Origin: Candidatus Latescibacterota bacterium
GTDB lineage: Bacteria > Latescibacterota > UBA2968
Assembly (NCBI GenBank): GCA_965222605.1
Contig: OZ244960.1
Span: forward strand, 4,768,001 to 4,832,000
Direction: 5' to 3'
Length of the DNA: 64,000 nucleotides
Below the pieces are notes generated by a model that was given only the letters and a program-made list of their open reading frames with translations, did not search any database and was not told where the DNA came from. Each line of letters begins with the position of its first letter. Within the stretch, counting starts at the first letter, position 1. This document shows positions 1-64,000 of this stretch, piece after piece. The position numbers and the translations under genes are program-made.

Positions 1-722
1 AACAGGAGATAGGAGAGCATTTTGAACACGGTATAAGAGCCGCTGCCAAAAACCACAAATTCGGGGTGCGTATCGCGCAGCGTTGCCATAGCTTTACCGA
101 TCCCGCCGTAGTGATCCGTAATGACGAGATAGGCAATGATGCCCACGAGAATAAATACGGTTGTTTGAAAGGTATTTGCCCAGGCGGTACTTCGCATCCC
201 GCCATAGGTTACGTACAAAAATGTCACGCCACATACGAGCAAACTGCCAGCCCAACCCGGCCACTCACCGCGCGTGATTGCCGCGAGTGCATCGCCCCCG
301 CCTTTGACTCCTATCAGGATGTAGGGTAGCATCAACAACACCACGACGACAAATAAGAGCGTTCCCAGTGCCGGGGATGTATAGCGATCCCGGATCATTT
401 GGATTTGGGTGACATAAGAGAACCGTTTGCCCAGCCACCAGCTTTTTGTGCCGAGATAATAAAAGAGAAATGGAATCAAAATGGACGAACTCGCGCCCAT
501 CAGACCGAAGACGACAATTCCCAGACGATAGGCTTCTCCAGATGCCCCCAGCATTGTAAATGCAGTGAGATTGGTGCCCAACAGCGTCATCAACAGGACT
601 ACGGGACCAATGCTTCGGCTTGCGACAAAGTAATCTTCTGCGGTATTGCGAAATAGCCGATGCCCCAGGGTGCCGACTACTATGACCAGTCCCAGATAAA
701 TTGCGACAACCGCAATAATCAT
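1..722 (-). CDS. Sodium:solute symporter (SSS/PutP-PanF family), 5' part; runs off the window start
   Basis: Manual minus-strand translation from ATG at 722 gives MIIAVVAIYLGLVIVVGTLGHRLFRNTAEDYFVASRSIG...YVTYGGMRSTAWANTFQ. The EDYFVA and GGMR motifs are typical of SSS. Start overlaps the stop of the upstream small membrane gene. Confidence 0.9.
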   Translation of the reverse strand, partial: MIIAVVAIYLGLVIVVGTLGHRLFRNTAEDYFVASRSIGPVVLLMTLLGTNLTAFTMLGASGEAYRLGIVVFGLMGASSSILIPFLFYYLGTKSWWLGKRFSYVTQIQMIRDRYTSPALGTLLFVVVVLLMLPYILIGVKGGGDALAAITRGEWPGWAGSLLVCGVTFLYVTYGGMRSTAWANTFQTTVFILVGIIAYLVITDHYGGIGKAMATLRDTHPEFVVFGSGSYTVFKMLSYLL

Positions 723-934
723 TCCGCATCCTCCTCATCTAAATGATGAGGCCATGCCAGGCGCACAATCACGAGCATAGAGAGTGAGGTCAAGACACAC
801 AGGCCGATGTGGTAAAGCAAATTGATTGGCAATCCCAGGATCAGTGTGTCGGTGTCCCACATCCAGAAATTAAAAAATAAAATTAGGAGAATGAGCAAAA
901 CACCGAGAGGCCAGATTTTTGTCTGTTGTGACAT
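719..934 (-). CDS. Small membrane protein (DUF3311-like SSS accessory protein)
   Basis: MSQQTKIWPLGVLL...FWMWDTDTLILGLPINLLYH has two hydrophobic segments. GGAG RBS upstream; coupled to the SSS gene. Confidence 0.75.
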   Translation of the reverse strand: MSQQTKIWPLGVLLILLILFFNFWMWDTDTLILGLPINLLYHIGLCVLTSLSMLVIVRLAWPHHLDEEDAE

Positions 935-957
935 AAAATTCTCCTTTTTGTTTTGCT

Positions 958-1929
958 CTATGGCCTTTGCGCGCCTTTGGCTTCGACGTACACTGAGTAC
1001 AAACACATGCCGCCTGTCATGAAGAGGCGGTTTTTCTTTTGCCCGCCAAAGCAGAGGTTGGAACACACTTCGGGCAGGTGAATTTTGCCAATGAGGTCGC
1101 TATCGGGCGCGAAAATTTTGACTCCGTTATCTTCGGGATTGCCCCAACCCGAGCTGCTCCACAGGTTGCCGTCGATGTCGCAGCGAATGCCATCGGCAAA
1201 TCCGGGCGCCATGTCGGCAAAGATGCGACTGTTTTTGAGTCGGCCATTTTCCACATCAAAAGCGCGAATATGCGCGGGGCCTCCCAGTCCATGGGAGGAG
1301 CCAGTATCGGTGATGTAGAGAATTTTTTCGTCGGGTGAGAAACACAGCCCATTGGGGCGCACAAAATCGTCGGCAACGACTGTGGCGTTTCCGGTATTGG
1401 GATCGAGGCGATAGACGTTGGTGGGCAGTTCGTAGTCGGCAATGTGACCTTCGTAGTCGAGCGCGATGCCGTATCCCGGATCGGTGAACCATATACTGCC
1501 ATCGGAGTGCGCGGTGATGTCATTGGGCGCATTGAGCGGTTTGCCCTCAAAGCTGTCGATGAGAACGGTGATGGTTCCGTCGTATTCGGTGCGGGTGACG
1601 CGGCGCATGCCGTGTTCACAGGTAATCAGACGGCCTGCTCGGTCGCGGGTGTGTCCATTGCAATAATTGGAAGGTTGACGATAGACGCTGAGGCTGCCAT
1701 CGATTTCGTTCCAGCGCATGATGCGATTGTTGGGAATGTCGCTGAAGAGCACACAACGCGCATCCCCAAACCACACCGGGCCTTCGCCCCAGCGCAGGCC
1801 AGTACAGAGACGCTCGACCGCGGCGTTGCCAATGGCGTATTTTTCAAAGCGCGTGTCCAGAATTTCAATGGCGGGATCGGGATAGGGAACAGGGCTGCCG
1901 TCCCACGGACGGGTTTTCCATTCGGACAT
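958..1929 (-). CDS. SMP-30/gluconolactonase family protein
   Basis: Motifs WGEGPVW, FSDIPNNR, PNDI, PNGLCFSPD and ADGIRCD. Confidence 0.93.
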   Translation of the reverse strand: MSEWKTRPWDGSPVPYPDPAIEILDTRFEKYAIGNAAVERLCTGLRWGEGPVWFGDARCVLFSDIPNNRIMRWNEIDGSLSVYRQPSNYCNGHTRDRAGRLITCEHGMRRVTRTEYDGTITVLIDSFEGKPLNAPNDITAHSDGSIWFTDPGYGIALDYEGHIADYELPTNVYRLDPNTGNATVVADDFVRPNGLCFSPDEKILYITDTGSSHGLGGPAHIRAFDVENGRLKNSRIFADMAPGFADGIRCDIDGNLWSSSGWGNPEDNGVKIFAPDSDLIGKIHLPEVCSNLCFGGQKKNRLFMTGGMCLYSVYVEAKGAQRP

Positions 1930-2051
1930 TTTTTCTCCTTAGAGGTGATTTGATGCCTGCGCGTACAATGGGCTTCAACGAGCACCGTGCTTATGGCGAA
2001 AAGGCTACGCTGCACTGCGATTGGGTAGAAGAGGGAATGGAAGGAGGGGAT

Positions 2052-2798
2052 CTAATCCAACGAAAATTCTATTGGCATAATCATCCAGACTTTGCGGCGT
2101 TCTCCCTGATGTTTGCCGGGGCGAAATCGGAATTGCCACGCTGCGGCCAATGCCGCTTCTCTAAAAATTTCTGGGCCGTGAATAAACTGGACATCTTCTA
2201 CATTGCCTACCTTGTCAACCAGTACTTTGACCGTGACTTTGCCTTCGATGTGTTTTTTTCGCGCTTCGGCGGGATATTCCGGCGTGACAATTCGGCTTGG
2301 ATGAGGTTTGTAGTCGATCTCTGTATAGTCGAGAGGTGCGTCTGTGTCGTTTCCCTCTGTGCTTGCCAAATTGGGTATAAATATTTTGTCGAGGTCCAAT
2401 TCGGTTGATTCAATTGTCACATCTTCGGGTATCTCGTCGCCTTCAACGGCCAGAGGCACTTGAGGGCGCGGTGGCGGTGGCGGGCGCTTTTGTTGACTTG
2501 TTTCGGGAATATCAACTCTGAGAACTTTGGGGACGGATTGCGTCAGATGTACGGTGGGATGGTATTCGGGATAGAGCCAAAAAACGGCGATGAAGATTAT
2601 GAGATTCAACAGGCTCGCACGCATCATATTCGGCCAATAGGGCAACTTCAAGTCAGCAGAAGGGATTTTTGATCGCGTCTCTATCTGGACATCGCAGGGC
2701 TGGGCAGATAGTCTTTTTTGAAATTCGCGTTGCGCGCTGCGCGCCCGATAAATTTGACCGCTTAGCGTATTTCCAAATCTAATCTGGACGAGGTTCAT
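2052..2798 (-). CDS. TonB family energy transducer (start uncertain)
   Basis: TM helix, Pro-rich linker (RPPPPPRP) and TonB_C domain PEYPAEARKKHIEGKVTVKVLVDKVG...WQFRFRPG. Confidence 0.88.
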   Translation of the reverse strand: MNLVQIRFGNTLSGQIYRARSAQREFQKRLSAQPCDVQIETRSKIPSADLKLPYWPNMMRASLLNLIIFIAVFWLYPEYHPTVHLTQSVPKVLRVDIPETSQQKRPPPPPRPQVPLAVEGDEIPEDVTIESTELDLDKIFIPNLASTEGNDTDAPLDYTEIDYKPHPSRIVTPEYPAEARKKHIEGKVTVKVLVDKVGNVEDVQFIHGPEIFREAALAAAWQFRFRPGKHQGERRKVWMIMPIEFSLD

Positions 2799-3026
2799 GC
2801 GACTCCCGTTTAATAAACAGTTTTGATCAGTCAGGTATTCTTTAAATCTTCAACCAAAAATAAAGTTCCAATTCCACTGATGCAGATGGGGAGCAGAGAG
2901 CCACAATGTATATGAGTCTGGGGCGTTTGTCCAGACGAATCCGTATCAAACCAGTTGTGTTTTGAGGCGATGGTTTGTAATATAAAGGGGATATTTGGGT
3001 TATGATAAACTTATTGGAGGAAAAAA

Positions 3027-4028
3027 ATGAATCGTCAGATTACGCTGGCTGCACGTCCCAAAGGATTTCCCTTGCCGGAGGATTTTAAGCTCGTTGAAAC
3101 GCCCATTCCAGAGCCTGGGGAAGGCGAAGTACTGTCGAGAACGCTGTTTATGTCGGTTGATCCCTATATGCGCGGGCGGATGAATGATCGGGCATCGTAT
3201 GCGGCAAATGTACAAATTGGCGATGTGATGGTGGGCGGCACGGTGGGTGAGGTGGTTGCGTCGAATGATTCCGATTTTGAGGTTGGCGATATTGTCCAGG
3301 CGCAAATTGGATGGCAGGCTTATGGCGTGTCTAAGGGATCAAATTTGCGCAAGGTCAATCCAGACCTTGCACCTGTGTCAACGGCTTTGGGGGTGTTGGG
3401 CATGCCTGGGCTTACGGCGTATTTTGGATTGTTGGAAGTTGGACAACCCAAAGAAGGCGAGACCGTGCTGGTGACAGGTGCTGCTGGTGCTGTGGGATCA
3501 ATTGTGGGACAAATCGCCAAGATCGTAGGCTGTCGCGTTGTAGGGGTGGCGGGATCGGATGAAAAGATCGCCCATGTGGTTGATGAACTGGGTTTTGACG
3601 CCGCTTTCAATTACAAGGAGGTCGATGATTACAGTGCTGAATTGCAACGCCAGTGTCCCAATGGCATTGATGTATTCTTCGACAATGTGGGTGGCGCGGT
3701 TTCCGATGCGGCCTTTCCCTTGATGAATGTACGCGGTCGCATTTCCGTTTGCGGGCAAATATCGCAATACAATTTGACCGCTCCAGAACAAGGCCCGCGG
3801 ATGATGTGGTATTTTATTTCACAAAGATTGACGATGCGCGGTTTTCTGGTCTTTGACTTTGAAGACCAGCATGCCGAAGCGCTCAAACAGATGGCGGTTT
3901 GGGTCAATGAAGGAAGGATTAATTATCGGGAAGATATATGGGAGGGGTTGGAGAATGCGCCCGAGGCATTTATCGATATGATGCGGGGTGGTAATGTCGG
4001 GAAGCGCGTTGTAAAGGTGGCAGACTGA
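3027..4028 (+). CDS. NADP-dependent oxidoreductase (CurA/prostaglandin reductase-like MDR)
   Basis: SVDPYMRGRM, GMPGLTAYFGL, GAAGAVGS, FDNVGG and CGQISQYN motifs; GGAGG RBS. Confidence 0.93.
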   Translation: MNRQITLAARPKGFPLPEDFKLVETPIPEPGEGEVLSRTLFMSVDPYMRGRMNDRASYAANVQIGDVMVGGTVGEVVASNDSDFEVGDIVQAQIGWQAYGVSKGSNLRKVNPDLAPVSTALGVLGMPGLTAYFGLLEVGQPKEGETVLVTGAAGAVGSIVGQIAKIVGCRVVGVAGSDEKIAHVVDELGFDAAFNYKEVDDYSAELQRQCPNGIDVFFDNVGGAVSDAAFPLMNVRGRISVCGQISQYNLTAPEQGPRMMWYFISQRLTMRGFLVFDFEDQHAEALKQMAVWVNEGRINYREDIWEGLENAPEAFIDMMRGGNVGKRVVKVAD

Positions 4029-4100
4029 GATAGATATGACAGATTAATGGACGCAGATTAAAAATGGACAAAAGCAGTTTACTGGCAGTGGCGGTGCGGG

Positions 4101-4137
4101 GAATCCTGTTCATCCTTTCATCCTGAAAATCCTGATC
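4101..4137. repeat. Intergenic ATCCT-periodic repeat element
   Basis: ATCCT at 4103, 4112, 4120 and 4129 (gaatcctgttcatcctttcatcctgaaaatcctgatc), between convergent genes. Confidence 0.65.
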
Positions 4138-4142
4138 CGCTC

Positions 4143-5282
4143 TTATTTTTGGGATGTAATTACCAGCGCGCCGATGGCATACATCCCACCTCCAATGAGA
4201 AAAATCCAGTCCGACGACAAATGCATCTGCTGCGTCATCCATCCGAGCACAGGGCCTGTTGCCGAGCCGAGATCAAGTGCTGTTACATATCCGGCAACAG
4301 AACGCGAACCGCGCATTCCCGATTCGGCAGATATTACCACAGTTGCACCAACACCGCACAGGAAGAACACGATCACGCACAAGGCGAACAGACCCATATT
4401 TGATGCGATTGACGCAGAGAACAGAGCCAACATCCCGGTGCCAAAATAAATGATTGCACTCCATCGCCGTCCCAACTGATCGCTGATGTGGCCGAGAAAA
4501 GGGGCACCGAGCGCGTCGGCGATCCACCGTGAAGATAGCAGCAGGCCGTTCAATGTGGCTACGCCAATGACCATACCCAATAGGGTCAGCGATGTGCCTA
4601 TGGTGTCAACGAGAACCACACCCAGTGTTGACATTATCATCCCCGGCCCAACGCACCCGATCACAAATCCGCAAATCATTAATTTGGGTACCCAGCCCGA
4701 GTCCTCAACGCCTTCTTTATTTGTATTTTTTTCGAAAACAGCAAGTCGCGCGATCCATCCCAGGGGCGTTCCCAGCAACGAGATGATTGCAAAAAAAAAG
4801 AGTGTGAGTGTAAATCCAACGATGTCGTGGGCCAGCCCGCCTAAAAAATTGCCCGCCAACGATCCAAGGCGCGATACGCCGTTGTAGAATCCCATCCTTT
4901 GACCGATCATAGATGGCGGCGTGGTATCTACCACGGTCATCAAACCAATCTGGCGTATAAATGACCAGGATAATCCCCAGAGCATGCGCGCGATAAGCAA
5001 GATGGGAAAAGAGGTGACAACGCCGTAAACAGCGGTCAACACGGCTCCGAGAATCAGTGCGCCTGTCATCAAAGCCGTCAGATTATAGCGCTGGCACAAT
5101 TTTTCAGCCAGGGTGTTCGTTATCAGGCGCACCCAGCGATTTACCGAGAGAATAACGCCAACCTGATAAGGCATCAGTCCAATTTCGGCATAATGCGTTG
5201 GCAACACGGAGTACAGCATCTGGTCGCCCAATAGCGAAAATGCCGTGGCCAATGCAATGAACACTACGGATGACTGCATCAT
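4143..5282 (-). CDS. MFS transporter
   Basis: 379 aa with about 12 hydrophobic segments and a motif A-like GHISDQLGRR. Confidence 0.9.
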   Translation of the reverse strand: MMQSSVVFIALATAFSLLGDQMLYSVLPTHYAEIGLMPYQVGVILSVNRWVRLITNTLAEKLCQRYNLTALMTGALILGAVLTAVYGVVTSFPILLIARMLWGLSWSFIRQIGLMTVVDTTPPSMIGQRMGFYNGVSRLGSLAGNFLGGLAHDIVGFTLTLFFFAIISLLGTPLGWIARLAVFEKNTNKEGVEDSGWVPKLMICGFVIGCVGPGMIMSTLGVVLVDTIGTSLTLLGMVIGVATLNGLLLSSRWIADALGAPFLGHISDQLGRRWSAIIYFGTGMLALFSASIASNMGLFALCVIVFFLCGVGATVVISAESGMRGSRSVAGYVTALDLGSATGPVLGWMTQQMHLSSDWIFLIGGGMYAIGALVITSQK

Positions 5283-6004
5283 GGATGATGTTCGACATTT
5301 TCTCCGCGATGCTCGCCGTCGATAAATGCCTGCGAAAATGCCGTTACCTGTGTAATCGCATCTTCCACGAGTGCTGCACCGGCTTCTGCTGTGGCTTCCA
5401 GAGGTTCCTTATCTACTTGATCCTGCATTGCATCGTGGCGCACGTTTTCGGGCCATAATGCGAGGGCAAATGCCGTTTCAAATTCCTGTGCATGTCCCGG
5501 ATAGCGTTTTGTTTTCAAATTTTGTTCGGCAACATCCTTTGACATGAGATCCCAATAAGAAGTCCATTGCAGATTTACGTCGGGGCGGTCGATCTTGAAA
5601 AACAGCCGCCATTGACCAAATATGCCCCGCAAGGGTGCTACATTGCCGCCGTGACCATTTAGCACAAGGACATTTTTTACGCCATGGCGTACCAGGCTTT
5701 CGACTGCGTCGAATAACACGGCCAACCACGACCCGGGTTTGGCCGTCACGGTTCCTTTGTGTACCATGTGGTGTTCGGAGATGCCTACGGCCATTGGCAC
5801 GTTGACAATTACCTGGGGATATAATCGCTTGGCTGCCTCCACCGCGACATGGGTCGCTGACGCGGTATCGTGTTCCATGGCGAGATGCTCCAAATGCTGC
5901 TCGTTGCTTCCCACCGGAATAATCGCCGTTTGAAATTCTCCACGCGCCAGTGCTTCCCGAAACTCGCGTCGCGTCAATTTCGCCAGCAGAACTTGTTCGG
6001 TCAT
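5279..6004 (-). CDS. Creatininase/creatinine amidohydrolase family protein
   Basis: PVGSNEQHLEHL..D, NGHGGN and HAQEFET metal-binding motifs. Confidence 0.9.
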   Translation of the reverse strand: MTEQVLLAKLTRREFREALARGEFQTAIIPVGSNEQHLEHLAMEHDTASATHVAVEAAKRLYPQVIVNVPMAVGISEHHMVHKGTVTAKPGSWLAVLFDAVESLVRHGVKNVLVLNGHGGNVAPLRGIFGQWRLFFKIDRPDVNLQWTSYWDLMSKDVAEQNLKTKRYPGHAQEFETAFALALWPENVRHDAMQDQVDKEPLEATAEAGAALVEDAITQVTAFSQAFIDGEHRGENVEHHP

Positions 6005-6738
6005 CGCGTTTCTCCTTGTGTTGTTTGTGTATAATACTCCGCGGTCTGGTCAGGTGGTGCCACCGCGCCATTTTGCGTCTTGTGGCGGATCAAGCCCCGC
6101 ATTGCCTTAAACATGACATAAATTGAAATGGTTGCCCAGACAAATGCAATTGGATATGCCAGTATCTCTATGCCGAAATATCGCGCTAAAATCCCCGCAT
6201 CGGTGCGTTCTGTCTGCATCCACAAATCCGTGCGAAAATCGTATAAACTGTACAAACACAAGACAATACCGATCCAGGTTGCCAATACATGGGACAAACG
6301 ATCAAATCGAATTGTTACGATAATCAATAGGAGACCACAGATCGTGCCAAACCAGAAATCGAGTGTCCCAAATGGCGTGTACAGTGCAGCCATTCCAATT
6401 TGCAAAGTGCCAACCAGACCGAGCAATATCCTTTGCATGCCCAGCCATCGGCCCGTATAAATCAGCAACGCACCGAGAATGGCGGACCCGATATAACCCG
6501 CTGAACTGATGAGCGGAAATATTCCCCCTCGGCTGATTACATGCCCCGACTCATTCCACCGCACGCGCAGTTCCTCTACTTCACCGCCTGTTGCAATGGC
6601 CATGCTCGCATGGCCCATTTCGTGAATCCACACCACAAATACGCGAAAAGGTTTTATCACGGGCGTGTCCCACAAGACCAGCGCGACAATCGCCAATAGC
6701 AGATGCAACCAGAATGTCCGTATTACATGCATTATCAC
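6001..6738 (-). CDS. Membrane metallopeptidase, M50B-like
   Basis: HEMGH (HExxH) within a TM region, AGYIGS, and a later TDA motif. Confidence 0.85.
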   Translation of the reverse strand: MIMHVIRTFWLHLLLAIVALVLWDTPVIKPFRVFVVWIHEMGHASMAIATGGEVEELRVRWNESGHVISRGGIFPLISSAGYIGSAILGALLIYTGRWLGMQRILLGLVGTLQIGMAALYTPFGTLDFWFGTICGLLLIIVTIRFDRLSHVLATWIGIVLCLYSLYDFRTDLWMQTERTDAGILARYFGIEILAYPIAFVWATISIYVMFKAMRGLIRHKTQNGAVAPPDQTAEYYTQTTQGETR

Positions 6739-6886
6739 ACTCCCGAATACAAAAGCGATGGTTGACGACCACCGCTCTGTATATGCACAAATCGGATTCT
6801 ACACACAATAGAAAAAAGCGACCCACGCCATGGCCTATCAACCACAGATATAGTTTCAAAAATCGGAATTTTCAATATAAAATATT

Positions 6887-6915
6887 TTGACAAATATAGT
6901 CATGTTATTTATAAT
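6887..6915 (+). promoter_or_regulatory. Consensus sigma70 promoter
   Basis: TTGACA (6887-6892), 17-bp spacer, TATAAT (6910-6915), upstream of the gene at 6978. Confidence 0.8.
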
Positions 6916-6977
6916 CCGTCATGTAATTGATGATCGCTAAAAAAAGCCGGGGAGAATGTCGTGCAAAGGAGGTTGTT

Positions 6978-8369
6978 ATGTCGATACGTATCGTTGTGAT
7001 CGCGCTTGCCACATGCGTGATGTGGAGTTGTGGAGTTGAGCGCGTGACGCAGTTGCAGGAGACAGAGACAAACGGTCAGGTCGGACAGCGACTGAGTAAA
7101 TTGACCGCGCAACACGATGCCTTACAGGCGGTGGTGATGTTTACCCTATCGCAGGATGGCACCCCAGTGACCGGTGCAGCTATAGAATTTGCGCGGTCTA
7201 TTGCTGGACGGGCTCCAGACTATCAGTGGTCGGGCACAACCGATGAGAATGGTCAGGCAGAACTGAAACTTTCAGGGGACAATGTGACGGGTTATTATCA
7301 GGCGCGCTCCTGGAAGGATGAGGTTCAGATCGGTTCATGGTCGAGCATTCCGATTAACGCAGGTTACAAGGTGTTGCTGGATTTGCCCATTGGTGGGAAG
7401 GCTCGCGTGACAGGCTCATCCGCGCTGGTAGAGCCTAAAGAGACCATCGTTTTCAGCGACCTGAACTGGGCCAGTGTCCAGGTGCAGAACCGCATCGCCC
7501 AGTATATCGTCGAGAAGGGCTACGGCTATCCTACCGACGTGATCTCCGGCACCACGATACCCCTGCTTGGGAGACTACGCAGAGGCGACACCCACGTTAC
7601 TATGGAGATCTGGCTGCCCAACCAGGAAGAAGACTGGGTAGAAGCTCAAGCCGCTGGCGAAGTGATTCTCGTGGGCCCAAGCCTGGGCAAGGACTGGCAG
7701 TCGGCGTTTGTCATTCCCGCGTATCTCCAGGAGCAGTATCCCGACCTGGACAGCGTAGATGATCTCAAGGACGACCGCTTCAAGAACCTGTTTGTGACCG
7801 CGGAGACTGGAGGCAAAGCGCGCCTGATGTCCTGCGTTATCGGCTGGAGCTGCGCGGAGATCAATGTCGCCCAGGTCAAAGGCTACGGCCTATCTGACCA
7901 CGTACATATCGTCACCCCCGAGGATGCCGCCGCTCTGAACGCCGACCTGTACAGTGCCTACGAGAAACGCGAGCCCTGGCTCGGCTACCAGTGGGGCACC
8001 AATGACCCGGCCTTGCTCCTGGACCTGGTACGGCTCGAGGAGCCCGCATACAGCGACGAGTGCTGGTCTACGAACAAGGCCTGCGCCTACGAAGACGCAA
8101 CGATCCTGATTGCGGTGCATTCCAGTCTGCCGGCCAGGGCCGCGGACGTCGTCGAGATGCTGCGGGCCTGGAGCCTCGACATCAACCTCTACAAAGAAGT
8201 TGCCGCTTGGCAGCACGATAACCCGGAGGCCAGCACGAACGACGCAGCTCTCTGGTGGTTGCGCTCCAAAGCCGACCTTTGGAGCGGCTGGGTTACCAGC
8301 AATGCCGCTGCCGCCATCCAGGCCGCCCTCGCCGCCAACGAAATACCCGATGGCTGGCCGAAAGAGTAG
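6978..8369 (+). CDS. Lipoprotein: N-terminal beta-sandwich module fused to a glycine betaine ABC substrate-binding domain (OpuAC/ProX-like)
   Basis: AGGAGG RBS and lipobox VMWSC. The C-terminal part carries FSDLNWAS, MEIWLP, CVIGWSC and WLGYQWG, typical of betaine-binding proteins. Confidence 0.82.
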   Translation: MSIRIVVIALATCVMWSCGVERVTQLQETETNGQVGQRLSKLTAQHDALQAVVMFTLSQDGTPVTGAAIEFARSIAGRAPDYQWSGTTDENGQAELKLSGDNVTGYYQARSWKDEVQIGSWSSIPINAGYKVLLDLPIGGKARVTGSSALVEPKETIVFSDLNWASVQVQNRIAQYIVEKGYGYPTDVISGTTIPLLGRLRRGDTHVTMEIWLPNQEEDWVEAQAAGEVILVGPSLGKDWQSAFVIPAYLQEQYPDLDSVDDLKDDRFKNLFVTAETGGKARLMSCVIGWSCAEINVAQVKGYGLSDHVHIVTPEDAAALNADLYSAYEKREPWLGYQWGTNDPALLLDLVRLEEPAYSDECWSTNKACAYEDATILIAVHSSLPARAADVVEMLRAWSLDINLYKEVAAWQHDNPEASTNDAALWWLRSKADLWSGWVTSNAAAAIQAALAANEIPDGWPKE

Positions 8370-8385
8370 CCCCGCGCCTGTCTCA

Positions 8386-8416
8386 AAAGGGCTTATGATC
8401 AAATCATAAGCCCTTT
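8386..8416. terminator. Bidirectional rho-independent terminator
   Basis: Hairpin aaagggcttatgat-caa-atcataagcccttt between convergent genes. Confidence 0.75.
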
Positions 8417-8446
8417 GTTAATGATGGTCTTGCAAGGGTAACAAAC

Positions 8447-9421
8447 CTATCGTCCGGATTCCAGGTTCACGGAAACGGCGTTCAATCTGTCTCGCAATGC
8501 GGCATCCAGAACCCATCCCACGCCCCCGATATTGTCTTCTAAATGCGCGATGGTGTCGCCACCTGTAATTGCTACGGTCACTTCGGGGTGCGATAGGACC
8601 CATGATAGGGCGACTTGTCCCGGCGTTTTGTCCAGTTCATCTGCTATATCAAACAGGGTTGTTAGAACTTTTCCCTCTGCGCCCGCCATCATGGTTTCGT
8701 ATTGGTGCATTTGGCGTTTTGCCCACAGCGAACCTTCGGGTGGAGGTGCGTCGGGTTTGTAAAATCCGCTCAACAGTCCCACGGCTAACGGACTGTAAAC
8801 CATCACTCCCAGACCCTCGCTTCGCACAAAGGGAAAAATCTCTCGCTCCAATGCGCGGTGTAGCAAATTGTAAGGATTCTGCATGCACATATAAGGCACC
8901 AGATTCAATGTGTGTTGAATCCAGAGTGCTTTGCACGCTTGCCATGCCGAATGGTTGCAGCACCCGATATAGCGCACTTTGCCCTGATGTACCAGATCGT
9001 CCAATGCGCGTGCGGTTTCTTCAATCGGTGCCGATTCATCGAAGTTATGCACGAGATACACGTCGATACAATCGATGTCCAATCGGTTCAGCGATCGCTC
9101 TACTTCTCGCATGATGTGATAGCGGGATAGACCTTGATCATTTGGTCCCGCGCCGACGCGGCTAAATACTTTCGAGGTAATCACCACATCGTCGCGCTTG
9201 CCCTTCAAAGCTTTGCCCAGCACGACTTCTGAACGCCCGATATGCGTGCGATCATCACCGGGACCATAGGTATTGGCGCAGTCGATCAGGTTTATGCCCA
9301 GATCTATCGCCCGCTCAATAACCCTTTGACCTTCTGCCTCGTCTGCCTGTCCGCGAAATCCCAGACCCAGTGCCAGCCGACTTACTTTTACACCCGCAGA
9401 ACCAAAGTTGACATATTCCAT
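8447..9421 (-). CDS. Aldo/keto reductase
   Basis: DCANTYG, VITSK, SLNRL.IDCIDVYLVH, GKVRYIG and YSPLAVG. Confidence 0.93.
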   Translation of the reverse strand: MEYVNFGSAGVKVSRLALGLGFRGQADEAEGQRVIERAIDLGINLIDCANTYGPGDDRTHIGRSEVVLGKALKGKRDDVVITSKVFSRVGAGPNDQGLSRYHIMREVERSLNRLDIDCIDVYLVHNFDESAPIEETARALDDLVHQGKVRYIGCCNHSAWQACKALWIQHTLNLVPYMCMQNPYNLLHRALEREIFPFVRSEGLGVMVYSPLAVGLLSGFYKPDAPPPEGSLWAKRQMHQYETMMAGAEGKVLTTLFDIADELDKTPGQVALSWVLSHPEVTVAITGGDTIAHLEDNIGGVGWVLDAALRDRLNAVSVNLESGR

Positions 9422-9443
9422 AAAATCTGCTCCCGTTAATTAT

Positions 9444-10751
9444 TCATATTTTTGCCAATAAGCTCGGTGCGAGTTTATCCCTTGTTTTGTGTGCCCAGGC
9501 TTGCAGGTGGGTTTTCAAATTTGCGGCGGTTTCAGAGCTTGCCATCTCTTGCCAGCGGTTTTGTCGTTCACCCGGATCGCTGGGCAAGTGATACAGTTCG
9601 GGTTTTCTAACGGTTGACAAAATTAGTTTCCAATCGCCTGACACCACACACCGCTCTTCTCCTTTAGCGAGATCGGGCTGATTGGGGCGTCCTCTTTTTT
9701 TGTCGATAAATGGCGTGTTTACCATGACGAGTGCCTCGCGCCCTGTTTTGCCGCCCTGTCGGATTGAATCGCTCAGATTTAGACCGTCGAGGCCCTCGGG
9801 CACCGCATATCCCATAAGGCCGAGGATCGTCGGTGTCAAATCGACCGAACTGATGAGGGATTCGCCGATTCCGCCGCTGGAAATTGCCGCGGGGAATCGC
9901 ATGAGCATGGGAATGCGTGCGGCGATATCATAACAGAGGCGTTTGCTGTGGTCATTCCAGCGGTGGTCAAAGTGGTGACCGTGTTCGGTCGTAAAGACGA
10001 CGAGGGTATTTTCTGCAATCCCTTTGTCATCGAGTGTTTTCAACAGATCACCCACCGCATCATCAACCGCTGTACACATCGCGTAGTACTTGCGTCGTTT
10101 TTCGTCATTGGGGTAGAGCTTCTGATAAAGTGCTTCGTATTTTTTGGGGACAGAATAAGGCGGATGGGGAGGATAATAGGACACATAAGCGCAGAATGGA
10201 CGCGCGTCATCTTTGCGAATAAAATCAATGGTGTCTTGTGTCAGCACATCCGTTTGATACACTTTTTTGTCGCCGATTGTGTAGTAATGCCCTTGTCCAC
10301 GGCCATCGCCGGGATATGTGGGCATTGTCTCCCAGGCGTCTCGCGCGGGGTCTCCCAGGTGCCATTTGCCAAAGTAGGCGCACCGATATCCCATAGATTT
10401 GAGAAAGTCTGGCAAAAGCGGTATTTTTGGGTTCAAATCCCATGTGTTTTCGAGCACTCCGTGATTGTGTGGATAAAGGCCCGAGACTATTGCGCCGCGA
10501 TTTGGCGCGCAGACGGGTTGTGCGGTATATGCCCTGTCGAATCGCATTCCGTCCGATGCCAACCGATCCAGATTGGGCGTTATAATTCCTTTTTTTCCAT
10601 AACATCCCACGCCATCTTGCCGGTGTTGGTCCGTCAAGATGAATAGCAGATTGGGTTTCGGTTCCGCAGCCGTCACGCCCATCATCGACAATCCCACAGC
10701 CGCGCTACTAACTGCTCCTAAGAAATCTCTCCGCGATACATTTTGTGCCAT
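9444..10751 (-). CDS. Tat-exported sulfatase (formylglycine-dependent)
   Basis: SRRDFL twin-arginine signal, PNLLFILTDQH, CAPNR (CxPxR) and GKWHLG. Confidence 0.92.
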   Translation of the reverse strand: MAQNVSRRDFLGAVSSAAVGLSMMGVTAAEPKPNLLFILTDQHRQDGVGCYGKKGIITPNLDRLASDGMRFDRAYTAQPVCAPNRGAIVSGLYPHNHGVLENTWDLNPKIPLLPDFLKSMGYRCAYFGKWHLGDPARDAWETMPTYPGDGRGQGHYYTIGDKKVYQTDVLTQDTIDFIRKDDARPFCAYVSYYPPHPPYSVPKKYEALYQKLYPNDEKRRKYYAMCTAVDDAVGDLLKTLDDKGIAENTLVVFTTEHGHHFDHRWNDHSKRLCYDIAARIPMLMRFPAAISSGGIGESLISSVDLTPTILGLMGYAVPEGLDGLNLSDSIRQGGKTGREALVMVNTPFIDKKRGRPNQPDLAKGEERCVVSGDWKLILSTVRKPELYHLPSDPGERQNRWQEMASSETAANLKTHLQAWAHKTRDKLAPSLLAKI

Positions 10752-10752
10752 A

Positions 10753-11805
10753 TCAATTCCCATCACACTTCACTAATCGCTTGCCAATATTATCACCTCG
10801 CAGCATGCCGATAAATGCACGGGGCGCGTTTTCCAGACCTTCGACAATATCTTCCCGGTAATTGAGCCGGCCTTCTTTTAGCCAGGCCGACATTTGCTGT
10901 AACCCCTCGGCGTGTTGATCTGCGAAATCGCTCACTAAAAATCCCTGCATCCGCAACCGCTTGCCAATAAAACCGCCCATCATCCGAGGTCCCATTTCCG
11001 GTTCGATGAGGTTGTATTGTGAAATTTGTCCGCAAACGGAAATCCGGCCCCACATGTTCATAAGAGAAAAGACCGCATCGGTAATGCTTCCGCCCACGTT
11101 GTCAAAATACACATCGACGCCATTGGGGCATAAGCGTTGTAATTCGGCGCGATAATCCGCTGTGGTTTTGTAATTGAACGCGCCGTCAAAACCCAGGCCG
11201 TCAAGGACGTATCCCACTTTCTCATCGCTGCCAGCTATGCCAATGGCGCGACATCCTTTGATTTTTGCAATTTGCCCGACCAGCGATCCCACGGCACCGG
11301 CTGCTGCCGCAACCACTACGGTCTCGCCGGCTTTGGGTTTACCGACTTCTAACAAACCAAAATAGGCTGTCAATCCCGGCATGCCGAGAATGCCGAGTGC
11401 GGTTGAAACGGGTCCCATCGAAGGATCTATTTTTCGGAGGCCCTGTGCTGCTGAAATCCCGTAAGTCTGCCATCCGTGATCGGACCAGACAATATCACCG
11501 ATATCGAAGTTGGGATCGTTGGATGCGATTACTTCGCTTACACTCCGCCCAATCATAACCGCACCAATTTCTACATTTGGCGCGTAGGATTTTCGATCAT
11601 TGATGCGCCCGCGCATGTAGGGGTCAACGGAGAGGTACTGCGTTTTCAAGAGGAGTTCTCCTTCACCGGGTTCGGGAATGGGCGATTCTTCAATTGAGAA
11701 GTCGGATGTTTTGGGATAGCCGACTGGACGCGCAGCCAATCGAATTTGAATATTCTTTTTTGCCATAGAAACAATGCTCCTGATTTTGCGGTGGGTGTAT
11801 CTCAT
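10753..11805 (-). CDS. NADP-dependent oxidoreductase (CurA-like), paralogue of 3027-4028
   Basis: SVDPYMRGR, GMPGLTAYFGLLEVG and CGQISQYN are shared with the first copy. Confidence 0.92.
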   Translation of the reverse strand: MRYTHRKIRSIVSMAKKNIQIRLAARPVGYPKTSDFSIEESPIPEPGEGELLLKTQYLSVDPYMRGRINDRKSYAPNVEIGAVMIGRSVSEVIASNDPNFDIGDIVWSDHGWQTYGISAAQGLRKIDPSMGPVSTALGILGMPGLTAYFGLLEVGKPKAGETVVVAAAAGAVGSLVGQIAKIKGCRAIGIAGSDEKVGYVLDGLGFDGAFNYKTTADYRAELQRLCPNGVDVYFDNVGGSITDAVFSLMNMWGRISVCGQISQYNLIEPEMGPRMMGGFIGKRLRMQGFLVSDFADQHAEGLQQMSAWLKEGRLNYREDIVEGLENAPRAFIGMLRGDNIGKRLVKCDGN

Positions 11806-12836
11806 TCTGCATAAACGGCTTCTCGCAAGCCTTTCAGATATCCGACGGCAAATAGTCGCGCGATGCCGTGTTCGTCGCCAAAGTGGTCATCCCCCATTTT
11901 GGGATAGTGGTCTGGACGGCAAACGCCGTCAAAGCCAATGTCTCGATAGGCGCGCAAACACGCGACGAGGTCTGTTTTTCCATCGTCGTGAAATGCTTCT
12001 TCGAATTTATCGGGTTGACCGACAACATCGCGAATGTGCAAGAAGTGGATTTTTTTCTGTTCGCCAAAGTGCCGGATGACCGAGGGCAAATCGTCAGTCA
12101 TCAGTGTAAAATTGCCCTGGCAAAGTCCAATGCCATTCATTGGACTCGGCACGATATCAACGAGTTTTTGGTAGTTTTTAACGCTGCTCATAATGCGCGC
12201 AATACCGCGGATGGGCGACAGCGGTGGGTCGTCGGGATGCAGGGCCAGTTTGACGTTGGCCTCTTCGGCCACGGGTACAATGCGCTCCAGAAAATACTTC
12301 AGATTGACCCACTGTTGCTCCTCTGTCACGGACGCCGCGGGGATCTCTTGCTCGGCTATTGGCACGCCGTCAATATTGTGTATGGGACGCTCGGCAGGGT
12401 TGCCTTGTGATTCCAGTGCTTCGAGATCAAATCCGCTTACATGCGCGCCACCCCGAGAGGAAATGGATCGAGATGTACGCATAACCCCCAGAATAGGCAT
12501 CCACGCATAGCACCACACGGGGATTTCGAGTTTGCCCATGTTCCTGAGCAGTTCACATACCACCTCAATTTCTTCGTCTCGTCCGGGCAGTCCCAATTTG
12601 ATCTTTTCCATGGGCGGCCGCGATTCAATAACCTCAAGGGATATTCCGCTTGCTTCGTAAGCGGCTTTTGCTTTTGCCAGCGATGTGTAACTCCAGGGCT
12701 GTTCTTCCGGCTCTGCGTCCGGTTTTGGGCGCAATGTTATGCCCCCAACCGCACCTTCGACCCCGCATTGTTTCATGAGCGTCCACCGCTGATTGGCTTG
12801 TGGTGGCGCCAGAATAGCAATTCTCAGCATGACCAT
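11802..12836 (-). CDS. uxuA: Mannonate dehydratase
   Basis: IKLGLPGRDEEIE, LALHPDDPP, HIRDV and RPDH.P motifs. Confidence 0.88.
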   Translation of the reverse strand: MVMLRIAILAPPQANQRWTLMKQCGVEGAVGGITLRPKPDAEPEEQPWSYTSLAKAKAAYEASGISLEVIESRPPMEKIKLGLPGRDEEIEVVCELLRNMGKLEIPVWCYAWMPILGVMRTSRSISSRGGAHVSGFDLEALESQGNPAERPIHNIDGVPIAEQEIPAASVTEEQQWVNLKYFLERIVPVAEEANVKLALHPDDPPLSPIRGIARIMSSVKNYQKLVDIVPSPMNGIGLCQGNFTLMTDDLPSVIRHFGEQKKIHFLHIRDVVGQPDKFEEAFHDDGKTDLVACLRAYRDIGFDGVCRPDHYPKMGDDHFGDEHGIARLFAVGYLKGLREAVYAE

Positions 12837-13020
12837 TTCCTTTCACTGTTGATGTTTACGCCATCTCCGTCGCTGTCCAATATATGCAGACCGAATGCGA
12901 CATGCCATAAAAAATCCATCGTCAATAGCGCGGTCTAAATGGCTTTTGGGAAGTTGTGCTCTTATATATATTGGCAATGACAAAAGGCAATCACTATCTG
13001 GCAGACCAGGAGGCTCTGTT

Positions 13021-14154
13021 ATGACCTATAAACTGCTGGCGCAGTTGTACCCCGCTTGGAAAATCTTCGCTGTTATCCTGCTGATTACACCACCTCTGTT
13101 TGCCCAGGAGCAATCCGAAAATCGCAACCAGAGCGCGGCGGAGCGGTTTTTTGCACGCAATGACAAAAATAAAGACGGCAAATTGTCGCGGGAGGAATTT
13201 CCCGAACGACAGCGCCGTCTGTTTGAGCAAATTGACACAGATAAAGATGGCTTTGTCACACTTGAAGAAGATATTTTTTATCGCAATAATCGACGGAGGA
13301 ATACCGTGAACATTCCAGAAGGTGTAACTGTCCACCGAGACCTGATCTACGGACGAGTTGGGGAAAGAGAACTTCCCCTCGATCTCTATCTTCCGCCCGA
13401 TACATCATCTGCTGTGCCCGTGGTGATATGGATTCACGGGGGTGGTTGGCGTGGGGGATCCAAAGGCAATGGCGGGCGGGCACTCAATATGACTAAGCGC
13501 GGATTTGCCGTGGTTGATGTAGAATATCGACTCAGCGGCGAAGCTCTCTTTCCAGCGCAAATTGAAGACTGCAAAACAGCTGTGCGCTGGGTGAGAGCAA
13601 ATGCAAAAAAATACAATCTCGACCCCGACCGCATCGGCGCGTGGGGGTCGTCTGCTGGAGGACATCTCGTGGCGATGATGGGATTAACGCATGATGAAAA
13701 TGTATTTGAAACGGATGATCACAGCCAATATTCGAGCCAGGTACAGGTGATATGCAATTGGTTTGGCCCTACAGATTTTTTGCGTATGAATGATTTTGAA
13801 GGCCGAATTGATCACGATGCAGCCGATTCGCCCGAGTCCAGATTGATTGGTGGCCCCATTCAGGAAAATAAGGAGAAGGTCGCTGCGGCCAATCCCATTA
13901 CTTATGTCAGCAAAAACGACCCGCCCATGCTCATCATGCACGGGGAGAAAGATCAGTCGGTTCCCTATAACCAGAGCGAATTGCTCTATGCCGCGATGCA
14001 AAAAGTGGGTTTGGATGTCACGCTCTACAAGGTTGTCAATGCCGATCACGGCTTTCGCAATGCCACGCAAGATAGTGCGGCATCGCTTTTTGAAATGTCC
14101 GCTCAATTTTTAGAAAAACATCTCAAATCTCAAACTGATGCCGCATCGCCATAA
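13021..14154 (+). CDS. Secreted alpha/beta hydrolase (esterase, BD-FAE-like) with an N-terminal EF-hand pair
   Basis: Signal peptide; [12 protein letters not shown] and [14 protein letters not shown]-hands; HGGGW; GSSAG nucleophile; HGEKD...H triad. Confidence 0.9.
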
Positions 14155-14160
14155 GAATGA

Positions 14161-14200
14161 AAAAGCCCTGTGGATGAAGTTCCACAAGGCTCTTGTTTTT
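14161..14200. terminator. Rho-independent terminator
   Basis: Hairpin aaaagcc-ctgtgga...tccacaaggc followed by a T-rich run. Confidence 0.6.
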
Positions 14201-14222
14201 CGAAACGATAGGCATTAGTAAG

Positions 14223-14828
14223 TCAACGAAACTCCAAACTCGCCACAATTTGCTCATATTCGGATCGCGGATAGCCGGCGTCCCGGCTGCCATTACCGAT
14301 CATGTAATACCCCACCTGATTGTGGATGGCTATGGCTACGAGAAATCGGGTGCCGGGATATGCTCGGTTGGAGCGTTCCAGTTGAGAATAGCGGAATTGC
14401 CACTGAATTGCCTCGCCCACCTTGAGTGGGACGCGCTGTTTTTCGCCAATGACCTGATATTGATTAAATGCCCGCATTAGATACTGCTCTTCAAAATTCT
14501 GAACGAGTCGATCCAGTGTCATTGTGGTGAAGCCAGCTGGTAGTGCTTGTGGCTCCAGGCGCATTTGCGGACGAAATTCACCTGTAAATGCAGGACTGAG
14601 AATGCGTACGGTTACAGGTGATAAACCATTGATATCTCTTTGTGATGTAAGGGTTGCTACATCGATACCCCATTGGTCGCTGGGACGACTGATTTGAAAT
14701 CCCCATGAGTTGTTGACATACACAAGCCCGTCTAAACTGGTTTCAGGCTCTGTGGGGATTGGCTTACACCCAGAAGTTGCCAACAGGCTACACAGCGCGA
14801 AAGCGCAAAATATTCGGGCGCGTATCAT
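14223..14828 (-). CDS. Hypothetical lipoprotein (PsbP/DcrB-like fold possible)
   Basis: GAGGAG RBS, lipobox ATSGC, YVNNSWGFQISRPS..W and C-terminal IVASLEF. Confidence 0.7.
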   Translation of the reverse strand: MIRARIFCAFALCSLLATSGCKPIPTEPETSLDGLVYVNNSWGFQISRPSDQWGIDVATLTSQRDINGLSPVTVRILSPAFTGEFRPQMRLEPQALPAGFTTMTLDRLVQNFEEQYLMRAFNQYQVIGEKQRVPLKVGEAIQWQFRYSQLERSNRAYPGTRFLVAIAIHNQVGYYMIGNGSRDAGYPRSEYEQIVASLEFR

Positions 14829-14872
14829 ATCAATCTCCTCATTGATCAATCGCGAAAGCGGACAAGTACTTA

Positions 14873-17794
14873 TTATTTGACGCCAGATAGCTTGGCTGTG
14901 TTCCTGTCGCGTTGGAGCAATTCCGGGTGCAGGCGATAAAATATCGCTTCTATCTGCTTCAGACCCTCTGCTTGCACCACAAAACGTCCATCGATTACTA
15001 CAGTCGGCGACTTTGTTGGTATCACGCCGAGTGCTCGAGCAGTGGCGTGTATTTCTGCTCTGTTGTCTTTCCCGCTGATGGCAATGCCCATCTGTTTTAA
15101 GCAGTTTACTACAGAAGATGTGTCGGAAGATGCCTTTTGCTTGTGGCACAACAGGAGGTCAATCATCCGCTTGGGTGCGACCTTTTGGGCCTGCCGAAAT
15201 AGCGCGTTTTGTTTGTCATTGCCTACAAAATGCAGGCGTAAGCGCTCGGGTGCCTGGACTTTTTTGACCCATTGTAAGAGTCGTTCTGCTATTTGTAATG
15301 CTGGAGACACACTAACATCCATAAATAGGTCCATACCACCTAAATTCTGGCCTTGAAAAACTCGTGCAATTGGTGTCAATAGCACGGTTGGCACAAAATG
15401 ATCACCAACGCGCTGCATCAAGTGTGCAAACCGATTAAAATGGGCTGTTTTCTCAAATTCATTATTCAGCACATAAGCTGGCACCCGATCCAGCCTATAA
15501 AGCGCAATCAGGTTCTGTCCCATCTCGCTGTTCACCTCTACGGTTTGGAACTCAGCACCGGGAAAGAGCGATAGTGTGGATCGAATAAACGAATACGTAT
15601 CACACACTGTACAGGTCGCGTCGTTGAGAATGGTCGTTTGAAAAGAGATGGGATCGCGCATTTCGCATTGCGCGCGGGGTGTTCCGCCGTTTAAGCACAG
15701 GCCAACTTTGTCCGAATGTACACAATCCCGATCGCTGAGGCATTCGGGAACATCGGCGCAGAAGGGCAAATTTTTGTCATTGCGACAGATGAACTGCGCC
15801 ACCTCATGAGAAGACGTTTTGACATCGCGCCCATTCACGCGCAATGTGGGCGAGGCGTTAACGCTCAGTAGATTGGCTCGGCGGATATTTTCGGCAAATA
15901 GCGTTTCACCCGCATCGTTTTCGGATAATTCGGCGATTTTGTCTGCATCCATGTTCACCTGTGTTGCACAAACCCGCCAATCGGTCGCAATACCCGATTT
16001 GTTGCGACACAAAATGTAATCCCAGAACCGATCGGGATACAGCGACATCACAACGGTTTGTCGAATGCCTTCGGCTATTTCTCTATCGCCGTGTAAGCTG
16101 CGAAAGCGGCCCGATCCCGTCGCGGTCGTCGCCTGACATCCAGGCTCTGTTGTCCGTGTCGTGCGTGCGGCAGGAGGAGGCGATGCGACATCCTTTGCAC
16201 TTGCTTCATCTGCGATAAAATACAGATGGAAATCGATTTGATCCCTCAATTTGTGAAACAGAGGGGCAAGGGTTTGTTCTGCACGTATGCCATAGGGACA
16301 ATCCGCCATCACAAATAGCTCGACGAGGGGGCGGCCATCTCGGCTCTGTCCCGTTTCACCTTGCTCTGTGTCCGATTTAGTTATTGAGTGAGAAGAACCG
16401 TGCCCCTTGTGATTTACTTCTGCCAGCATATCGGCAAATCGGGTGTCAAAGTCGGGCGTCTGGTTTGCATCGTGACAGCGTTGGCACAAATCGGGAAATG
16501 GCGTGCGGCGGATATTGCGGACTTCGGGACGCCGCGCGTGTTGTTCTCCTGGTCCGTGACACACTTCGCACTGCACATTTGTAAGTCGTTTGGCATCTTT
16601 GCCAATTCGGAACCCCGTGGGATATCCAAATCCCGTGGTGTGACAGGTTACGCAGTCGGGCTGATAGTGTTTTTGTTTTTGCAACAAGCGGTTAAATGCA
16701 TTCGCATGATGCGAATGTTCCCAGTCTGTAACCTCGGCAGGATGGCATCCTTTACACGTTTCTACCCCCACATATCTGTTGGTGCCCTGACGCACCTGAT
16801 CTTCCAGTGCAAATCCCGCAAATCTCGGTCGCCCCGTCTGCTGCAACGCCGAATTTTTTTGAACCAGATTGTAAAATTCATCCACGAGCCGTTTCACTGT
16901 GCGGTCTTCGCCAATGGATTCCGAGATCAATATGGGGGTGATTTGTTCTGCTGTCACCTGTCCATTTTCTACGGTCAATATCGCCTGTCCAATTGCCTTA
17001 CCCTGGGGGTGGGTACCCAGCAACAGGGTATTGCCGATCCGATGGGTTGTCTCTGTTGATCGAGCGCTGATCACGATATCTATATCGGCGATGTGTTGTA
17101 CGAGGTCGCGTTCTGCATCTCGATCCAAATCGCTCAATACAACTATGAGATCGGTCTTTTGGTGCAATTGTGCAACTGCCTCTTTCACGCCATCAAGCTC
17201 AACTGTTATACCATCGGGCATATTTATGTGAGAGACCCCCATTGCCATACCGTGTACTTCAATCTCTCGTTCACTCGCTACACCTATGAGACCTACGCGC
17301 ACATCGCCCGCGTTCAAAATTCGCACGGGCGCACCCATTTGCACGCCATTTATCTTTAAATTTGCACTTACAAAAGGGACGCCAATTGAATCGCGCATGG
17401 TTTCAAAGAACGCTTGCCCAAAACGCAACTCTCCCACACCGACATTGGCCGCGTCGTAATGGATGGCTTTCATGGCTTTCAAATGTATCTTGCAACGCAA
17501 TTGATCCAATACTGTATCGCCTGCAAATAGGCTACCGGCATCTAATAATAGTGCATTGGGATACGACAGTTTTAAGTCGTTTACCATTGTTGCACGCCGC
17601 GCAATGCCGCCGAGCTGATTGTCCGCACAGCCACACACTTCGAGGAAACTCTGTGTGTCTCCTGTATAAAGCAATACTACTTCCGCCGCTTTACTTTGTC
17701 CGATGAGACAAAAGACAGCTAATAGGAAACACAAAACGAAGGGTGCCCCGACTATTGATCTTTCACAATCCCATCTGTGTCCATCTGTGTTCAT
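14873..17794 (-). CDS. Exported fusion: UshA/5'-nucleotidase-like metallophosphoesterase + tetraheme cytochrome c554-like domain + GILT/DsbA-like thioredoxin-fold domains
   Basis: LLYTGD...EVCGC...GGIARRAT and LLDAG; CxxCH four times (CKGCH, CVTCH, CEVCH, CQRCH); ELFVMADCPYG and SLHG. The start is probably 17794 because the ATG at 17884 lies inside the lepB terminator. Confidence 0.82.
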   Translation of the reverse strand: MNTDGHRWDCERSIVGAPFVLCFLLAVFCLIGQSKAAEVVLLYTGDTQSFLEVCGCADNQLGGIARRATMVNDLKLSYPNALLLDAGSLFAGDTVLDQLRCKIHLKAMKAIHYDAANVGVGELRFGQAFFETMRDSIGVPFVSANLKINGVQMGAPVRILNAGDVRVGLIGVASEREIEVHGMAMGVSHINMPDGITVELDGVKEAVAQLHQKTDLIVVLSDLDRDAERDLVQHIADIDIVISARSTETTHRIGNTLLLGTHPQGKAIGQAILTVENGQVTAEQITPILISESIGEDRTVKRLVDEFYNLVQKNSALQQTGRPRFAGFALEDQVRQGTNRYVGVETCKGCHPAEVTDWEHSHHANAFNRLLQKQKHYQPDCVTCHTTGFGYPTGFRIGKDAKRLTNVQCEVCHGPGEQHARRPEVRNIRRTPFPDLCQRCHDANQTPDFDTRFADMLAEVNHKGHGSSHSITKSDTEQGETGQSRDGRPLVELFVMADCPYGIRAEQTLAPLFHKLRDQIDFHLYFIADEASAKDVASPPPAARTTRTTEPGCQATTATGSGRFRSLHGDREIAEGIRQTVVMSLYPDRFWDYILCRNKSGIATDWRVCATQVNMDADKIAELSENDAGETLFAENIRRANLLSVNASPTLRVNGRDVKTSSHEVAQFICRNDKNLPFCADVPECLSDRDCVHSDKVGLCLNGGTPRAQCEMRDPISFQTTILNDATCTVCDTYSFIRSTLSLFPGAEFQTVEVNSEMGQNLIALYRLDRVPAYVLNNEFEKTAHFNRFAHLMQRVGDHFVPTVLLTPIARVFQGQNLGGMDLFMDVSVSPALQIAERLLQWVKKVQAPERLRLHFVGNDKQNALFRQAQKVAPKRMIDLLLCHKQKASSDTSSVVNCLKQMGIAISGKDNRAEIHATARALGVIPTKSPTVVIDGRFVVQAEGLKQIEAIFYRLHPELLQRDRNTAKLSGVK

Positions 17795-17835
17795 ACTCGC
17801 TGCGCTCCGTTGTAGGCTACGCCTGTGCTGTGGTT
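17771..17835. repeat. CATCTGTG-type repeat with a nested 33-bp insertion
   Basis: CCATCTGTGT twice, then TCAT, 33 bp, then CTGTGGTT. Confidence 0.6.
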
Positions 17836-17860
17836 GCTTTCTGTTTTCTGAATTTTGCCT

Positions 17861-17892
17861 GTAAAAAAAGGCCCGATAGTTCATCGGGCCTC
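17861..17892 (-). terminator. Rho-independent terminator downstream of lepB
   Basis: Minus strand aggcccgat-gaact-atcgggcc-ttttttt. Confidence 0.8.
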
Positions 17893-17913
17893 ATAGATAC
17901 CATTTTCATTCGG

Positions 17914-18579
17914 TTATTCCAACAAGCCCAGCCTGCTCCAGCGAATTTTTTCAAAAATATTCCACAGGGGCTTTTGGCTGTCCCAGGAATAGTAAATAAA
18001 TAATGGGTGTGCTTTTACTTTTTCCATGGATACCATCCCCCAAAAGCGGCTGTCGTAACTGCTGTCGCGATTGTCTCCCATCGCAAAAAAGTGTCCCGGC
18101 GGCACTGTGCGCGGTCCGTAGTTGTCGCGTGGGCTGTGCTGTTTGGCTTCCACTCTGGGGTCTTCGTGCTTAACACCTTCTGGGTTTTCAAATCGCTTTC
18201 CATCTACATACACAATTTTGTTTTTGATTTCCACTGTCTGCCCTTCAATCGCAATACACCGCTTGATAAAATCGCGCGATTCATCGCGGGGAAATTCAAA
18301 AATCACCAGATCTCCCGGTTGAGGTGTTGAAAATCCCGGCACGCGAAATGAGGGCAATTTGGTATTCAGAATGGGCACGCGGTCGGGGATTTGCGTGCCA
18401 AACGTCAGTTTATCACCCAATACGTAATCCCCTTCTAATAGCGTATCTTCCATTGATCCCGAGGGAATATGATACGCTTGCACCAGCGTTCCCCGGATCA
18501 AAATGGCTAAAAATATGGCGATTCCAAATTCTCGCAACGCGCTCCGTTTTTGCTTCTTTTTGGTGTTTCTTTTTAGCAT
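17914..18579 (-). CDS. lepB: Signal peptidase I
   Basis: IPSGSMEDTL (catalytic Ser), FIKRC (Lys) and GDNRDSSYDSRFWG. Confidence 0.95.
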   Translation of the reverse strand: MLKRNTKKKQKRSALREFGIAIFLAILIRGTLVQAYHIPSGSMEDTLLEGDYVLGDKLTFGTQIPDRVPILNTKLPSFRVPGFSTPQPGDLVIFEFPRDESRDFIKRCIAIEGQTVEIKNKIVYVDGKRFENPEGVKHEDPRVEAKQHSPRDNYGPRTVPPGHFFAMGDNRDSSYDSRFWGMVSMEKVKAHPLFIYYSWDSQKPLWNIFEKIRWSRLGLLE

Positions 18580-18649
18580 AGTCCTACCTTTGTGAATTAC
18601 TGCGTTGTGCTCTGCGTGCAGTGCGGGATAACTAACCTGACTGCTTTCT

Positions 18650-19627
18650 TCAACGATTTTGTGAAAAATAAGTTCGCTCGGGTTGGCCCGTTTCAGCAGA
18701 TTTGTTTGCCGCGAGTGAAATGTCGAGGCTACGCAAACCCTCTTCAAAGTCAGATAAGATTCCCGATCCATCTCCCGAACGAATTGCAGCCATAAATACT
18801 TCGTCAATATCTTCCGATTCGGGTATTTCGCCGACTTCAGCCGCACCGCCTGGAAATACGGTTACGCCATTTCCATCGACGGTCGCTCGCATATCGCGCA
18901 TGATTATATCCGTACCATTTGACCCACCGCCTTCACGGAGAACGCAGGTGGAACTCAGCGTGCCCACAGCGCCATTTTCAAATTTGAGCGATAGGGCATA
19001 TACATCGGGGATATCGAGATTTTCGACATCGTTCAATGCGCGGGTGGCATAATACGCGTGTACTTCTGCAACATCGCCCACGAGGTAGCGCAATAAGTCA
19101 ATCTGATGTGTGGTCTGTTCGACAATTTGCCCACCCGACTGCGCCATCACGCGCCACCATGGGGTGCCAGGCAAACCGCCCCATCGATAGGCCAGGGCCA
19201 TGGCGACGGGCTTGTCTTTCAAAAATTCACGCCCCTGTTTTGCCCATCCCGTATATCGCTGTTGATAGCCGACAGAGGTCAATACGCCCGATTTTTGAAC
19301 GGCTTGTAGAATTTCCAATCCCTTTTCCATTGACGGCACTACGGGTTTTTCCAATAACATGTGTACGCCCTGTTGCGCCGCCAAGATCTCCGCGTCATAA
19401 TGTGCAAATGTCGGTACGACCACATACATTGCGGTCAAATTTTCTTTGTCCAGCATTACGCGATAGTCGGTATAAGCCGTGCCACCAAATTCTGAAGTCG
19501 CGCTTTGTGCCGTTTCTTCTTTTATGTCACAAATTGCAACGATCTCGACATCTTCTATATTGGCTAACGCACGCATATGCGACCGCGCCCGTCCTCCAGC
19601 ACCCACAAAACCCACATTAATGCCCAT
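18650..19627 (-). CDS. Gfo/Idh/MocA family oxidoreductase
   Basis: VGFVGAGGRA, LEKP and EQTTHQID. Confidence 0.92.
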   Translation of the reverse strand: MGINVGFVGAGGRARSHMRALANIEDVEIVAICDIKEETAQSATSEFGGTAYTDYRVMLDKENLTAMYVVVPTFAHYDAEILAAQQGVHMLLEKPVVPSMEKGLEILQAVQKSGVLTSVGYQQRYTGWAKQGREFLKDKPVAMALAYRWGGLPGTPWWRVMAQSGGQIVEQTTHQIDLLRYLVGDVAEVHAYYATRALNDVENLDIPDVYALSLKFENGAVGTLSSTCVLREGGGSNGTDIIMRDMRATVDGNGVTVFPGGAAEVGEIPESEDIDEVFMAAIRSGDGSGILSDFEEGLRSLDISLAANKSAETGQPERTYFSQNR

Positions 19628-19704
19628 TTATATCCTCCATGTATTTTTTTGTTCAAAAATAGACTGCATGACCAGAACTGTCAACCAGAAAGCCTGCAAG
19701 CAAT

Positions 19705-19748
19705 GCGTGCCTCTTCCCAGATGGGCGCGTACAGAGGCACGCTCATAC
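19705..19748 (-). repeat. Degenerate GTAG-family REP-like palindrome
   Basis: Minus strand GTATGAGCGTGCCTCTGTACGCGCCC plus an inverted partial copy; resembles the element at 48829-48855. Confidence 0.55.
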
Positions 19749-19749
19749 A

Positions 19750-21495
19750 TTATTTTTTTCCCACTGGACCTTTGGGCGCGTCCTGGCTGTACAATGCACC
19801 GCCTCGTTCGTAAGACGCGACGACTGAACCGTCGGCAATTTCTAACCTGGGCACATTCTTTTCGAATACATCGCGGTCAGGACCGCGCATGACTGCCATC
19901 TGTTCATCGGTCATGCCCGAGACGATATCACCCCACCGTTTTTCTGGATGGGTCAATTCTCCTCCGCTGCGATTGAAGTTGCGCGATGAGTATTTGTGCA
20001 AGATCCCCCGCCGCGAGATATCGCTTTTCCACGCCAATGTGCCGTGTGTGGTACCACCATCCATGAAGAAGAGCACATCGCCCGCTTTCATCTCTACGTG
20101 TTTTACCAATCCCATGTGGTCATCGCAGGAACTTACCCCACGCGGCATGCGATAATACGCCTTGTGCGATCCAGGCACACACGCAAATCCACCGTCGGCT
20201 TCGACTACATCGCGCAATTGCCAGGTTACGGTTACGGCTTCGCAAAAGCTTCGCCCATTTTGATAGATATATCCTCGGCCTGGATTGAGCGGCTCATTGG
20301 AGTCGTGCAGGGAGTGGCCCGATGTGCCTTTGACCGCGCAAAATGCGGTTCCCCCGCCCGTGCGACCACCACTGGCACCCATCCAGTTCAGCCGGTGTTC
20401 AACAGCCGGGTGGGCGAGCATTCGCCGAAATGGATCGCAATAGGGGCTGGGCAACTGCGTTAGTCCACCCAATAAGGGTCTGCCCGTGCCCGCGAGGCTT
20501 TTTGACCCGCGTGCGAGTTCTTCGCCAACGACGATTTGATCCTCAAACTTGTCAATGGTGGCATTGGCCTGTGCCAGCCATTCTTCATCCATGACTCCGC
20601 GCAGCACCAGATATCCGTTCAAGTCCCAAAAGTAAAAATCTTTTTCGTCAATGCCCGAGTTTGGATTTTTCATCAGGAAAGATGGGTAAAAAATTTCCCG
20701 CGATTCGTCCAATGCGATTGTCTCGCCATCTGTTTTCACCGTCGGTGGCGGCGTTGTATCCCAATATCCTGGGCGATACAGCGATGCGCGCTGTTCAGGA
20801 GTCAACTCTTCCATCCGGTCGGATACTGGCATCTTTTCTGATTCGGGGCCAGGTCCTGACGAACGTATCACACCGCGCCCCACGTATTCGTAGGACAGCA
20901 GCCGCTGCGGTCCTTCACCCTGCCACGGACGCATGCCCTGTACGACGCTCAAGCCGACGATGAGCATATCGCCCGCTTTTAGTTCGGGTTGAAAAAGATA
21001 ATCCGAGTCATCTTTACCGGTCAATATATCTTCTGGTGTTTCCACATTTGATTTGTGGGTACACGGTACAAACGCAAACCCGCCATCGTCGGCTTTTACG
21101 TCTGAGAGTGCCCAGATTACGCGCACGCCTTCGCAAAATCTTCGACCATTCTGGTAATAATATGCCAGTGCGGGATCTCTCGGCTCATTGCCGCCCACCA
21201 GCGGAGCGGAAGTGTCACAGGTTTCGTCACACAAAATTTCGGGTGCGCGGTCGAGCCTGAAACCGTGTCCCACAATTTGATTCAAATACCACACGAGTTG
21301 GGGATGGATCAGCAAATCGCGGAATGGTTCGCGCAAATCGCCTTCCCAGCCGAGCATGCCCTCGAGCGATCCGGCCCGATCAATCGCATCATTTATCCGC
21401 GCGACTTCGGGACGGGTCAAAGCTCCCGGTATATGCAAATAACCCGTTAAATCAAAGGCGTAATTCTCTTCGTTTGTCATCGTTTCCCGGTCCAT
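19750..21495 (-). CDS. Two-domain PhyH-family Fe(II)/2-oxoglutarate dioxygenase, copy A
   Basis: Two repeats of (F/W)DLxGY...HP...GGFxxVPxxHK...KAGD. AAGGAGG RBS before MDRETMT. Confidence 0.88.
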   Translation of the reverse strand: MDRETMTNEENYAFDLTGYLHIPGALTRPEVARINDAIDRAGSLEGMLGWEGDLREPFRDLLIHPQLVWYLNQIVGHGFRLDRAPEILCDETCDTSAPLVGGNEPRDPALAYYYQNGRRFCEGVRVIWALSDVKADDGGFAFVPCTHKSNVETPEDILTGKDDSDYLFQPELKAGDMLIVGLSVVQGMRPWQGEGPQRLLSYEYVGRGVIRSSGPGPESEKMPVSDRMEELTPEQRASLYRPGYWDTTPPPTVKTDGETIALDESREIFYPSFLMKNPNSGIDEKDFYFWDLNGYLVLRGVMDEEWLAQANATIDKFEDQIVVGEELARGSKSLAGTGRPLLGGLTQLPSPYCDPFRRMLAHPAVEHRLNWMGASGGRTGGGTAFCAVKGTSGHSLHDSNEPLNPGRGYIYQNGRSFCEAVTVTWQLRDVVEADGGFACVPGSHKAYYRMPRGVSSCDDHMGLVKHVEMKAGDVLFFMDGGTTHGTLAWKSDISRRGILHKYSSRNFNRSGGELTHPEKRWGDIVSGMTDEQMAVMRGPDRDVFEKNVPRLEIADGSVVASYERGGALYSQDAPKGPVGKK

Positions 21496-21642
21496 TTCAG
21501 CCTCCTTGACTTTGATGTACCTGTTTGCCTGCTGGTACGCAGGCATGAATGTGGCGGTTTCTTCATGAAAGGCTCAAACCGATATAAAAAACAAGTACAA
21601 AATGCAGCCCCTATTGACCGATTGCTTGACGTATGCCAATAT

Positions 21643-21672
21643 AAAAAAACTGCCCATATAAATGGGCAGTTG
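21643..21672 (-). terminator. Rho-independent terminator between the PhyH copies
   Basis: Minus strand aactgcccat-ttat-atgggcag-ttttttt. Confidence 0.7.
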
Positions 21673-21694
21673 GTGATTGATTCTAAAAAACGGT

Positions 21695-21796
21695 TTAGTT
21701 TTTCTTTTCGGGAATGCTCCCTTCCTTAATCATTCGATTTTCTGGAGGGGCTGGTGGCTTTGGCTGGTCGGATGATGGGGGATTTGTCGTCTGCAT
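21695..21796 (-). CDS. Candidate 33-aa Pro-rich micro-protein
   Basis: MQTTNPPSSDQPKPPAPPENRMIKEGSIPEKKN. ATG overlaps the PhyH-B stop (TAATG) and a terminator follows. Confidence 0.45.
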   Translation of the reverse strand: MQTTNPPSSDQPKPPAPPENRMIKEGSIPEKKN

Positions 21797-23541
21797 TATT
21801 TTTTTCCCACTGGACCTTTGGGTGCGTCCTGGCTGTACAATGCACTGCCTCGCTCGTAAGACGCGACGACTGAACCGTCGGCAATTTCCAATCTGGGCAC
21901 GTTCTTTTTGAACACATCGCGGTCGGGACCGCGCATGACTGCCATCTGTTCGTCGGTCATGCCCGAGACGAGATCGCCCCACCGTTTTTCCGGATAGGCC
22001 AATTCTCCGCCGCTGCGATTAAAATTGCGCGATGAATATTTGTGCAAAATCCCCCGCCGCGAGATGTCGCTTTTCCACGCGAATGTACCATGTGAGGTGC
22101 TGCCATCCATGAAGAAGAGCACATCGCCCGCTTTCACCTCTATGTGTTTTACCAATCCCATGTGGTCATCGCAGGAGCGCACACCCGGGGGGGGAGGATA
22201 ATACGCTTTGTGCGATCCCGGCACGCATGCAAATCCACCGTCGGCTTCTGTTACATCGCGCAACTGCCAGGTTACGGTTACGGCTTCGCAATAACTGCGT
22301 CCATTTTGATAAATATATCCCCGGGTTGGATTGAGTGGCTCATTGGAGCCGTGCTGGGAATGTCCCGATGTGCCTTTGACCGCGCAAAATGCCGTTCCCC
22401 CGCCCGTGCGACCACCGCTGGCGCCCATCCAGTTCAGCCGATGTTCAACGACCGGGTGGGCGAGCATTCGTCGGAAAGGATCGCAATAGGGGCTGGGCAA
22501 TTGAGTCAGTCCACCCAACAGGGGCCTGCCCGTGCCCGCGAGAGTTTTCGACCCTTGTGCGAGTTCGTCGCCAACGACGATTTGGTCCTCAAATTTGTCA
22601 ATAGCGGCATTGGCCTGTGCCAGCCATTCTTCATCCATGACTCCGCGTAGCACCAGATACCCGTTTAAGTCCCAAAAGTAAAATTCCTTTTCGTCAATGC
22701 CCGAGTTTGGATTTTTCATCAGGAAAGATGGGTGAAAAATTTCCCGCGATTCGTCCAATGCGATTGTCTCGCCATCTGTTTTCACCGTCGGTGGCGGCGT
22801 TGTATCCCAATATCCTGGGCGATACAGCGATGCGCGCTGTTCAGGAGTCAACTCTTCCATCCGGTCGGATACTGGCATCTTTTCCGATTCAGGGGCAGGT
22901 CCTGCAGAACGGATCACACCGCGTCCCACGTATTCGTAGGATAGCAAGCGCTGCGATCCCTCGCCCTGCCACGGACGCATGCCCTGTACGACGCTCAGGC
23001 CGACGATGAGCAGATCGCCCGCTTTTAGTTCAGGTTGAAAAAGATAATCCGAGTCATCTTCGCCGGTCAATATATCTTCTGGTGTTTCCACATTTGATTT
23101 GTGGGTACACGGTACGAATACAAATCCGCCTTCTCCGGCTTTGACATCAGAGAGTGCCCAGATTACGCGTACGCCTTCACAAAATCTTCGATTGTTCTGA
23201 TGATAATATGCCAGCGCGGGATCTCTCGGCTCATTGCCGCCCACCAGCGGAGCGGAAGTGTCACAGGTTTCGTCGCACAGTATTTCAGGTGCGCGATCGA
23301 GCCTGAAACCGTATCCTACAATTTGATTCAGATACCACACGAGTTGGGGATGGATCAACAAATCGCGGAACGGTTCGCGCAAATCGCCTTCCCAGCCGAG
23401 CATGCCCTCGAGCGATCCGACCCGATCAATCGCATCATTTATCCGCGCGACTTCCGGGCGAGTCAGGACCCCCGGCACATGCACATAACCCGTTAAATCA
23501 AAGGCGTAATTCTCTTCGTTTGTCATCGTTTCCCGGTCCAT
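21796..23541 (-). CDS. Two-domain PhyH-family dioxygenase, copy B (tandem paralogue)
   Basis: Colinear with copy A at an offset of 2046 bp; AAGGAG RBS. Confidence 0.88.
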   Translation of the reverse strand: MDRETMTNEENYAFDLTGYVHVPGVLTRPEVARINDAIDRVGSLEGMLGWEGDLREPFRDLLIHPQLVWYLNQIVGYGFRLDRAPEILCDETCDTSAPLVGGNEPRDPALAYYHQNNRRFCEGVRVIWALSDVKAGEGGFVFVPCTHKSNVETPEDILTGEDDSDYLFQPELKAGDLLIVGLSVVQGMRPWQGEGSQRLLSYEYVGRGVIRSAGPAPESEKMPVSDRMEELTPEQRASLYRPGYWDTTPPPTVKTDGETIALDESREIFHPSFLMKNPNSGIDEKEFYFWDLNGYLVLRGVMDEEWLAQANAAIDKFEDQIVVGDELAQGSKTLAGTGRPLLGGLTQLPSPYCDPFRRMLAHPVVEHRLNWMGASGGRTGGGTAFCAVKGTSGHSQHGSNEPLNPTRGYIYQNGRSYCEAVTVTWQLRDVTEADGGFACVPGSHKAYYPPPPGVRSCDDHMGLVKHIEVKAGDVLFFMDGSTSHGTFAWKSDISRRGILHKYSSRNFNRSGGELAYPEKRWGDLVSGMTDEQMAVMRGPDRDVFKKNVPRLEIADGSVVASYERGSALYSQDAPKGPVGKK

Positions 23542-23781
23542 GTCAGTCTCCTTGACTTTGATGTGCCTGTTTGCCTGCGGGTACGCAGGCATGAATGTGG
23601 CGGTTTCTTCATGAAAGGCTCAAACCGATATAAAAAACAAGTATAAAATGCAGCCCCTCTCGACCGATTGCTTGAAGCATTAAAAAAACTGCCCATATAA
23701 ATGCGGCACGCAAAAAGCGACAATATACTCGTTGGCACGCCGATCAGTTGAATCCAAACATAATCCCAAAAGTATTAACAC

Positions 23782-23810
23782 TTGACCCTAATATCACCTC
23801 TCGTTATCAT
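23782..23810 (+). promoter_or_regulatory. Sigma70 promoter of higBA, probably leaderless
   Basis: TTGACC, 17 bp, TATCAT; the ATG begins 7 bp after the -10 box. Confidence 0.6.
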
Positions 23811-23816
23811 TGTAAT

Positions 23817-24098
23817 ATGATCAGAAGCTTTGCCAATGATGAGACCGCAAAAATCTTCCGGGGTGAAGTCTCAAAGAAACTACCACCCGATATCCAGAGA
23901 ACGGCGCGGCGCAAGTTGATTTACCTCAACGAAGCCGACAATTTGAGAGATCTCATCTTACCTAAGGTCAATCGTCTTGAACCTCTTAAGGGGAACCGCT
24001 CTGGACAATACAGTATTCGGATCAACGATCAATGGCGCATTTGCTTCCGATGGGAGCAGCCTGATGCATACCGTGTAGAAATCACCGACTATCACTGA
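23817..24098 (+). CDS. higB: HigB toxin (RelE/ParE superfamily)
   Basis: MIRSF...NRLEPLKGNRSGQYSIRINDQWRICFRW...EITDYH. Confidence 0.93.
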   Translation: MIRSFANDETAKIFRGEVSKKLPPDIQRTARRKLIYLNEADNLRDLILPKVNRLEPLKGNRSGQYSIRINDQWRICFRWEQPDAYRVEITDYH

Positions 24099-24109
24099 CG
24101 GAGACAAAA

Positions 24110-24418
24110 ATGGAAAAACTCCCACCTGTCCATCCAGGCGAGGTGCTTCTCGAAGACTTTATGAAGCCCCTTGGATTGAGCCAATATCGCGTTGCAAAGG
24201 ATATCGATGTGCCTCCGTTGCGAATCAGTCAAATCGTGCGAGGGATGCGTTCAGTAACAGCAGACACAGCCCTCAGACTTGCGCGTTACTTTGGGACCAC
24301 GCCAGGTATCTGGATGCGATTGCAGGCCCAATACGACCTGGAAATTTCCCAGGCAAAACATGGAAAAACAATTGATCAAGTGGTCAAAGTGCTGTCAGAA
24401 ACCGTTCCTACCAAATGA
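24110..24418 (+). CDS. higA: HigA antitoxin (XRE HTH)
   Basis: PVHPGEVLLEDFMKPLGLSQ...TADTALRLARYFGTT..WMRLQ..YDL. Confidence 0.95.
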   Translation: MEKLPPVHPGEVLLEDFMKPLGLSQYRVAKDIDVPPLRISQIVRGMRSVTADTALRLARYFGTTPGIWMRLQAQYDLEISQAKHGKTIDQVVKVLSETVPTK

Positions 24419-25238
24419 TGGATAAGCCGTTTTTAGTCTATCGATCAGCATATGCGCGATAATACGCTCGTGGTTTTTATGAGCGACCACGGCGAATTGC
24501 TCGGCGATCATGGCCTCACCGAACCTTATGTACGAAGCCTCAGTCAGAGTTCCCTGCCTGTTCTCATGGCCGCTCTCCCTCCCGGCGGGGCTGCGCGTGA
24601 CGACCCCGCTTGCCGGTGTTGATTTAATGCCGACCTTGCTCGATCTGGCAAACGAGACGCCACCCGAGAAAATTGATGGTCGTTCCGTTGCAAACGCGAT
24701 TCTGAATGGTCGGCAACCCGAACCCCAGCCCATTTTTGCCGAGATCGCCAGTCAGGAAGTCATTTATTGGGGGTCGAAAGAACGCGAGCAGTTTGCCGCG
24801 CATGTGATGAACCTCGATGGTCGCTGGAAATATATTCGCAATCGCTTTGATATCGACGAATTGTACGATTTGGAGACAGATTCGGACGAAATGCAAAATC
24901 TCGCGCTTCTTCCCGAATACCAACCGCGTATTACAGCTATGCGCCAGCAAATCGCCGAGATGATTTGCCATACAGGTCCTGGTCCTTACGACATTTTTTA
25001 CGGTGGTTCCGATGGCGAGACCTGGCGGATTGGACATGTCCGGACGCGCGATTTCCGCACTTTTGAACCCAATCCGCACAATCCAATTTTTTCTCCCTCG
25101 CCAGATCCCGACGCATGGGACTGCGATGGGTTGCTAACGCCTCAGGTGATTGAAATTGAAAACCGTTACTACATGGTCTATGCGGGTATGAGGGGGAGTG
25201 AGTGGCAGACGGGAATTGCGGTAATTCGATCTCCATGA
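24419..25238 (+). pseudogene. Truncated, frameshifted sulfatase remnant fused to the C-terminus of a five-bladed beta-propeller glycoside hydrolase-like gene
   Basis: DNTLVVFMSDHGELLGDHG in one frame continues as YEASVRVP...ELYDLETD in another. Near 24990 it switches to IFYGG..WRIG...NPIFSP...YYMVYAG..WQTGIA. No CxPxR N-terminus. Confidence 0.75.
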
Positions 25239-25239
25239 C

Positions 25240-26340
25240 TCAATCTTTCAGAACGCGATTGAGCGTGTACTGGTTTGTGTAATGACGCATATTTCCCGTG
25301 GCGTTGTTCTGTTTGATGGCGTCGGTCGGGTTTGTGTGGAGAAACCAGTTGTTGTAGATTTCAGCACTTTCCTGGGGAATACCGCGAATGACTACGGCGG
25401 GTACACTTATGGCGTGAAAAGTGTTGTGGTGGATTAACATAAGATCGCCGGCGATGTGCGTATCGTCACCGCGATCCCGCCCGCCGTGCATGTCAAAGCT
25501 GTGGCTGTTGGCGTTTTCCAGGATCAGGTTGTAACGGGCCTCATAGCTGGTGCCGGGCCTGCCGGTGCCTGCAATATGGTGGCGGCACCAGTCGAACAAA
25601 TTGGCCTCGATAAGGGCGTTGGATTGGTCCAGCACCACGCCATAGCCCAGGCCATAGCGCTGGTTGTGGTGAAAATAGTTGTGATGGATGTGGTTGTCCG
25701 TCGAGTTGGCACGCAGGAAGATCGCGGCGTGGCTCCAGCCCCAGAGTTCGCAGTTATCGACTTCGAGATTGGGATATTCGGTCTGGATGGCGCGGGAGTT
25801 GGGGATGCTGTAGTAGCGCCCTTCTGCATGGAGTTGTCTCATCTGCTCGGTGCGCCTGAGGGTGTCCGGTCCCTGAAAGCGAAGGCCGGTGATGCGGATG
25901 TTGGGACCAGTGGCGACAAAGAGTGGTATGGTTTCGAGTTGTTTGGAGTAGAGCAGGGCGCCTTGAGAGCCGGGTTTGCCCCGGCCGCTGGCGAGCGTGA
26001 CGCCCCTGCGAATGGCGATGTTCTGGTGTCCGGTCAGGTCGATTCTGGCGGTATCTACTATATAAACTACCTGGGCGGCACCAACGAACTCGAGGGCGTC
26101 GAGCAGTTCCATGCGGTTTGTGACCAGGTATTCGGATGGGTCAATCAGGCGGTTATAGCCCTCGCCGCCGCCGATGGGATTGCCGGTGGGGTTGATATCG
26201 GCACCAAATTTGTCATCTGAAAGCAGGGGGTTGTCCTGCTGTCCGTTGCCATCTGATGTATCGGGAGTGAGTGGTTTTTCTTTCCCAGAACAGGCGAGCA
26301 GAAGGAGCAGGGTGGTGAGATATCGGAGCGTTCCTGACAT
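25240..26340 (-). CDS. Lipoprotein with a right-handed beta-helix (pectin lyase-like) domain
   Basis: Lipobox LLAC; repeated beta-helix strands (HIHHNYFHHN, IEANLFD, IHHNTF); FDMHG. Confidence 0.8.
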   Translation of the reverse strand: MSGTLRYLTTLLLLLACSGKEKPLTPDTSDGNGQQDNPLLSDDKFGADINPTGNPIGGGEGYNRLIDPSEYLVTNRMELLDALEFVGAAQVVYIVDTARIDLTGHQNIAIRRGVTLASGRGKPGSQGALLYSKQLETIPLFVATGPNIRITGLRFQGPDTLRRTEQMRQLHAEGRYYSIPNSRAIQTEYPNLEVDNCELWGWSHAAIFLRANSTDNHIHHNYFHHNQRYGLGYGVVLDQSNALIEANLFDWCRHHIAGTGRPGTSYEARYNLILENANSHSFDMHGGRDRGDDTHIAGDLMLIHHNTFHAISVPAVVIRGIPQESAEIYNNWFLHTNPTDAIKQNNATGNMRHYTNQYTLNRVLKD

Positions 26341-26461
26341 GTCAACCTTCTTCCTTATTTAAGAATGATTCATCAGTGAAAAATTACGGCAATTCAGTTG
26401 ATTGATCAAGTCGAACAGAAGCCCAACCAATACGGGACCACTCACGAGAAAGGAGTTTGCA

Positions 26462-27436
26462 ATGCGCGATATTGTGGTCTTTAGCGGGAACGCACATCGT
26501 CAATTGGCAGAGCATATATGCCAGTATCTAAGCGTGCCCCTTAGCCGCAGCACGATCAACCGCTTCAGCAACGATTGTATTCAAGTGCAGTTGAACGCAA
26601 ATTGTCGGGAGGCCGATGTCTTCCTGATTCAGCCACTTGTACCACCTGTCCATGACCATCTCATGGAACTCCTGCAGATGCTGGACGCGGCACGCGGGGC
26701 ATCGGCTGCCCGTACGACGGCCGTTATTCCATACTACAGTTACGCGCGGTCAGATAAAAAAGATGCACCTCGCATCTCTATTGCAGGGAGACTGGTAGCA
26801 GATTTGATTGATACAGCAGGTGCAAATCGGGTGCTCACGATGGCCCTTCACGCGCCGCAGGTACATGGATTTTTTCGCATTCCCGTTGATCATCTCAATG
26901 CCCTCTATGTGTTGGCGAAATATTTTCAGGGCAGAGACATGGCGGATACAGTCGTTGTTTCGCCCGATCTTGGAGGCGCAAAGGAGGCAACGCATTTTGC
27001 CCGCTTGCTCAAGCTGCCCGTAGCTGCCGGAATCAAACGCCGCATCAGCGATGAAAAAGTCGTGATTGATACAATCGTCGGCGATGTAGATGGGAAGAAG
27101 GTGATTGTTCTGGACGAAGAGATAGCCACGGGGGGGACACTTGTGGAACTTATCGATCGCCTTCGAGAGCGCGGCGTTAATCACATCACGGTATCCTGCA
27201 CACATGGACTTTTTACAGGACAGGCACTGCCGCGTTTGGGTGCGATTGCAGAAGTGAAGGAATTGGTGACAACAGATACGGTTCCACTTTCTTCACAGAG
27301 CCAATGTCATCCCAATCTGACCACCTTATCCGTGGCACCTCTCCTGGGTGAGGCGATCCGCAGAATACACCATGGGGAATCGGTCAGCAGTCTATTCACG
27401 GCTCCAGATTGGGTCGTCAATACGGGGACGGGATAG
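26462..27436 (+). CDS. prs: Ribose-phosphate pyrophosphokinase
   Basis: [21 protein letters not shown] and [10 protein letters not shown]; AAGGAG RBS. Confidence 0.93.
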
Positions 27437-27446
27437 GGGAAAGACA

Positions 27447-28130
27447 ATGAAAAAGAAAGCTGTTATCTTGCTCAGTGGTGGGTTGGATTCTACCACAACT
27501 TTGGCCATAGCCGCAAACAAGGGGTACGCGTGTTACGCGATCACGTTTCGCTACGGGCAGCGGCACGAAACCGAACTCGAATGTGCGAGAAAAATTGCCG
27601 CACATTTTGGTGTGCGGGATCACGTCATTGCCAATATTGATTCGCGTGCCTTTGGTGGCTCGGCATTAACTGACGATATCGATGTGCCCAAAAATCGAGA
27701 CGAGAGCGAAATTTCCGATGGTATCCCGGTCACTTATGTCCCCGCTCGCAACACGATTTTTCTTTCTTTCGCGCTTGCAATGGCGGAATCTCTCGACATC
27801 CGCGATATCTTTATCGGTGTCAACGCCATTGATTACAGCGGTTATCCCGATTGCCGCCCCGAATACATCGCCGCCTTTCAAAACATGGCGAATCTCGCCA
27901 CTAAAGCCGGTGTTGAAGGGGATACGTTCACCATTCATACGCCGCTTATTGACCTGACCAAAGTCGAGATTATCAAACGGGGGTTAGAACTCGGCGTTGA
28001 TTACGCTATGACCTGCACCTGTTACGATCCCGATATAGAAGGCCGCGCGTGCGGGCGGTGCGACGCCTGTCTGTTGCGCTTGCAAGGTTTTGCACAGAAC
28101 GGTATGAAAGACCCGGTGACCTATCGTTAA
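27447..28130 (+). CDS. queC: 7-cyano-7-deazaguanine synthase
   Basis: LSGGLDS, YGQRH, TYVPARN, YPDCRPE and CY...CGRCDAC. Confidence 0.96.
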
Positions 28131-28258
28131 GAGGCGGCTCCATTTTGCCACAATGCGCAACAAAGCGAGAACGCCAAAGTAGGCTTGCAAAATTCAGACG
28201 GATTTACGATCTTAAAAGCAGTTATTGGCCCCATTCACCTTCGAAGAATTGATTGCTT

Positions 28259-29596
28259 ATGCCTGTTCTTTCTCTTGACCAACTCATTGCCGACTACTGC
28301 GATCAAAACGCATATTCGCAACGCCTTTTCAAACGCGCACAAGAAGTTTTGCCCGGTGGCAATACGCGCACTGGCGTTTTTGTCAATCCCTTTCCAGTTT
28401 ATGCCGACCGGGGCGAGGGTGTTTATATCGACGATGTCGATGGCAACCGCCGCCTCGACTTTGTCAACAATGCCACCGCCCTCATCCTGGGTCACACCCA
28501 TCCCGCCGTGAGCGACGCCCTGCGCGAACGCATCGGTAGTGGCACGGCCTTTTTTGGGCCTACCCAACTCGAAATCGAATGGGCAGAACTCCTGCACGAG
28601 CGCGTCCCTTCCCTCGAACATCTGCGCTTTTGCAGTTCGGGCACCGAGTCTGTGGGCAATGCCCTGCGCGTTGCCCGCGCTTTTACGGGACGTGAAAAAA
28701 TTGCCAAATTTGAAGGTGCTTACCACGGTATTGACGATCCGGCTCTCATAAGCTATGTACCACCCGTCACTCCCGATCTCGGTCCCGAAGATGCACCCAA
28801 TTCGGTGGTTTCTTCTGCTGGTCTTGCCCCCGCGACTGCTGAAAATGTCATCGTCTTGCCCTTTAACAACGCGCCCGCTTGTGAATACCTCATTCGCCAA
28901 CACGCCGAAGAACTCGCCTGTGTCATTATTGACCCGCTTTCTACGGCTGCTGGTATGACCCTGCCCGATCCCGAATTTCTCACGCTCTTGCGCGATGTGA
29001 CGCGAGAACTCGATATTCTCCTCATCTTCGACGAAATTGTCAGTTTTCGCATGACATCGGGTGGCACACAGGCGGCGTACAATATTACACCCGATTTGAC
29101 TTGTCTGGCGAAGGTCATTGCTGGTGGCACCCCGGCAGGTGCTTTTGGCGGTCGCAAAGACGCGATGGCTCTTTACGATCCCACTTCTGGTTCGCCTGCT
29201 ATTCCGCAATCTGGCACTTATAATGGAAATCCGCTCGTCGCCGTCGCTGGTCTTATGACTCTTAAAACCATGACCCCCGATGCATATCGCCATATCGATT
29301 CCCTCACAGAGTACATCGCCAATGGTCTCAAAGAGGCTTTCAGGAGTGCTGATATCCCGGCGACTATTGTTACTGCCGGTTCGCTTTTTCGCATCTACTT
29401 TCTCGACTATGCACCTGCCAACTATCGCCAGGCCGCACGAGATAGCAGCGAAAAACACCGCTGGCTCTATTTCTATCTTCTGAACCACGGTATCGCCATC
29501 CGTCAAGGCGGCTGCGTTTCTCTGCCCATGACGACCAAACACGCCGATGAGTTGATCAACTGCGTGCGTGGAGGATTGCGCGTTTGGCCCTATTAA
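28259..29596 (+). CDS. Class III PLP aminotransferase (GSA aminomutase-like)
   Basis: PGGNTR, SGTE, FEGAYHG, IFDEIVSFR, LAKVIAGG and GTYNGNP. Confidence 0.88.
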   Translation: MPVLSLDQLIADYCDQNAYSQRLFKRAQEVLPGGNTRTGVFVNPFPVYADRGEGVYIDDVDGNRRLDFVNNATALILGHTHPAVSDALRERIGSGTAFFGPTQLEIEWAELLHERVPSLEHLRFCSSGTESVGNALRVARAFTGREKIAKFEGAYHGIDDPALISYVPPVTPDLGPEDAPNSVVSSAGLAPATAENVIVLPFNNAPACEYLIRQHAEELACVIIDPLSTAAGMTLPDPEFLTLLRDVTRELDILLIFDEIVSFRMTSGGTQAAYNITPDLTCLAKVIAGGTPAGAFGGRKDAMALYDPTSGSPAIPQSGTYNGNPLVAVAGLMTLKTMTPDAYRHIDSLTEYIANGLKEAFRSADIPATIVTAGSLFRIYFLDYAPANYRQAARDSSEKHRWLYFYLLNHGIAIRQGGCVSLPMTTKHADELINCVRGGLRVWPY

Positions 29597-29605
29597 TCGA
29601 AAAAT

Positions 29606-30328
29606 ATGTCTGTATCCATACCAGATGGCCTCGTTGTCCTCACCTTTGATGACGGTGTCAAATCACAACATACCTTCGCCGCACCCATCTTGCGCGAATG
29701 CGGGTTCAATGCCACTTTTTATATTACTGAGGGCTTGAACTTTCTCACGGACAAAACGCGCTATCTCACATGGGAAGAAGTGCGCGAATTACACGATATG
29801 GGCTTTGAAATTGGGAATCATACGCGGCAGCATAAAAGCGTTGCCAATCAATCAGGTGAGGAACTTTTATCCGATATCCGCCACATTGATCGCCAGTGCA
29901 ACCACTACGGCATCCTGCTTCCTACCACATTTTGTTACCTCGGTTATACCAATACTCCCGAAGCCGTTGAGGTGATCAAAGAACGCGGTTTTACTTATGC
30001 CCGACGTGGGACGGCACCCGAATATCCATATCATCGAGAAGGTGGTCGCGGCCCGGCCTATAATCCCGTGCAACACGACCCTCTCCTTATTCCAACCACA
30101 GGCGCGTCGGGACCGCTCTGGAACTTCGGCGATTTTTTGTGGTCGCTCGATCAGGCTCAAAATGGTTGCGCCACAGTCCTCACCTTTCACGGGGTACCCG
30201 ATCTCGATCATCCATGGGTGCATACCAAACCCGCATTTTTTGAACGCTGTATGCAGCATCTCACAGATAATGGACACAGAGTAATCGCCCTGCGCGATCT
30301 CACAAACTACATCGCTATGGAGTCCTGA
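29606..30328 (+). CDS. Polysaccharide deacetylase (CE4/NodB)
   Basis: LTFDDG, EIGNHTRQH and LTFHG. Confidence 0.88.
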   Translation: MSVSIPDGLVVLTFDDGVKSQHTFAAPILRECGFNATFYITEGLNFLTDKTRYLTWEEVRELHDMGFEIGNHTRQHKSVANQSGEELLSDIRHIDRQCNHYGILLPTTFCYLGYTNTPEAVEVIKERGFTYARRGTAPEYPYHREGGRGPAYNPVQHDPLLIPTTGASGPLWNFGDFLWSLDQAQNGCATVLTFHGVPDLDHPWVHTKPAFFERCMQHLTDNGHRVIALRDLTNYIAMES

Positions 30329-30329
30329 C

Positions 30330-31130
30330 ATGGTCGATCCTCTTCCTCTTGTCGCCTATGACACACTTGCAGAGCAAACCGAAGCCCTGTACCGCGATGG
30401 CTATGCCTATCTGCCAGGTGTATTAACGCCCGGTCAAGTGACAAAACTCCCCGATCATATGGATGCGCTTACACCTATCCCGGAAAGTTTTGATAAAAAT
30501 GGGCGTCCTGAAGACATCGGCTTTATAAATAAACACATCAACAATGCGTTCAACCGGCACGCTCATTTTCTGCAATTTCTCGACCGCCCCGGCGTTATTG
30601 AGATCGCTGAAGCCATACACGGAGACGATTGTCACTGCATCGGCATGACCGCATGGATGACCGGCCCCGGGCGGCCCGACCAGAATCTCCACATCGATTG
30701 GCTTCCCTTGAGCCTGCCTGCGGACATACTTGAGGATTCTCGGGTACGCGTTCCCATTTTTATCACGACGGCGCATTTCTATCTCGACGACATCACGGAG
30801 GCACTTGGTCCCACCAATTTCATCCCCGGCAGTCACCTTTCGGGCAGAAGTCCCAATGGCGATATAACATGGAAAGGCCAGACTGAAAAATCCATCATGT
30901 GCAATGCCGGCGATGTGGTCATCTTTCGCAGTGAGGTCTGGCATCGCGGCACGGCCAATACCAGCGATAAAACGCGCTATCTGCTTCAAGTCCACTATGC
31001 GAAACGCATGATTACGCAAAAATATCCCCCGTATCTCAACCGATTCCAGTTTGATCCCGAAATTCTCGAGCAGGCGACACCACGCCAGCGCCGCCTTATG
31101 GGCGATCACAAAAGCAGCAATTACGATTGA
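30330..31130 (+). CDS. Single-domain PhyH family dioxygenase
   Basis: Canonical HID...PGSH...AGD...WHRG...R facial triad. Confidence 0.88.
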   Translation: MVDPLPLVAYDTLAEQTEALYRDGYAYLPGVLTPGQVTKLPDHMDALTPIPESFDKNGRPEDIGFINKHINNAFNRHAHFLQFLDRPGVIEIAEAIHGDDCHCIGMTAWMTGPGRPDQNLHIDWLPLSLPADILEDSRVRVPIFITTAHFYLDDITEALGPTNFIPGSHLSGRSPNGDITWKGQTEKSIMCNAGDVVIFRSEVWHRGTANTSDKTRYLLQVHYAKRMITQKYPPYLNRFQFDPEILEQATPRQRRLMGDHKSSNYD

Positions 31131-31140
31131 GGAGTATCTG

Positions 31141-31575
31141 ATGAGTTCTCTTATAGGATATTATCTGTGGCTAAAAGTAGTACATCTCATCGCCATGATT
31201 GGGTGGATGATCGGCATTTTGTATTTGCCGCGGCTATTCGCCTATCACGCCGATGCCTCTACTGATACGGATGAGACATTTCAACAGATGGAATACAATC
31301 TTATGCGGCTTCTGCTTATGCCTTGTATGATCGTCGTTTTTATTACAGGCATTCTCTTGATTATTGCAACGGGGAGCATGGCGAGCGGGTGGCTTCATAC
31401 CAAAATTCTACTCGTGCTCATGCTCGCGGGATTGCACGGCATGATGTCGCGTCAGCGCAAAAATTTCCAACGCGGCGAAAACACCAAAAGCGCGGCCTAT
31501 TTTCGCACCTTCAGCCATGTTACAACGCTCATTGTGATCCTTATTGTCGCGCTGGCTGTTTTGAAACCTTTTTAG
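31141..31575 (+). CDS. hemJ: Protoporphyrinogen oxidase HemJ
   Basis: WLKVVHLIAMIGW..G.LYLPRLFAYH, WLHTK and C-terminal VLKPF. Confidence 0.85.
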   Translation: MSSLIGYYLWLKVVHLIAMIGWMIGILYLPRLFAYHADASTDTDETFQQMEYNLMRLLLMPCMIVVFITGILLIIATGSMASGWLHTKILLVLMLAGLHGMMSRQRKNFQRGENTKSAAYFRTFSHVTTLIVILIVALAVLKPF

Positions 31576-31599
31576 TGTCCTTTTGAGTGGGAGTGAAGC

Positions 31600-32349
31600 A
31601 TGACAAACGACGAATTTGTGATTCCGCGACGATTGATTAATTCGGACCGGGAAGAAACACCGAGGTCCTTGCTGGACCTGATTGAACAGGGGCCATTCGA
31701 TTTGGACACGGCGGCGTGGTGGATGTCGCATGTGACGAATGGGGCATCGTGGATCGTGGGGTCGGGGCCGGGCGGAATCGGGAAATCGACGACGATGCGT
31801 TCCTTTCTGAGCGTTGTACCCGGAGACCGGGCATTTGCGATCGCGATGCCGAGAGAGATCGCACCGCTCGCGGATCAGAAACGCTGCACGATTGCGCTCG
31901 AGTTGAGCGATCATCGGCCGCCCGGCTACCTTTGGGACCAGGACCTGCGTGACTTCTTCGGCCTATCGAAGGTGGGACATCAGCTTGTGGGGAACGTCCA
32001 CGCGGATACGGTAGAAGAGACGCGTGAACAGATCGTCGGGGCGTGCAGCGTTCCCGAGGAACAGTTCCATCACATCAACATCATCGCATTCGTCTGGCTG
32101 GAAGGTTATGAACGCGGAAACAGCGGGCGGATCAAGGATCAGACGTCGCGGCGGTTTCTGACAAGCGTACACTACACCGATGGCTCAGGTGCTCACGAGC
32201 AAGTCTATTCGGAAGGATCAGGACTCTCGTTCAACGCACCGAGGGATGTGGCGCACGAAGCAAAGTGCCGAACTTTTTTAGAGGAGGCATTGAGAGAATC
32301 GTCGCGGGATATGGATGAATTGAGGGAGCGATATCTGGCCTGGCATTAG
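31600..32349 (+). CDS. Small P-loop ATPase related to type II/IV secretion (VirB11/CpaF-like) ATPases
   Basis: SLLDLIEQG, Walker A GPGGIGKST and His box GNVHADT. Confidence 0.7.
   Translation: MTNDEFVIPRRLINSDREETPRSLLDLIEQGPFDLDTAAWWMSHVTNGASWIVGSGPGGIGKSTTMRSFLSVVPGDRAFAIAMPREIAPLADQKRCTIALELSDHRPPGYLWDQDLRDFFGLSKVGHQLVGNVHADTVEETREQIVGACSVPEEQFHHINIIAFVWLEGYERGNSGRIKDQTSRRFLTSVHYTDGSGAHEQVYSEGSGLSFNAPRDVAHEAKCRTFLEEALRESSRDMDELRERYLAWH
31604..31630 (+). repeat. 27-bp direct repeat, left copy
   Basis: caaacgacgaatttgtgattccgcgac is identical to 34801-34827. Confidence 0.9.
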
Positions 32350-32399
32350 GAGCGGTGGATCCCCTTCGACTGGTAGCAGTCTCACGGCCCTTTTTTCGA

Positions 32400-33530
32400 T
32401 CATGCCTGGATCTGCTCCAGCCAGCCTTCCAGGGTGTAGCGTGGGTCGCCGATCTCCTCCGGGCGGAGGCACGCCAGGTCGGTGCGGTGCACGGGCCGGA
32501 TGCCGAGGTCGGGAAGGGTGGCGCCGCGCTGGTGGAGGTCGGTGCCGTAGAGTTTTTCCAGGACGACGCCGTTGGCGTCGCACCAGTCGCCCGAGTTGAG
32601 GGTGGGTAGGCTCTCTTCGGGGTCGAAACCGGGGGCACCGAGGTGGCGGTGGATCCATTCCAGGGCGACGGTGTAGCCGAAGTAGGGTCGATGCCCTCCC
32701 GCCGGTTCGAACCAGCAAGCGATGTGGCCGTCCGGGAAATTCGGAGCCGCGCAGGCCACGGCGTTCCTGGTACCTTCCCACGCGGCACTATCCCCCTCTG
32801 TGTCGATGATGACGTCGGCGTCGCCGTTGAGGATGAGGACGGCGCAGTGGGGCGCAGCAAGGGAGAGGAATTCGGGCCAGGTACAGAGGGTGCGCAGGCG
32901 CTGATTCGGTACGCGGGTGCAGAACTTGCCGGTGACCGTCATGGTGTCACACAGCGCCCAACCGGAGACCAGGGCCAGCTTGAGGCGGGTGTCGAGGGCC
33001 AGCATCCAGGAGGCCTTGGCGCCGCCGAGGGAGTTCCCCGCCACACCGACGCGCTCCCGGTCGATGTCGCTCCGTGTGAAGAGGAAATCGATGCCCCGCA
33101 TCGTGTCGAAGACGAGCTTGCCCATGATGAGCCGGTCAGCCCCATCGGCGCAGGTGTGGATCTCTTCGGGGTCGTGCGCTCGGGTACCCATGTCGCCGCA
33201 GATGTGCCGCTCTTCTTCTCCGACCGGGTCCAGAACCAGGCAGGCCAGTCCGAGTTTGGCGTAGAGCTGAGGGATGTAGGTGTACTGCCACTGGCTTTTG
33301 CTGCCGCCGTGGCCGCAGGTGATTACGATGGACGGCATGGGTGCGGTGGGGTGTGCCGGTCGATAGAGTACGGAGGGGACGCGGGAACCGGGTTCGCTCG
33401 TCCAGATCCATTTTTCGACGATGATTCCATCCCGTTCGATCTGTCCGCGGGACTCCGGAGCCAGGTCGCAGCGGACCGTGGGGATGCCCAGGAGGTCGTG
33501 CAGGTCGCGGCGCAGGGATTTGGTCTGCAT
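32400..33530 (-). CDS. Alpha/beta hydrolase (acetyl xylan esterase/Abhydrolase_7-like), GC-rich
   Basis: CGHGGSK, GNSLGG nucleophile, NGDAD and GGHRPY. Confidence 0.85.
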   Translation of the reverse strand: MQTKSLRRDLHDLLGIPTVRCDLAPESRGQIERDGIIVEKWIWTSEPGSRVPSVLYRPAHPTAPMPSIVITCGHGGSKSQWQYTYIPQLYAKLGLACLVLDPVGEEERHICGDMGTRAHDPEEIHTCADGADRLIMGKLVFDTMRGIDFLFTRSDIDRERVGVAGNSLGGAKASWMLALDTRLKLALVSGWALCDTMTVTGKFCTRVPNQRLRTLCTWPEFLSLAAPHCAVLILNGDADVIIDTEGDSAAWEGTRNAVACAAPNFPDGHIACWFEPAGGHRPYFGYTVALEWIHRHLGAPGFDPEESLPTLNSGDWCDANGVVLEKLYGTDLHQRGATLPDLGIRPVHRTDLACLRPEEIGDPRYTLEGWLEQIQA

Positions 33531-33544
33531 TGGACTCGCTCCCG

Positions 33545-34672
33545 CTAAAACTTGAAGGTGAAGATTTTGATCGTGTGTGGACTCGGGTCTGGTCTGGTGA
33601 AGTCCAGGGTCTTGTACTGCTCGGGCACGGTGGACCAGCCTTCGTAGATGTTGCCGCCGAAGTAGAAACGCCGCGTCATGCCTGGCCTCGTGGTCGGAGT
33701 GCCCGTCGCGAAGAGCTCGTAGGAATGCTCCGGCGGGCGCGGGCCGGTTTGATCGCCGTGAGGCACGTACTCTCTGAGACCGTCGCCATCGACGTCCGCT
33801 CGAATCCAGTCGAGGTGGAGCAGGCGATGGTAGCTGCCATCGACGATCATGCCGACCAGCCTGGTGTTGAACCGCGAGATAATCAACTCGGCGTCCGGAA
33901 GCGAGCGGCGGATGGCGAGGTGAAGCGAGCGTGTGAGCAGCGGCGTCGAGCCGAACGCCAGCCGCGTTCGAGCTTCTTCTCCGTGGTTGCTGATGAGGTA
34001 CTGGATTACCAGGTCGTCCATCAGCGTGTAGTCCGCCTCACCGTTGAGGAGTTTTGCGACGCTGTCCTCTGGGCTGTTCGAGCCGACGAAGATTGGCCCG
34101 ACCGTCGTCTCGACTGCCTCGCCATACGCGTATCCGGCAACCAGGGCGATCCGCTTGCCGGCGAGGTCGGCCAGCGCGGTCGCAGACACGTCGCTGCCCT
34201 GCCGCCCGACGAGGATCAACCGGTTCTCAAGATATGGCTGCGAGTAAAGTAGCACGCGTTCGCGCTCCGCGTCCTTCCAGAGAGCTGCGCTTCCGTCGAA
34301 CTCACCGCTCAGCAGTGAGGGCGTCAGCCTGGCCTCGTCCACGATGACCGTTTCGGCGATGATCCCTATGCGTTCGAGAGCCACGCCAACCAGATCAAGG
34401 GCGAACCGCGGTTGTCCCGGCGCGTTGGTGAACGGCGACCACGCCGTCGACACGAGTTGCAGTTGCCGATCCTGCGCTACTGCTATGATCGGTATGGCGA
34501 TGATCAGGAGTAGCAGCGCTCTGGTCGTCCACCGGCTCCAACGAAGAAGCCGTGTTTGGCGCATGGGGCGTGAACTGTCTATTTCCGTGCGTCGCTCAAC
34601 GGGTCGTCTTTCTCTCGCCTGACTGCTCATGGGAAATCCTCTCTCAAGGGAGATTGCGGTTGGTATGTTCAT
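33545..34672 (-). CDS. Solute-binding protein family 3 with a C-terminal DxDxDG extension, GC-rich (start uncertain)
   Basis: STAWSPF, YSQPYLENRLILV, LAGKRIALVAGYAY, DGSY and DVDGDG. Confidence 0.78.
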   Translation of the reverse strand: MNIPTAISLERGFPMSSQARERRPVERRTEIDSSRPMRQTRLLRWSRWTTRALLLLIIAIPIIAVAQDRQLQLVSTAWSPFTNAPGQPRFALDLVGVALERIGIIAETVIVDEARLTPSLLSGEFDGSAALWKDAERERVLLYSQPYLENRLILVGRQGSDVSATALADLAGKRIALVAGYAYGEAVETTVGPIFVGSNSPEDSVAKLLNGEADYTLMDDLVIQYLISNHGEEARTRLAFGSTPLLTRSLHLAIRRSLPDAELIISRFNTRLVGMIVDGSYHRLLHLDWIRADVDGDGLREYVPHGDQTGPRPPEHSYELFATGTPTTRPGMTRRFYFGGNIYEGWSTVPEQYKTLDFTRPDPSPHTIKIFTFKF

Positions 34673-34800
34673 GGACCGGAGACCAGGACCGTCAGCGCCC
34701 TATTGGATCAGCTCGGGCTCGCAACGTCCTGTTTCTAAACGGACAATATATATACCTCCTACAGGAGGTCAAAAGAAAACTTAAGAGGATTAAAAAATGG

Positions 34801-34827
34801 CAAACGACGAATTTGTGATTCCGCGAC
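34801..34827 (+). repeat. 27-bp direct repeat, right copy (orphan gene start MANDEFVIPR with its own RBS)
   Basis: Identical to 31604-31630; preceded by AAGAGGA and an ATG at 34797. Confidence 0.9.
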
Positions 34828-34862
34828 AAAAAATCGCGACTTCTAAAAATGGAAGTCGCGAT
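34828..34862 (-). terminator. tmRNA terminator
   Basis: Minus strand atcgcgacttc-cattttta-gaagtcgcgat-ttttt. Confidence 0.75.
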
Positions 34863-34871
34863 GCAAGTTAT

Positions 34872-35256
34872 TGGTGGAGGCGGCGGGAATCGAACCCGCG
34901 TCCGAAAGCAGTTTAACAACGGCATCTACGTGTGTAGTCTATTCACTTAGAATCTCACATCTCGCGCCCCAACAGACAGGGTCGCTGAGATGCCAGCTCG
35001 ATGGTTGGGGCTGTGGCCCGCTCTCATCCGGAGGCCCTCGAGCGGAAACCCCCGCACCAGCCTGCTCTCGTCGGCGCTCTGCCCAGACCACGCAGGCAAG
35101 GTCTGAGAGAACGGACTGCGTAACGGTTAGTTAGGCAGCCATTGCGTACGTGTTATCGTCCGCAGTTGCGTTTTTTCCCAATTGTTTTACGAGGTGATTG
35201 GGCACCTCGACACGCAGCCATCATCTCTCCACCCCCGTCGAAGCCATGTCGCCCCC
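34872..35256 (-). ncRNA. ssrA: tmRNA; tag peptide (A)ADDNTYAMAA* at 35163-35131
   Basis: 5' GGGGGCGACATGGCTTCGAC; 3' GGACGCGGGTTCGATTCCCGCCGCCTCCACCA; internal tag ORF ending in AA-stop. Confidence 0.96.
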
Positions 35257-35320
35257 AGCACGTTGAAAAATATATCTAAGTTAATCCTTCCAGTCAAGCA
35301 GTCAACTGTCCAACCCCAGC

Positions 35321-36256
35321 CTAATTTCCCCTAAACCACGCAATTGTCTGTCGCAATCCCTCCTCTGGCGTCACCCTGGGTTCCCATCCCAGGAGTTTTT
35401 TGGCCAGGGTGATATCGGGTTGTCGCATTTGGGGATCGTCGCCGATTTGTGCGTTGGGCATCAGCGCGATCTCGCTTTTGCTATCAGTTAGTTCAATAAT
35501 CTTCTTTGCCAGATCTAACATCGATGTCTCACTCGCTGGATTGCCGATGTTTACTGGTGCGTGATAATCTGTGTGCATCAATCGATAGATCCCTTCAATC
35601 AGGTCCGAAACATAACAAATACTGCGCGTTTGACTGCCATCGCCATATACTTTCAATGGTTCACCTGCCAGTGCCTGATTGACAAAATTGGGAATGGCTC
35701 GTCCATCGTTTTTGCGCATGCGAGGGCCATAGGTATTAAAAATCCGCACAATTCGCGTATCGACCCCGCTTTCGCGGTGATAGGCCATTGTCATGGCCTC
35801 GGCAAAACGCTTGGCTTCGTCATAGACGCCACGCACGCCCAGTGTATTGACATTGCCCAAATACGATTCTGGCTGTGGATGCACCAGGGGGTCGCCGTAA
35901 ATCTCGGATGTTGAGGCCAAAAAAAACTTCGCTTTTTTTGTACGCGCCACACCGAGCGCGTTGTGCGTGCCGTGTGCGCCCACTTTCAGGATGCGGATTG
36001 GATAGCGCGAAAAATCATCGGGGCTGGCCGGGCTGGCAAAATGCAACACATAATCCAGTGGCCCTTTCACATAGATGTATTGTGTCACATCGTGTTTAAT
36101 AAATGTAAAACCATCTCGTCCAAACAGATGCGCGATATTTTTTGCACGTCCGGTCAACAGATTATCCATGACAATTAGTTCGTGCCTTTCATCCAGCAAA
36201 CGGTCACACAAATGCGACCCTAAAAACCCCGCGCCACCTGTTATTAAAATACGCAT
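35321..36256 (-). CDS. UDP-glucuronic acid decarboxylase family (extended SDR)
   Basis: [33 protein letters not shown] and [10 protein letters not shown]. Confidence 0.93.
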
Positions 36257-36266
36257 ATAATCCCTG

Positions 36267-37613
36267 TTACAATTTAAAGACGTGATCTTTTTTTCCAGAT
36301 ACGGCCTGTGTGGCATTGCGCGTATCGACAATACAGCGCGCGTGTTTTACAATCCAGTCGTAGTCGCAATCGCTGTGATGTGTCACAATCACCACACAAT
36401 GGGACGCAGTTAAGTTTTTCTCGTTTAAAGTAATGCTCTTCAAGTCCAAACTGTCTGTCTGCAAGTGATCTACAAACGGATCAGAATACGAGACCTTAGC
36501 GCCTTTCTCTCCAAGCATTTCTATAATATCCAATGCCGGCGACTCGCGAATATCGCTCACATCGGGCTTGTACGTCACGCCCAATATCAAAATGTTCGAG
36601 CCTTTCAAACACCGTTCGTATTCGTTGAGTGCGCCGGTGATTTTATCGACCACATAACCAGGCATGCTGCGCGTCACTTCGCTGGCCAATTCGATAAAGC
36701 GCGCATTGTAATTCAAGGTCTTCAGCTTCCAGGCCAGAAAGTGTGGATCAACCGGGATACAATGCCCACCCAGCCCAGGGCCGGGATAAAATGGCATAAA
36801 CCCAAACGGCTTGGTCGCTGCAGCATCGATTACTTCCCAAACATCCACTCCCAGACGGTCACACATTAGTGCCACTTCATTGACAAGACCTATATTCACA
36901 CTGCGAAATGTATTTTCCAGCAACTTGGTCATTTCAGCGGCCTGGGTCGTTGAGACCGGCACGACTTCGCCAATCAATTGCCGGTAAAAATGTGTGCCTA
37001 TTTCTGTGCAAGACGGTGTAATACCACCCACGACTTTGGGCGTGTTGGTGATGGTATAAACCCTATTGCCCGGATCAATGCGCTCTGGGGAAAATACCAA
37101 AAAAAAGTCTCGACCGGCCTTCAAGCCACTTTCTTCAAGCAAGGGCAATACCAGTTCATGAGTCGTACCTGGATATGTGGTACTCTCCAGAATTACCAGT
37201 TGTCCGCAACACAATCGATCTTTGATTGCATCACACGCTTGTAAAATAAACGAGACATCCGGGTCGCGTGTTTTATTTAAGGGCGTGGGCACACACACCA
37301 CCACCACATCGGCCTCATTGAGTACATCGCATTCTCGCGTCGCTGTCAATTTCCCCACAGCTTTGAGACCCGCCACTTCAAATTCCGATACACCTTGCAC
37401 ATCGGACTTTCCCGATTCGACGAGATCTACTTTGCGCGCCGATGTATCGATCCCCGTGACGGAAAATCCCACCTTACCCAATTCCACGGATAGGGCCAAT
37501 CCCACATACCCCAATCCCATCACCGCCACCCGCGCCTCGTGCGATGCAATCTTCTCCTCCAGCATCTGTCTGGGATTGGCGATTTCTCGAGACACACTTT
37601 CTGTTATAGCCAT
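36267..37613 (-). CDS. UDP-N-acetyl-D-hexosamine 6-dehydrogenase (WbpA/TviB-like)
   Basis: [27 protein letters not shown] and GGHCIPVDP. Confidence 0.93.
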
Positions 37614-38536
37614 TATGTTATCCGCTCTGGCCCGATCATTTGAATCAATACGGCCTTTTGAATGTGCATGCGATTCTCAGCTTGATCCACAGCAATGCAT
37701 CGCTCGCTTGCCATGACTTCATCTGTCACTTCATATCCCTTGTGTGCAGGCAAGCAGTGCATCACATAAGCGTCGGTCTTTTTGAGCAAATCGCCATTGA
37801 TCTGATATGGCATAAATAATTTAGCGCGTCGCTCTTTTTCTTCTGCAAATTCTGGATTGTTAAAAAATTCCATATCGATCCACGTATCGGTATAAAGAAA
37901 ATCTGCATCGGCAACAGCGGCTTCCAGATCCAGCGTTTCTTCAAATAACCCGGTTGCACGCGCTGCTTTGACCAGTTCGGGATCTGCCGATGGCTTGTTG
38001 ATCTCTGGCGTCACAGCAGTTATGCGTACGCCGGCTTTTGTACACGCTGTCACCAGCGAATTGCACACATTGTTCCAGATGCCCGCATAAACCACATGAG
38101 TCCCCGCTAACTTACCTCGCACTTCCAGGATCGACAGCAGATCGCCCAGGGCTTGACAGGGGTGATAGCGGTCGCAACATCCGTTGATCACCGGGACTTC
38201 GGAACCGAGGGTCAGCCGAAGCAAATCTTCGTGTTTGAGCATGCGCGCCATAATCACATCTGCATACCGCGACAGCACTTGTGCTTCATCGCGCACATCG
38301 GCCAATCCAAAATTGGTGGTCATCCAGTCCAAAAACACGGCCTGACCTCCCAATTGATGCATGCCCACTTCAAAAGATACGCGAGTGCGCGTCGATGTTT
38401 TCTGAAATAACATCGCCAAAGTTTGTCCCTTTAGCAAACTCTCATAGCGTTCGGGACTCTTTTTAATCACCAGACCCATTTCTACCGCACGTAAAATATC
38501 ATCTGGCGACCACGTCTTTAGTGTCAAAAGATCCAT
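37613..38536 (-). CDS. argF: Ornithine carbamoyltransferase
   Basis: KTSTRTR, HPCQ, HCLPA and QAENR. Confidence 0.92.
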   Translation of the reverse strand: MDLLTLKTWSPDDILRAVEMGLVIKKSPERYESLLKGQTLAMLFQKTSTRTRVSFEVGMHQLGGQAVFLDWMTTNFGLADVRDEAQVLSRYADVIMARMLKHEDLLRLTLGSEVPVINGCCDRYHPCQALGDLLSILEVRGKLAGTHVVYAGIWNNVCNSLVTACTKAGVRITAVTPEINKPSADPELVKAARATGLFEETLDLEAAVADADFLYTDTWIDMEFFNNPEFAEEKERRAKLFMPYQINGDLLKKTDAYVMHCLPAHKGYEVTDEVMASERCIAVDQAENRMHIQKAVLIQMIGPERIT

Positions 38537-38553
38537 ATTCCTTTCCTTTCCAT

Positions 38554-38628
38554 TGAACCGCTGCTACAGCCTGCTCCTGCTGGAATCAAGCAGGAGGTTG
38601 CCAGGCCTGGGGGAGTTTCACCGATTCA
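38554..38628 (-). ncRNA. Candidate structured RNA with SRP domain IV-like sequence
   Basis: Minus strand TGAATCG..AACTCCCCCAGG-CCTG-GCAA..CAGG-AGCA..CGGTTCA; nested stems fill the nrnA-argF spacer. Confidence 0.35.
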
Positions 38629-39600
38629 CAATTGTTCGCGCACAAGAGATAGCAAACGCGCTTGCACTTCATTGACAGAGCCTTTAATCTCGCATCCCGA
38701 TGCGAGGATGTGACCGCCACCATCAAATTGGCGGGCAATGCGATTGACATCCACTTTTCCCCGCGACCGCAAACTCACGCGCTGTTGCCCCGGCTCCTGC
38801 TCTTTAAGAAATAGTGCGACTTCGACTCCGTCAATCGACATTGCGTGATCGACCACCCCATCCAGATCGCCATTCATCGCATGCGTTTTGTGATCGACGT
38901 ACAATGTGCTGATCTGTCCATTTTCGTGTAGCGTCAGGTTCGACAGTGCGAACCCCAGAGTTTTTACCGTTTGGTATGTCTGATGCGAAAACATATTCTC
39001 TGCAATTTGCTGTGGATCAGCACCGTATGTAACGAGTTCTGCGGCAGCGCGGAGGGCGCGTTCTGGATGCGAATGCCTAAAGAGCTTTGTGTCAAAGACA
39101 ATTCCAGCATATAAACACGTCGCGATCTCGGGTGTAAATCCCGCGTTACTACGACGGGCATACCAGTTTATGAGCAAATAGATCAATTCACTGGCAGAGC
39201 TGGCATCCGGATCAATCACCCGTACATCGCTCTCTTCATCTGCATCCACATGGTGATCGATCACCAGCGTTTTGGTCGCAGGCCCAATCAGACCCGCGAC
39301 ATCGCCAATGCGTTTTTCCGATGTCGTCGTATCCACCACCACGAGGCGCGGCACGGGCGAGGACCTGGTTCTTGCACTATGCGGGTACACCGATTCAATG
39401 CGATCATAGCCCGGCAAAAACTGATATTTGCGATCCGGCGTCTCGTCCGCCACCACAAGGCGATGCTTTTTGCCCTGCCTCGTCAGCCAATGGCTCAACC
39501 CCAAAAGCGCACCGAGGCCATCGCCATCGGCATTCACATGCGTTGTTAGCACGAGTTTATCGCCTGAAAATAAAAAATTCAGAGCCGCTTGAAAGTCCAT
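38626..39600 (-). CDS. nrnA: DHH/DHHA1 phosphoesterase (NrnA-like oligoribonuclease/pAp phosphatase)
   Basis: HVNADGD, IDHH, SLRS and GGGH. Confidence 0.88.
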   Translation of the reverse strand: MDFQAALNFLFSGDKLVLTTHVNADGDGLGALLGLSHWLTRQGKKHRLVVADETPDRKYQFLPGYDRIESVYPHSARTRSSPVPRLVVVDTTTSEKRIGDVAGLIGPATKTLVIDHHVDADEESDVRVIDPDASSASELIYLLINWYARRSNAGFTPEIATCLYAGIVFDTKLFRHSHPERALRAAAELVTYGADPQQIAENMFSHQTYQTVKTLGFALSNLTLHENGQISTLYVDHKTHAMNGDLDGVVDHAMSIDGVEVALFLKEQEPGQQRVSLRSRGKVDVNRIARQFDGGGHILASGCEIKGSVNEVQARLLSLVREQL

Positions 39601-39645
39601 TGTTATATCCAAATGTACGCATCAGTGCAAGAGAATAGCTGTTCA

Positions 39646-40236
39646 TCAACGTTTTAAAATCTGCTCGTGCTGGCGTTTGCGTTGCAATAAAATTTGCTGT
39701 CGCTGCTTCTGCGAACTAAGTATGGTATAAAGAATACTCACCCGTTTGCCCGCCGCTTGCAATGCCTGAACATCCCGCTGGTCCTGATCTTTTAACCGGG
39801 ACAAATACAGCATGCGTTGGGCTGCATCTCGTAGTGACTTTGCCGAAAATAACACCGATAGTATTCCCTGTCGTCCTATTTTGTATATCTCACGCGCACG
39901 TTGCGCTATATTCCGCTCGCGATTTTTGAGTTGCGACTCGGCTTGTCGAAGCTGTTGCTCGGTACTGTTGATTTTATCACTTAGACTATTGATTTCATCA
40001 GCGATATTTAGAGATGTGTCCTTCGTTTTTTCACTCTCACTTTCAGGTTGAGCCGATGCTTCCTGCGGGGGTTGAGGATTCAAGTCACGCACTTTCAAGC
40101 TGTCCATCGCCGCTTGCTCAGCTTTCAGGCGCGTTTCCAACTCTGTTATTGTCTGCGCTCTTCCATCGGGCGGTAATGCGAGTAGAAAAGCTATGATATG
40201 CAATATATACACTGGTTTTTGCACACTATACCTCAA
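39646..40236 (-). CDS. Exported coiled-coil protein resembling the EnvC N-terminal region, with no M23 domain
   Basis: Signal peptide, long coiled coil and RAREIYKIG...VLFSAKS..DA.QR..YL; lies directly after ftsX. Confidence 0.7.
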   Translation of the reverse strand: MRYSVQKPVYILHIIAFLLALPPDGRAQTITELETRLKAEQAAMDSLKVRDLNPQPPQEASAQPESESEKTKDTSLNIADEINSLSDKINSTEQQLRQAESQLKNRERNIAQRAREIYKIGRQGILSVLFSAKSLRDAAQRMLYLSRLKDQDQRDVQALQAAGKRVSILYTILSSQKQRQQILLQRKRQHEQILKR

Positions 40237-40251
40237 TGGTCAGGCACTGCC

Positions 40252-41136
40252 CTACGCAATTTCTCTCAACATGCGGTTCAGTGATGCCCAACTGCCTATC
40301 GCGCCCAGCACGGTGCCCAATACCACCAGGCAGAATGCCTGCTCTATCGTTGGTGTGACTGTTAAATCCGGTACGCGAACAGCCCACGACGATGCTATAT
40401 AAGCCAACAGCAGGGGTGCCAAAAATCCACCGACAAAGCCCAGTAGTGCGCCCCCAGCCCCAAAGATCATCCGCACTGTTGTATTCGTCGCGCCGACCAA
40501 CCGCATAATCTCAATGGCATCGCGTTGCGCCAGTACCATCAACTTGGTCGCATGGCTTACTGCAAATACACACGCAAAACACAGCATACACCCAAGCGCG
40601 AGTCCAATTCCGGTGATTACTTCAATAAAATGCTCTAAAGAATCCGCCCAAACTTCACCCACATTTACACCTTCTACAGCACTATGACCGGTTACAGATT
40701 TTGCAACAGCCCGAGCGCGGCGCGGCATATTCTCGCCGGGCGAAATGCGTACTCTGAGCGAAGCAGGCAATGGATTGCGCGATAGCGCATCGACCGTACC
40801 CAGGCCAAATAGTGACCGAAATTCTCTGGCAGCAGCGTCCTGGTCCACATACACAATTCCGCCTACCTCGGACCTCGCTTCTAACGTGCGCCGCAATGCG
40901 AATACGCGCTGAGGTGAAACGCCATCTTTTAAGTAAATGTCTATCTCTACCCGCGAGCGCAATCGGTTAAGCAGCGCGTTTCCACTCTCGATCACCTGCC
41001 AAAAGAATCCCAATACCAGCAGCGATGCCCCAATGGTCGCCACAGAAATCACACCTGCGATTCCCGTACGCATAACCCCTTGCAATGCCTCGCGAAATAC
41101 CAGCGACAAATTCATTTCACTTTTCCATTTGATCAA
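40252..41136 (-). CDS. ftsX: Cell division permease FtsX
   Basis: EIDIYLKD, NPLPAS and IEIMRLVGAT; four TM segments. Confidence 0.88.
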   Translation of the reverse strand: MIKWKSEMNLSLVFREALQGVMRTGIAGVISVATIGASLLVLGFFWQVIESGNALLNRLRSRVEIDIYLKDGVSPQRVFALRRTLEARSEVGGIVYVDQDAAAREFRSLFGLGTVDALSRNPLPASLRVRISPGENMPRRARAVAKSVTGHSAVEGVNVGEVWADSLEHFIEVITGIGLALGCMLCFACVFAVSHATKLMVLAQRDAIEIMRLVGATNTTVRMIFGAGGALLGFVGGFLAPLLLAYIASSWAVRVPDLTVTPTIEQAFCLVVLGTVLGAIGSWASLNRMLREIA

Positions 41137-41798
41137 TTTATAGTCTGCTCAATGATCTCATTTTTCAACTGCAATATTCGCCGCGGATATCGGTCCTTCA
41201 GCGCTGCATCATGTGTCGCTATGACCACAGCTATTCCGCGCGCATTCATCTTCTGAAAAATAGCTATGACATGCTCGGTCGCCTCGGAATCCAGATTGGC
41301 TGTTGGTTCATCTGCCAACAAGACAAAAGGATCATTCACCAGTGCCCGCGCAATTGCCACCCGCAACTGCTCATCACCCGACAGCCCATCTGGATACGCA
41401 TTGCGTTTGTGCAACAAATCCACATCCGACAATATCGCTTGTGTTCTGCGCTTGATCCAGCGCCGCGAAACACCTGTTACTTCAAGCGCAAAAGCCACAT
41501 TTTCATAAACTGTGCGATGGTGCAACAATTTGAAGTCTCGAAACACCACACCCACTTGTCGTCGCAATCGCGGGATATCCGTTTTCCGAATCTGCCGAGA
41601 GTCGTATTCCCCTACAACTACCATACCCGCATCGGGCAATTCCTCAAATATAATCAGTCTGAATAGCGCGCGTTTCTCCGCTTCTGTGTGTCCAGTCAGA
41701 TAGACAAATTCGCCCTGATTGATCTCTGTGTTGGCATCGACCAATATCGGTTGACCCTGCTGCTTGACCCGCACGTTTTGTAATTTAATCACTGGCAT
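41133..41798 (-). CDS. ftsE: FtsE-like ABC ATPase with a degenerate Walker A
   Basis: IPRLRRQVGVVF.DFKLL, LSGDEQLRVAIARAL, LADEPT and ATHD; the P-loop reads GHTEAEKR. Confidence 0.85.
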   Translation of the reverse strand: MPVIKLQNVRVKQQGQPILVDANTEINQGEFVYLTGHTEAEKRALFRLIIFEELPDAGMVVVGEYDSRQIRKTDIPRLRRQVGVVFRDFKLLHHRTVYENVAFALEVTGVSRRWIKRRTQAILSDVDLLHKRNAYPDGLSGDEQLRVAIARALVNDPFVLLADEPTANLDSEATEHVIAIFQKMNARGIAVVIATHDAALKDRYPRRILQLKNEIIEQTIN

Positions 41799-41840
41799 GG
41801 TGTACAACTGCGTCAGCAGTTCCAATATCCACTTTTTGAA

Positions 41841-42590
41841 CTATTTTTTAAGAACAAAATGCACCCGGTCCGAAAATTCTGTCGGCGGTGCATACCCAAA
41901 TCCACCGTAAGCCCCTACCATTTCAAAAGGTGATTTATCTACAATTTCTTCAATCGCTGTCAAAGAATAAATGCGCTGTTGATGCACTTCTTTGACCACT
42001 TCATCCGTGTCTTCAAAGTGGATATCAAATTTGTTGTATTGCACACCCTTCTCGTAATAGCTGTGCCGTCGATATGAAAATCCATCCCCCGAATCTTCTG
42101 ACTGCATATTGCTAAAGTATTGCCTCGAATTGCTCTCTGTACAGATATCGACCATAAAAACACCGTTGGGATTTACAATGCGATGCACTTCTTCCAGAGC
42201 ATGCGCGATCATTTCGGGTGACATCAAATAGTTGATGCTATCGTACAAACACAATACCGTATCACATGCAGGCAGATCGCCCAAATCGAGCAAATTGCGA
42301 TGGTAAAATGGAATAGGATAGTGCAACTTACGCGCTTTATCTACAGCTATATCCAGCATTTCTTTGCATCCATCTGCGCCCAGGACATCAAACTTCTGAC
42401 GGTATAGCTCTATTGCCAGACTGCCCGTGCCACAGGCCAGGTCCAATACGCGGTTGGGTTTGACTTTGTGGCGTGCGAGCAATGACGATACATAATGCGC
42501 CCAATGCACGTAATCTACATGTCGCATTACGTAGTCGTAAATGGTCGCCAGGCGGCTATAAGGTGTTGTCTCAGTATCGAATTTTGGCAT
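41841..42590 (-). CDS. Class I SAM-dependent methyltransferase
   Basis: VLDLACGTG and CLYDSINYL. Confidence 0.9.
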   Translation of the reverse strand: MPKFDTETTPYSRLATIYDYVMRHVDYVHWAHYVSSLLARHKVKPNRVLDLACGTGSLAIELYRQKFDVLGADGCKEMLDIAVDKARKLHYPIPFYHRNLLDLGDLPACDTVLCLYDSINYLMSPEMIAHALEEVHRIVNPNGVFMVDICTESNSRQYFSNMQSEDSGDGFSYRRHSYYEKGVQYNKFDIHFEDTDEVVKEVHQQRIYSLTAIEEIVDKSPFEMVGAYGGFGYAPPTEFSDRVHFVLKK

Positions 42591-42655
42591 AAAATAAAAA
42601 ACGGCCAGCCCGTGCCGGCCTGTGCCTTTCTACTTTTTTTTGACGGGATCGCGTC

Positions 42656-42928
42656 TCAAAAAAACTCTGATGCCTGTGCTTCCTCCCGAATAATGCGATA
42701 ATATTCAGATGCTTGCTTTCGCGATATATTGCCTCGTGGAATCGCCAATACCTCAAACTCTAACAGACGGTCGGAAAATGCAATGCACACTCTTTGCCCG
42801 GCGCGCAAAACGCGACTCGCTTTGGCCTCTTGCCCATCTACTGTCACAATTCCATTGCCACACGCTCGCTTGGCTTCTGATCGCCGCCGGACCAGACAAC
42901 ACGTATTTAGATAGATATCTAATCGCAT
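42656..42928 (-). CDS. hslR: S4-domain RNA-binding protein (Hsp15/HslR-like)
   Basis: MRLDIYL...RRRSEAKRAC..G.VTVDG..AKAS. Confidence 0.85.
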   Translation of the reverse strand: MRLDIYLNTCCLVRRRSEAKRACGNGIVTVDGQEAKASRVLRAGQRVCIAFSDRLLEFEVLAIPRGNISRKQASEYYRIIREEAQASEFF

Positions 42929-42934
42929 ACTATC

Positions 42935-44176
42935 CTATTCCAATCGCACATCTACATATAATTTCGCTCGCGTTTCCGCCAGTTTCTCGCGGAATAATTC
43001 CTGCAAACGCTCTTCTTTGGCAATTTGTTCTAATGCGGTCGCATCGTCATTGATTCGAAATAGATGCCAGCCGCCTTCCAGTTTTACGGGCAAACTTACA
43101 TCGCCCGGCTTGAGTGCCCGCACCACATCTGCATATTCGGGTGGAAGTTCAGACTTGAGAAAGTCCCTCAAAAATCCGCCGTGCGCTGCTGTTTGCTCAA
43201 AGTCGGAATGCTCGCGCGCAAGTTCGGCAAAATCCGCCCCGTCTTGAATCTGTTTATACAATGCCATTGCCTTTTGTTGCGCGACTTTTTCGTCTTTTTG
43301 CAATAAAAACAAAATATGACGCGCTCGCACCTGATCGCCCGAGATTTCCTCAACGCGAATAATGTGAAAGCCAAACTGTGATTGTACGAGGTCGCTCACC
43401 TCGCCGACTTTGAGACTAAAAGCAACGTCTTCAAATGCAGGCACCATGGTACCGCGCCCAAAAAAGCCCAAATCTCCACCTTGAGACGCGCTGCCCGGGT
43501 CTTGTGAGTATTCTTTTGCCAGCGCTGCAAAATCTTCACCTGCCCGAATGCGTTCTAAGATCGCTTCTGCCTGGGGGCGAATTTTGTCCTGCTGTTCTAT
43601 CGATGCAGCAGGTTCAACAAAGATATGGCTCAACGACACGGTATTTGACTCGCCGCGGCGGTATTTTTCTTGAAATTCCTTTATTTCCCGAGGCGATACA
43701 CTGACCTGCTGCACCAGCATGCCATACACACTCTGTTCCAAATACTGATTGCGAATTTGCTCCCTGTAGTTATCTCGCATCTGTCGCTCGGTCAATCCCG
43801 CTTTTTTTAATTCTTCGGCAAAAGCCGCTGCGCCAAACTGTTCCTTAATCAGGCGAATTTGCTCCCGCACGCTCTCCTCCACGCGCTCGTCATCTACTTC
43901 AATACTGTCTTCTCGCGCTCTGACCAATAATAAGTTGCGCTGAATTTCATTCTCCAGCACCTTATTAAACATATTTTCAAGCTCTGCCTGTGGTACGGTT
44001 CGCACATCAATTCTTCGACCGATCAATTCCTGCCGCAGCTTGTTCTCCACATCGGACCGCAGCACAATTTTGTCATCTATCACCGCTACTATTTGATCCA
44101 ATAATAGAGGCTCTGCACGCGCTACGCTCACGAGTGGGAATAATCCAATCAACAAGTTGATAAACAGCGTTTTCAT
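42935..44176 (-). CDS. surA: SurA-like periplasmic chaperone/parvulin PPIase
   Basis: DQIVAVID SurA N-domain and two parvulin domains ([19 protein letters not shown]). Confidence 0.88.
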
Positions 44177-44220
44177 GTCAATAGATTCCTTGTATTAGTA
44201 GTCAGTGGTCAACTCAGTCC

Positions 44221-45078
44221 TCATTTTGCACTATTCAATTGCTTCCAATCGACTGACCATTCAATCCGCTCTTTGAGTTCGGTCAGCAATTTTGCGCGTT
44301 GCTCGCGTCGGCGCTCGGTCAGGATGCGTTGTTGAATCTCGCCGCGCACATCAACCAAATCGCGTATTGAACCCTCGTCGTTCCGATCCATCACCTCGAT
44401 TATATGGTAACCCAATTCGGTATGCGTGCGTATCCGATGTCCCAATTTGGCATCTCGACATACCGACCAGAAAGCAGGGGCGACCATATCTTCGGTAAAA
44501 TACCCCAGATCGCCGCCATTTACAGCCGACTGATCGATTGAAACTTCGCGTGCCACCTGCTCAAAAAATTCGCCCTTTTGCAGCCGGTTCCACGCCAGAT
44601 TCATTGCATTTCTGTCTGCCACAACGAGATGCCGCACTCTGAGTTCGAGTTGATCGCGCTCAAAATCTGCCCGATGTTCTTCGTAATAATTGAGAATTTC
44701 ATCCTCTGAGACTTCGGCAGCGCGTGCGTATGTGCGGGCCATCAATTCGCTCGCCAACAGTTGCCGAACAGCGCGATCGATGCGATCTGACAGTTCGAGG
44801 TCCTGGTCGAGTTTTCGTCTTATGGCTTCTCGATAGAGGAGTTCTTCCTCGATCCAATTTTCGACTAATCTTTGTTTTTCTTTTGGCGAGATTGTGCCTG
44901 CAAACGGGGTGGGAATACGCCTTTCCAATGCTTCTTTGGTCAGATAGCGATTCTCCACCTGCGCCACGACGGAAACTTTTTGTGGCCTTTCGCATCCCCA
45001 CATGCCAATCAGGCAGATTATCAGGCCGATTTTCAAACACCGCGTCCGCTTCAAAACGCGATCCCCCATTGCGGTCAT
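44221..45078 (-). CDS. PpiC/PrsA-type lipoprotein peptidyl-prolyl isomerase
   Basis: Lipobox MWGC, VRHLVV, SID.SAVNGGDLGYF and GYHII. Confidence 0.85.
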   Translation of the reverse strand: MTAMGDRVLKRTRCLKIGLIICLIGMWGCERPQKVSVVAQVENRYLTKEALERRIPTPFAGTISPKEKQRLVENWIEEELLYREAIRRKLDQDLELSDRIDRAVRQLLASELMARTYARAAEVSEDEILNYYEEHRADFERDQLELRVRHLVVADRNAMNLAWNRLQKGEFFEQVAREVSIDQSAVNGGDLGYFTEDMVAPAFWSVCRDAKLGHRIRTHTELGYHIIEVMDRNDEGSIRDLVDVRGEIQQRILTERRREQRAKLLTELKERIEWSVDWKQLNSAK

Positions 45079-45142
45079 ACCCCCGTATGTGGCTCTAAAC
45101 TATTGGCAATAAAAAAGGTTCCGAATAATCGAATATACGCCT

Positions 45143-48100
45143 TCAAATTAGGCTCTGCAACACATTTTTAGCCGATTCTAACCGCGATTGCGGCCCTTTC
45201 CCAATTAGCGCGACTTCGATTTTTGGTGGCTCTCCCAGGGCAAATTCCAGGGGGAGTGGCGACTGTGTCACCATCCGTTCAATATCCGTTCGCATCAGCG
45301 GCTTGTCCGGCGACAGGGTCATTGTCATGGTCTGCCCGATTTGCAACTGCGACAACCTGAGTCGGCGGGCTAAAATTTTGACCTGTAAGATGTCTAATAA
45401 TGCGGATGTGGGTTCGGGCAAAGGCCCAAAGCGGTCCGCGAGTTCTTCCTCAATCGCCAGGACTTCCACAGTTTGCCGTATCTGGCCCAATCGCTGATAA
45501 AACTGCATTTTTTGATCCGCATCCGGAATATAGTCGTCCGGAATATACGACGAGACGGATACCTGTACATCTGGCTCGATAGCGGGTTCGGTCTCATCGC
45601 CCTTAATTTGTCGCACGGCTTCGTCCAACAATCTCGTGTACAAATCAAATCCCACGGCTGCTATATGTCCGTGTTGCTGCGCCCCGAGCAAGTTGCCCGT
45701 GCCCCGAATTTCCATGTCCCGCATTGAAATGTGAAAACCCGACCCCAAATCCGAAAATTCTTCGATGGCGCGCAATCGCCTCACCGCCGGTTTTTTGAGC
45801 GCTTGCCAAGATGGCACGAATAAATACGCATAGGCCCGCTTATTTGATCGTCCCACCCGACCGCGCAATTGATACAACTGCGCCAATCCCAGGCGATCTG
45901 CCCGATTTACGATTAGCGTGTTCGCGTTGGGAATGTCCAGACCGGATTCTACGATCATGGTCGAGACCAGAACATCGTATTTATACTCAAAAAAGTCCAT
46001 CATCACTTTTTCGAGTTGCCGTTCGGGCATCTGTCCATGTCCCATACCAAAACGCACTTGCGGCAGCAGGCGCGTGAGAAAATCCATCATCGCGTGCATG
46101 GATTGAACCCGATTGTGTACAAAATAAACCTGTCCACTGCGATCTACTTCTCGTAAGATCGCTTCGGCAATGCGGTCTTCTTCAAATGCCAGCACTTCGG
46201 TCTGAATTGGCAATCGGTCTTTGGGCGGGGTTTGTATGACCGACATATCGCGTGCGCCCATCAGCGACATGTGCAGGGTGCGCGGAATTGGCGTGGCGGT
46301 AAGCGTCAATACATCCACCAGGCGCCGCATTTCTTTTAACCGCTCTTTGTGCCGCACCCCAAAGCGGTGTTCTTCGTCTATGACCAGAAGGCCAAGCTCT
46401 TTGAAGTTGACATCTTTTGACAATAACCGATGCGTGCCCACCACGATATCTACGGTGCCTTTTTTCATCGCCTCAAGGGTTCGCATCTGTTCGGCTCGCG
46501 TGCGGAAGCGGCTCAAGACCGCTACATGGACTGGAAATTCGGAAAATCGTTCGCAAAATGTGCGATAGTGTTGCTGCGCCAAAATGGTTGTGGGAGCGAG
46601 CACTGCTGCTTGTTTGCCATCTAAAATCGCTTTAAACGCCCCGCGAATCGCCACTTCTGTTTTGCCATATCCCACATCGCCACAAATCAATCGATCCATG
46701 GCGGACTGCGCTTCCATATCTTTTCGCACGGCGTCAATCGCTTCTTGTTGATCCCGGGTTTCGCGATAGGGAAACGAGGCTTCCAGTGCGTTCATTTCTG
46801 ACTCGTCAGGCGAAAATGCCATGCCCGGTTGCGCCTTGCGTTCGGCGTATAATGACACGAGTTCTGCGGCCATTTTGAATATCGCTTTGCGCGTCTTTTC
46901 CTTTAGCCGCTCCCAGGCCACTGTACCCAATTTGCTCAATACGGGTACTACGCCATCTTGTCCCGAATATTTTTGTACCTGATTCATCTGATCCACGGGC
47001 ACAAAAACCCTATCTCCATCCCGATATCCAATGGTCAGACAGTCGCTGGACATGCGGCCTATTTCAATTCTCTCTACGCCGTTGAACCGACCGATTCCGT
47101 GATCTACATGCACGACAAAATCGCCGCGCTGAAGTGCGGCCACGGTCTTGATGGGTTGCGCGTCTTGAAAGCGCCGATACCGCCGTCTGCGATGTACGCG
47201 GCTGTAAATTTCGTGGTCATTGATCAAAAAGACTTTGCCGGGGCGGTATGTAAATCCGGATTGTAGCGTGCCCACGTACAGGGAGACCACATCGGCACTT
47301 TCTTCCAAAATTTCTTCCAATCGCGCTTTTTGCCCATCACTTTCACACAGAATGACCACTTCATAAGCGTCCAGCCAGTACTTTTGTAAATCCTCTTTTA
47401 ATAGCTGTACATGGCCTTCGTAGTGTCGCCCACTCTGTCCGCCAAAATCCACCACTTCCTCTGATGCTCCTCCCAGTGCGCGGTTCAAGACCCGGGGCCT
47501 GTGTTCTAATTGTCGAAGCATAGTTTCCGGTTGTCGGAGTACACACCGCGCTGGCAAGGGTTCTGTTTCCGCCCGCCGTTTTTTTTGTCGCTTTGCAATT
47601 TGCTCACATGCGCGCCAGGCGTTATCCGCGGCAGTAGCGATGCCATCCGGGTCATCGAGGACGAGCCAGCATCCTTCGAGCACGTAATCCAACAAACCCG
47701 TTTGCTCGCCATATAACACACTCAGGTAATGCTCTTGTCCTTCAAAAATGCCTTCGCGCTCCAGTAAGTTCCGCACCTCGGGCAATTCAATGCCCAGATC
47801 TCGTTCCGCTATTTCCAGATTTTCCAAATAAATATCTGCCATTGTCAGCGGGAGTACGCTTTCCCGGCAAGGCAAAATTCGCGTTTTCTCCAGTTGCGCG
47901 ATTGACCGTTGGGTGCTCAAATCAAATGACCGAATGGACGAGATTTCATCGCCCCAAAATTCCAGCCTGACCGGATGCGCGTTGCCAAACGAACAAACAT
48001 CCAGGATGCCGCCGCGCATCCCAAATTGCCCCACACCCTCCACAGTTGTTACCCGTTCATATCCGATTTCCACCAGATGATCGGCCAGTTCTAAGGGCGA

Positions 48101-48550
48101 AACTTCCTGTTCCAGACGAAGCGTTTTTACACTCAAGTCAAAGAGGTCTGGGGGCAAGGTGTGTCCCATCAGGGCTTCGATGGGTGTGACCACAATGCCG
48201 CTGGCTCCCCGGTGCAACTGGTCCAATGCCTCCATCCGCAATCCCACCACATCCAAATGTGGGGAACGCCCGTCAAAATGCGCGACATCCCAACTCGGAA
48301 AGTAGCCCGCATGTTCTTCGTTCAATAACCGCTCCAAATCATTGCGCAATGCCTCGGCGCGATCCTCATCTGCACATACGACCACCACTGGCCCCGGTAC
48401 GGTTTCTTCAATCCACGCGATGGCAAATGCCGATATCGATCCGGATCCTCCGCGCATGGTTACGACCCGCTCTCCCGATTCCAGTTTTTTCGATAGGTCC
48501 TTAAATGGCGGCGAGTTTTTAATTCTGTTGTACAATCTTTCAATGGACAT
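45143..48550 (-). CDS. mfd: Transcription-repair coupling factor
   Basis: VVHVDHGIG, CGDVGYGKT, DEEH, TATPIPRT, QLRGRVGR and a TRCF C-terminal domain. Confidence 0.97.
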   Translation of the reverse strand: MSIERLYNRIKNSPPFKDLSKKLESGERVVTMRGGSGSISAFAIAWIEETVPGPVVVVCADEDRAEALRNDLERLLNEEHAGYFPSWDVAHFDGRSPHLDVVGLRMEALDQLHRGASGIVVTPIEALMGHTLPPDLFDLSVKTLRLEQEVSPLELADHLVEIGYERVTTVEGVGQFGMRGGILDVCSFGNAHPVRLEFWGDEISSIRSFDLSTQRSIAQLEKTRILPCRESVLPLTMADIYLENLEIAERDLGIELPEVRNLLEREGIFEGQEHYLSVLYGEQTGLLDYVLEGCWLVLDDPDGIATAADNAWRACEQIAKRQKKRRAETEPLPARCVLRQPETMLRQLEHRPRVLNRALGGASEEVVDFGGQSGRHYEGHVQLLKEDLQKYWLDAYEVVILCESDGQKARLEEILEESADVVSLYVGTLQSGFTYRPGKVFLINDHEIYSRVHRRRRYRRFQDAQPIKTVAALQRGDFVVHVDHGIGRFNGVERIEIGRMSSDCLTIGYRDGDRVFVPVDQMNQVQKYSGQDGVVPVLSKLGTVAWERLKEKTRKAIFKMAAELVSLYAERKAQPGMAFSPDESEMNALEASFPYRETRDQQEAIDAVRKDMEAQSAMDRLICGDVGYGKTEVAIRGAFKAILDGKQAAVLAPTTILAQQHYRTFCERFSEFPVHVAVLSRFRTRAEQMRTLEAMKKGTVDIVVGTHRLLSKDVNFKELGLLVIDEEHRFGVRHKERLKEMRRLVDVLTLTATPIPRTLHMSLMGARDMSVIQTPPKDRLPIQTEVLAFEEDRIAEAILREVDRSGQVYFVHNRVQSMHAMMDFLTRLLPQVRFGMGHGQMPERQLEKVMMDFFEYKYDVLVSTMIVESGLDIPNANTLIVNRADRLGLAQLYQLRGRVGRSNKRAYAYLFVPSWQALKKPAVRRLRAIEEFSDLGSGFHISMRDMEIRGTGNLLGAQQHGHIAAVGFDLYTRLLDEAVRQIKGDETEPAIEPDVQVSVSSYIPDDYIPDADQKMQFYQRLGQIRQTVEVLAIEEELADRFGPLPEPTSALLDILQVKILARRLRLSQLQIGQTMTMTLSPDKPLMRTDIERMVTQSPLPLEFALGEPPKIEVALIGKGPQSRLESAKNVLQSLI

Positions 48551-48624
48551 AAATTTTTGATTTTCCTCCAACAGTACACACCGAAAAGCTCGACACATTA
48601 TATGCGTCGAGCTTTCCAGCGAGA

Positions 48625-48703
48625 TGGCGGGGTAGACGGGACTCGAACCCGCGACCACCGGCGTGACAGGCCGGTACTCTAACCAGAACTGAGCTACTAC
48701 CCC
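48625..48703 (-). tRNA. tRNA-Asp(GTC)
   Basis: Full cloverleaf GGGGTAG...CCGGC CTGTCAC GCCGG...TTCGAGT...CTACCCC GCCA. Confidence 0.97.
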
Positions 48704-48828
48704 AAATTCGCGATTTTAATTTTAAAACAATCTCCAAAATTCCATGAAGGACCGAAAATTTAACAAGGTGTCTTTGCAGTGTCAAGCAAATTTAATAAAA
48801 CCACAAGAGGCATCGCTCCTATGACAAC

Positions 48829-48855
48829 GGGCGGGCACAGGGGCACCGCCCCTAC
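48829..48855 (-). repeat. GTAG-family REP palindrome
   Basis: Minus strand GTAGGGGCGGTGCCCCTGTGCCCGCCC. Confidence 0.7.
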
Positions 48856-48933
48856 AAAAATACGCACCTCTTACTCCTTGTTTTTAGCATCTCATCTTAT
48901 TATGTTAGGGCAATTTTGCGCCAAAACTTTCAA

Positions 48934-50120
48934 TCGACGTGCTCCCTCGACTGAAGTCGAGGGATTCCGGGGTCACCCTTTATCAGGCGGCCTCCCGAGA
49001 ACTTGCAGCTTCGTGGACCGTATGGTGATCAAACACCAAGACCACTGGGCGCGCCGAACGCTCACTACTGGGAACCCCAGATACCTGCCGGTGGATATTG
49101 AACGCACCCACAAGGTCTGCTTGGCCTTCAAATCCGCAGCAGCAGGAGTACCAACCACGGTGCTTGCGATTGGATTTTTTTCTTATACCACATTGCGGGC
49201 AAGTCTGCGAGGTATATTTCTCACAGACAACATTGACCTTTATGCCAAGCAGCGCGGCCTTGTATTCAATCATCGCGCTGAGCCTATCATATGGCCAGGC
49301 GTGCAGGCGTTGATTCATCCTTTTGCCATAAGCGATGTGCTGTCGGATGCCAGTCAAGTCGCCCAGGATGATAGTGCCCACACCCTTTTCGACACACACA
49401 TCCACAAACCGTCTGCTGGCGATATGGAGGGCATGCGTGATTTGCCGGGCTTCTTTTCGATCTGGCGATAGCGTCTCGACATCATAGGATGGTCCTGGCT
49501 GGGCGATTTGACCTTTGCTCTGACCTTCTGCCAGTATCGGCGTGTGGCCTTGAGCAGGCGTCCACAGATCAGATACCGAGAGCCATCACAGAAATCTGCG
49601 GCGATGAGCCAGTCTTCGCCTATGTCCACGCCAACGGTGGCCTCTCCCGGCTTATCAGGAACATCCACTTCGACCACCAGACGGGCTTGGAAATCCCGTG
49701 TGTGCGTATCGTAGATGATCTGGACGTTCTTCAACTGAGATGGCTGGCCGAATAACAGACTTTTCCATTCTGGTCGTATTCTTCACGCAGATGAAAGATC
49801 AAGCCATTATAGACTTTGGTCGCAGACAACATTGCGTCACGAAGAATGGCAAAGCGTTCAGGTGCGCCGCGAAGACGGGCTTTTATTGTCAGGTATGGCA
49901 TTTAAGACTAACCGTCCTGAATATGGTGTCCAATCGGCATAATGGTATGCAGGATAATAGACATAACATCTTGTTTTTTATTGCCCTATTCTTACTTTAT
50001 TATACTTACAAATGGTATGGATGTCAACATCTATGTGCAGGTTTATGTTTATAAACACGTCGCATGATTGGCATTGTGCTTCGCGTGCCTCCCCGTGCTC
50101 AAGCACGGGGTCTCCTGCGA
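48934..50120 (-). mobile_element. Non-autonomous IS200/IS605-family element (tnpB only); boundaries approximate
   Basis: Subterminal hairpins TCCCTCGACT-GA-AGTCGAGGGA (48943-48964) and CCCCGTGCT-CA-AGCACGGGG (50091-50110) flank a tnpB remnant; no tnpA. Confidence 0.7.
48983..49901 (-). pseudogene. tnpB: TnpB RNA-guided nuclease pseudogene in three fragments
   Basis: N-terminus MPYLTIKARL...ATKVYNG..; RuvC-I VGVDIG; IILGDL; YTSQTCPQCG...CCCG...ADLVGAFNI. Frame breaks near 49735 and 49450. Confidence 0.88.
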
Positions 50121-50139
50121 CATTTTTTAGGAGAATTTT

Positions 50140-53100
50140 ATGACTCGACGCGATGCTGTATGGATTGTTTGCTTCTTGATCGCAGGTGCGCTCGGTCTCA
50201 CCTGTTATATCCAGTTTTTTGACCGCGCGCTTCCCGTTGCCTCGCTCAATTTTCGCGTAGATCGCGAACAGGCTCATCAGGCTGCCGAAGCGTATCTTCA
50301 CCGCCTGGGTTACGATCTCACAGATTATGAAAGTGCTCAGATCTTCTCGTACTCCAGCCAGCCTCAGGTTTTTCTCGAACGCACTCTGGGTCTTGAGGAA
50401 GCCAACCGCCTCGTGCGCGACTGGGTCTCGGTATGGTATTGGAACATCCGATGGTTTAAGCCGCTTCAAAAAGAAGAACTCCGCGTGCGTATTGATCCCG
50501 GCGGGCGCATCGTAGGGTTTACGCACAGCATTCTCGAATCTGACGAAGGCGCGAGTCTTTCAGAAGAAGATGCCCGTGTTATTGCGGAGACTTTTTTGAC
50601 CGATGTGCAGGGCTTTCAACTCGGTGATTACGAACCTATTGAGGCATCGAGTATTGAGCGTCCCAATCGGATGGATCACACCTTTACTTATCGAAAAAAA
50701 GATTTTGTCGTGGGCGATGATGGGCACTACCGTTTGAGCCTTACGGTTAAGGGTGATAAAGCAGGCTATTTTGCCGAATACCTCAAAGTACCCGAAACCT
50801 TCTCGCGCAATTATCGAGAAATTCGCTCGCGTGCGGGCTTACTTACAAATATTGCTTCGGTTTTCTTTTTTGCACTGGGCATTGCAATGGTTGTCGTGCT
50901 CGTGCGTAAATACCGCCAGCGCACATTGATATGGCGCGCTGCCCTCGCCGTGGGCATTCTCGTGGCTGCCACCAGTTTTCTCGGTGCCGTCAATGGCTAT
51001 CCGCTCACGCGCTTCGGTTACGATACCACGCAGTCCTTTGTTTCCTTTATCCTCACCTTCATCTTTGGCGGTCTGTTGGGTGCTGTGCTCAGCGGAGTTA
51101 TCATCGCGTTGTCCGGTACTGCCGGGGGTGCTGCTGCCCAGGATGTAGAAGGATGGAAAAACCCACTTGCGCGACTGTCTCTGCGCGGCTGGAGATCGGC
51201 GAATTTTGCGCGCATCACACTGGTGGGTTACGGACTTGCATTTGCCCATCTGGGATATGTCACCATCTTTTACATTTTGGGCAATGACTATCTGGGGGTC
51301 TGGTCTCCCGCGGCGATGACGCAGTACAGCAATACGTATAGTACTTATTTGCCGTGGATCTATCCTTTGCTTATCGGTCTCCTCGCCGCAACTATGGAAG
51401 AGTTTTTCTTTCGTCTGCTCGCCATTTCCCTGCTTATTCGCTGGCTAAAAAAGCCCTGGTTGGCCGTGCTTATTCCCGCGATTGTATGGGCCTTTTTGCA
51501 CGCGAATTATCCACAGGAGCCTATTTATATTCGCGGTCTTGAACTCACCGTGGTGGGCGTCATCTTTGGTCTTGTGTTTTTGCGCTACGGTGTTTGGGCA
51601 ACCATTATCTCGCATTATGTGTACAATTGCTTTCTTGGCATTTACCCAATGGTGCAGTCCGATAGTCTCTACTTCAAGGTCTCGGGCATTCTGGCGGTCG
51701 CGATTATTTTTATACCGGCAATTCCCGCTATTTTTGGTGTGATCACGGGGCGCTATAAAGAGGTAGAGGAACCCGAAGAGGTGTCGCCCCCTGAACCGCC
51801 AGAGGAAATAGCGTCCGAAACAGAAATTCCCGAACCCGAACTACTCCCTGACCCCGAGGTCGAACGCAAAACCCCTTCGGATTATCTGATTCCCAAAAGT
51901 GGTCTCGTCGTTTTTGGTGTTCTGGGGCTGATCGGTTGGTCTGTGTATTTCATATCCGACCTTCCAGGATTTGCCAAATACGCCCGCGAGTCCATTATCA
52001 CGCGGTCCGATGCGATTGAGAAGGCAGAAGATATTCGCCGACAACTTGGGCTCAATCTCGAAGGCTATCAACGCACCACGTCATTTTCCAGCAGTTTTGG
52101 ATCCAGCCATTTCACACATCTCATTCGAAATGTCGATCTGGCACGTGCAGATACGCTCGCTGCCGAACATACTTCATCGTGGCGCTGGCGGGTGCGCTGG
52201 TTCAAACCTCTCAAAAAAGAAGAACTCACCATCAGCATTGATGGCAATGGCGATTTTTGCCGCATCTCACATTATGTTCCCGAAAATCGGGAGGGCGCAG
52301 AACTCAGTACGGAAGACGCGCAAAAGATCGCCGAGGTTTTTCTGTCCGGATATTTACAGCGCGATGTGACAGATACGGCGATTTACAAACGTCTTGAAGC
52401 CCGCTCGCAAAAGCGCGAAAACCGAATGGACCACAGTTTTGTTTGGGAGCGCACGGATATTAAAGTTGAAGAAGGAGAATTTCGCATTACTGCCTCTGTA
52501 CAGGGCGATCAAATCGGTCAGGCAAACGCATACTATAAAGCACCCGAAGAGTTTTTGCGCAAATTGCGAGAACGCACGGCCAAAAGTACTATTATCTCTA
52601 CCATCTCTACCATCGCAGTCATTGTCACGGCTGTGCTCGCCATTATTTTCTTTTTGCGCGCTTATCGCGATGGACATGTCAACTTGCAGTTGCCCATTTG
52701 CGTTGGCATTTTGGCCGGTGTATGTTATTTGCTCGCAACACTTAATAATCTGCCTACGTTCTACGCAGGTTATAACACCAGCGATGCCATGAGTACCTTT
52801 CTTGGTGGTGAACTCATTGACCTCGTCATAGGGCTTGTTACTATTGCGATTATGGTTTTTCTATTGAGTGCGTTTGGCGATACAATGTATCGCCGTGAAC
52901 GCCCCCATGAGATGCAGATTTCCGATTGGATTGATATGCTCCGTCTAAAAGTAAATAGCGCGTCACTCTGGTGGCAGACCGTCTTTCTCGTTGTCTGCTA
53001 TTTTGGTATTACCAGAGGTAACAGTATTTTTTCGTCTTATATCAATCTCACCTATCTCGGCGACTACCTCGGTGCAGGCGGTGGTGTGCCTCCCGAAATC

Positions 53101-53538
53101 AACAGCTATATACCCGCATTTGGGGAACTCATTGACGAAGTCAACTTTATGCTCTTGGCTCCCTTTGGCGTACTCGGCGTTCTGTTTGTCTGGCGGCGTG
53201 TGATAGGCAAGATAAATCTGCTGATTCTCGGCGTAGTGCTCGTGCTCATTTTTCAATCGGTGGTCTCGCCAGCCAAAGATTTTTATCACGCTGGCATTCT
53301 TCTCGCCAAAAGCATTCCATATTGGCTGCTCCTGGCTTTCCTCATTTTGAAGTATATCCGCTTCAACCTGCTCTTTTACGTTGTGACGTTCTGGTGTTCA
53401 ATTATTTTTGTTGGTATTCGCTATCTCAAATACGATCCCAGTATTTGCCAGGTCAATGGCATTCTCATGATTCTTTTTGGCTTCGTTCCCCTTATTCTCG
53501 CCATTCTCGCATGGTATAAAGCGCGGTCCACAGCGTAA
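50140..53538 (+). CDS. Large membrane protein with a central CPBP (Abi/CAAX) intramembrane protease domain and duplicated extracytoplasmic modules
   Basis: EEFFFR, FLHANY and HYVYN motifs; the module W.(I/V)RWFKPL.KEEL...RMDH.F occurs twice. Confidence 0.85.
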   Translation: MTRRDAVWIVCFLIAGALGLTCYIQFFDRALPVASLNFRVDREQAHQAAEAYLHRLGYDLTDYESAQIFSYSSQPQVFLERTLGLEEANRLVRDWVSVWYWNIRWFKPLQKEELRVRIDPGGRIVGFTHSILESDEGASLSEEDARVIAETFLTDVQGFQLGDYEPIEASSIERPNRMDHTFTYRKKDFVVGDDGHYRLSLTVKGDKAGYFAEYLKVPETFSRNYREIRSRAGLLTNIASVFFFALGIAMVVVLVRKYRQRTLIWRAALAVGILVAATSFLGAVNGYPLTRFGYDTTQSFVSFILTFIFGGLLGAVLSGVIIALSGTAGGAAAQDVEGWKNPLARLSLRGWRSANFARITLVGYGLAFAHLGYVTIFYILGNDYLGVWSPAAMTQYSNTYSTYLPWIYPLLIGLLAATMEEFFFRLLAISLLIRWLKKPWLAVLIPAIVWAFLHANYPQEPIYIRGLELTVVGVIFGLVFLRYGVWATIISHYVYNCFLGIYPMVQSDSLYFKVSGILAVAIIFIPAIPAIFGVITGRYKEVEEPEEVSPPEPPEEIASETEIPEPELLPDPEVERKTPSDYLIPKSGLVVFGVLGLIGWSVYFISDLPGFAKYARESIITRSDAIEKAEDIRRQLGLNLEGYQRTTSFSSSFGSSHFTHLIRNVDLARADTLAAEHTSSWRWRVRWFKPLKKEELTISIDGNGDFCRISHYVPENREGAELSTEDAQKIAEVFLSGYLQRDVTDTAIYKRLEARSQKRENRMDHSFVWERTDIKVEEGEFRITASVQGDQIGQANAYYKAPEEFLRKLRERTAKSTIISTISTIAVIVTAVLAIIFFLRAYRDGHVNLQLPICVGILAGVCYLLATLNNLPTFYAGYNTSDAMSTFLGGELIDLVIGLVTIAIMVFLLSAFGDTMYRRERPHEMQISDWIDMLRLKVNSASLWWQTVFLVVCYFGITRGNSIFSSYINLTYLGDYLGAGGGVPPEINSYIPAFGELIDEVNFMLLAPFGVLGVLFVWRRVIGKINLLILGVVLVLIFQSVVSPAKDFYHAGILLAKSIPYWLLLAFLILKYIRFNLLFYVVTFWCSIIFVGIRYLKYDPSICQVNGILMILFGFVPLILAILAWYKARSTA

Positions 53539-53568
53539 AAAAAGCCCCTCCTTTTTTGGAGGGGCTTC
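53538..53568. terminator. Terminator-like hairpin
   Basis: aagcccctcc-ttttt-ggaggggctt with an upstream A run. Confidence 0.55.
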
Positions 53569-53578
53569 GGAGGTATTC

Positions 53579-54793
53579 GTGACCCATGTCCGCACGGCCT
53601 GGCCGACTTCGGTGGCAGAGGAATCCTACTGGCAGCCGATTCGCAAGCAGTACATGATCGCGCCGGGTGAAATTTATCTCAACACCGGTTCTTTTGGCTC
53701 GCAGCCAAGGCCCGTGTTTGAGAAGATGTTGGAAATCCTGGAGGATGTAGAACGCAATCCCACGCGGCATCGGGCGGAATATAACAGCGTTGTAGATGAC
53801 TCTCGCGCTCGTCTGGCCGCGTTTATCAATGCGCCGGCAGAGGATATTGCTTTTGCTACCAATATCACGATGGCTATCAATATGGTGGTGCATGGACTGG
53901 ATTGGCGTCCAGGTGACGAAATTCTGGCTTCAAACCAGGAATACGGTGCAATTGACAACTGCCTGCATCTGGCTGAACGCCGCCGCGGTGTGGTGGTCAA
54001 GCGCGCCCAAATCTCCATCCCTCCCGAAAGCCCTGAAGATATTCTGAGTGCTTTTGAGAGTGAATTTACAGATCGTACAAGGCTGGTTTTTTGCAGCCAT
54101 ATCACCACTCGTACGGGTTTGATCACGCCAATTAGAGCACTGGCCCAACTGGTACACGACCGCGGTGCGCTGATTGCAGTAGATGGCGCGCACGCTCCGG
54201 GGATGATCCCGCTGGATTTGCAGGATCTCGGCTGCGATTTTTATGGCGGTAACTGCCACAAATGGCTCTGTGCACCCAAAGGCACTGGTTTTCTTTACGT
54301 GTCGCCTTCGGTGCAAGAGCGACTCAATCACATTGTTGTGAGTTGGGGATACAGCCGGGAAGGCGCGGAGAGGGGGGCAGACGGTATTTTGCGGATCAAT
54401 GACCGTCCGTTTATGTGGGGGATTGAGAACTGGGGTACCCGGGATCAGGCGTGTTTTGCGGCTGTAGGAGCAGCGGTTGAATTTCAAGAGGTGGTTGGCA
54501 AAAATCGGATTCGGGAGCGGGGGCGGCAACTGGCGGCGTACCTGCGGGATCGTTTGGCTGAGACTGGCTGGGCAAAACAGCTCACTCCCTCCGTGCCAGC
54601 CCTATCCGGATCGATCTCAGCTTTCCATCTTTCTGGATTCGACGATCTGGATCTTTATGGGCGATACCGGATTACTGTGCCGACTGCAAAGAGCGACGAC
54701 GTTTACTGGATCCGCGTTTCCACCCATATCTGCAATGGCTTTGACCATGTAGATCGTCTGATAGATGCTTTACACGAACAACGAAATAAGTAA
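53579..54793 (+). CDS. Class V PLP aminotransferase (isopenicillin N epimerase/cysteine desulfurase-like)
   Basis: YLNTGSFG, VDGAHAPG and GNCHKWLCAPKGTG; GGAGGT RBS before a GTG start. Confidence 0.88.
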   Translation: MTHVRTAWPTSVAEESYWQPIRKQYMIAPGEIYLNTGSFGSQPRPVFEKMLEILEDVERNPTRHRAEYNSVVDDSRARLAAFINAPAEDIAFATNITMAINMVVHGLDWRPGDEILASNQEYGAIDNCLHLAERRRGVVVKRAQISIPPESPEDILSAFESEFTDRTRLVFCSHITTRTGLITPIRALAQLVHDRGALIAVDGAHAPGMIPLDLQDLGCDFYGGNCHKWLCAPKGTGFLYVSPSVQERLNHIVVSWGYSREGAERGADGILRINDRPFMWGIENWGTRDQACFAAVGAAVEFQEVVGKNRIRERGRQLAAYLRDRLAETGWAKQLTPSVPALSGSISAFHLSGFDDLDLYGRYRITVPTAKSDDVYWIRVSTHICNGFDHVDRLIDALHEQRNK

Positions 54794-54860
54794 ATTTAGT
54801 TGCTTTTAAAATAACTCTTTTCTTTTTTAATATAGTTTATACTTTGCAATCTGCAAATAA

Positions 54861-56354
<1,494 letters not shown>

Positions 56355-56388
56355 GACAAGGGCAATTTTTTGTCGTCTCAGTACATGA

Positions 56389-56426
56389 CAAAAAGCTGTG
56401 CAGATCATTTCTGCACAGCTTTTTTT
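56389..56426. terminator. Bidirectional rho-independent terminator
   Basis: aaaagctgtgcaga-tcatt-tctgcacagctttttt. Confidence 0.8.
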
Positions 56427-56445
56427 GTTAAGATGGTGACGCGAT

Positions 56446-59400
56446 TCAGGCTCTTTTTGCCACGGCCACAACCCGCTTTGCATATCCCGACATGTCGTCC
56501 ATGAGCGAGTATATAGTGGGCAAGATGACCAGCGTGAGAATGGTCGAGATCGAGAGGCCAGAAATAATCACCAGGCCAATTGGTCCCCAACGTCTGGCAT
56601 TGCCTTCGGCATTGCCGTAAAACATCGGAATAACCAGCGGTGTAAGCCCCAGGATGGTCGTGGTTGCGGTCATTAAAATGGGGCGCAGACGATCTTGTCC
56701 GCCGCGCAAGATCGCATCTCTTCGATATAATCCCTGCTTGCGATAGCGATTGATGTGGTCGATTAATACAATGCCGTTGTTGACCACAATGCCAAACAAA
56801 ATGAGCAACCCATAAGTCGCATTGCTGTCCAGCGCAATGCCGAATGTGTAAAGTCCCAATGCGACACCTATAAATGCAAAACTGATGGAAAACATGATCG
56901 TAAAGGGATGGATATAAGATTCAAATAGCGAAGCCATGATCAGATAAATGAGCAGGGCGGCAAATAACATGGTGAAATTCGTTTCGCCCTCTTCTGAAGA
57001 CATATAGCGGAAGCGGCGATCCATCTGCCAGCTATACCCTTTGGGCAATGGGATGGCATCCATGCGGTCGCGCATTTCATAACCGACCGTTTGGACCTCC
57101 GATGCTTCCGTATTTGCAAACACGGTTACGGTTGCCATCCGATCCTGACGCTCGATGGATCGGGGGCCTTTGGTCAATTCAAAATCGGCCAGGCTGGCAA
57201 ATGAAATCATATTGCCCCGGTTGTTTTCAAAAGAGAGGGTCTTGAGTTGGTCCAGCGTAGCGCGGTCTTCTTCTCGCAATTGCAGCGCAATGTCGATTTC
57301 TCCATCCGGCGTTTTGAATTTGCTGTTTCCACGAGAACCCAATGCCGTGGCAACAGTTGTGGCTATTTGCTGCGGTGAAAGGCCGTATTGTTGCGCGCGG
57401 TCTCTCCTCACCGATACCCTGATTTCTTCTGTGCCACTTTCCAGGCTGGTTTCCACGTCGTGAATGCCTTCAATATCGTTCATTCGCAGCCGAATATCTT
57501 CAGCCAGGATCGCCAGCACTTCGGGATTTCGTCCTTTGATTTCTACCCCGACGCCCGTGCCACTGCTACCACCACGCCTGAAGCCCGCCTTAAAACGCAC
57601 GCCCGGGATATCTTTGGGCAGCAAAGCACTTACCCTTTTTTTTACGTCGTCTGTGCTCAACGGGCTTTCTTCGACGGATTTTAGGTACAAATAAATCGTA
57701 TTGCCGCGTCGGGTACTAAATCGCGTTTTTATCGCTTCGATATCCAGTTCTTCCTTTTGCGGGAGGAGAATGGCTTCAATCTGTTTGTACAGCGCGAGTG
57801 CGTCGTCGATATCGTAAGTTCGCGGCATTTCCACCATATAGCCCACCATGCGGTTGGGTTGATAGCGATAGCGCTGTACTTCAATTTTGGTAAAGATGTA
57901 TATGCCGCCAAATAGGATAAATGTAGCGGCGATAACGGTGGTCCAGCGATAGTGTAACGTGGTGCTAATTATGCGCGTGTAAACACCTTTGAGACCAAGA
58001 TGCCGAAACCGAAAATAGAGATAGCCAGTTGTGGCGATAAACACGCCCAGCGCGATCCACGCGCCTATTGGCACGGTTGAAAACCCGCCCAAAATCCACA
58101 GGGTATTATCTTTGAGCCAGTTGGCCGATTCGCCAACGCCTTTCCGGTAAATGAGATACGCTGCGCCCGCGGCAAATAAAGTGCCCAATCCGATTTTCAA
58201 AAAGAGATCGACGCGGGTACCCGCATTTGAAAATGCCCGAGAGCAGGCCAGCGGGATGAGTGTTAAAGCCACGCATAGTGCCGCTACCACTGCAATGCAT
58301 ACGGTAATGGCAAAATCGCGCATCCACATTGTATTGTAAGAACCCGAAATAAAGATGAGGGGTACAAATACACATATTGTCGTCAGTGCAGCGGCCAGCA
58401 CTGGTACTCCGATTTCGCGGCTGCCCTCAATCGCCGCGGTTCGAGTGCCATCGCCTTCGTCAAAGCGTCTGCGATAAATATTTTCCAGGGCCACGACCGC
58501 CGGATCGACCAGCATCCCAATGGCGACCATCAGCCCCATCATCGAGATCATGTTCAGCGTGATATTCGATCCAAAAACTTGCCGCATCAGGTACATGATC
58601 ATAAAAACGCACAATACGGAAATGGGAATGGCCGACCCCACAATGAGCGTACTGCGGAAATTTCGCAAAAAGACAAAAATGATGCCAATAGCCAGCATAC
58701 CTCCCAAAATAGCGGATTGCCCCAGGCTGGCGATGCCCCTTACCACTGCTTCTGACTGGTCTCGACGCAAGTGCAATCGCAATTTGTCGCGTCCAATTTC
58801 ATCTTGAAGAGCCTTTAACTCTGCACGGACCAGGCGGCAGGTTTCTACCAGATTGGCTGTCGAGGCTTTGCGAATTTCCATAGAGACTACATCGCGTCCG
58901 TCCAGGCGTTCAAAATATCGCTTTTCTGGATAGTCGTAACTCACCTGCGCTACGTCTTCCATATCCAGACCATTGGGAAGTGTGAGATCGCGAATTTGAT
59001 CTACATCTTCAAATTCGCCCACGGACCGAACCGCGAGGCGTTTGCCGCCCTCTGTGACATATCCGCCGGAAATATTGATGTTGTTGGACCGAATCGTTCT
59101 GTTGAGGGTGCGGATATCTAAGCCATAGGCGTGCATGCGATTTTTATCGACATCGACTCTGAGTATTCTTTCATCGGCGCCTTCCATTTCGACATTGCCT
59201 ACCCCGGGGATGCGTAGCAAGCGCGGCAAGATTGTGTTTTTATACACCGTGACGAGTTCCGATTGATTATCGCCCAGCCAGATCATATTGTAGTCCAGAA
59301 TTTCCCAGTCCGAAGAATCCCATCTGCGCATCTCAATGCGTTCGAGGTCTTCGGGAAGTCTGCCGCGAACTTGATCTATGCGATCCCGCACCTGAATAGA

Positions 59401-59712
59401 TTTGAGATCCATATCGGTACCGTAGTCAAATTCCATGAACACATAACCCCGACTGTCATAAGATCGCGCGCGGAGTGATTCTACGCCGGGGACCGTGCCC
59501 AGTATCTCTTCGATTGGCTTGGTAATTTTCTTTTGGATCTCTTCGGGCGATGACGAGGGATATGAATAGCTCACATACATTCTGGGATACTGCAAATCGG
59601 GCGCGTATTCGAGGGGCAATCTGAATAGGGAAATGAATCCCATGACCACGAGACTCAGTGCTGCCATCACAGTGGTAATGGGGTTTTTAATCGCATATTC
59701 TGAGATTTTCAT
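56446..59712 (-). CDS. RND efflux transporter permease (AcrB/SwrC-like)
   Basis: IGMLVDPAVVALENI, FVPL, GIVVNNGIVLID and RLRPILMT; 1088 aa. Confidence 0.93.
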   Translation of the reverse strand: MKISEYAIKNPITTVMAALSLVVMGFISLFRLPLEYAPDLQYPRMYVSYSYPSSSPEEIQKKITKPIEEILGTVPGVESLRARSYDSRGYVFMEFDYGTDMDLKSIQVRDRIDQVRGRLPEDLERIEMRRWDSSDWEILDYNMIWLGDNQSELVTVYKNTILPRLLRIPGVGNVEMEGADERILRVDVDKNRMHAYGLDIRTLNRTIRSNNINISGGYVTEGGKRLAVRSVGEFEDVDQIRDLTLPNGLDMEDVAQVSYDYPEKRYFERLDGRDVVSMEIRKASTANLVETCRLVRAELKALQDEIGRDKLRLHLRRDQSEAVVRGIASLGQSAILGGMLAIGIIFVFLRNFRSTLIVGSAIPISVLCVFMIMYLMRQVFGSNITLNMISMMGLMVAIGMLVDPAVVALENIYRRRFDEGDGTRTAAIEGSREIGVPVLAAALTTICVFVPLIFISGSYNTMWMRDFAITVCIAVVAALCVALTLIPLACSRAFSNAGTRVDLFLKIGLGTLFAAGAAYLIYRKGVGESANWLKDNTLWILGGFSTVPIGAWIALGVFIATTGYLYFRFRHLGLKGVYTRIISTTLHYRWTTVIAATFILFGGIYIFTKIEVQRYRYQPNRMVGYMVEMPRTYDIDDALALYKQIEAILLPQKEELDIEAIKTRFSTRRGNTIYLYLKSVEESPLSTDDVKKRVSALLPKDIPGVRFKAGFRRGGSSGTGVGVEIKGRNPEVLAILAEDIRLRMNDIEGIHDVETSLESGTEEIRVSVRRDRAQQYGLSPQQIATTVATALGSRGNSKFKTPDGEIDIALQLREEDRATLDQLKTLSFENNRGNMISFASLADFELTKGPRSIERQDRMATVTVFANTEASEVQTVGYEMRDRMDAIPLPKGYSWQMDRRFRYMSSEEGETNFTMLFAALLIYLIMASLFESYIHPFTIMFSISFAFIGVALGLYTFGIALDSNATYGLLILFGIVVNNGIVLIDHINRYRKQGLYRRDAILRGGQDRLRPILMTATTTILGLTPLVIPMFYGNAEGNARRWGPIGLVIISGLSISTILTLVILPTIYSLMDDMSGYAKRVVAVAKRA

Positions 59713-59962
59713 AAACGGACCTCATTAAGGCAAAAGTTGAATTAGAAGCTCAGTCTGCATCCGTCAGAAACGGAGATTCGCTAAGTAACCATTTACTTAC
59801 TTACGTTTAATATACCACATTCTGCCACAAAATCAACCACAGTTTTGAATAAAAAATTTCACCGTTACAGAAAAGACTTGCAAATTTGCTTCAATGATAT
59901 TTCATACTAATGTTTGGAAAATAATCGCACAACTATATTTCACTTTCAATGAGGAGACTCCA

Positions 59963-60844
59963 ATGGGCAATCGCGTCAATCGCGCAGTTGAGTTGCTTTC
60001 ACAAGATCAACCGATCTATTACACGGGCGCACACACAGGGCATGTGCTGACGTTTGAACAAGGGCAGAATGACGCCAGTACCTGGGCGGATTATATCAAT
60101 GTGGGTATGGAACACGGGGCTTTTAATCTGGGGGGGCTTGACGACTATATGCGCGGCCTGGTCAGCGGAGGACCTACAAATAGTGGGCACAAGACACCCG
60201 CTGTTATTGTTGAAGCCCCTGTGGAGGGCGCGTCTGAAAATATTGTGCGCTACAATGCCTGGCAGTTTCGGCAGATTCTCGCACGCGGTGTTCATGGCAT
60301 TTTGGTCTGTCAGGCGGAATCACCCGATGCGATACGCGCTTTTGTCGAGTCGTGTCGCTATCCCATCAGTAAAGCGGGCGTTGGGCGCGGCCTGGGTACA
60401 GGTACGCGAGGCGTGGGGTCCGAATCGTCGGCGGCAGCGATATGGGGTGTTAGCCGCGATGAGTACATCCAGAAGGCCGATCCCTATCCACTGAATCCCG
60501 ATGGCGAACTGCTTCTGGGCATCAAGATTGAGAATGTGCGCGGCGCATCCAATATCGAACAGATTCTCAAGGTGCCCGGCATTGGGTTTGCCGAAATGGG
60601 GCCGGGCGATTTGAGTATGTCGATGGGGTATTTGCACCGTCCAACGCCTTTTCCACCCGAAATGCAAGAGGTGAGGGATCGCGTGAAAGCCGCGTGTGCA
60701 GAAAATGGCGTTGCTTTTCTCGAGGGGGGTAGTCCCGAGACGGTTGCCGCTAAAATCGACGAGGGTGTGCGTGTGGTTTCCGGTGGCAGGGAGGAGATCG
60801 CGCGTATTGGACGCGAATATTCAGGCCGTCGCATGCCGGTTTAA
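59963..60844 (+). CDS. HpcH/HpaI aldolase/citrate lyase family protein
   Basis: MEHG, FVESCRYP, GIKIEN and GPGDLSMSMG. Confidence 0.85.
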   Translation: MGNRVNRAVELLSQDQPIYYTGAHTGHVLTFEQGQNDASTWADYINVGMEHGAFNLGGLDDYMRGLVSGGPTNSGHKTPAVIVEAPVEGASENIVRYNAWQFRQILARGVHGILVCQAESPDAIRAFVESCRYPISKAGVGRGLGTGTRGVGSESSAAAIWGVSRDEYIQKADPYPLNPDGELLLGIKIENVRGASNIEQILKVPGIGFAEMGPGDLSMSMGYLHRPTPFPPEMQEVRDRVKAACAENGVAFLEGGSPETVAAKIDEGVRVVSGGREEIARIGREYSGRRMPV

Positions 60845-60850
60845 TCGCGC

Positions 60851-60890
60851 AAAAAAATAGGGCTGTGCGATGTTTGCATAGCCCTGAAAA
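60851..60890. terminator. Rho-independent terminator
   Basis: aaaaaaat-agggctgtgc-gatgttt-gcatagccct. Confidence 0.65.
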
Positions 60891-60907
60891 TTCGATTTAA
60901 TACGCGC

Positions 60908-61387
60908 TTAAAATGGATTGCCCTGTCGCGCCAGCTCAAATTTTCGCCAGCCTACTTGTTTGTCATTTTCGAATACTTTTTCCACCGCGTAAAAGGAGGA
61001 TGGGTCGTATTCTCGCCAGACGCCCGTTTTTTTATTCTCCAGGTATAGACCTTCTTCTTTTTTTACACCGCTTCTAAAATAGGAGGCCCAATACCCGTCT
61101 TTTTTTTCGTTTGTCCAATTGCTTTCTATTTTTTTCTGTCCGTTGATGTAAAATGTGATTTCAAGCCCGTCTTGCATGACGCCATTTTGGTATGTGCCTT
61201 GCCCGCGTACGTTGCCGATGGCATCGTAATATGTCCAAACCCCAGTGCGGGCACCGCTGTCGTATTGCCCTTCCGCCACTACGCGGCCGTATTGTTTTAT
61301 TTGCGTCTGTCCTTCAAATAGCGAGGGCATTTGGCACCCGGCTGTGAGGATTCCCGCGATAAGAATTGCAATAGCGCGTTTGATCAT
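60908..61387 (-). CDS. Lipoprotein with MORN-variant (YwqK-like) repeats
   Basis: Lipobox TAGC; repeats of G.W..Y...G....EG.Y. Confidence 0.8.
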   Translation of the reverse strand: MIKRAIAILIAGILTAGCQMPSLFEGQTQIKQYGRVVAEGQYDSGARTGVWTYYDAIGNVRGQGTYQNGVMQDGLEITFYINGQKKIESNWTNEKKDGYWASYFRSGVKKEEGLYLENKKTGVWREYDPSSFYAVEKVFENDKQVGWRKFELARQGNPF

Positions 61388-61539
61388 TTATTTTCTCCTG
61401 TTATGAGAGCGCTCAGTCGCCAACTGTCTTTTGGCGGATATTCTACTGTAATAGAACTAATATACAAAACTGTTTTCATAAGGCAAAGATGAAATGGAAA
61501 ATGACTCATTTAATACTTGTACGTGTGCATAAATTGGAC

Positions 61540-61586
61540 CTCAACTACAAAGCGATTGTACTCAACGACCCCTTTATTGTCGCAAC
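61540..61586. promoter_or_regulatory. Candidate tandem XRE operators (CAAC-N9-ATTG twice, 21-bp period)
   Basis: CTCAACTACAAAGCGATTGT and CTCAACGACCCCTTTATTGT, with a third half-site CGCAAC. Confidence 0.45.
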
Positions 61587-61643
61587 CATCCTCTCATCGT
61601 ATTTTAATAAACGATTCGCCCCTCGTGCGGTAAAGAGTCCTAT

Positions 61644-62369
61644 ATGTTACTCACCGAACTCGGCCAACGCCTTCGCGCTCAACGGGAACGCCTTGGCCTC
61701 AAGCAAAACGACGTTGCTAATGCCCTGCAGGTAAGCCCACAGGCCGTTTCCAAATGGGAAAGAGGTGAAAACGGCCCCGACATTGCCACTTTGGGACCTC
61801 TTGCCAGATTGCTCGGTGTTTCTACGGATTGGCTCTTGGGAGCACATGGCGAAAATCAAGATGTTTTTGATGCTACTATCTTCACCTCCACAGTTGTCGG
61901 TGCATACCAAAAATCATTACAAATGGAGGCGAGGGAGTTTGCAGCGTGGGCAAATGGCATTTTGTTTCAATTGACCGAAGCTGTTTTGCGCCACGATGGC
62001 GTTCCGCTCAGATATATGGGAGACGCATTTTTGTGTTTTTTTTCTGGCGTTCACCATCAGCTTCGCGCCGCCCAGGCAGCGGCATTTTCCCAGCGGCTTA
62101 TCGGCGAAGACCTGGTTATTGGCTTGAGCAGCGGTGAGATTTATTTGGGCGCAATGGGGCATCCCGATTACGCCCATCCCGATGTGACAGGAGAAGTGGT
62201 CAATATCGCATTTATTGTTCGAGAATGGGCAGAAACAAATATCCGCAAGGGAATTGCAGCAACGACGTCTGTGTCGAACAATCTCGATGAAATTTTTGAT
62301 ATTTCCCAACCCACAGAAATTAATTTTCGCGGCATCAAAACGCCCATCTCAATTTGCCAGATCAGATAG
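61644..62369 (+). CDS. XRE-family HTH regulator fused to a degenerate class III adenylate/guanylate cyclase domain
   Basis: LRAQRERLGLKQNDVA...VSPQAVSKWERGE..PD; cyclase core RYMGDAFLCFF, IGLSSGEIYLG and GEVVNIA. Confidence 0.85.
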   Translation: MLLTELGQRLRAQRERLGLKQNDVANALQVSPQAVSKWERGENGPDIATLGPLARLLGVSTDWLLGAHGENQDVFDATIFTSTVVGAYQKSLQMEAREFAAWANGILFQLTEAVLRHDGVPLRYMGDAFLCFFSGVHHQLRAAQAAAFSQRLIGEDLVIGLSSGEIYLGAMGHPDYAHPDVTGEVVNIAFIVREWAETNIRKGIAATTSVSNNLDEIFDISQPTEINFRGIKTPISICQIR

Positions 62370-62417
62370 GGATATACCTGCCGCGTTTGTCAACAGTCAA
62401 TAGAGAGAGGATGAAAT

Positions 62418-63869
62418 ATGGCCGATATAGTGTTGCCCGATAGCGCGACTGATATTCAAATTCCCGATTATTCGCATTTGCCTCATAAAGTCGCCGATAT
62501 GTCTCAGGCAGATTTTGGACGGAAAGAGATCACAATTGCCGAGCGCGAGATGCCCGGGTTGATGGCTGTGCGGGAAAAATACGCAGACCAGAAACCTCTG
62601 AAGGGTGCCCGTATAACGGGGTCTCTTCACATGACGATTCAGACAGCTGTGTTGATCGAGTCGCTCAAGGTGCTGGGAGCCGATGTGCGCTGGGCATCGT
62701 GTAATATTTTTTCAACGCAAGACCACGCCGCTGCTGCGATTGCACAAACGAGTACGCCGGTCTATGCGTGGAAGGGCGAGTCGCTGGAAGAATATTGGGA
62801 ATGCACTTTGCAGGCACTCAATTTTGTGGAGGGTGGACCGACACTTATTGTCGATGATGGAGGCGATGCGACATTGCTAATTCACCGGGGGTATCAGGCC
62901 GAAGACGATCCTTCGATTCTCGATGAGCCGACCGATAATCGCGAATTGGAGATTGTCAATGCGGTACTCAAGCGGCAACTCGAACGCAATCCGCGTTTTT
63001 GGCACAATATGGCCGCCGATATTCAGGGTGTGTCAGAAGAGACCACAACGGGTGTTCACCGCCTGTATCAGATGCGGGATGACGGTACGCTTCTCTTTCC
63101 CGCGATCAATGTCAATGATTCGGTGACCAAATCGAAATTCGATAATCTCTATGGCTGCCGCGAGTCGCTCGCCGATGGTATTAAACGCGCGACTGATGTT
63201 ATGGTCGCAGGGAAGGTTGTTTGCGTGTGCGGTTACGGCGATGTGGGCAAGGGATGTGCCCAGTCTATGCGGGGATTTGGTGCGCGCGTGTTGGTGACGG
63301 AAATCGATCCGATATGTGCCTTGCAGGCGGCGATGGAGGGATTTGAAGTGACGACTGTGGAAGATGCCCTTTTCGAAGCCAATATTTTTGTTACGACGAC
63401 GGGCAATACGGATATTATCCGCATTGAGCACATGGAAAATATGCTCGATCAAGCCATTGTGTGCAATATCGGGCATTTCGACAATGAAATTCAGGTTGAT
63501 AAGCTGGTTGATTACCCGAGCATTGTGCACGAAAATATCAAGCCGCAGGTCGATAAATACACGTTTCCAGATGGGCGTGCCATCTTTTTGCTCGCCGAAG
63601 GCCGTCTGGTCAATCTCGGCTGTGCAACCGGGCATCCTTCTTTTGTGATGTCCAATTCGTTTACCAATCAGGTGTTGGCGCAAATGGATCTGTGGGCTCA
63701 GCAGCGCGAAATTGGCGTTTATACGTTGCCCAAACACCTCGACGAGGAGGTTGCGCGTCTTCATCTTGAAAAACTCGGTGTGAAGTTGACCGAACTCACG
63801 CAGAAGCAGGCCGATTATATTGGCGTGTCCACCGAAGGTCCGTATAAGTCCGATCATTACCGGTATTAA
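62418..63869 (+). CDS. ahcY: Adenosylhomocysteinase (SAH hydrolase)
   Basis: [33 protein letters not shown] and GHPSFVMS. Confidence 0.98.
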
Positions 63870-63874
63870 CGATT

Positions 63875-63913
63875 AGGGACTGGGAGCTTATCCCCCAGTC
63901 CCCAACCTTTTTT
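63875..63913 (+). terminator. Terminator-like hairpin between ahcY and metF
   Basis: gggactggg-agcttatcc-cccagtccc followed by aacctttttt. Confidence 0.55.
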
Positions 63914-64000
63914 ATGCGATTTTTAGACTATTTTACCGGCAATCAACCAGTCATTTCCTTTGAGATTTATCCGCCGCAGACGCAGGGTGGCATGCGCGCG
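63914..64000 (+). CDS. metF: Probable methylenetetrahydrofolate reductase, 5' end (truncated by the window)
   Basis: MRFLDYFTGNQPVISFEIYPPQT matches the MetF N-terminal SFExxPP motif; follows ahcY. Confidence 0.72.
   Translation, partial: MRFLDYFTGNQPVISFEIYPPQTQGGMRA

Follow-up and report, generated by a model that had tools for sequence, protein, structure and literature searches.

What does a DNA-binding protein with a cyclase-like domain do immediately upstream of ahcY in a member of the Latescibacterota? The gene pair lies near the end of a 64,000-nucleotide stretch of a Candidatus Latescibacterota bacterium genome (contig OZ244960.1, positions 4,768,001 to 4,832,000), referred to here as the window, whose own numbering is used throughout. 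On the forward strand, a gene for a 241-aa protein (61644..62369) is followed after a 48-bp spacer by ahcY (62418..63869), which encodes a 483-aa S-adenosyl-L-homocysteine (SAH) hydrolase of certain identity (TIGR00936, 625.6 bits against a cut-off of 497.6), and then by the 5' end of metF (63914..64000). This confirms the layout proposed in the initial annotation, namely an HTH protein 48 bp before ahcY and a MetF-like start after it. The metF frame, which begins at 63914 and not at 63915, continues beyond the window and, once the genome is read onward, encodes a methylenetetrahydrofolate reductase of 292 aa (PF02219, 299.8 bits; L161:914-1789); the gene after it is convergent. The upstream gene is single-copy in its genome and is probably co-transcribed with ahcY, and folding of the spacer between the two gave no notable structure (z -0.01). 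AhcY clears SAH, a by-product of methylation, and adenosine is the other product of the enzyme.

The upstream protein looks like an undescribed ahcY switch present in several little-studied bacterial phyla. With confidence a little better than even, we read it as a one-component regulator that acts locally on ahcY and senses an effector containing adenine, SAH being the most likely one. Computed support for this reading comes from the fold, the residue pattern, gene linkage, a DNA element distinguished by its position and its uniqueness in the genome, and the recurrence of that element at distant ahcY genes.

The N-terminus of the regulator is an XRE-type HTH (approximately residues 5-65) that matches HTH_3 (PF01381) with 59.3 bits against a cut-off of 23, and the first 65 residues match the structures of the P22 C2 and 434 repressors (1adr, E 5.7e-12; 2r1j, E 1.5e-11). 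The cyclase-homology domain occupies approximately residues 74-240. When the single sequence was searched, Guanylate_cyc reached 15.8 bits, under its cut-off of 21.9, whereas a profile built from 18 such C-terminal domains found solved class III cyclases with strong scores (2w01, E 3.4e-15; 3r5g, E 3.2e-14; 5x4t, E 6.8e-12). An AlphaFold model of the regulator (mean pLDDT 87.3) was searched with Foldseek; the best match was 2w01_C (E 1.1e-10, TM 0.72 by target length), and the top matches were all cyclase domains (2w01, 1wc1, 4wp9 and 3r5g). The C-terminal domain thus has the class III cyclase fold, as had been supposed from its sequence pattern, an assignment that is firm at the family level and weak for the single sequence. 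An ArsR-type family was absent among the 15 Pfam matches of the regulator at E values up to 1. A toxin-antitoxin or prophage-repressor identity was rejected, since the HTH reached none of the curated cut-offs for families of these kinds and the surrounding genes are metabolic.

The active site of the domain is retained in part. Residue roles were assigned by alignment to cyclases, following the part of PMC2576301 drawn on here, and residue counts were taken over 205 distinct relatives. That part of PMC2576301 places a transition-state Arg four residues after a ribose-orienting Asn, in helix 4, and the active-site spacings in the window protein (4, 7 and 4 residues) match its cyclase description. 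The position of the first metal-binding Asp is T83 in the window protein and is acidic in just 14 of the 205 relatives, while the position of the transition-state Arg is I191, with Leu in 180 relatives, Ile in 12 and Arg in a single one; the Arg is missing also in relatives that keep the first metal Asp. Both losses had been noted in the initial annotation, and so had the retention of the second metal Asp and the Asn, which are kept as D127 in 201 and as N187 in 200 of the 205. Its further claim, that the base-selecting Lys has become Arg, holds for the window protein (R123) and its near kin, and is no family trait: the position is Lys in 184 relatives, Ser in 11 and Arg in 10. The residue aligned with the second adenine-recognising position, D180, is invariant (205/205), as are G172, H173 and Y176 of a G-H-x-x-Y loop that adjoins the pocket. 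The strand-4 position associated with phosphate handling carries 16 different residues among the relatives, and 134 of the 205 retain the Lys/Arg that precedes the last strand. The pattern suggests a cyclase domain that lacks two catalytic residues, retains its adenine and ribose contacts and would be catalytically disabled. Departures at the retained contacts mark particular lineages, D127P together with N187S occurring in a purA-linked clade alone and N187Y in a thrC-linked member.

Homologues of the regulator are strongly linked to ahcY and to other methionine-cycle or adenosine genes. Loci of relatives were gathered with a 7-row domain alignment, and seven of the 104 loci were too short to judge, leaving 97 informative ones. 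In 59 of these 97 loci, which were picked as the best matches to the window protein and whose counts are accordingly biased to its relatives, the gene that follows on the same strand is ahcY. The linkage persists after clustering, being seen at 90% identity in 48 of the 73 informative clusters and at 70% in 32 of 50, and ahcY was found in none of 57 control loci with HTH-only XRE proteins. The ahcY-linked loci belong to five named phyla (Latescibacterota, Hydrogenedentota, Nitrospinota, Planctomycetota and Armatimonadota) and are spread over the two large halves of the family tree, both of them well supported. Among the 38 informative loci that do not adjoin ahcY, 23 have unrelated or unknown neighbours; in the other 15, the downstream gene is metH, metE, thyX, thrC, rlmN, a homocysteine methyltransferase or methyl-THF methyltransferase-like gene, adenosine deaminase (L007 and L109) or purA (L131, L141, L142 and L153, and in L154 the start of purA only). 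The expected linkage to the methionine cycle was borne out for ahcY, with metH and metE also seen, but not generally for metF, which is linked in six of the 36 ahcY-linked loci with enough DNA, all within the window's own clade.

A conserved operator-like element ties the regulator to ahcY promoters, distant loci included. Upstream of the regulator gene, on the forward strand, an inferred sigma-70-type promoter (61577..61605; -35 TTGTCG, 17-nt spacer, -10 TATTTT) is preceded by two operator-like boxes. The distal box, of the TCAAC-N5-xxGxA type (61541..61555), is centred at about -64 from the inferred transcription start, and the proximal box (61562..61576), 21 nt after it, is centred at about -43 and abuts the -35 hexamer. 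The consensus across relatives is two tandem 15-bp boxes, TCAAC-N5-CGTYA, abutting the -35 of the regulator's own promoter, and each box may be a decayed TCAAC-N5-GTTGA palindrome. The promoter hexamers of the window are weak, matching 8 of 12 consensus bases, which is why a consensus scan did not list them. In the relatives, the double box scores at least 20 bits in 56 non-identical promoters, and 49 of these have a TAnnnT hexamer 16-18 nt past the TTGnnn that closes the element; the six control offsets gave counts of 0-5 of 56.

The 43-nt double-box element scores 42.2 bits at 61540-61582 and is unique in the 6.34-Mb genome, where the next site reaches 21.6 bits. Specificity resides in the double box and not in the single one: single-box matrices gave approximately 180-195 genome matches with no usable enrichment, the top one (415953) lying inside a coding frame. 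In 54 of 90 loci, the double box stands just upstream of the regulator and is the best match in the whole locus on either strand. A strict IUPAC pattern of the double box, applied to five other genomes, recovered the regulators' own sites where a regulator is present; it also gave matches without the CGTYA part and missed distant ahcY sites that the matrix found. In the window genome, no box was found before metH, purA, thrC or metF, and its regulon would hence be a single operon.

In other genomes, the element reaches further. Where the regulator lies elsewhere in the genome, boxes and a promoter precede the distant ahcY in three of ten genomes, with scores of 24.4 bits (L180), 25.0 bits (L186) and 13.9 bits (L179, a perfect palindrome); no box was found before ahcY in the other seven, one of which could be inspected over 162 nt only. 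In one clade, a palindromic box stands within the spacer, directly before ahcY, and among 15 relatives with regulator-ahcY spacers of at least 150 nt no boxes were found in the spacer. The regulator is missing from six of 19 sampled genomes of the same genus, one of the six being a clean deletion that was placed by BLASTN coordinates, the MAFFT alignment of the junction being misleading. The regulator is dispensable. In five same-genus genomes without it, the boxes were also missing (best score 1.5 bits).

We propose that the XRE-type HTH would read the DNA and that the dead cyclase-homology domain would serve as a combined dimerisation and sensor module. Two dimers of the regulator would occupy the two tandem 15-bp boxes, which follow each other at a 21-nt interval immediately before the -35. 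The pocket that formerly took ATP, located at the dimer interface, has its adenine pair, ribose Asn and one Asp retained and its metal and phosphate residues gone; it could hold a derivative of an adenine nucleoside, with SAH the likeliest. As the initial annotation had suggested, binding of SAH, SAM or adenosine in the pocket may alter DNA affinity; the ligand would close the dimer and so change how the two HTH heads seat on the DNA. The regulator-ahcY transcript would be controlled from the boxes, with metF added via read-through in this clade only. As to the sign of regulation, we lean slightly towards ligand-dependent activation over repression, because boxes centred at about -43 and -64 leave the -10 and the start site uncovered.

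The identity of the effector is where this proposal meets its most serious competitor. The same architecture and DNA target could serve adenosine, SAM, MTA, AMP, ATP or cAMP instead of SAH, in which case the regulator would link ahcY with purine or energy status. The conserved K123, D180 and N187 contact adenine and ribose only and are silent on the 5' substituent, and the relatives upstream of adenosine deaminase or purA are as compatible with adenosine or an adenine nucleotide as with SAH. We nevertheless regard an effector other than SAH as unlikely, albeit a prospect of some weight: no other partner is nearly as common as ahcY, the metH, metE and thrC contexts indicate the homocysteine side, and the altered pocket of the purA clade suggests that this clade, and not the ahcY-linked majority, switched ligand. 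A triphosphate is further disfavoured by the loss or variability of the phosphate residues (Arg in 1/205, 16 residues at the strand-4 position, Lys/Arg in 134/205). One might go further and dispense with an effector altogether, the cyclase-like domain being a dimerisation scaffold in a simple repressor or activator, autoregulating and adjacent to ahcY by chance. Class III cyclase domains are obligate dimers according to the parts of PMC4886424 and PMC2576301 drawn on here. XRE proteins require a dimerisation module, and the regulon in the window genome is a single operon, both of which a scaffold would accommodate. Yet a scaffold would have no need of base and ribose contacts that stay invariant across phyla while the catalytic residues drift, nor would it alter those contact residues when the target gene changes, and we consider a role without an effector rather improbable.

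Catalysis or coincidence would account for the locus with very little probability. Public annotation names the relatives 'class 3 adenylate cyclase' or generic HTH protein, and the former name, used in one source, together with the acidic residue at the first metal site of 14 of the 205 relatives, might suggest an active nucleotide cyclase tethered to DNA; against this stand T83 and I191 in the window protein and the missing transition-state Arg in 204 of the 205, and the cyclase label is probably wrong. No more credible is that the adjacency to ahcY is hitch-hiking of no regulatory meaning, with another factor on the boxes, which might conceivably act as an upstream promoter element. The boxes, however, accompany the regulator gene whatever lies downstream of it, vanish with it in the sister genomes, and occur at distant ahcY genes solely in genomes that own a regulator.

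The reading that we prefer, an SAH-responsive regulator of ahcY, has a counterpart in Proteobacteria. There, SahR, a member of the ArsR family, regulates SAM-cycle genes in response to SAH (Leyn et al. 2014, PMC4239095); in the part of that study drawn on here, ahcY is its most conserved target, metH, metE and metF are further targets, autoregulation is often seen, its operator is a 20-bp palindrome, its response to SAH was shown by experiment, and SAH-responsive regulons accompany the AhcY pathway. Gene linkage and shared boxes suggest the same target spectrum in our family. Sequence and fold are unrelated, an XRE HTH and a cyclase-homology domain without an ArsR-type match standing in place of the ArsR fold, and the DNA target differs too, with two tandem 15-bp boxes at the -35, usually a one-operon regulon, and other phyla. 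The family would thus be a functional analogue of SahR assembled from different parts.

Each of those parts has relatives of its own. With the class III cyclases Cya2 (2w01), CyaB (3r5g) and CyaC (1wc0), the regulator shares the fold and detectable sequence homology, and it has kept their second metal Asp, their ribose Asn and a base-recognition pair of the adenine type; it differs from them in T83, I191 and the new invariant G-H-x-x-Y loop, and in being fused to a DNA-binding head rather than to a signal-input domain. With XRE/Cro-C1 repressors such as P22 C2 and the 434 repressor, it shares the N-terminal 65 residues and a short dyad-like inferred operator, and tandem sites beside a promoter are reminiscent of phage operators. 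Its C-terminus, in contrast, has a cyclase fold and not a phage-repressor dimerisation or peptidase domain, and it sits in a housekeeping metabolic operon and not in a prophage. Transcription factors with a disabled enzyme as sensor are known in Bacillus PurR (phosphoribosyltransferase-like) and in MocR/GabR (aminotransferase-like), and the same logic would apply here, an enzyme fold keeping its substrate recognition, without catalysis, and reporting a metabolite to a DNA-binding domain. We know of no case in which a class III cyclase domain is the sensor of a transcription factor, and full-text literature searches returned no description of such a sensor or of this regulator family.

Control of ahcY and the activated methyl cycle is known in Proteobacteria (SahR, MetJ, MetR, riboswitches) and some Firmicutes; to our knowledge, it is not known in Latescibacterota, Hydrogenedentota, Planctomycetota, Nitrospinota or Armatimonadota. 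For these five phyla, the regulator family offers a concrete and testable candidate with a defined putative operator, and, if our reading is true, a new use of the cyclase fold, in which ligand sensing without catalysis is wired straight to DNA. A more far-reaching version, which we hold as possible though short of an even chance, is that this is the first class III cyclase-homology domain to act as a transcription-factor receptor, an SAH-sensing promoter-proximal activator that matches AhcY to methylation load in five or more phyla that lack control of the SahR type, sub-lineages having re-tuned the pocket (D127P/N187S, N187Y) for purA or thrC. If the ligand is confirmed, the regulator and its operator are small enough to be used as a switch that responds to a metabolite.

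Control at the RNA level was also considered. Rfam matched no family over 60800-64000 at E values up to 1, and no SAH or SAM riboswitch was found in the leader, in agreement with the initial annotation, which had seen neither a riboswitch nor an ArsR-type regulator at the locus. At gathering scores, the whole window holds one tmRNA and one tRNA and nothing else. A genome-wide search for SAH riboswitches gave no match, but the control genomes likewise gave none. Between ahcY and metF, on the forward strand, lies a GC-rich hairpin of nine pairs (63876..63913) with a six-T run six bases 3' of it, which a consensus scan missed because its loop is nine bases long. The hairpin and T run appear terminator- or attenuator-like; folding gave -18.1 kcal/mol (z -3.67), a stability equalled by 0 of 200 shuffles.

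The regulator, a 241-aa ORF at 61644-62369 (+), is separated by 48 bp from ahcY at 62418-63869 (+), the identity of which is beyond doubt (TIGR00936, 625.6 bits; cut-off 497.6), and metF follows with its first 29 codons at 63914-64000 (+). The window sits within a single 6.34-Mb contig, and reading on beyond it shows that the third gene encodes a 292-aa methylenetetrahydrofolate reductase (PF02219, 299.8 bits for the whole gene) and that the gene after metF is convergent. The arrangement described in the initial annotation, an XRE-HTH ORF with a degenerate cyclase domain 48 bp before ahcY with metF after it, is confirmed by the ORFs, domain scores and family profile. The nearest relatives of the regulator and of AhcY both come from Candidatus Latescibacterota. 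Folding found no structure above chance in the regulator-ahcY spacer. Between ahcY and metF lies a GC-rich, 9-pair hairpin with six T six bases later (63876-63913; -18.1 kcal/mol, z -3.67), a strong structure because of which metF may be only partly co-transcribed. An Rfam search of the whole window matched only a tmRNA (34872-35256, -; 190.5 bits) and a tRNA (48628-48703, -).

The regulator carries an HTH_3 domain at residues 10-64 (Pfam, 59.3 bits). Its C-terminal part, read as a single sequence, matches the Pfam cyclase model weakly (15.8 bits, cut-off 21.9), but the family settles the assignment, and the cyclase-type domain proposed at first is borne out. A profile of 18 C-terminal domains matches the solved class III cyclases 2w01 (3.4e-15), 6fht (1.4e-14) and 3r5g (3.2e-14), and the best structural matches of the AlphaFold model (mean pLDDT 87.3, pTM 0.74) are cyclase domains, led by 2w01_C (E 1.1e-10) and followed by 1wc1, 4yut, 4wp9 and 3r5g. 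At least 120 full-length relatives share 55-100% identity, and 49 representatives at E <=1e-30 were found in a 50%-identity library. Proteins of the family go by names such as ‘class 3 adenylate cyclase’, ‘transcriptional regulator with XRE-family HTH domain’ and ‘helix-turn-helix domain-containing protein’. The family is single-copy in the window's genome. The domain profile also matches ORFs of 719-743 aa (E ~1e-21) in six genomes of other families of the phylum (G017, G019, G024, G032, G041, G049), presumably ordinary multi-domain cyclases outside the regulator family.

Canonical active-site residues were placed from HMMER alignments to 2w01 and 3r5g, and their spacing was compared with PMC2576301, according to which class III cyclases have one base-recognition residue four places ahead of the second metal Asp and another seven ahead of the ribose Asn, with the transition-state Arg four places beyond that Asn. 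The window protein has T83 (first metal Asp), R123, D127, D180, N187 and I191 at these sites, which upholds the earlier reading that the first metal Asp and the catalytic Arg are lost while the GD Asp and the Asn are kept. Across 205 distinct family sequences, position 83 is S in 99, T in 52, G in 29, D in 13, A in 8, V in 2, and M and E in one each, and position 191 is L in 180, I in 12, R in one and other residues in 12; the strand-4 site of the triphosphate Arg varies. Position 127 is D in 201 sequences, position 180 is D in all 205 and position 187 is N in 200. The Lys-to-Arg change, also part of the first reading, is present as R123 but is not a family trait: position 123 is K in 184 of 205 (S 11, R 10), so that the Arg is a quirk of the closest kin. 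G172, H173 and Y176, in a loop of low model confidence, are invariant or nearly so. Judged from these alignments, catalytic residues are gone from the family and the predicted adenine- and ribose-reading residues are frozen.

The gene neighbourhoods read comprise 23 loci of species-representative genomes and 80 on metagenome contigs; all of these 80 match the regulator over both domains save those cut by a contig end. A same-strand ahcY within 700 nt is the next gene in 59 of 104 loci (window included; seven have too little downstream DNA). Collapsing the regulators at 90% identity leaves 73 informative clusters, 48 of them with ahcY next; at 70% the figure is 32 of 50. All counts are biased to the regulator's relatives, since similarity to the window protein set the ranking of loci. 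These loci are titled Latescibacterota, Hydrogenedentota, Nitrospinota, Planctomycetota and Armatimonadota, and in a maximum-likelihood tree they fall in both large well-supported subclades (15/29 and 41/50) and a small sister clade. The proposed ahcY/metF linkage thus holds for ahcY, but metF follows it in only 6 of 36 loci, all in the window's clade. Among loci matching the HTH alone, ahcY was found in 0 of 57, a rough and weak control, being mostly Bacillota. Of 38 informative loci lacking an adjoining ahcY, 15 hold a related gene downstream: metH (L015), metE (L159), a homocysteine S-methyltransferase (L133), a methyl-THF:corrinoid methyltransferase-like gene (L148), a small ORF and thyX (L152, L157, L160), purA (L131, L141, L142, L153), adenosine deaminase (L007, and L109, where an AdoHcyase-like gene comes after it), thrC (L017) or rlmN (L124). 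The remaining 23 have TAXI-TRAP transporters, convergent genes or unknowns.

Side-by-side reading of the upstream regions revealed a conserved 43-nt element of two TCAAC-N5-CGTYA boxes 21 nt apart with TTG immediately after the second; a matrix built from 50 distinct copies holds 34 bits of information. A TAnnnT hexamer follows TTGnnn at a distance of 16-18 nt (mostly 17) in 49 of the 56 non-identical promoters; at each of six control offsets the count is only 0-5. The TTG is, on this spacing, the predicted promoter -35, which would centre the boxes near -43 and -64. The first box of a deep clade is a perfect palindrome, TCAAC-N5-GTTGA, so that the common box is most readily seen as a dyad that has decayed, the pattern expected for a symmetric dimer. 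In a deep clade (L145, L147, L148, L152, L159, L160) the perfect or near-perfect TCAAC-N5-GTTGA palindrome is accompanied by a second, TGAAC-type box about 25 nt before the start codon, and metE, a methyl-THF methyltransferase-like gene or thyX lies downstream, not ahcY. Of 90 loci that offer 150 nt or more upstream, 54 have this double box as their highest-scoring site when both strands of the whole ~10-kb locus are scanned. In the window, boxes at 61541-61555 and 61562-61576 make up a site at 61540-61582 that scores 42.2 bits, the next best among 12.7 million genome positions scoring 21.6; the matrix scan found no box ahead of metH, purA, thrC or metF in this genome. The window's promoter hexamers (TTGTCG, 17 nt, TATTTT) are weak and absent from the list of a consensus promoter scan.

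Regulator, boxes and ahcY are also tied beyond adjacency. In each of ten genomes looked at where the regulator lies apart from ahcY, ahcY is located elsewhere, and in three this distant gene has the boxes, the -35, 17 nt and TAnnnT: G002 (L180; 24.4 bits, the regulator there preceding metH), G158 (L186; 25.0 bits) and G005 (L179; 13.9 bits with a perfect first palindrome, the regulator's own promoter being without a box). By the score distribution of the window's genome, 21.6 bits or more would arise in a 660-nt stretch about once per ten thousand trials. No box was found at the distant ahcY of the other seven, one offering only 162 nt to inspect and several having divergent AhcY types. In three loci of one clade (L125, L126, L137) a box that departs from the palindrome by one base at most lies just before ahcY, within a long spacer (background, 50 matches in 701 kb).

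The family proper (E <=1e-50) occurs in 23 of 151 sampled genomes of the phylum; within the window's own genus, 13 of the 19 others sampled have it. In five complete genomes of this genus that lack the regulator, ahcY is retained at 87-97% identity and the boxes are absent (best 1.5 bits). In G046 (L174, G046:C1:2468251-2472699) the flanks are 91-94% identical to the window and 61505-62321 is replaced by ~35 nt; the missing stretch comprises the boxes, the promoter and the regulator minus its last 48 nt, which from the alignment is a clean single deletion leaving a gene stub. G046 retains ahcY-metF, with a promoter-like pair (TTGACT, 17 nt, TAACTT) upstream of ahcY at the deletion junction.

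Cyclase domains are dimeric, with each site formed by both subunits and closing on the nucleotide (PMC2576301, PMC4886424). In the proposed mechanism, a regulator dimer would set two HTH heads on each 15-bp box, the tandem boxes would be occupied by two dimers, and an adenine nucleoside derivative filling both former active sites would shift the heads. SAH appears the best candidate ligand, at slightly less than an even chance: the SAH hydrolase gene is the main target, both breakdown branches are found among the alternative targets (adenosine deaminase/purA versus metH/metE/thrC), and phosphate-handling residues are lost. Adenosine itself seems unlikely; a regulator working without any ligand is rather more doubtful, and SAM or MTA, like a nucleotide, is improbable. 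The boxes just upstream of the -35 and the weak hexamers suggest activation, which we favour by a narrow measure over repression, which would result if the -35 or an upstream element were occluded.

Pocket residues also differ where the target differs. D127, D180, N187, H173 and Y176 are kept in all ahcY-linked rows, the purA-linked clade alone carries D127P with N187S, and the thrC-linked member carries N187Y, as if the pocket had been re-tuned in the purA-linked clade; with only one or two evolutionary events, this covariation is a hint and not a test. The purA-linked clade (L131, L141, L142, L153, also L154), directly ahead of purA, is well supported in the tree.

PMC4239095 describes SahR as a SAH-responsive regulator of ArsR type that recognises a 20-bp palindrome and whose core regulon comprises sahR, ahcY, metH, metF and metK, such regulons going along with the AhcY pathway; the function proposed here is alike, yet the two systems have no parts in common. 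Searches of the main text of openly accessible papers brought up neither an XRE-cyclase regulator nor a transcription factor with a cyclase domain as its sensor, and PMC4886424 mentions in passing that Pfam lists cyclase + HTH architectures. The initial interpretation, a regulator sensing an adenosyl metabolite through the cyclase pocket, has support to the extent that computation can provide it; the protein would be a one-component regulator with a disabled enzyme as its sensor. For the cyclase fold this role would be without precedent, and the prediction is clear and cheap to check.

Several minor features of the neighbourhoods were also seen. The window has an AcrB-type RND pump gene 2 kb upstream (56446-59712, -), and an AcrB-type gene ends 24-33 nt before the regulator on the same strand in two Hydrogenedentota loci (L013:1776-4976; L022:1758-4967), probably by coincidence. 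In L138, L149 and L150 the regulator, with no double box found upstream, stands after a GTP-dependent PEP carboxykinase gene and before a TAXI-family TRAP transporter (TIGR02122, 227 bits, with DctM). The conserved small ORF (123-134 aa) between regulator and thyX (L152:5531-5932, L157:768-1136, L160:3118-3486) has no Pfam match in any of the three and no NCBIfam match for L152. In the thyX-linked metagenome loci L157 and L160 an in-frame stop interrupts the regulator, which could reflect a pseudogene, a sequencing error or recoding.
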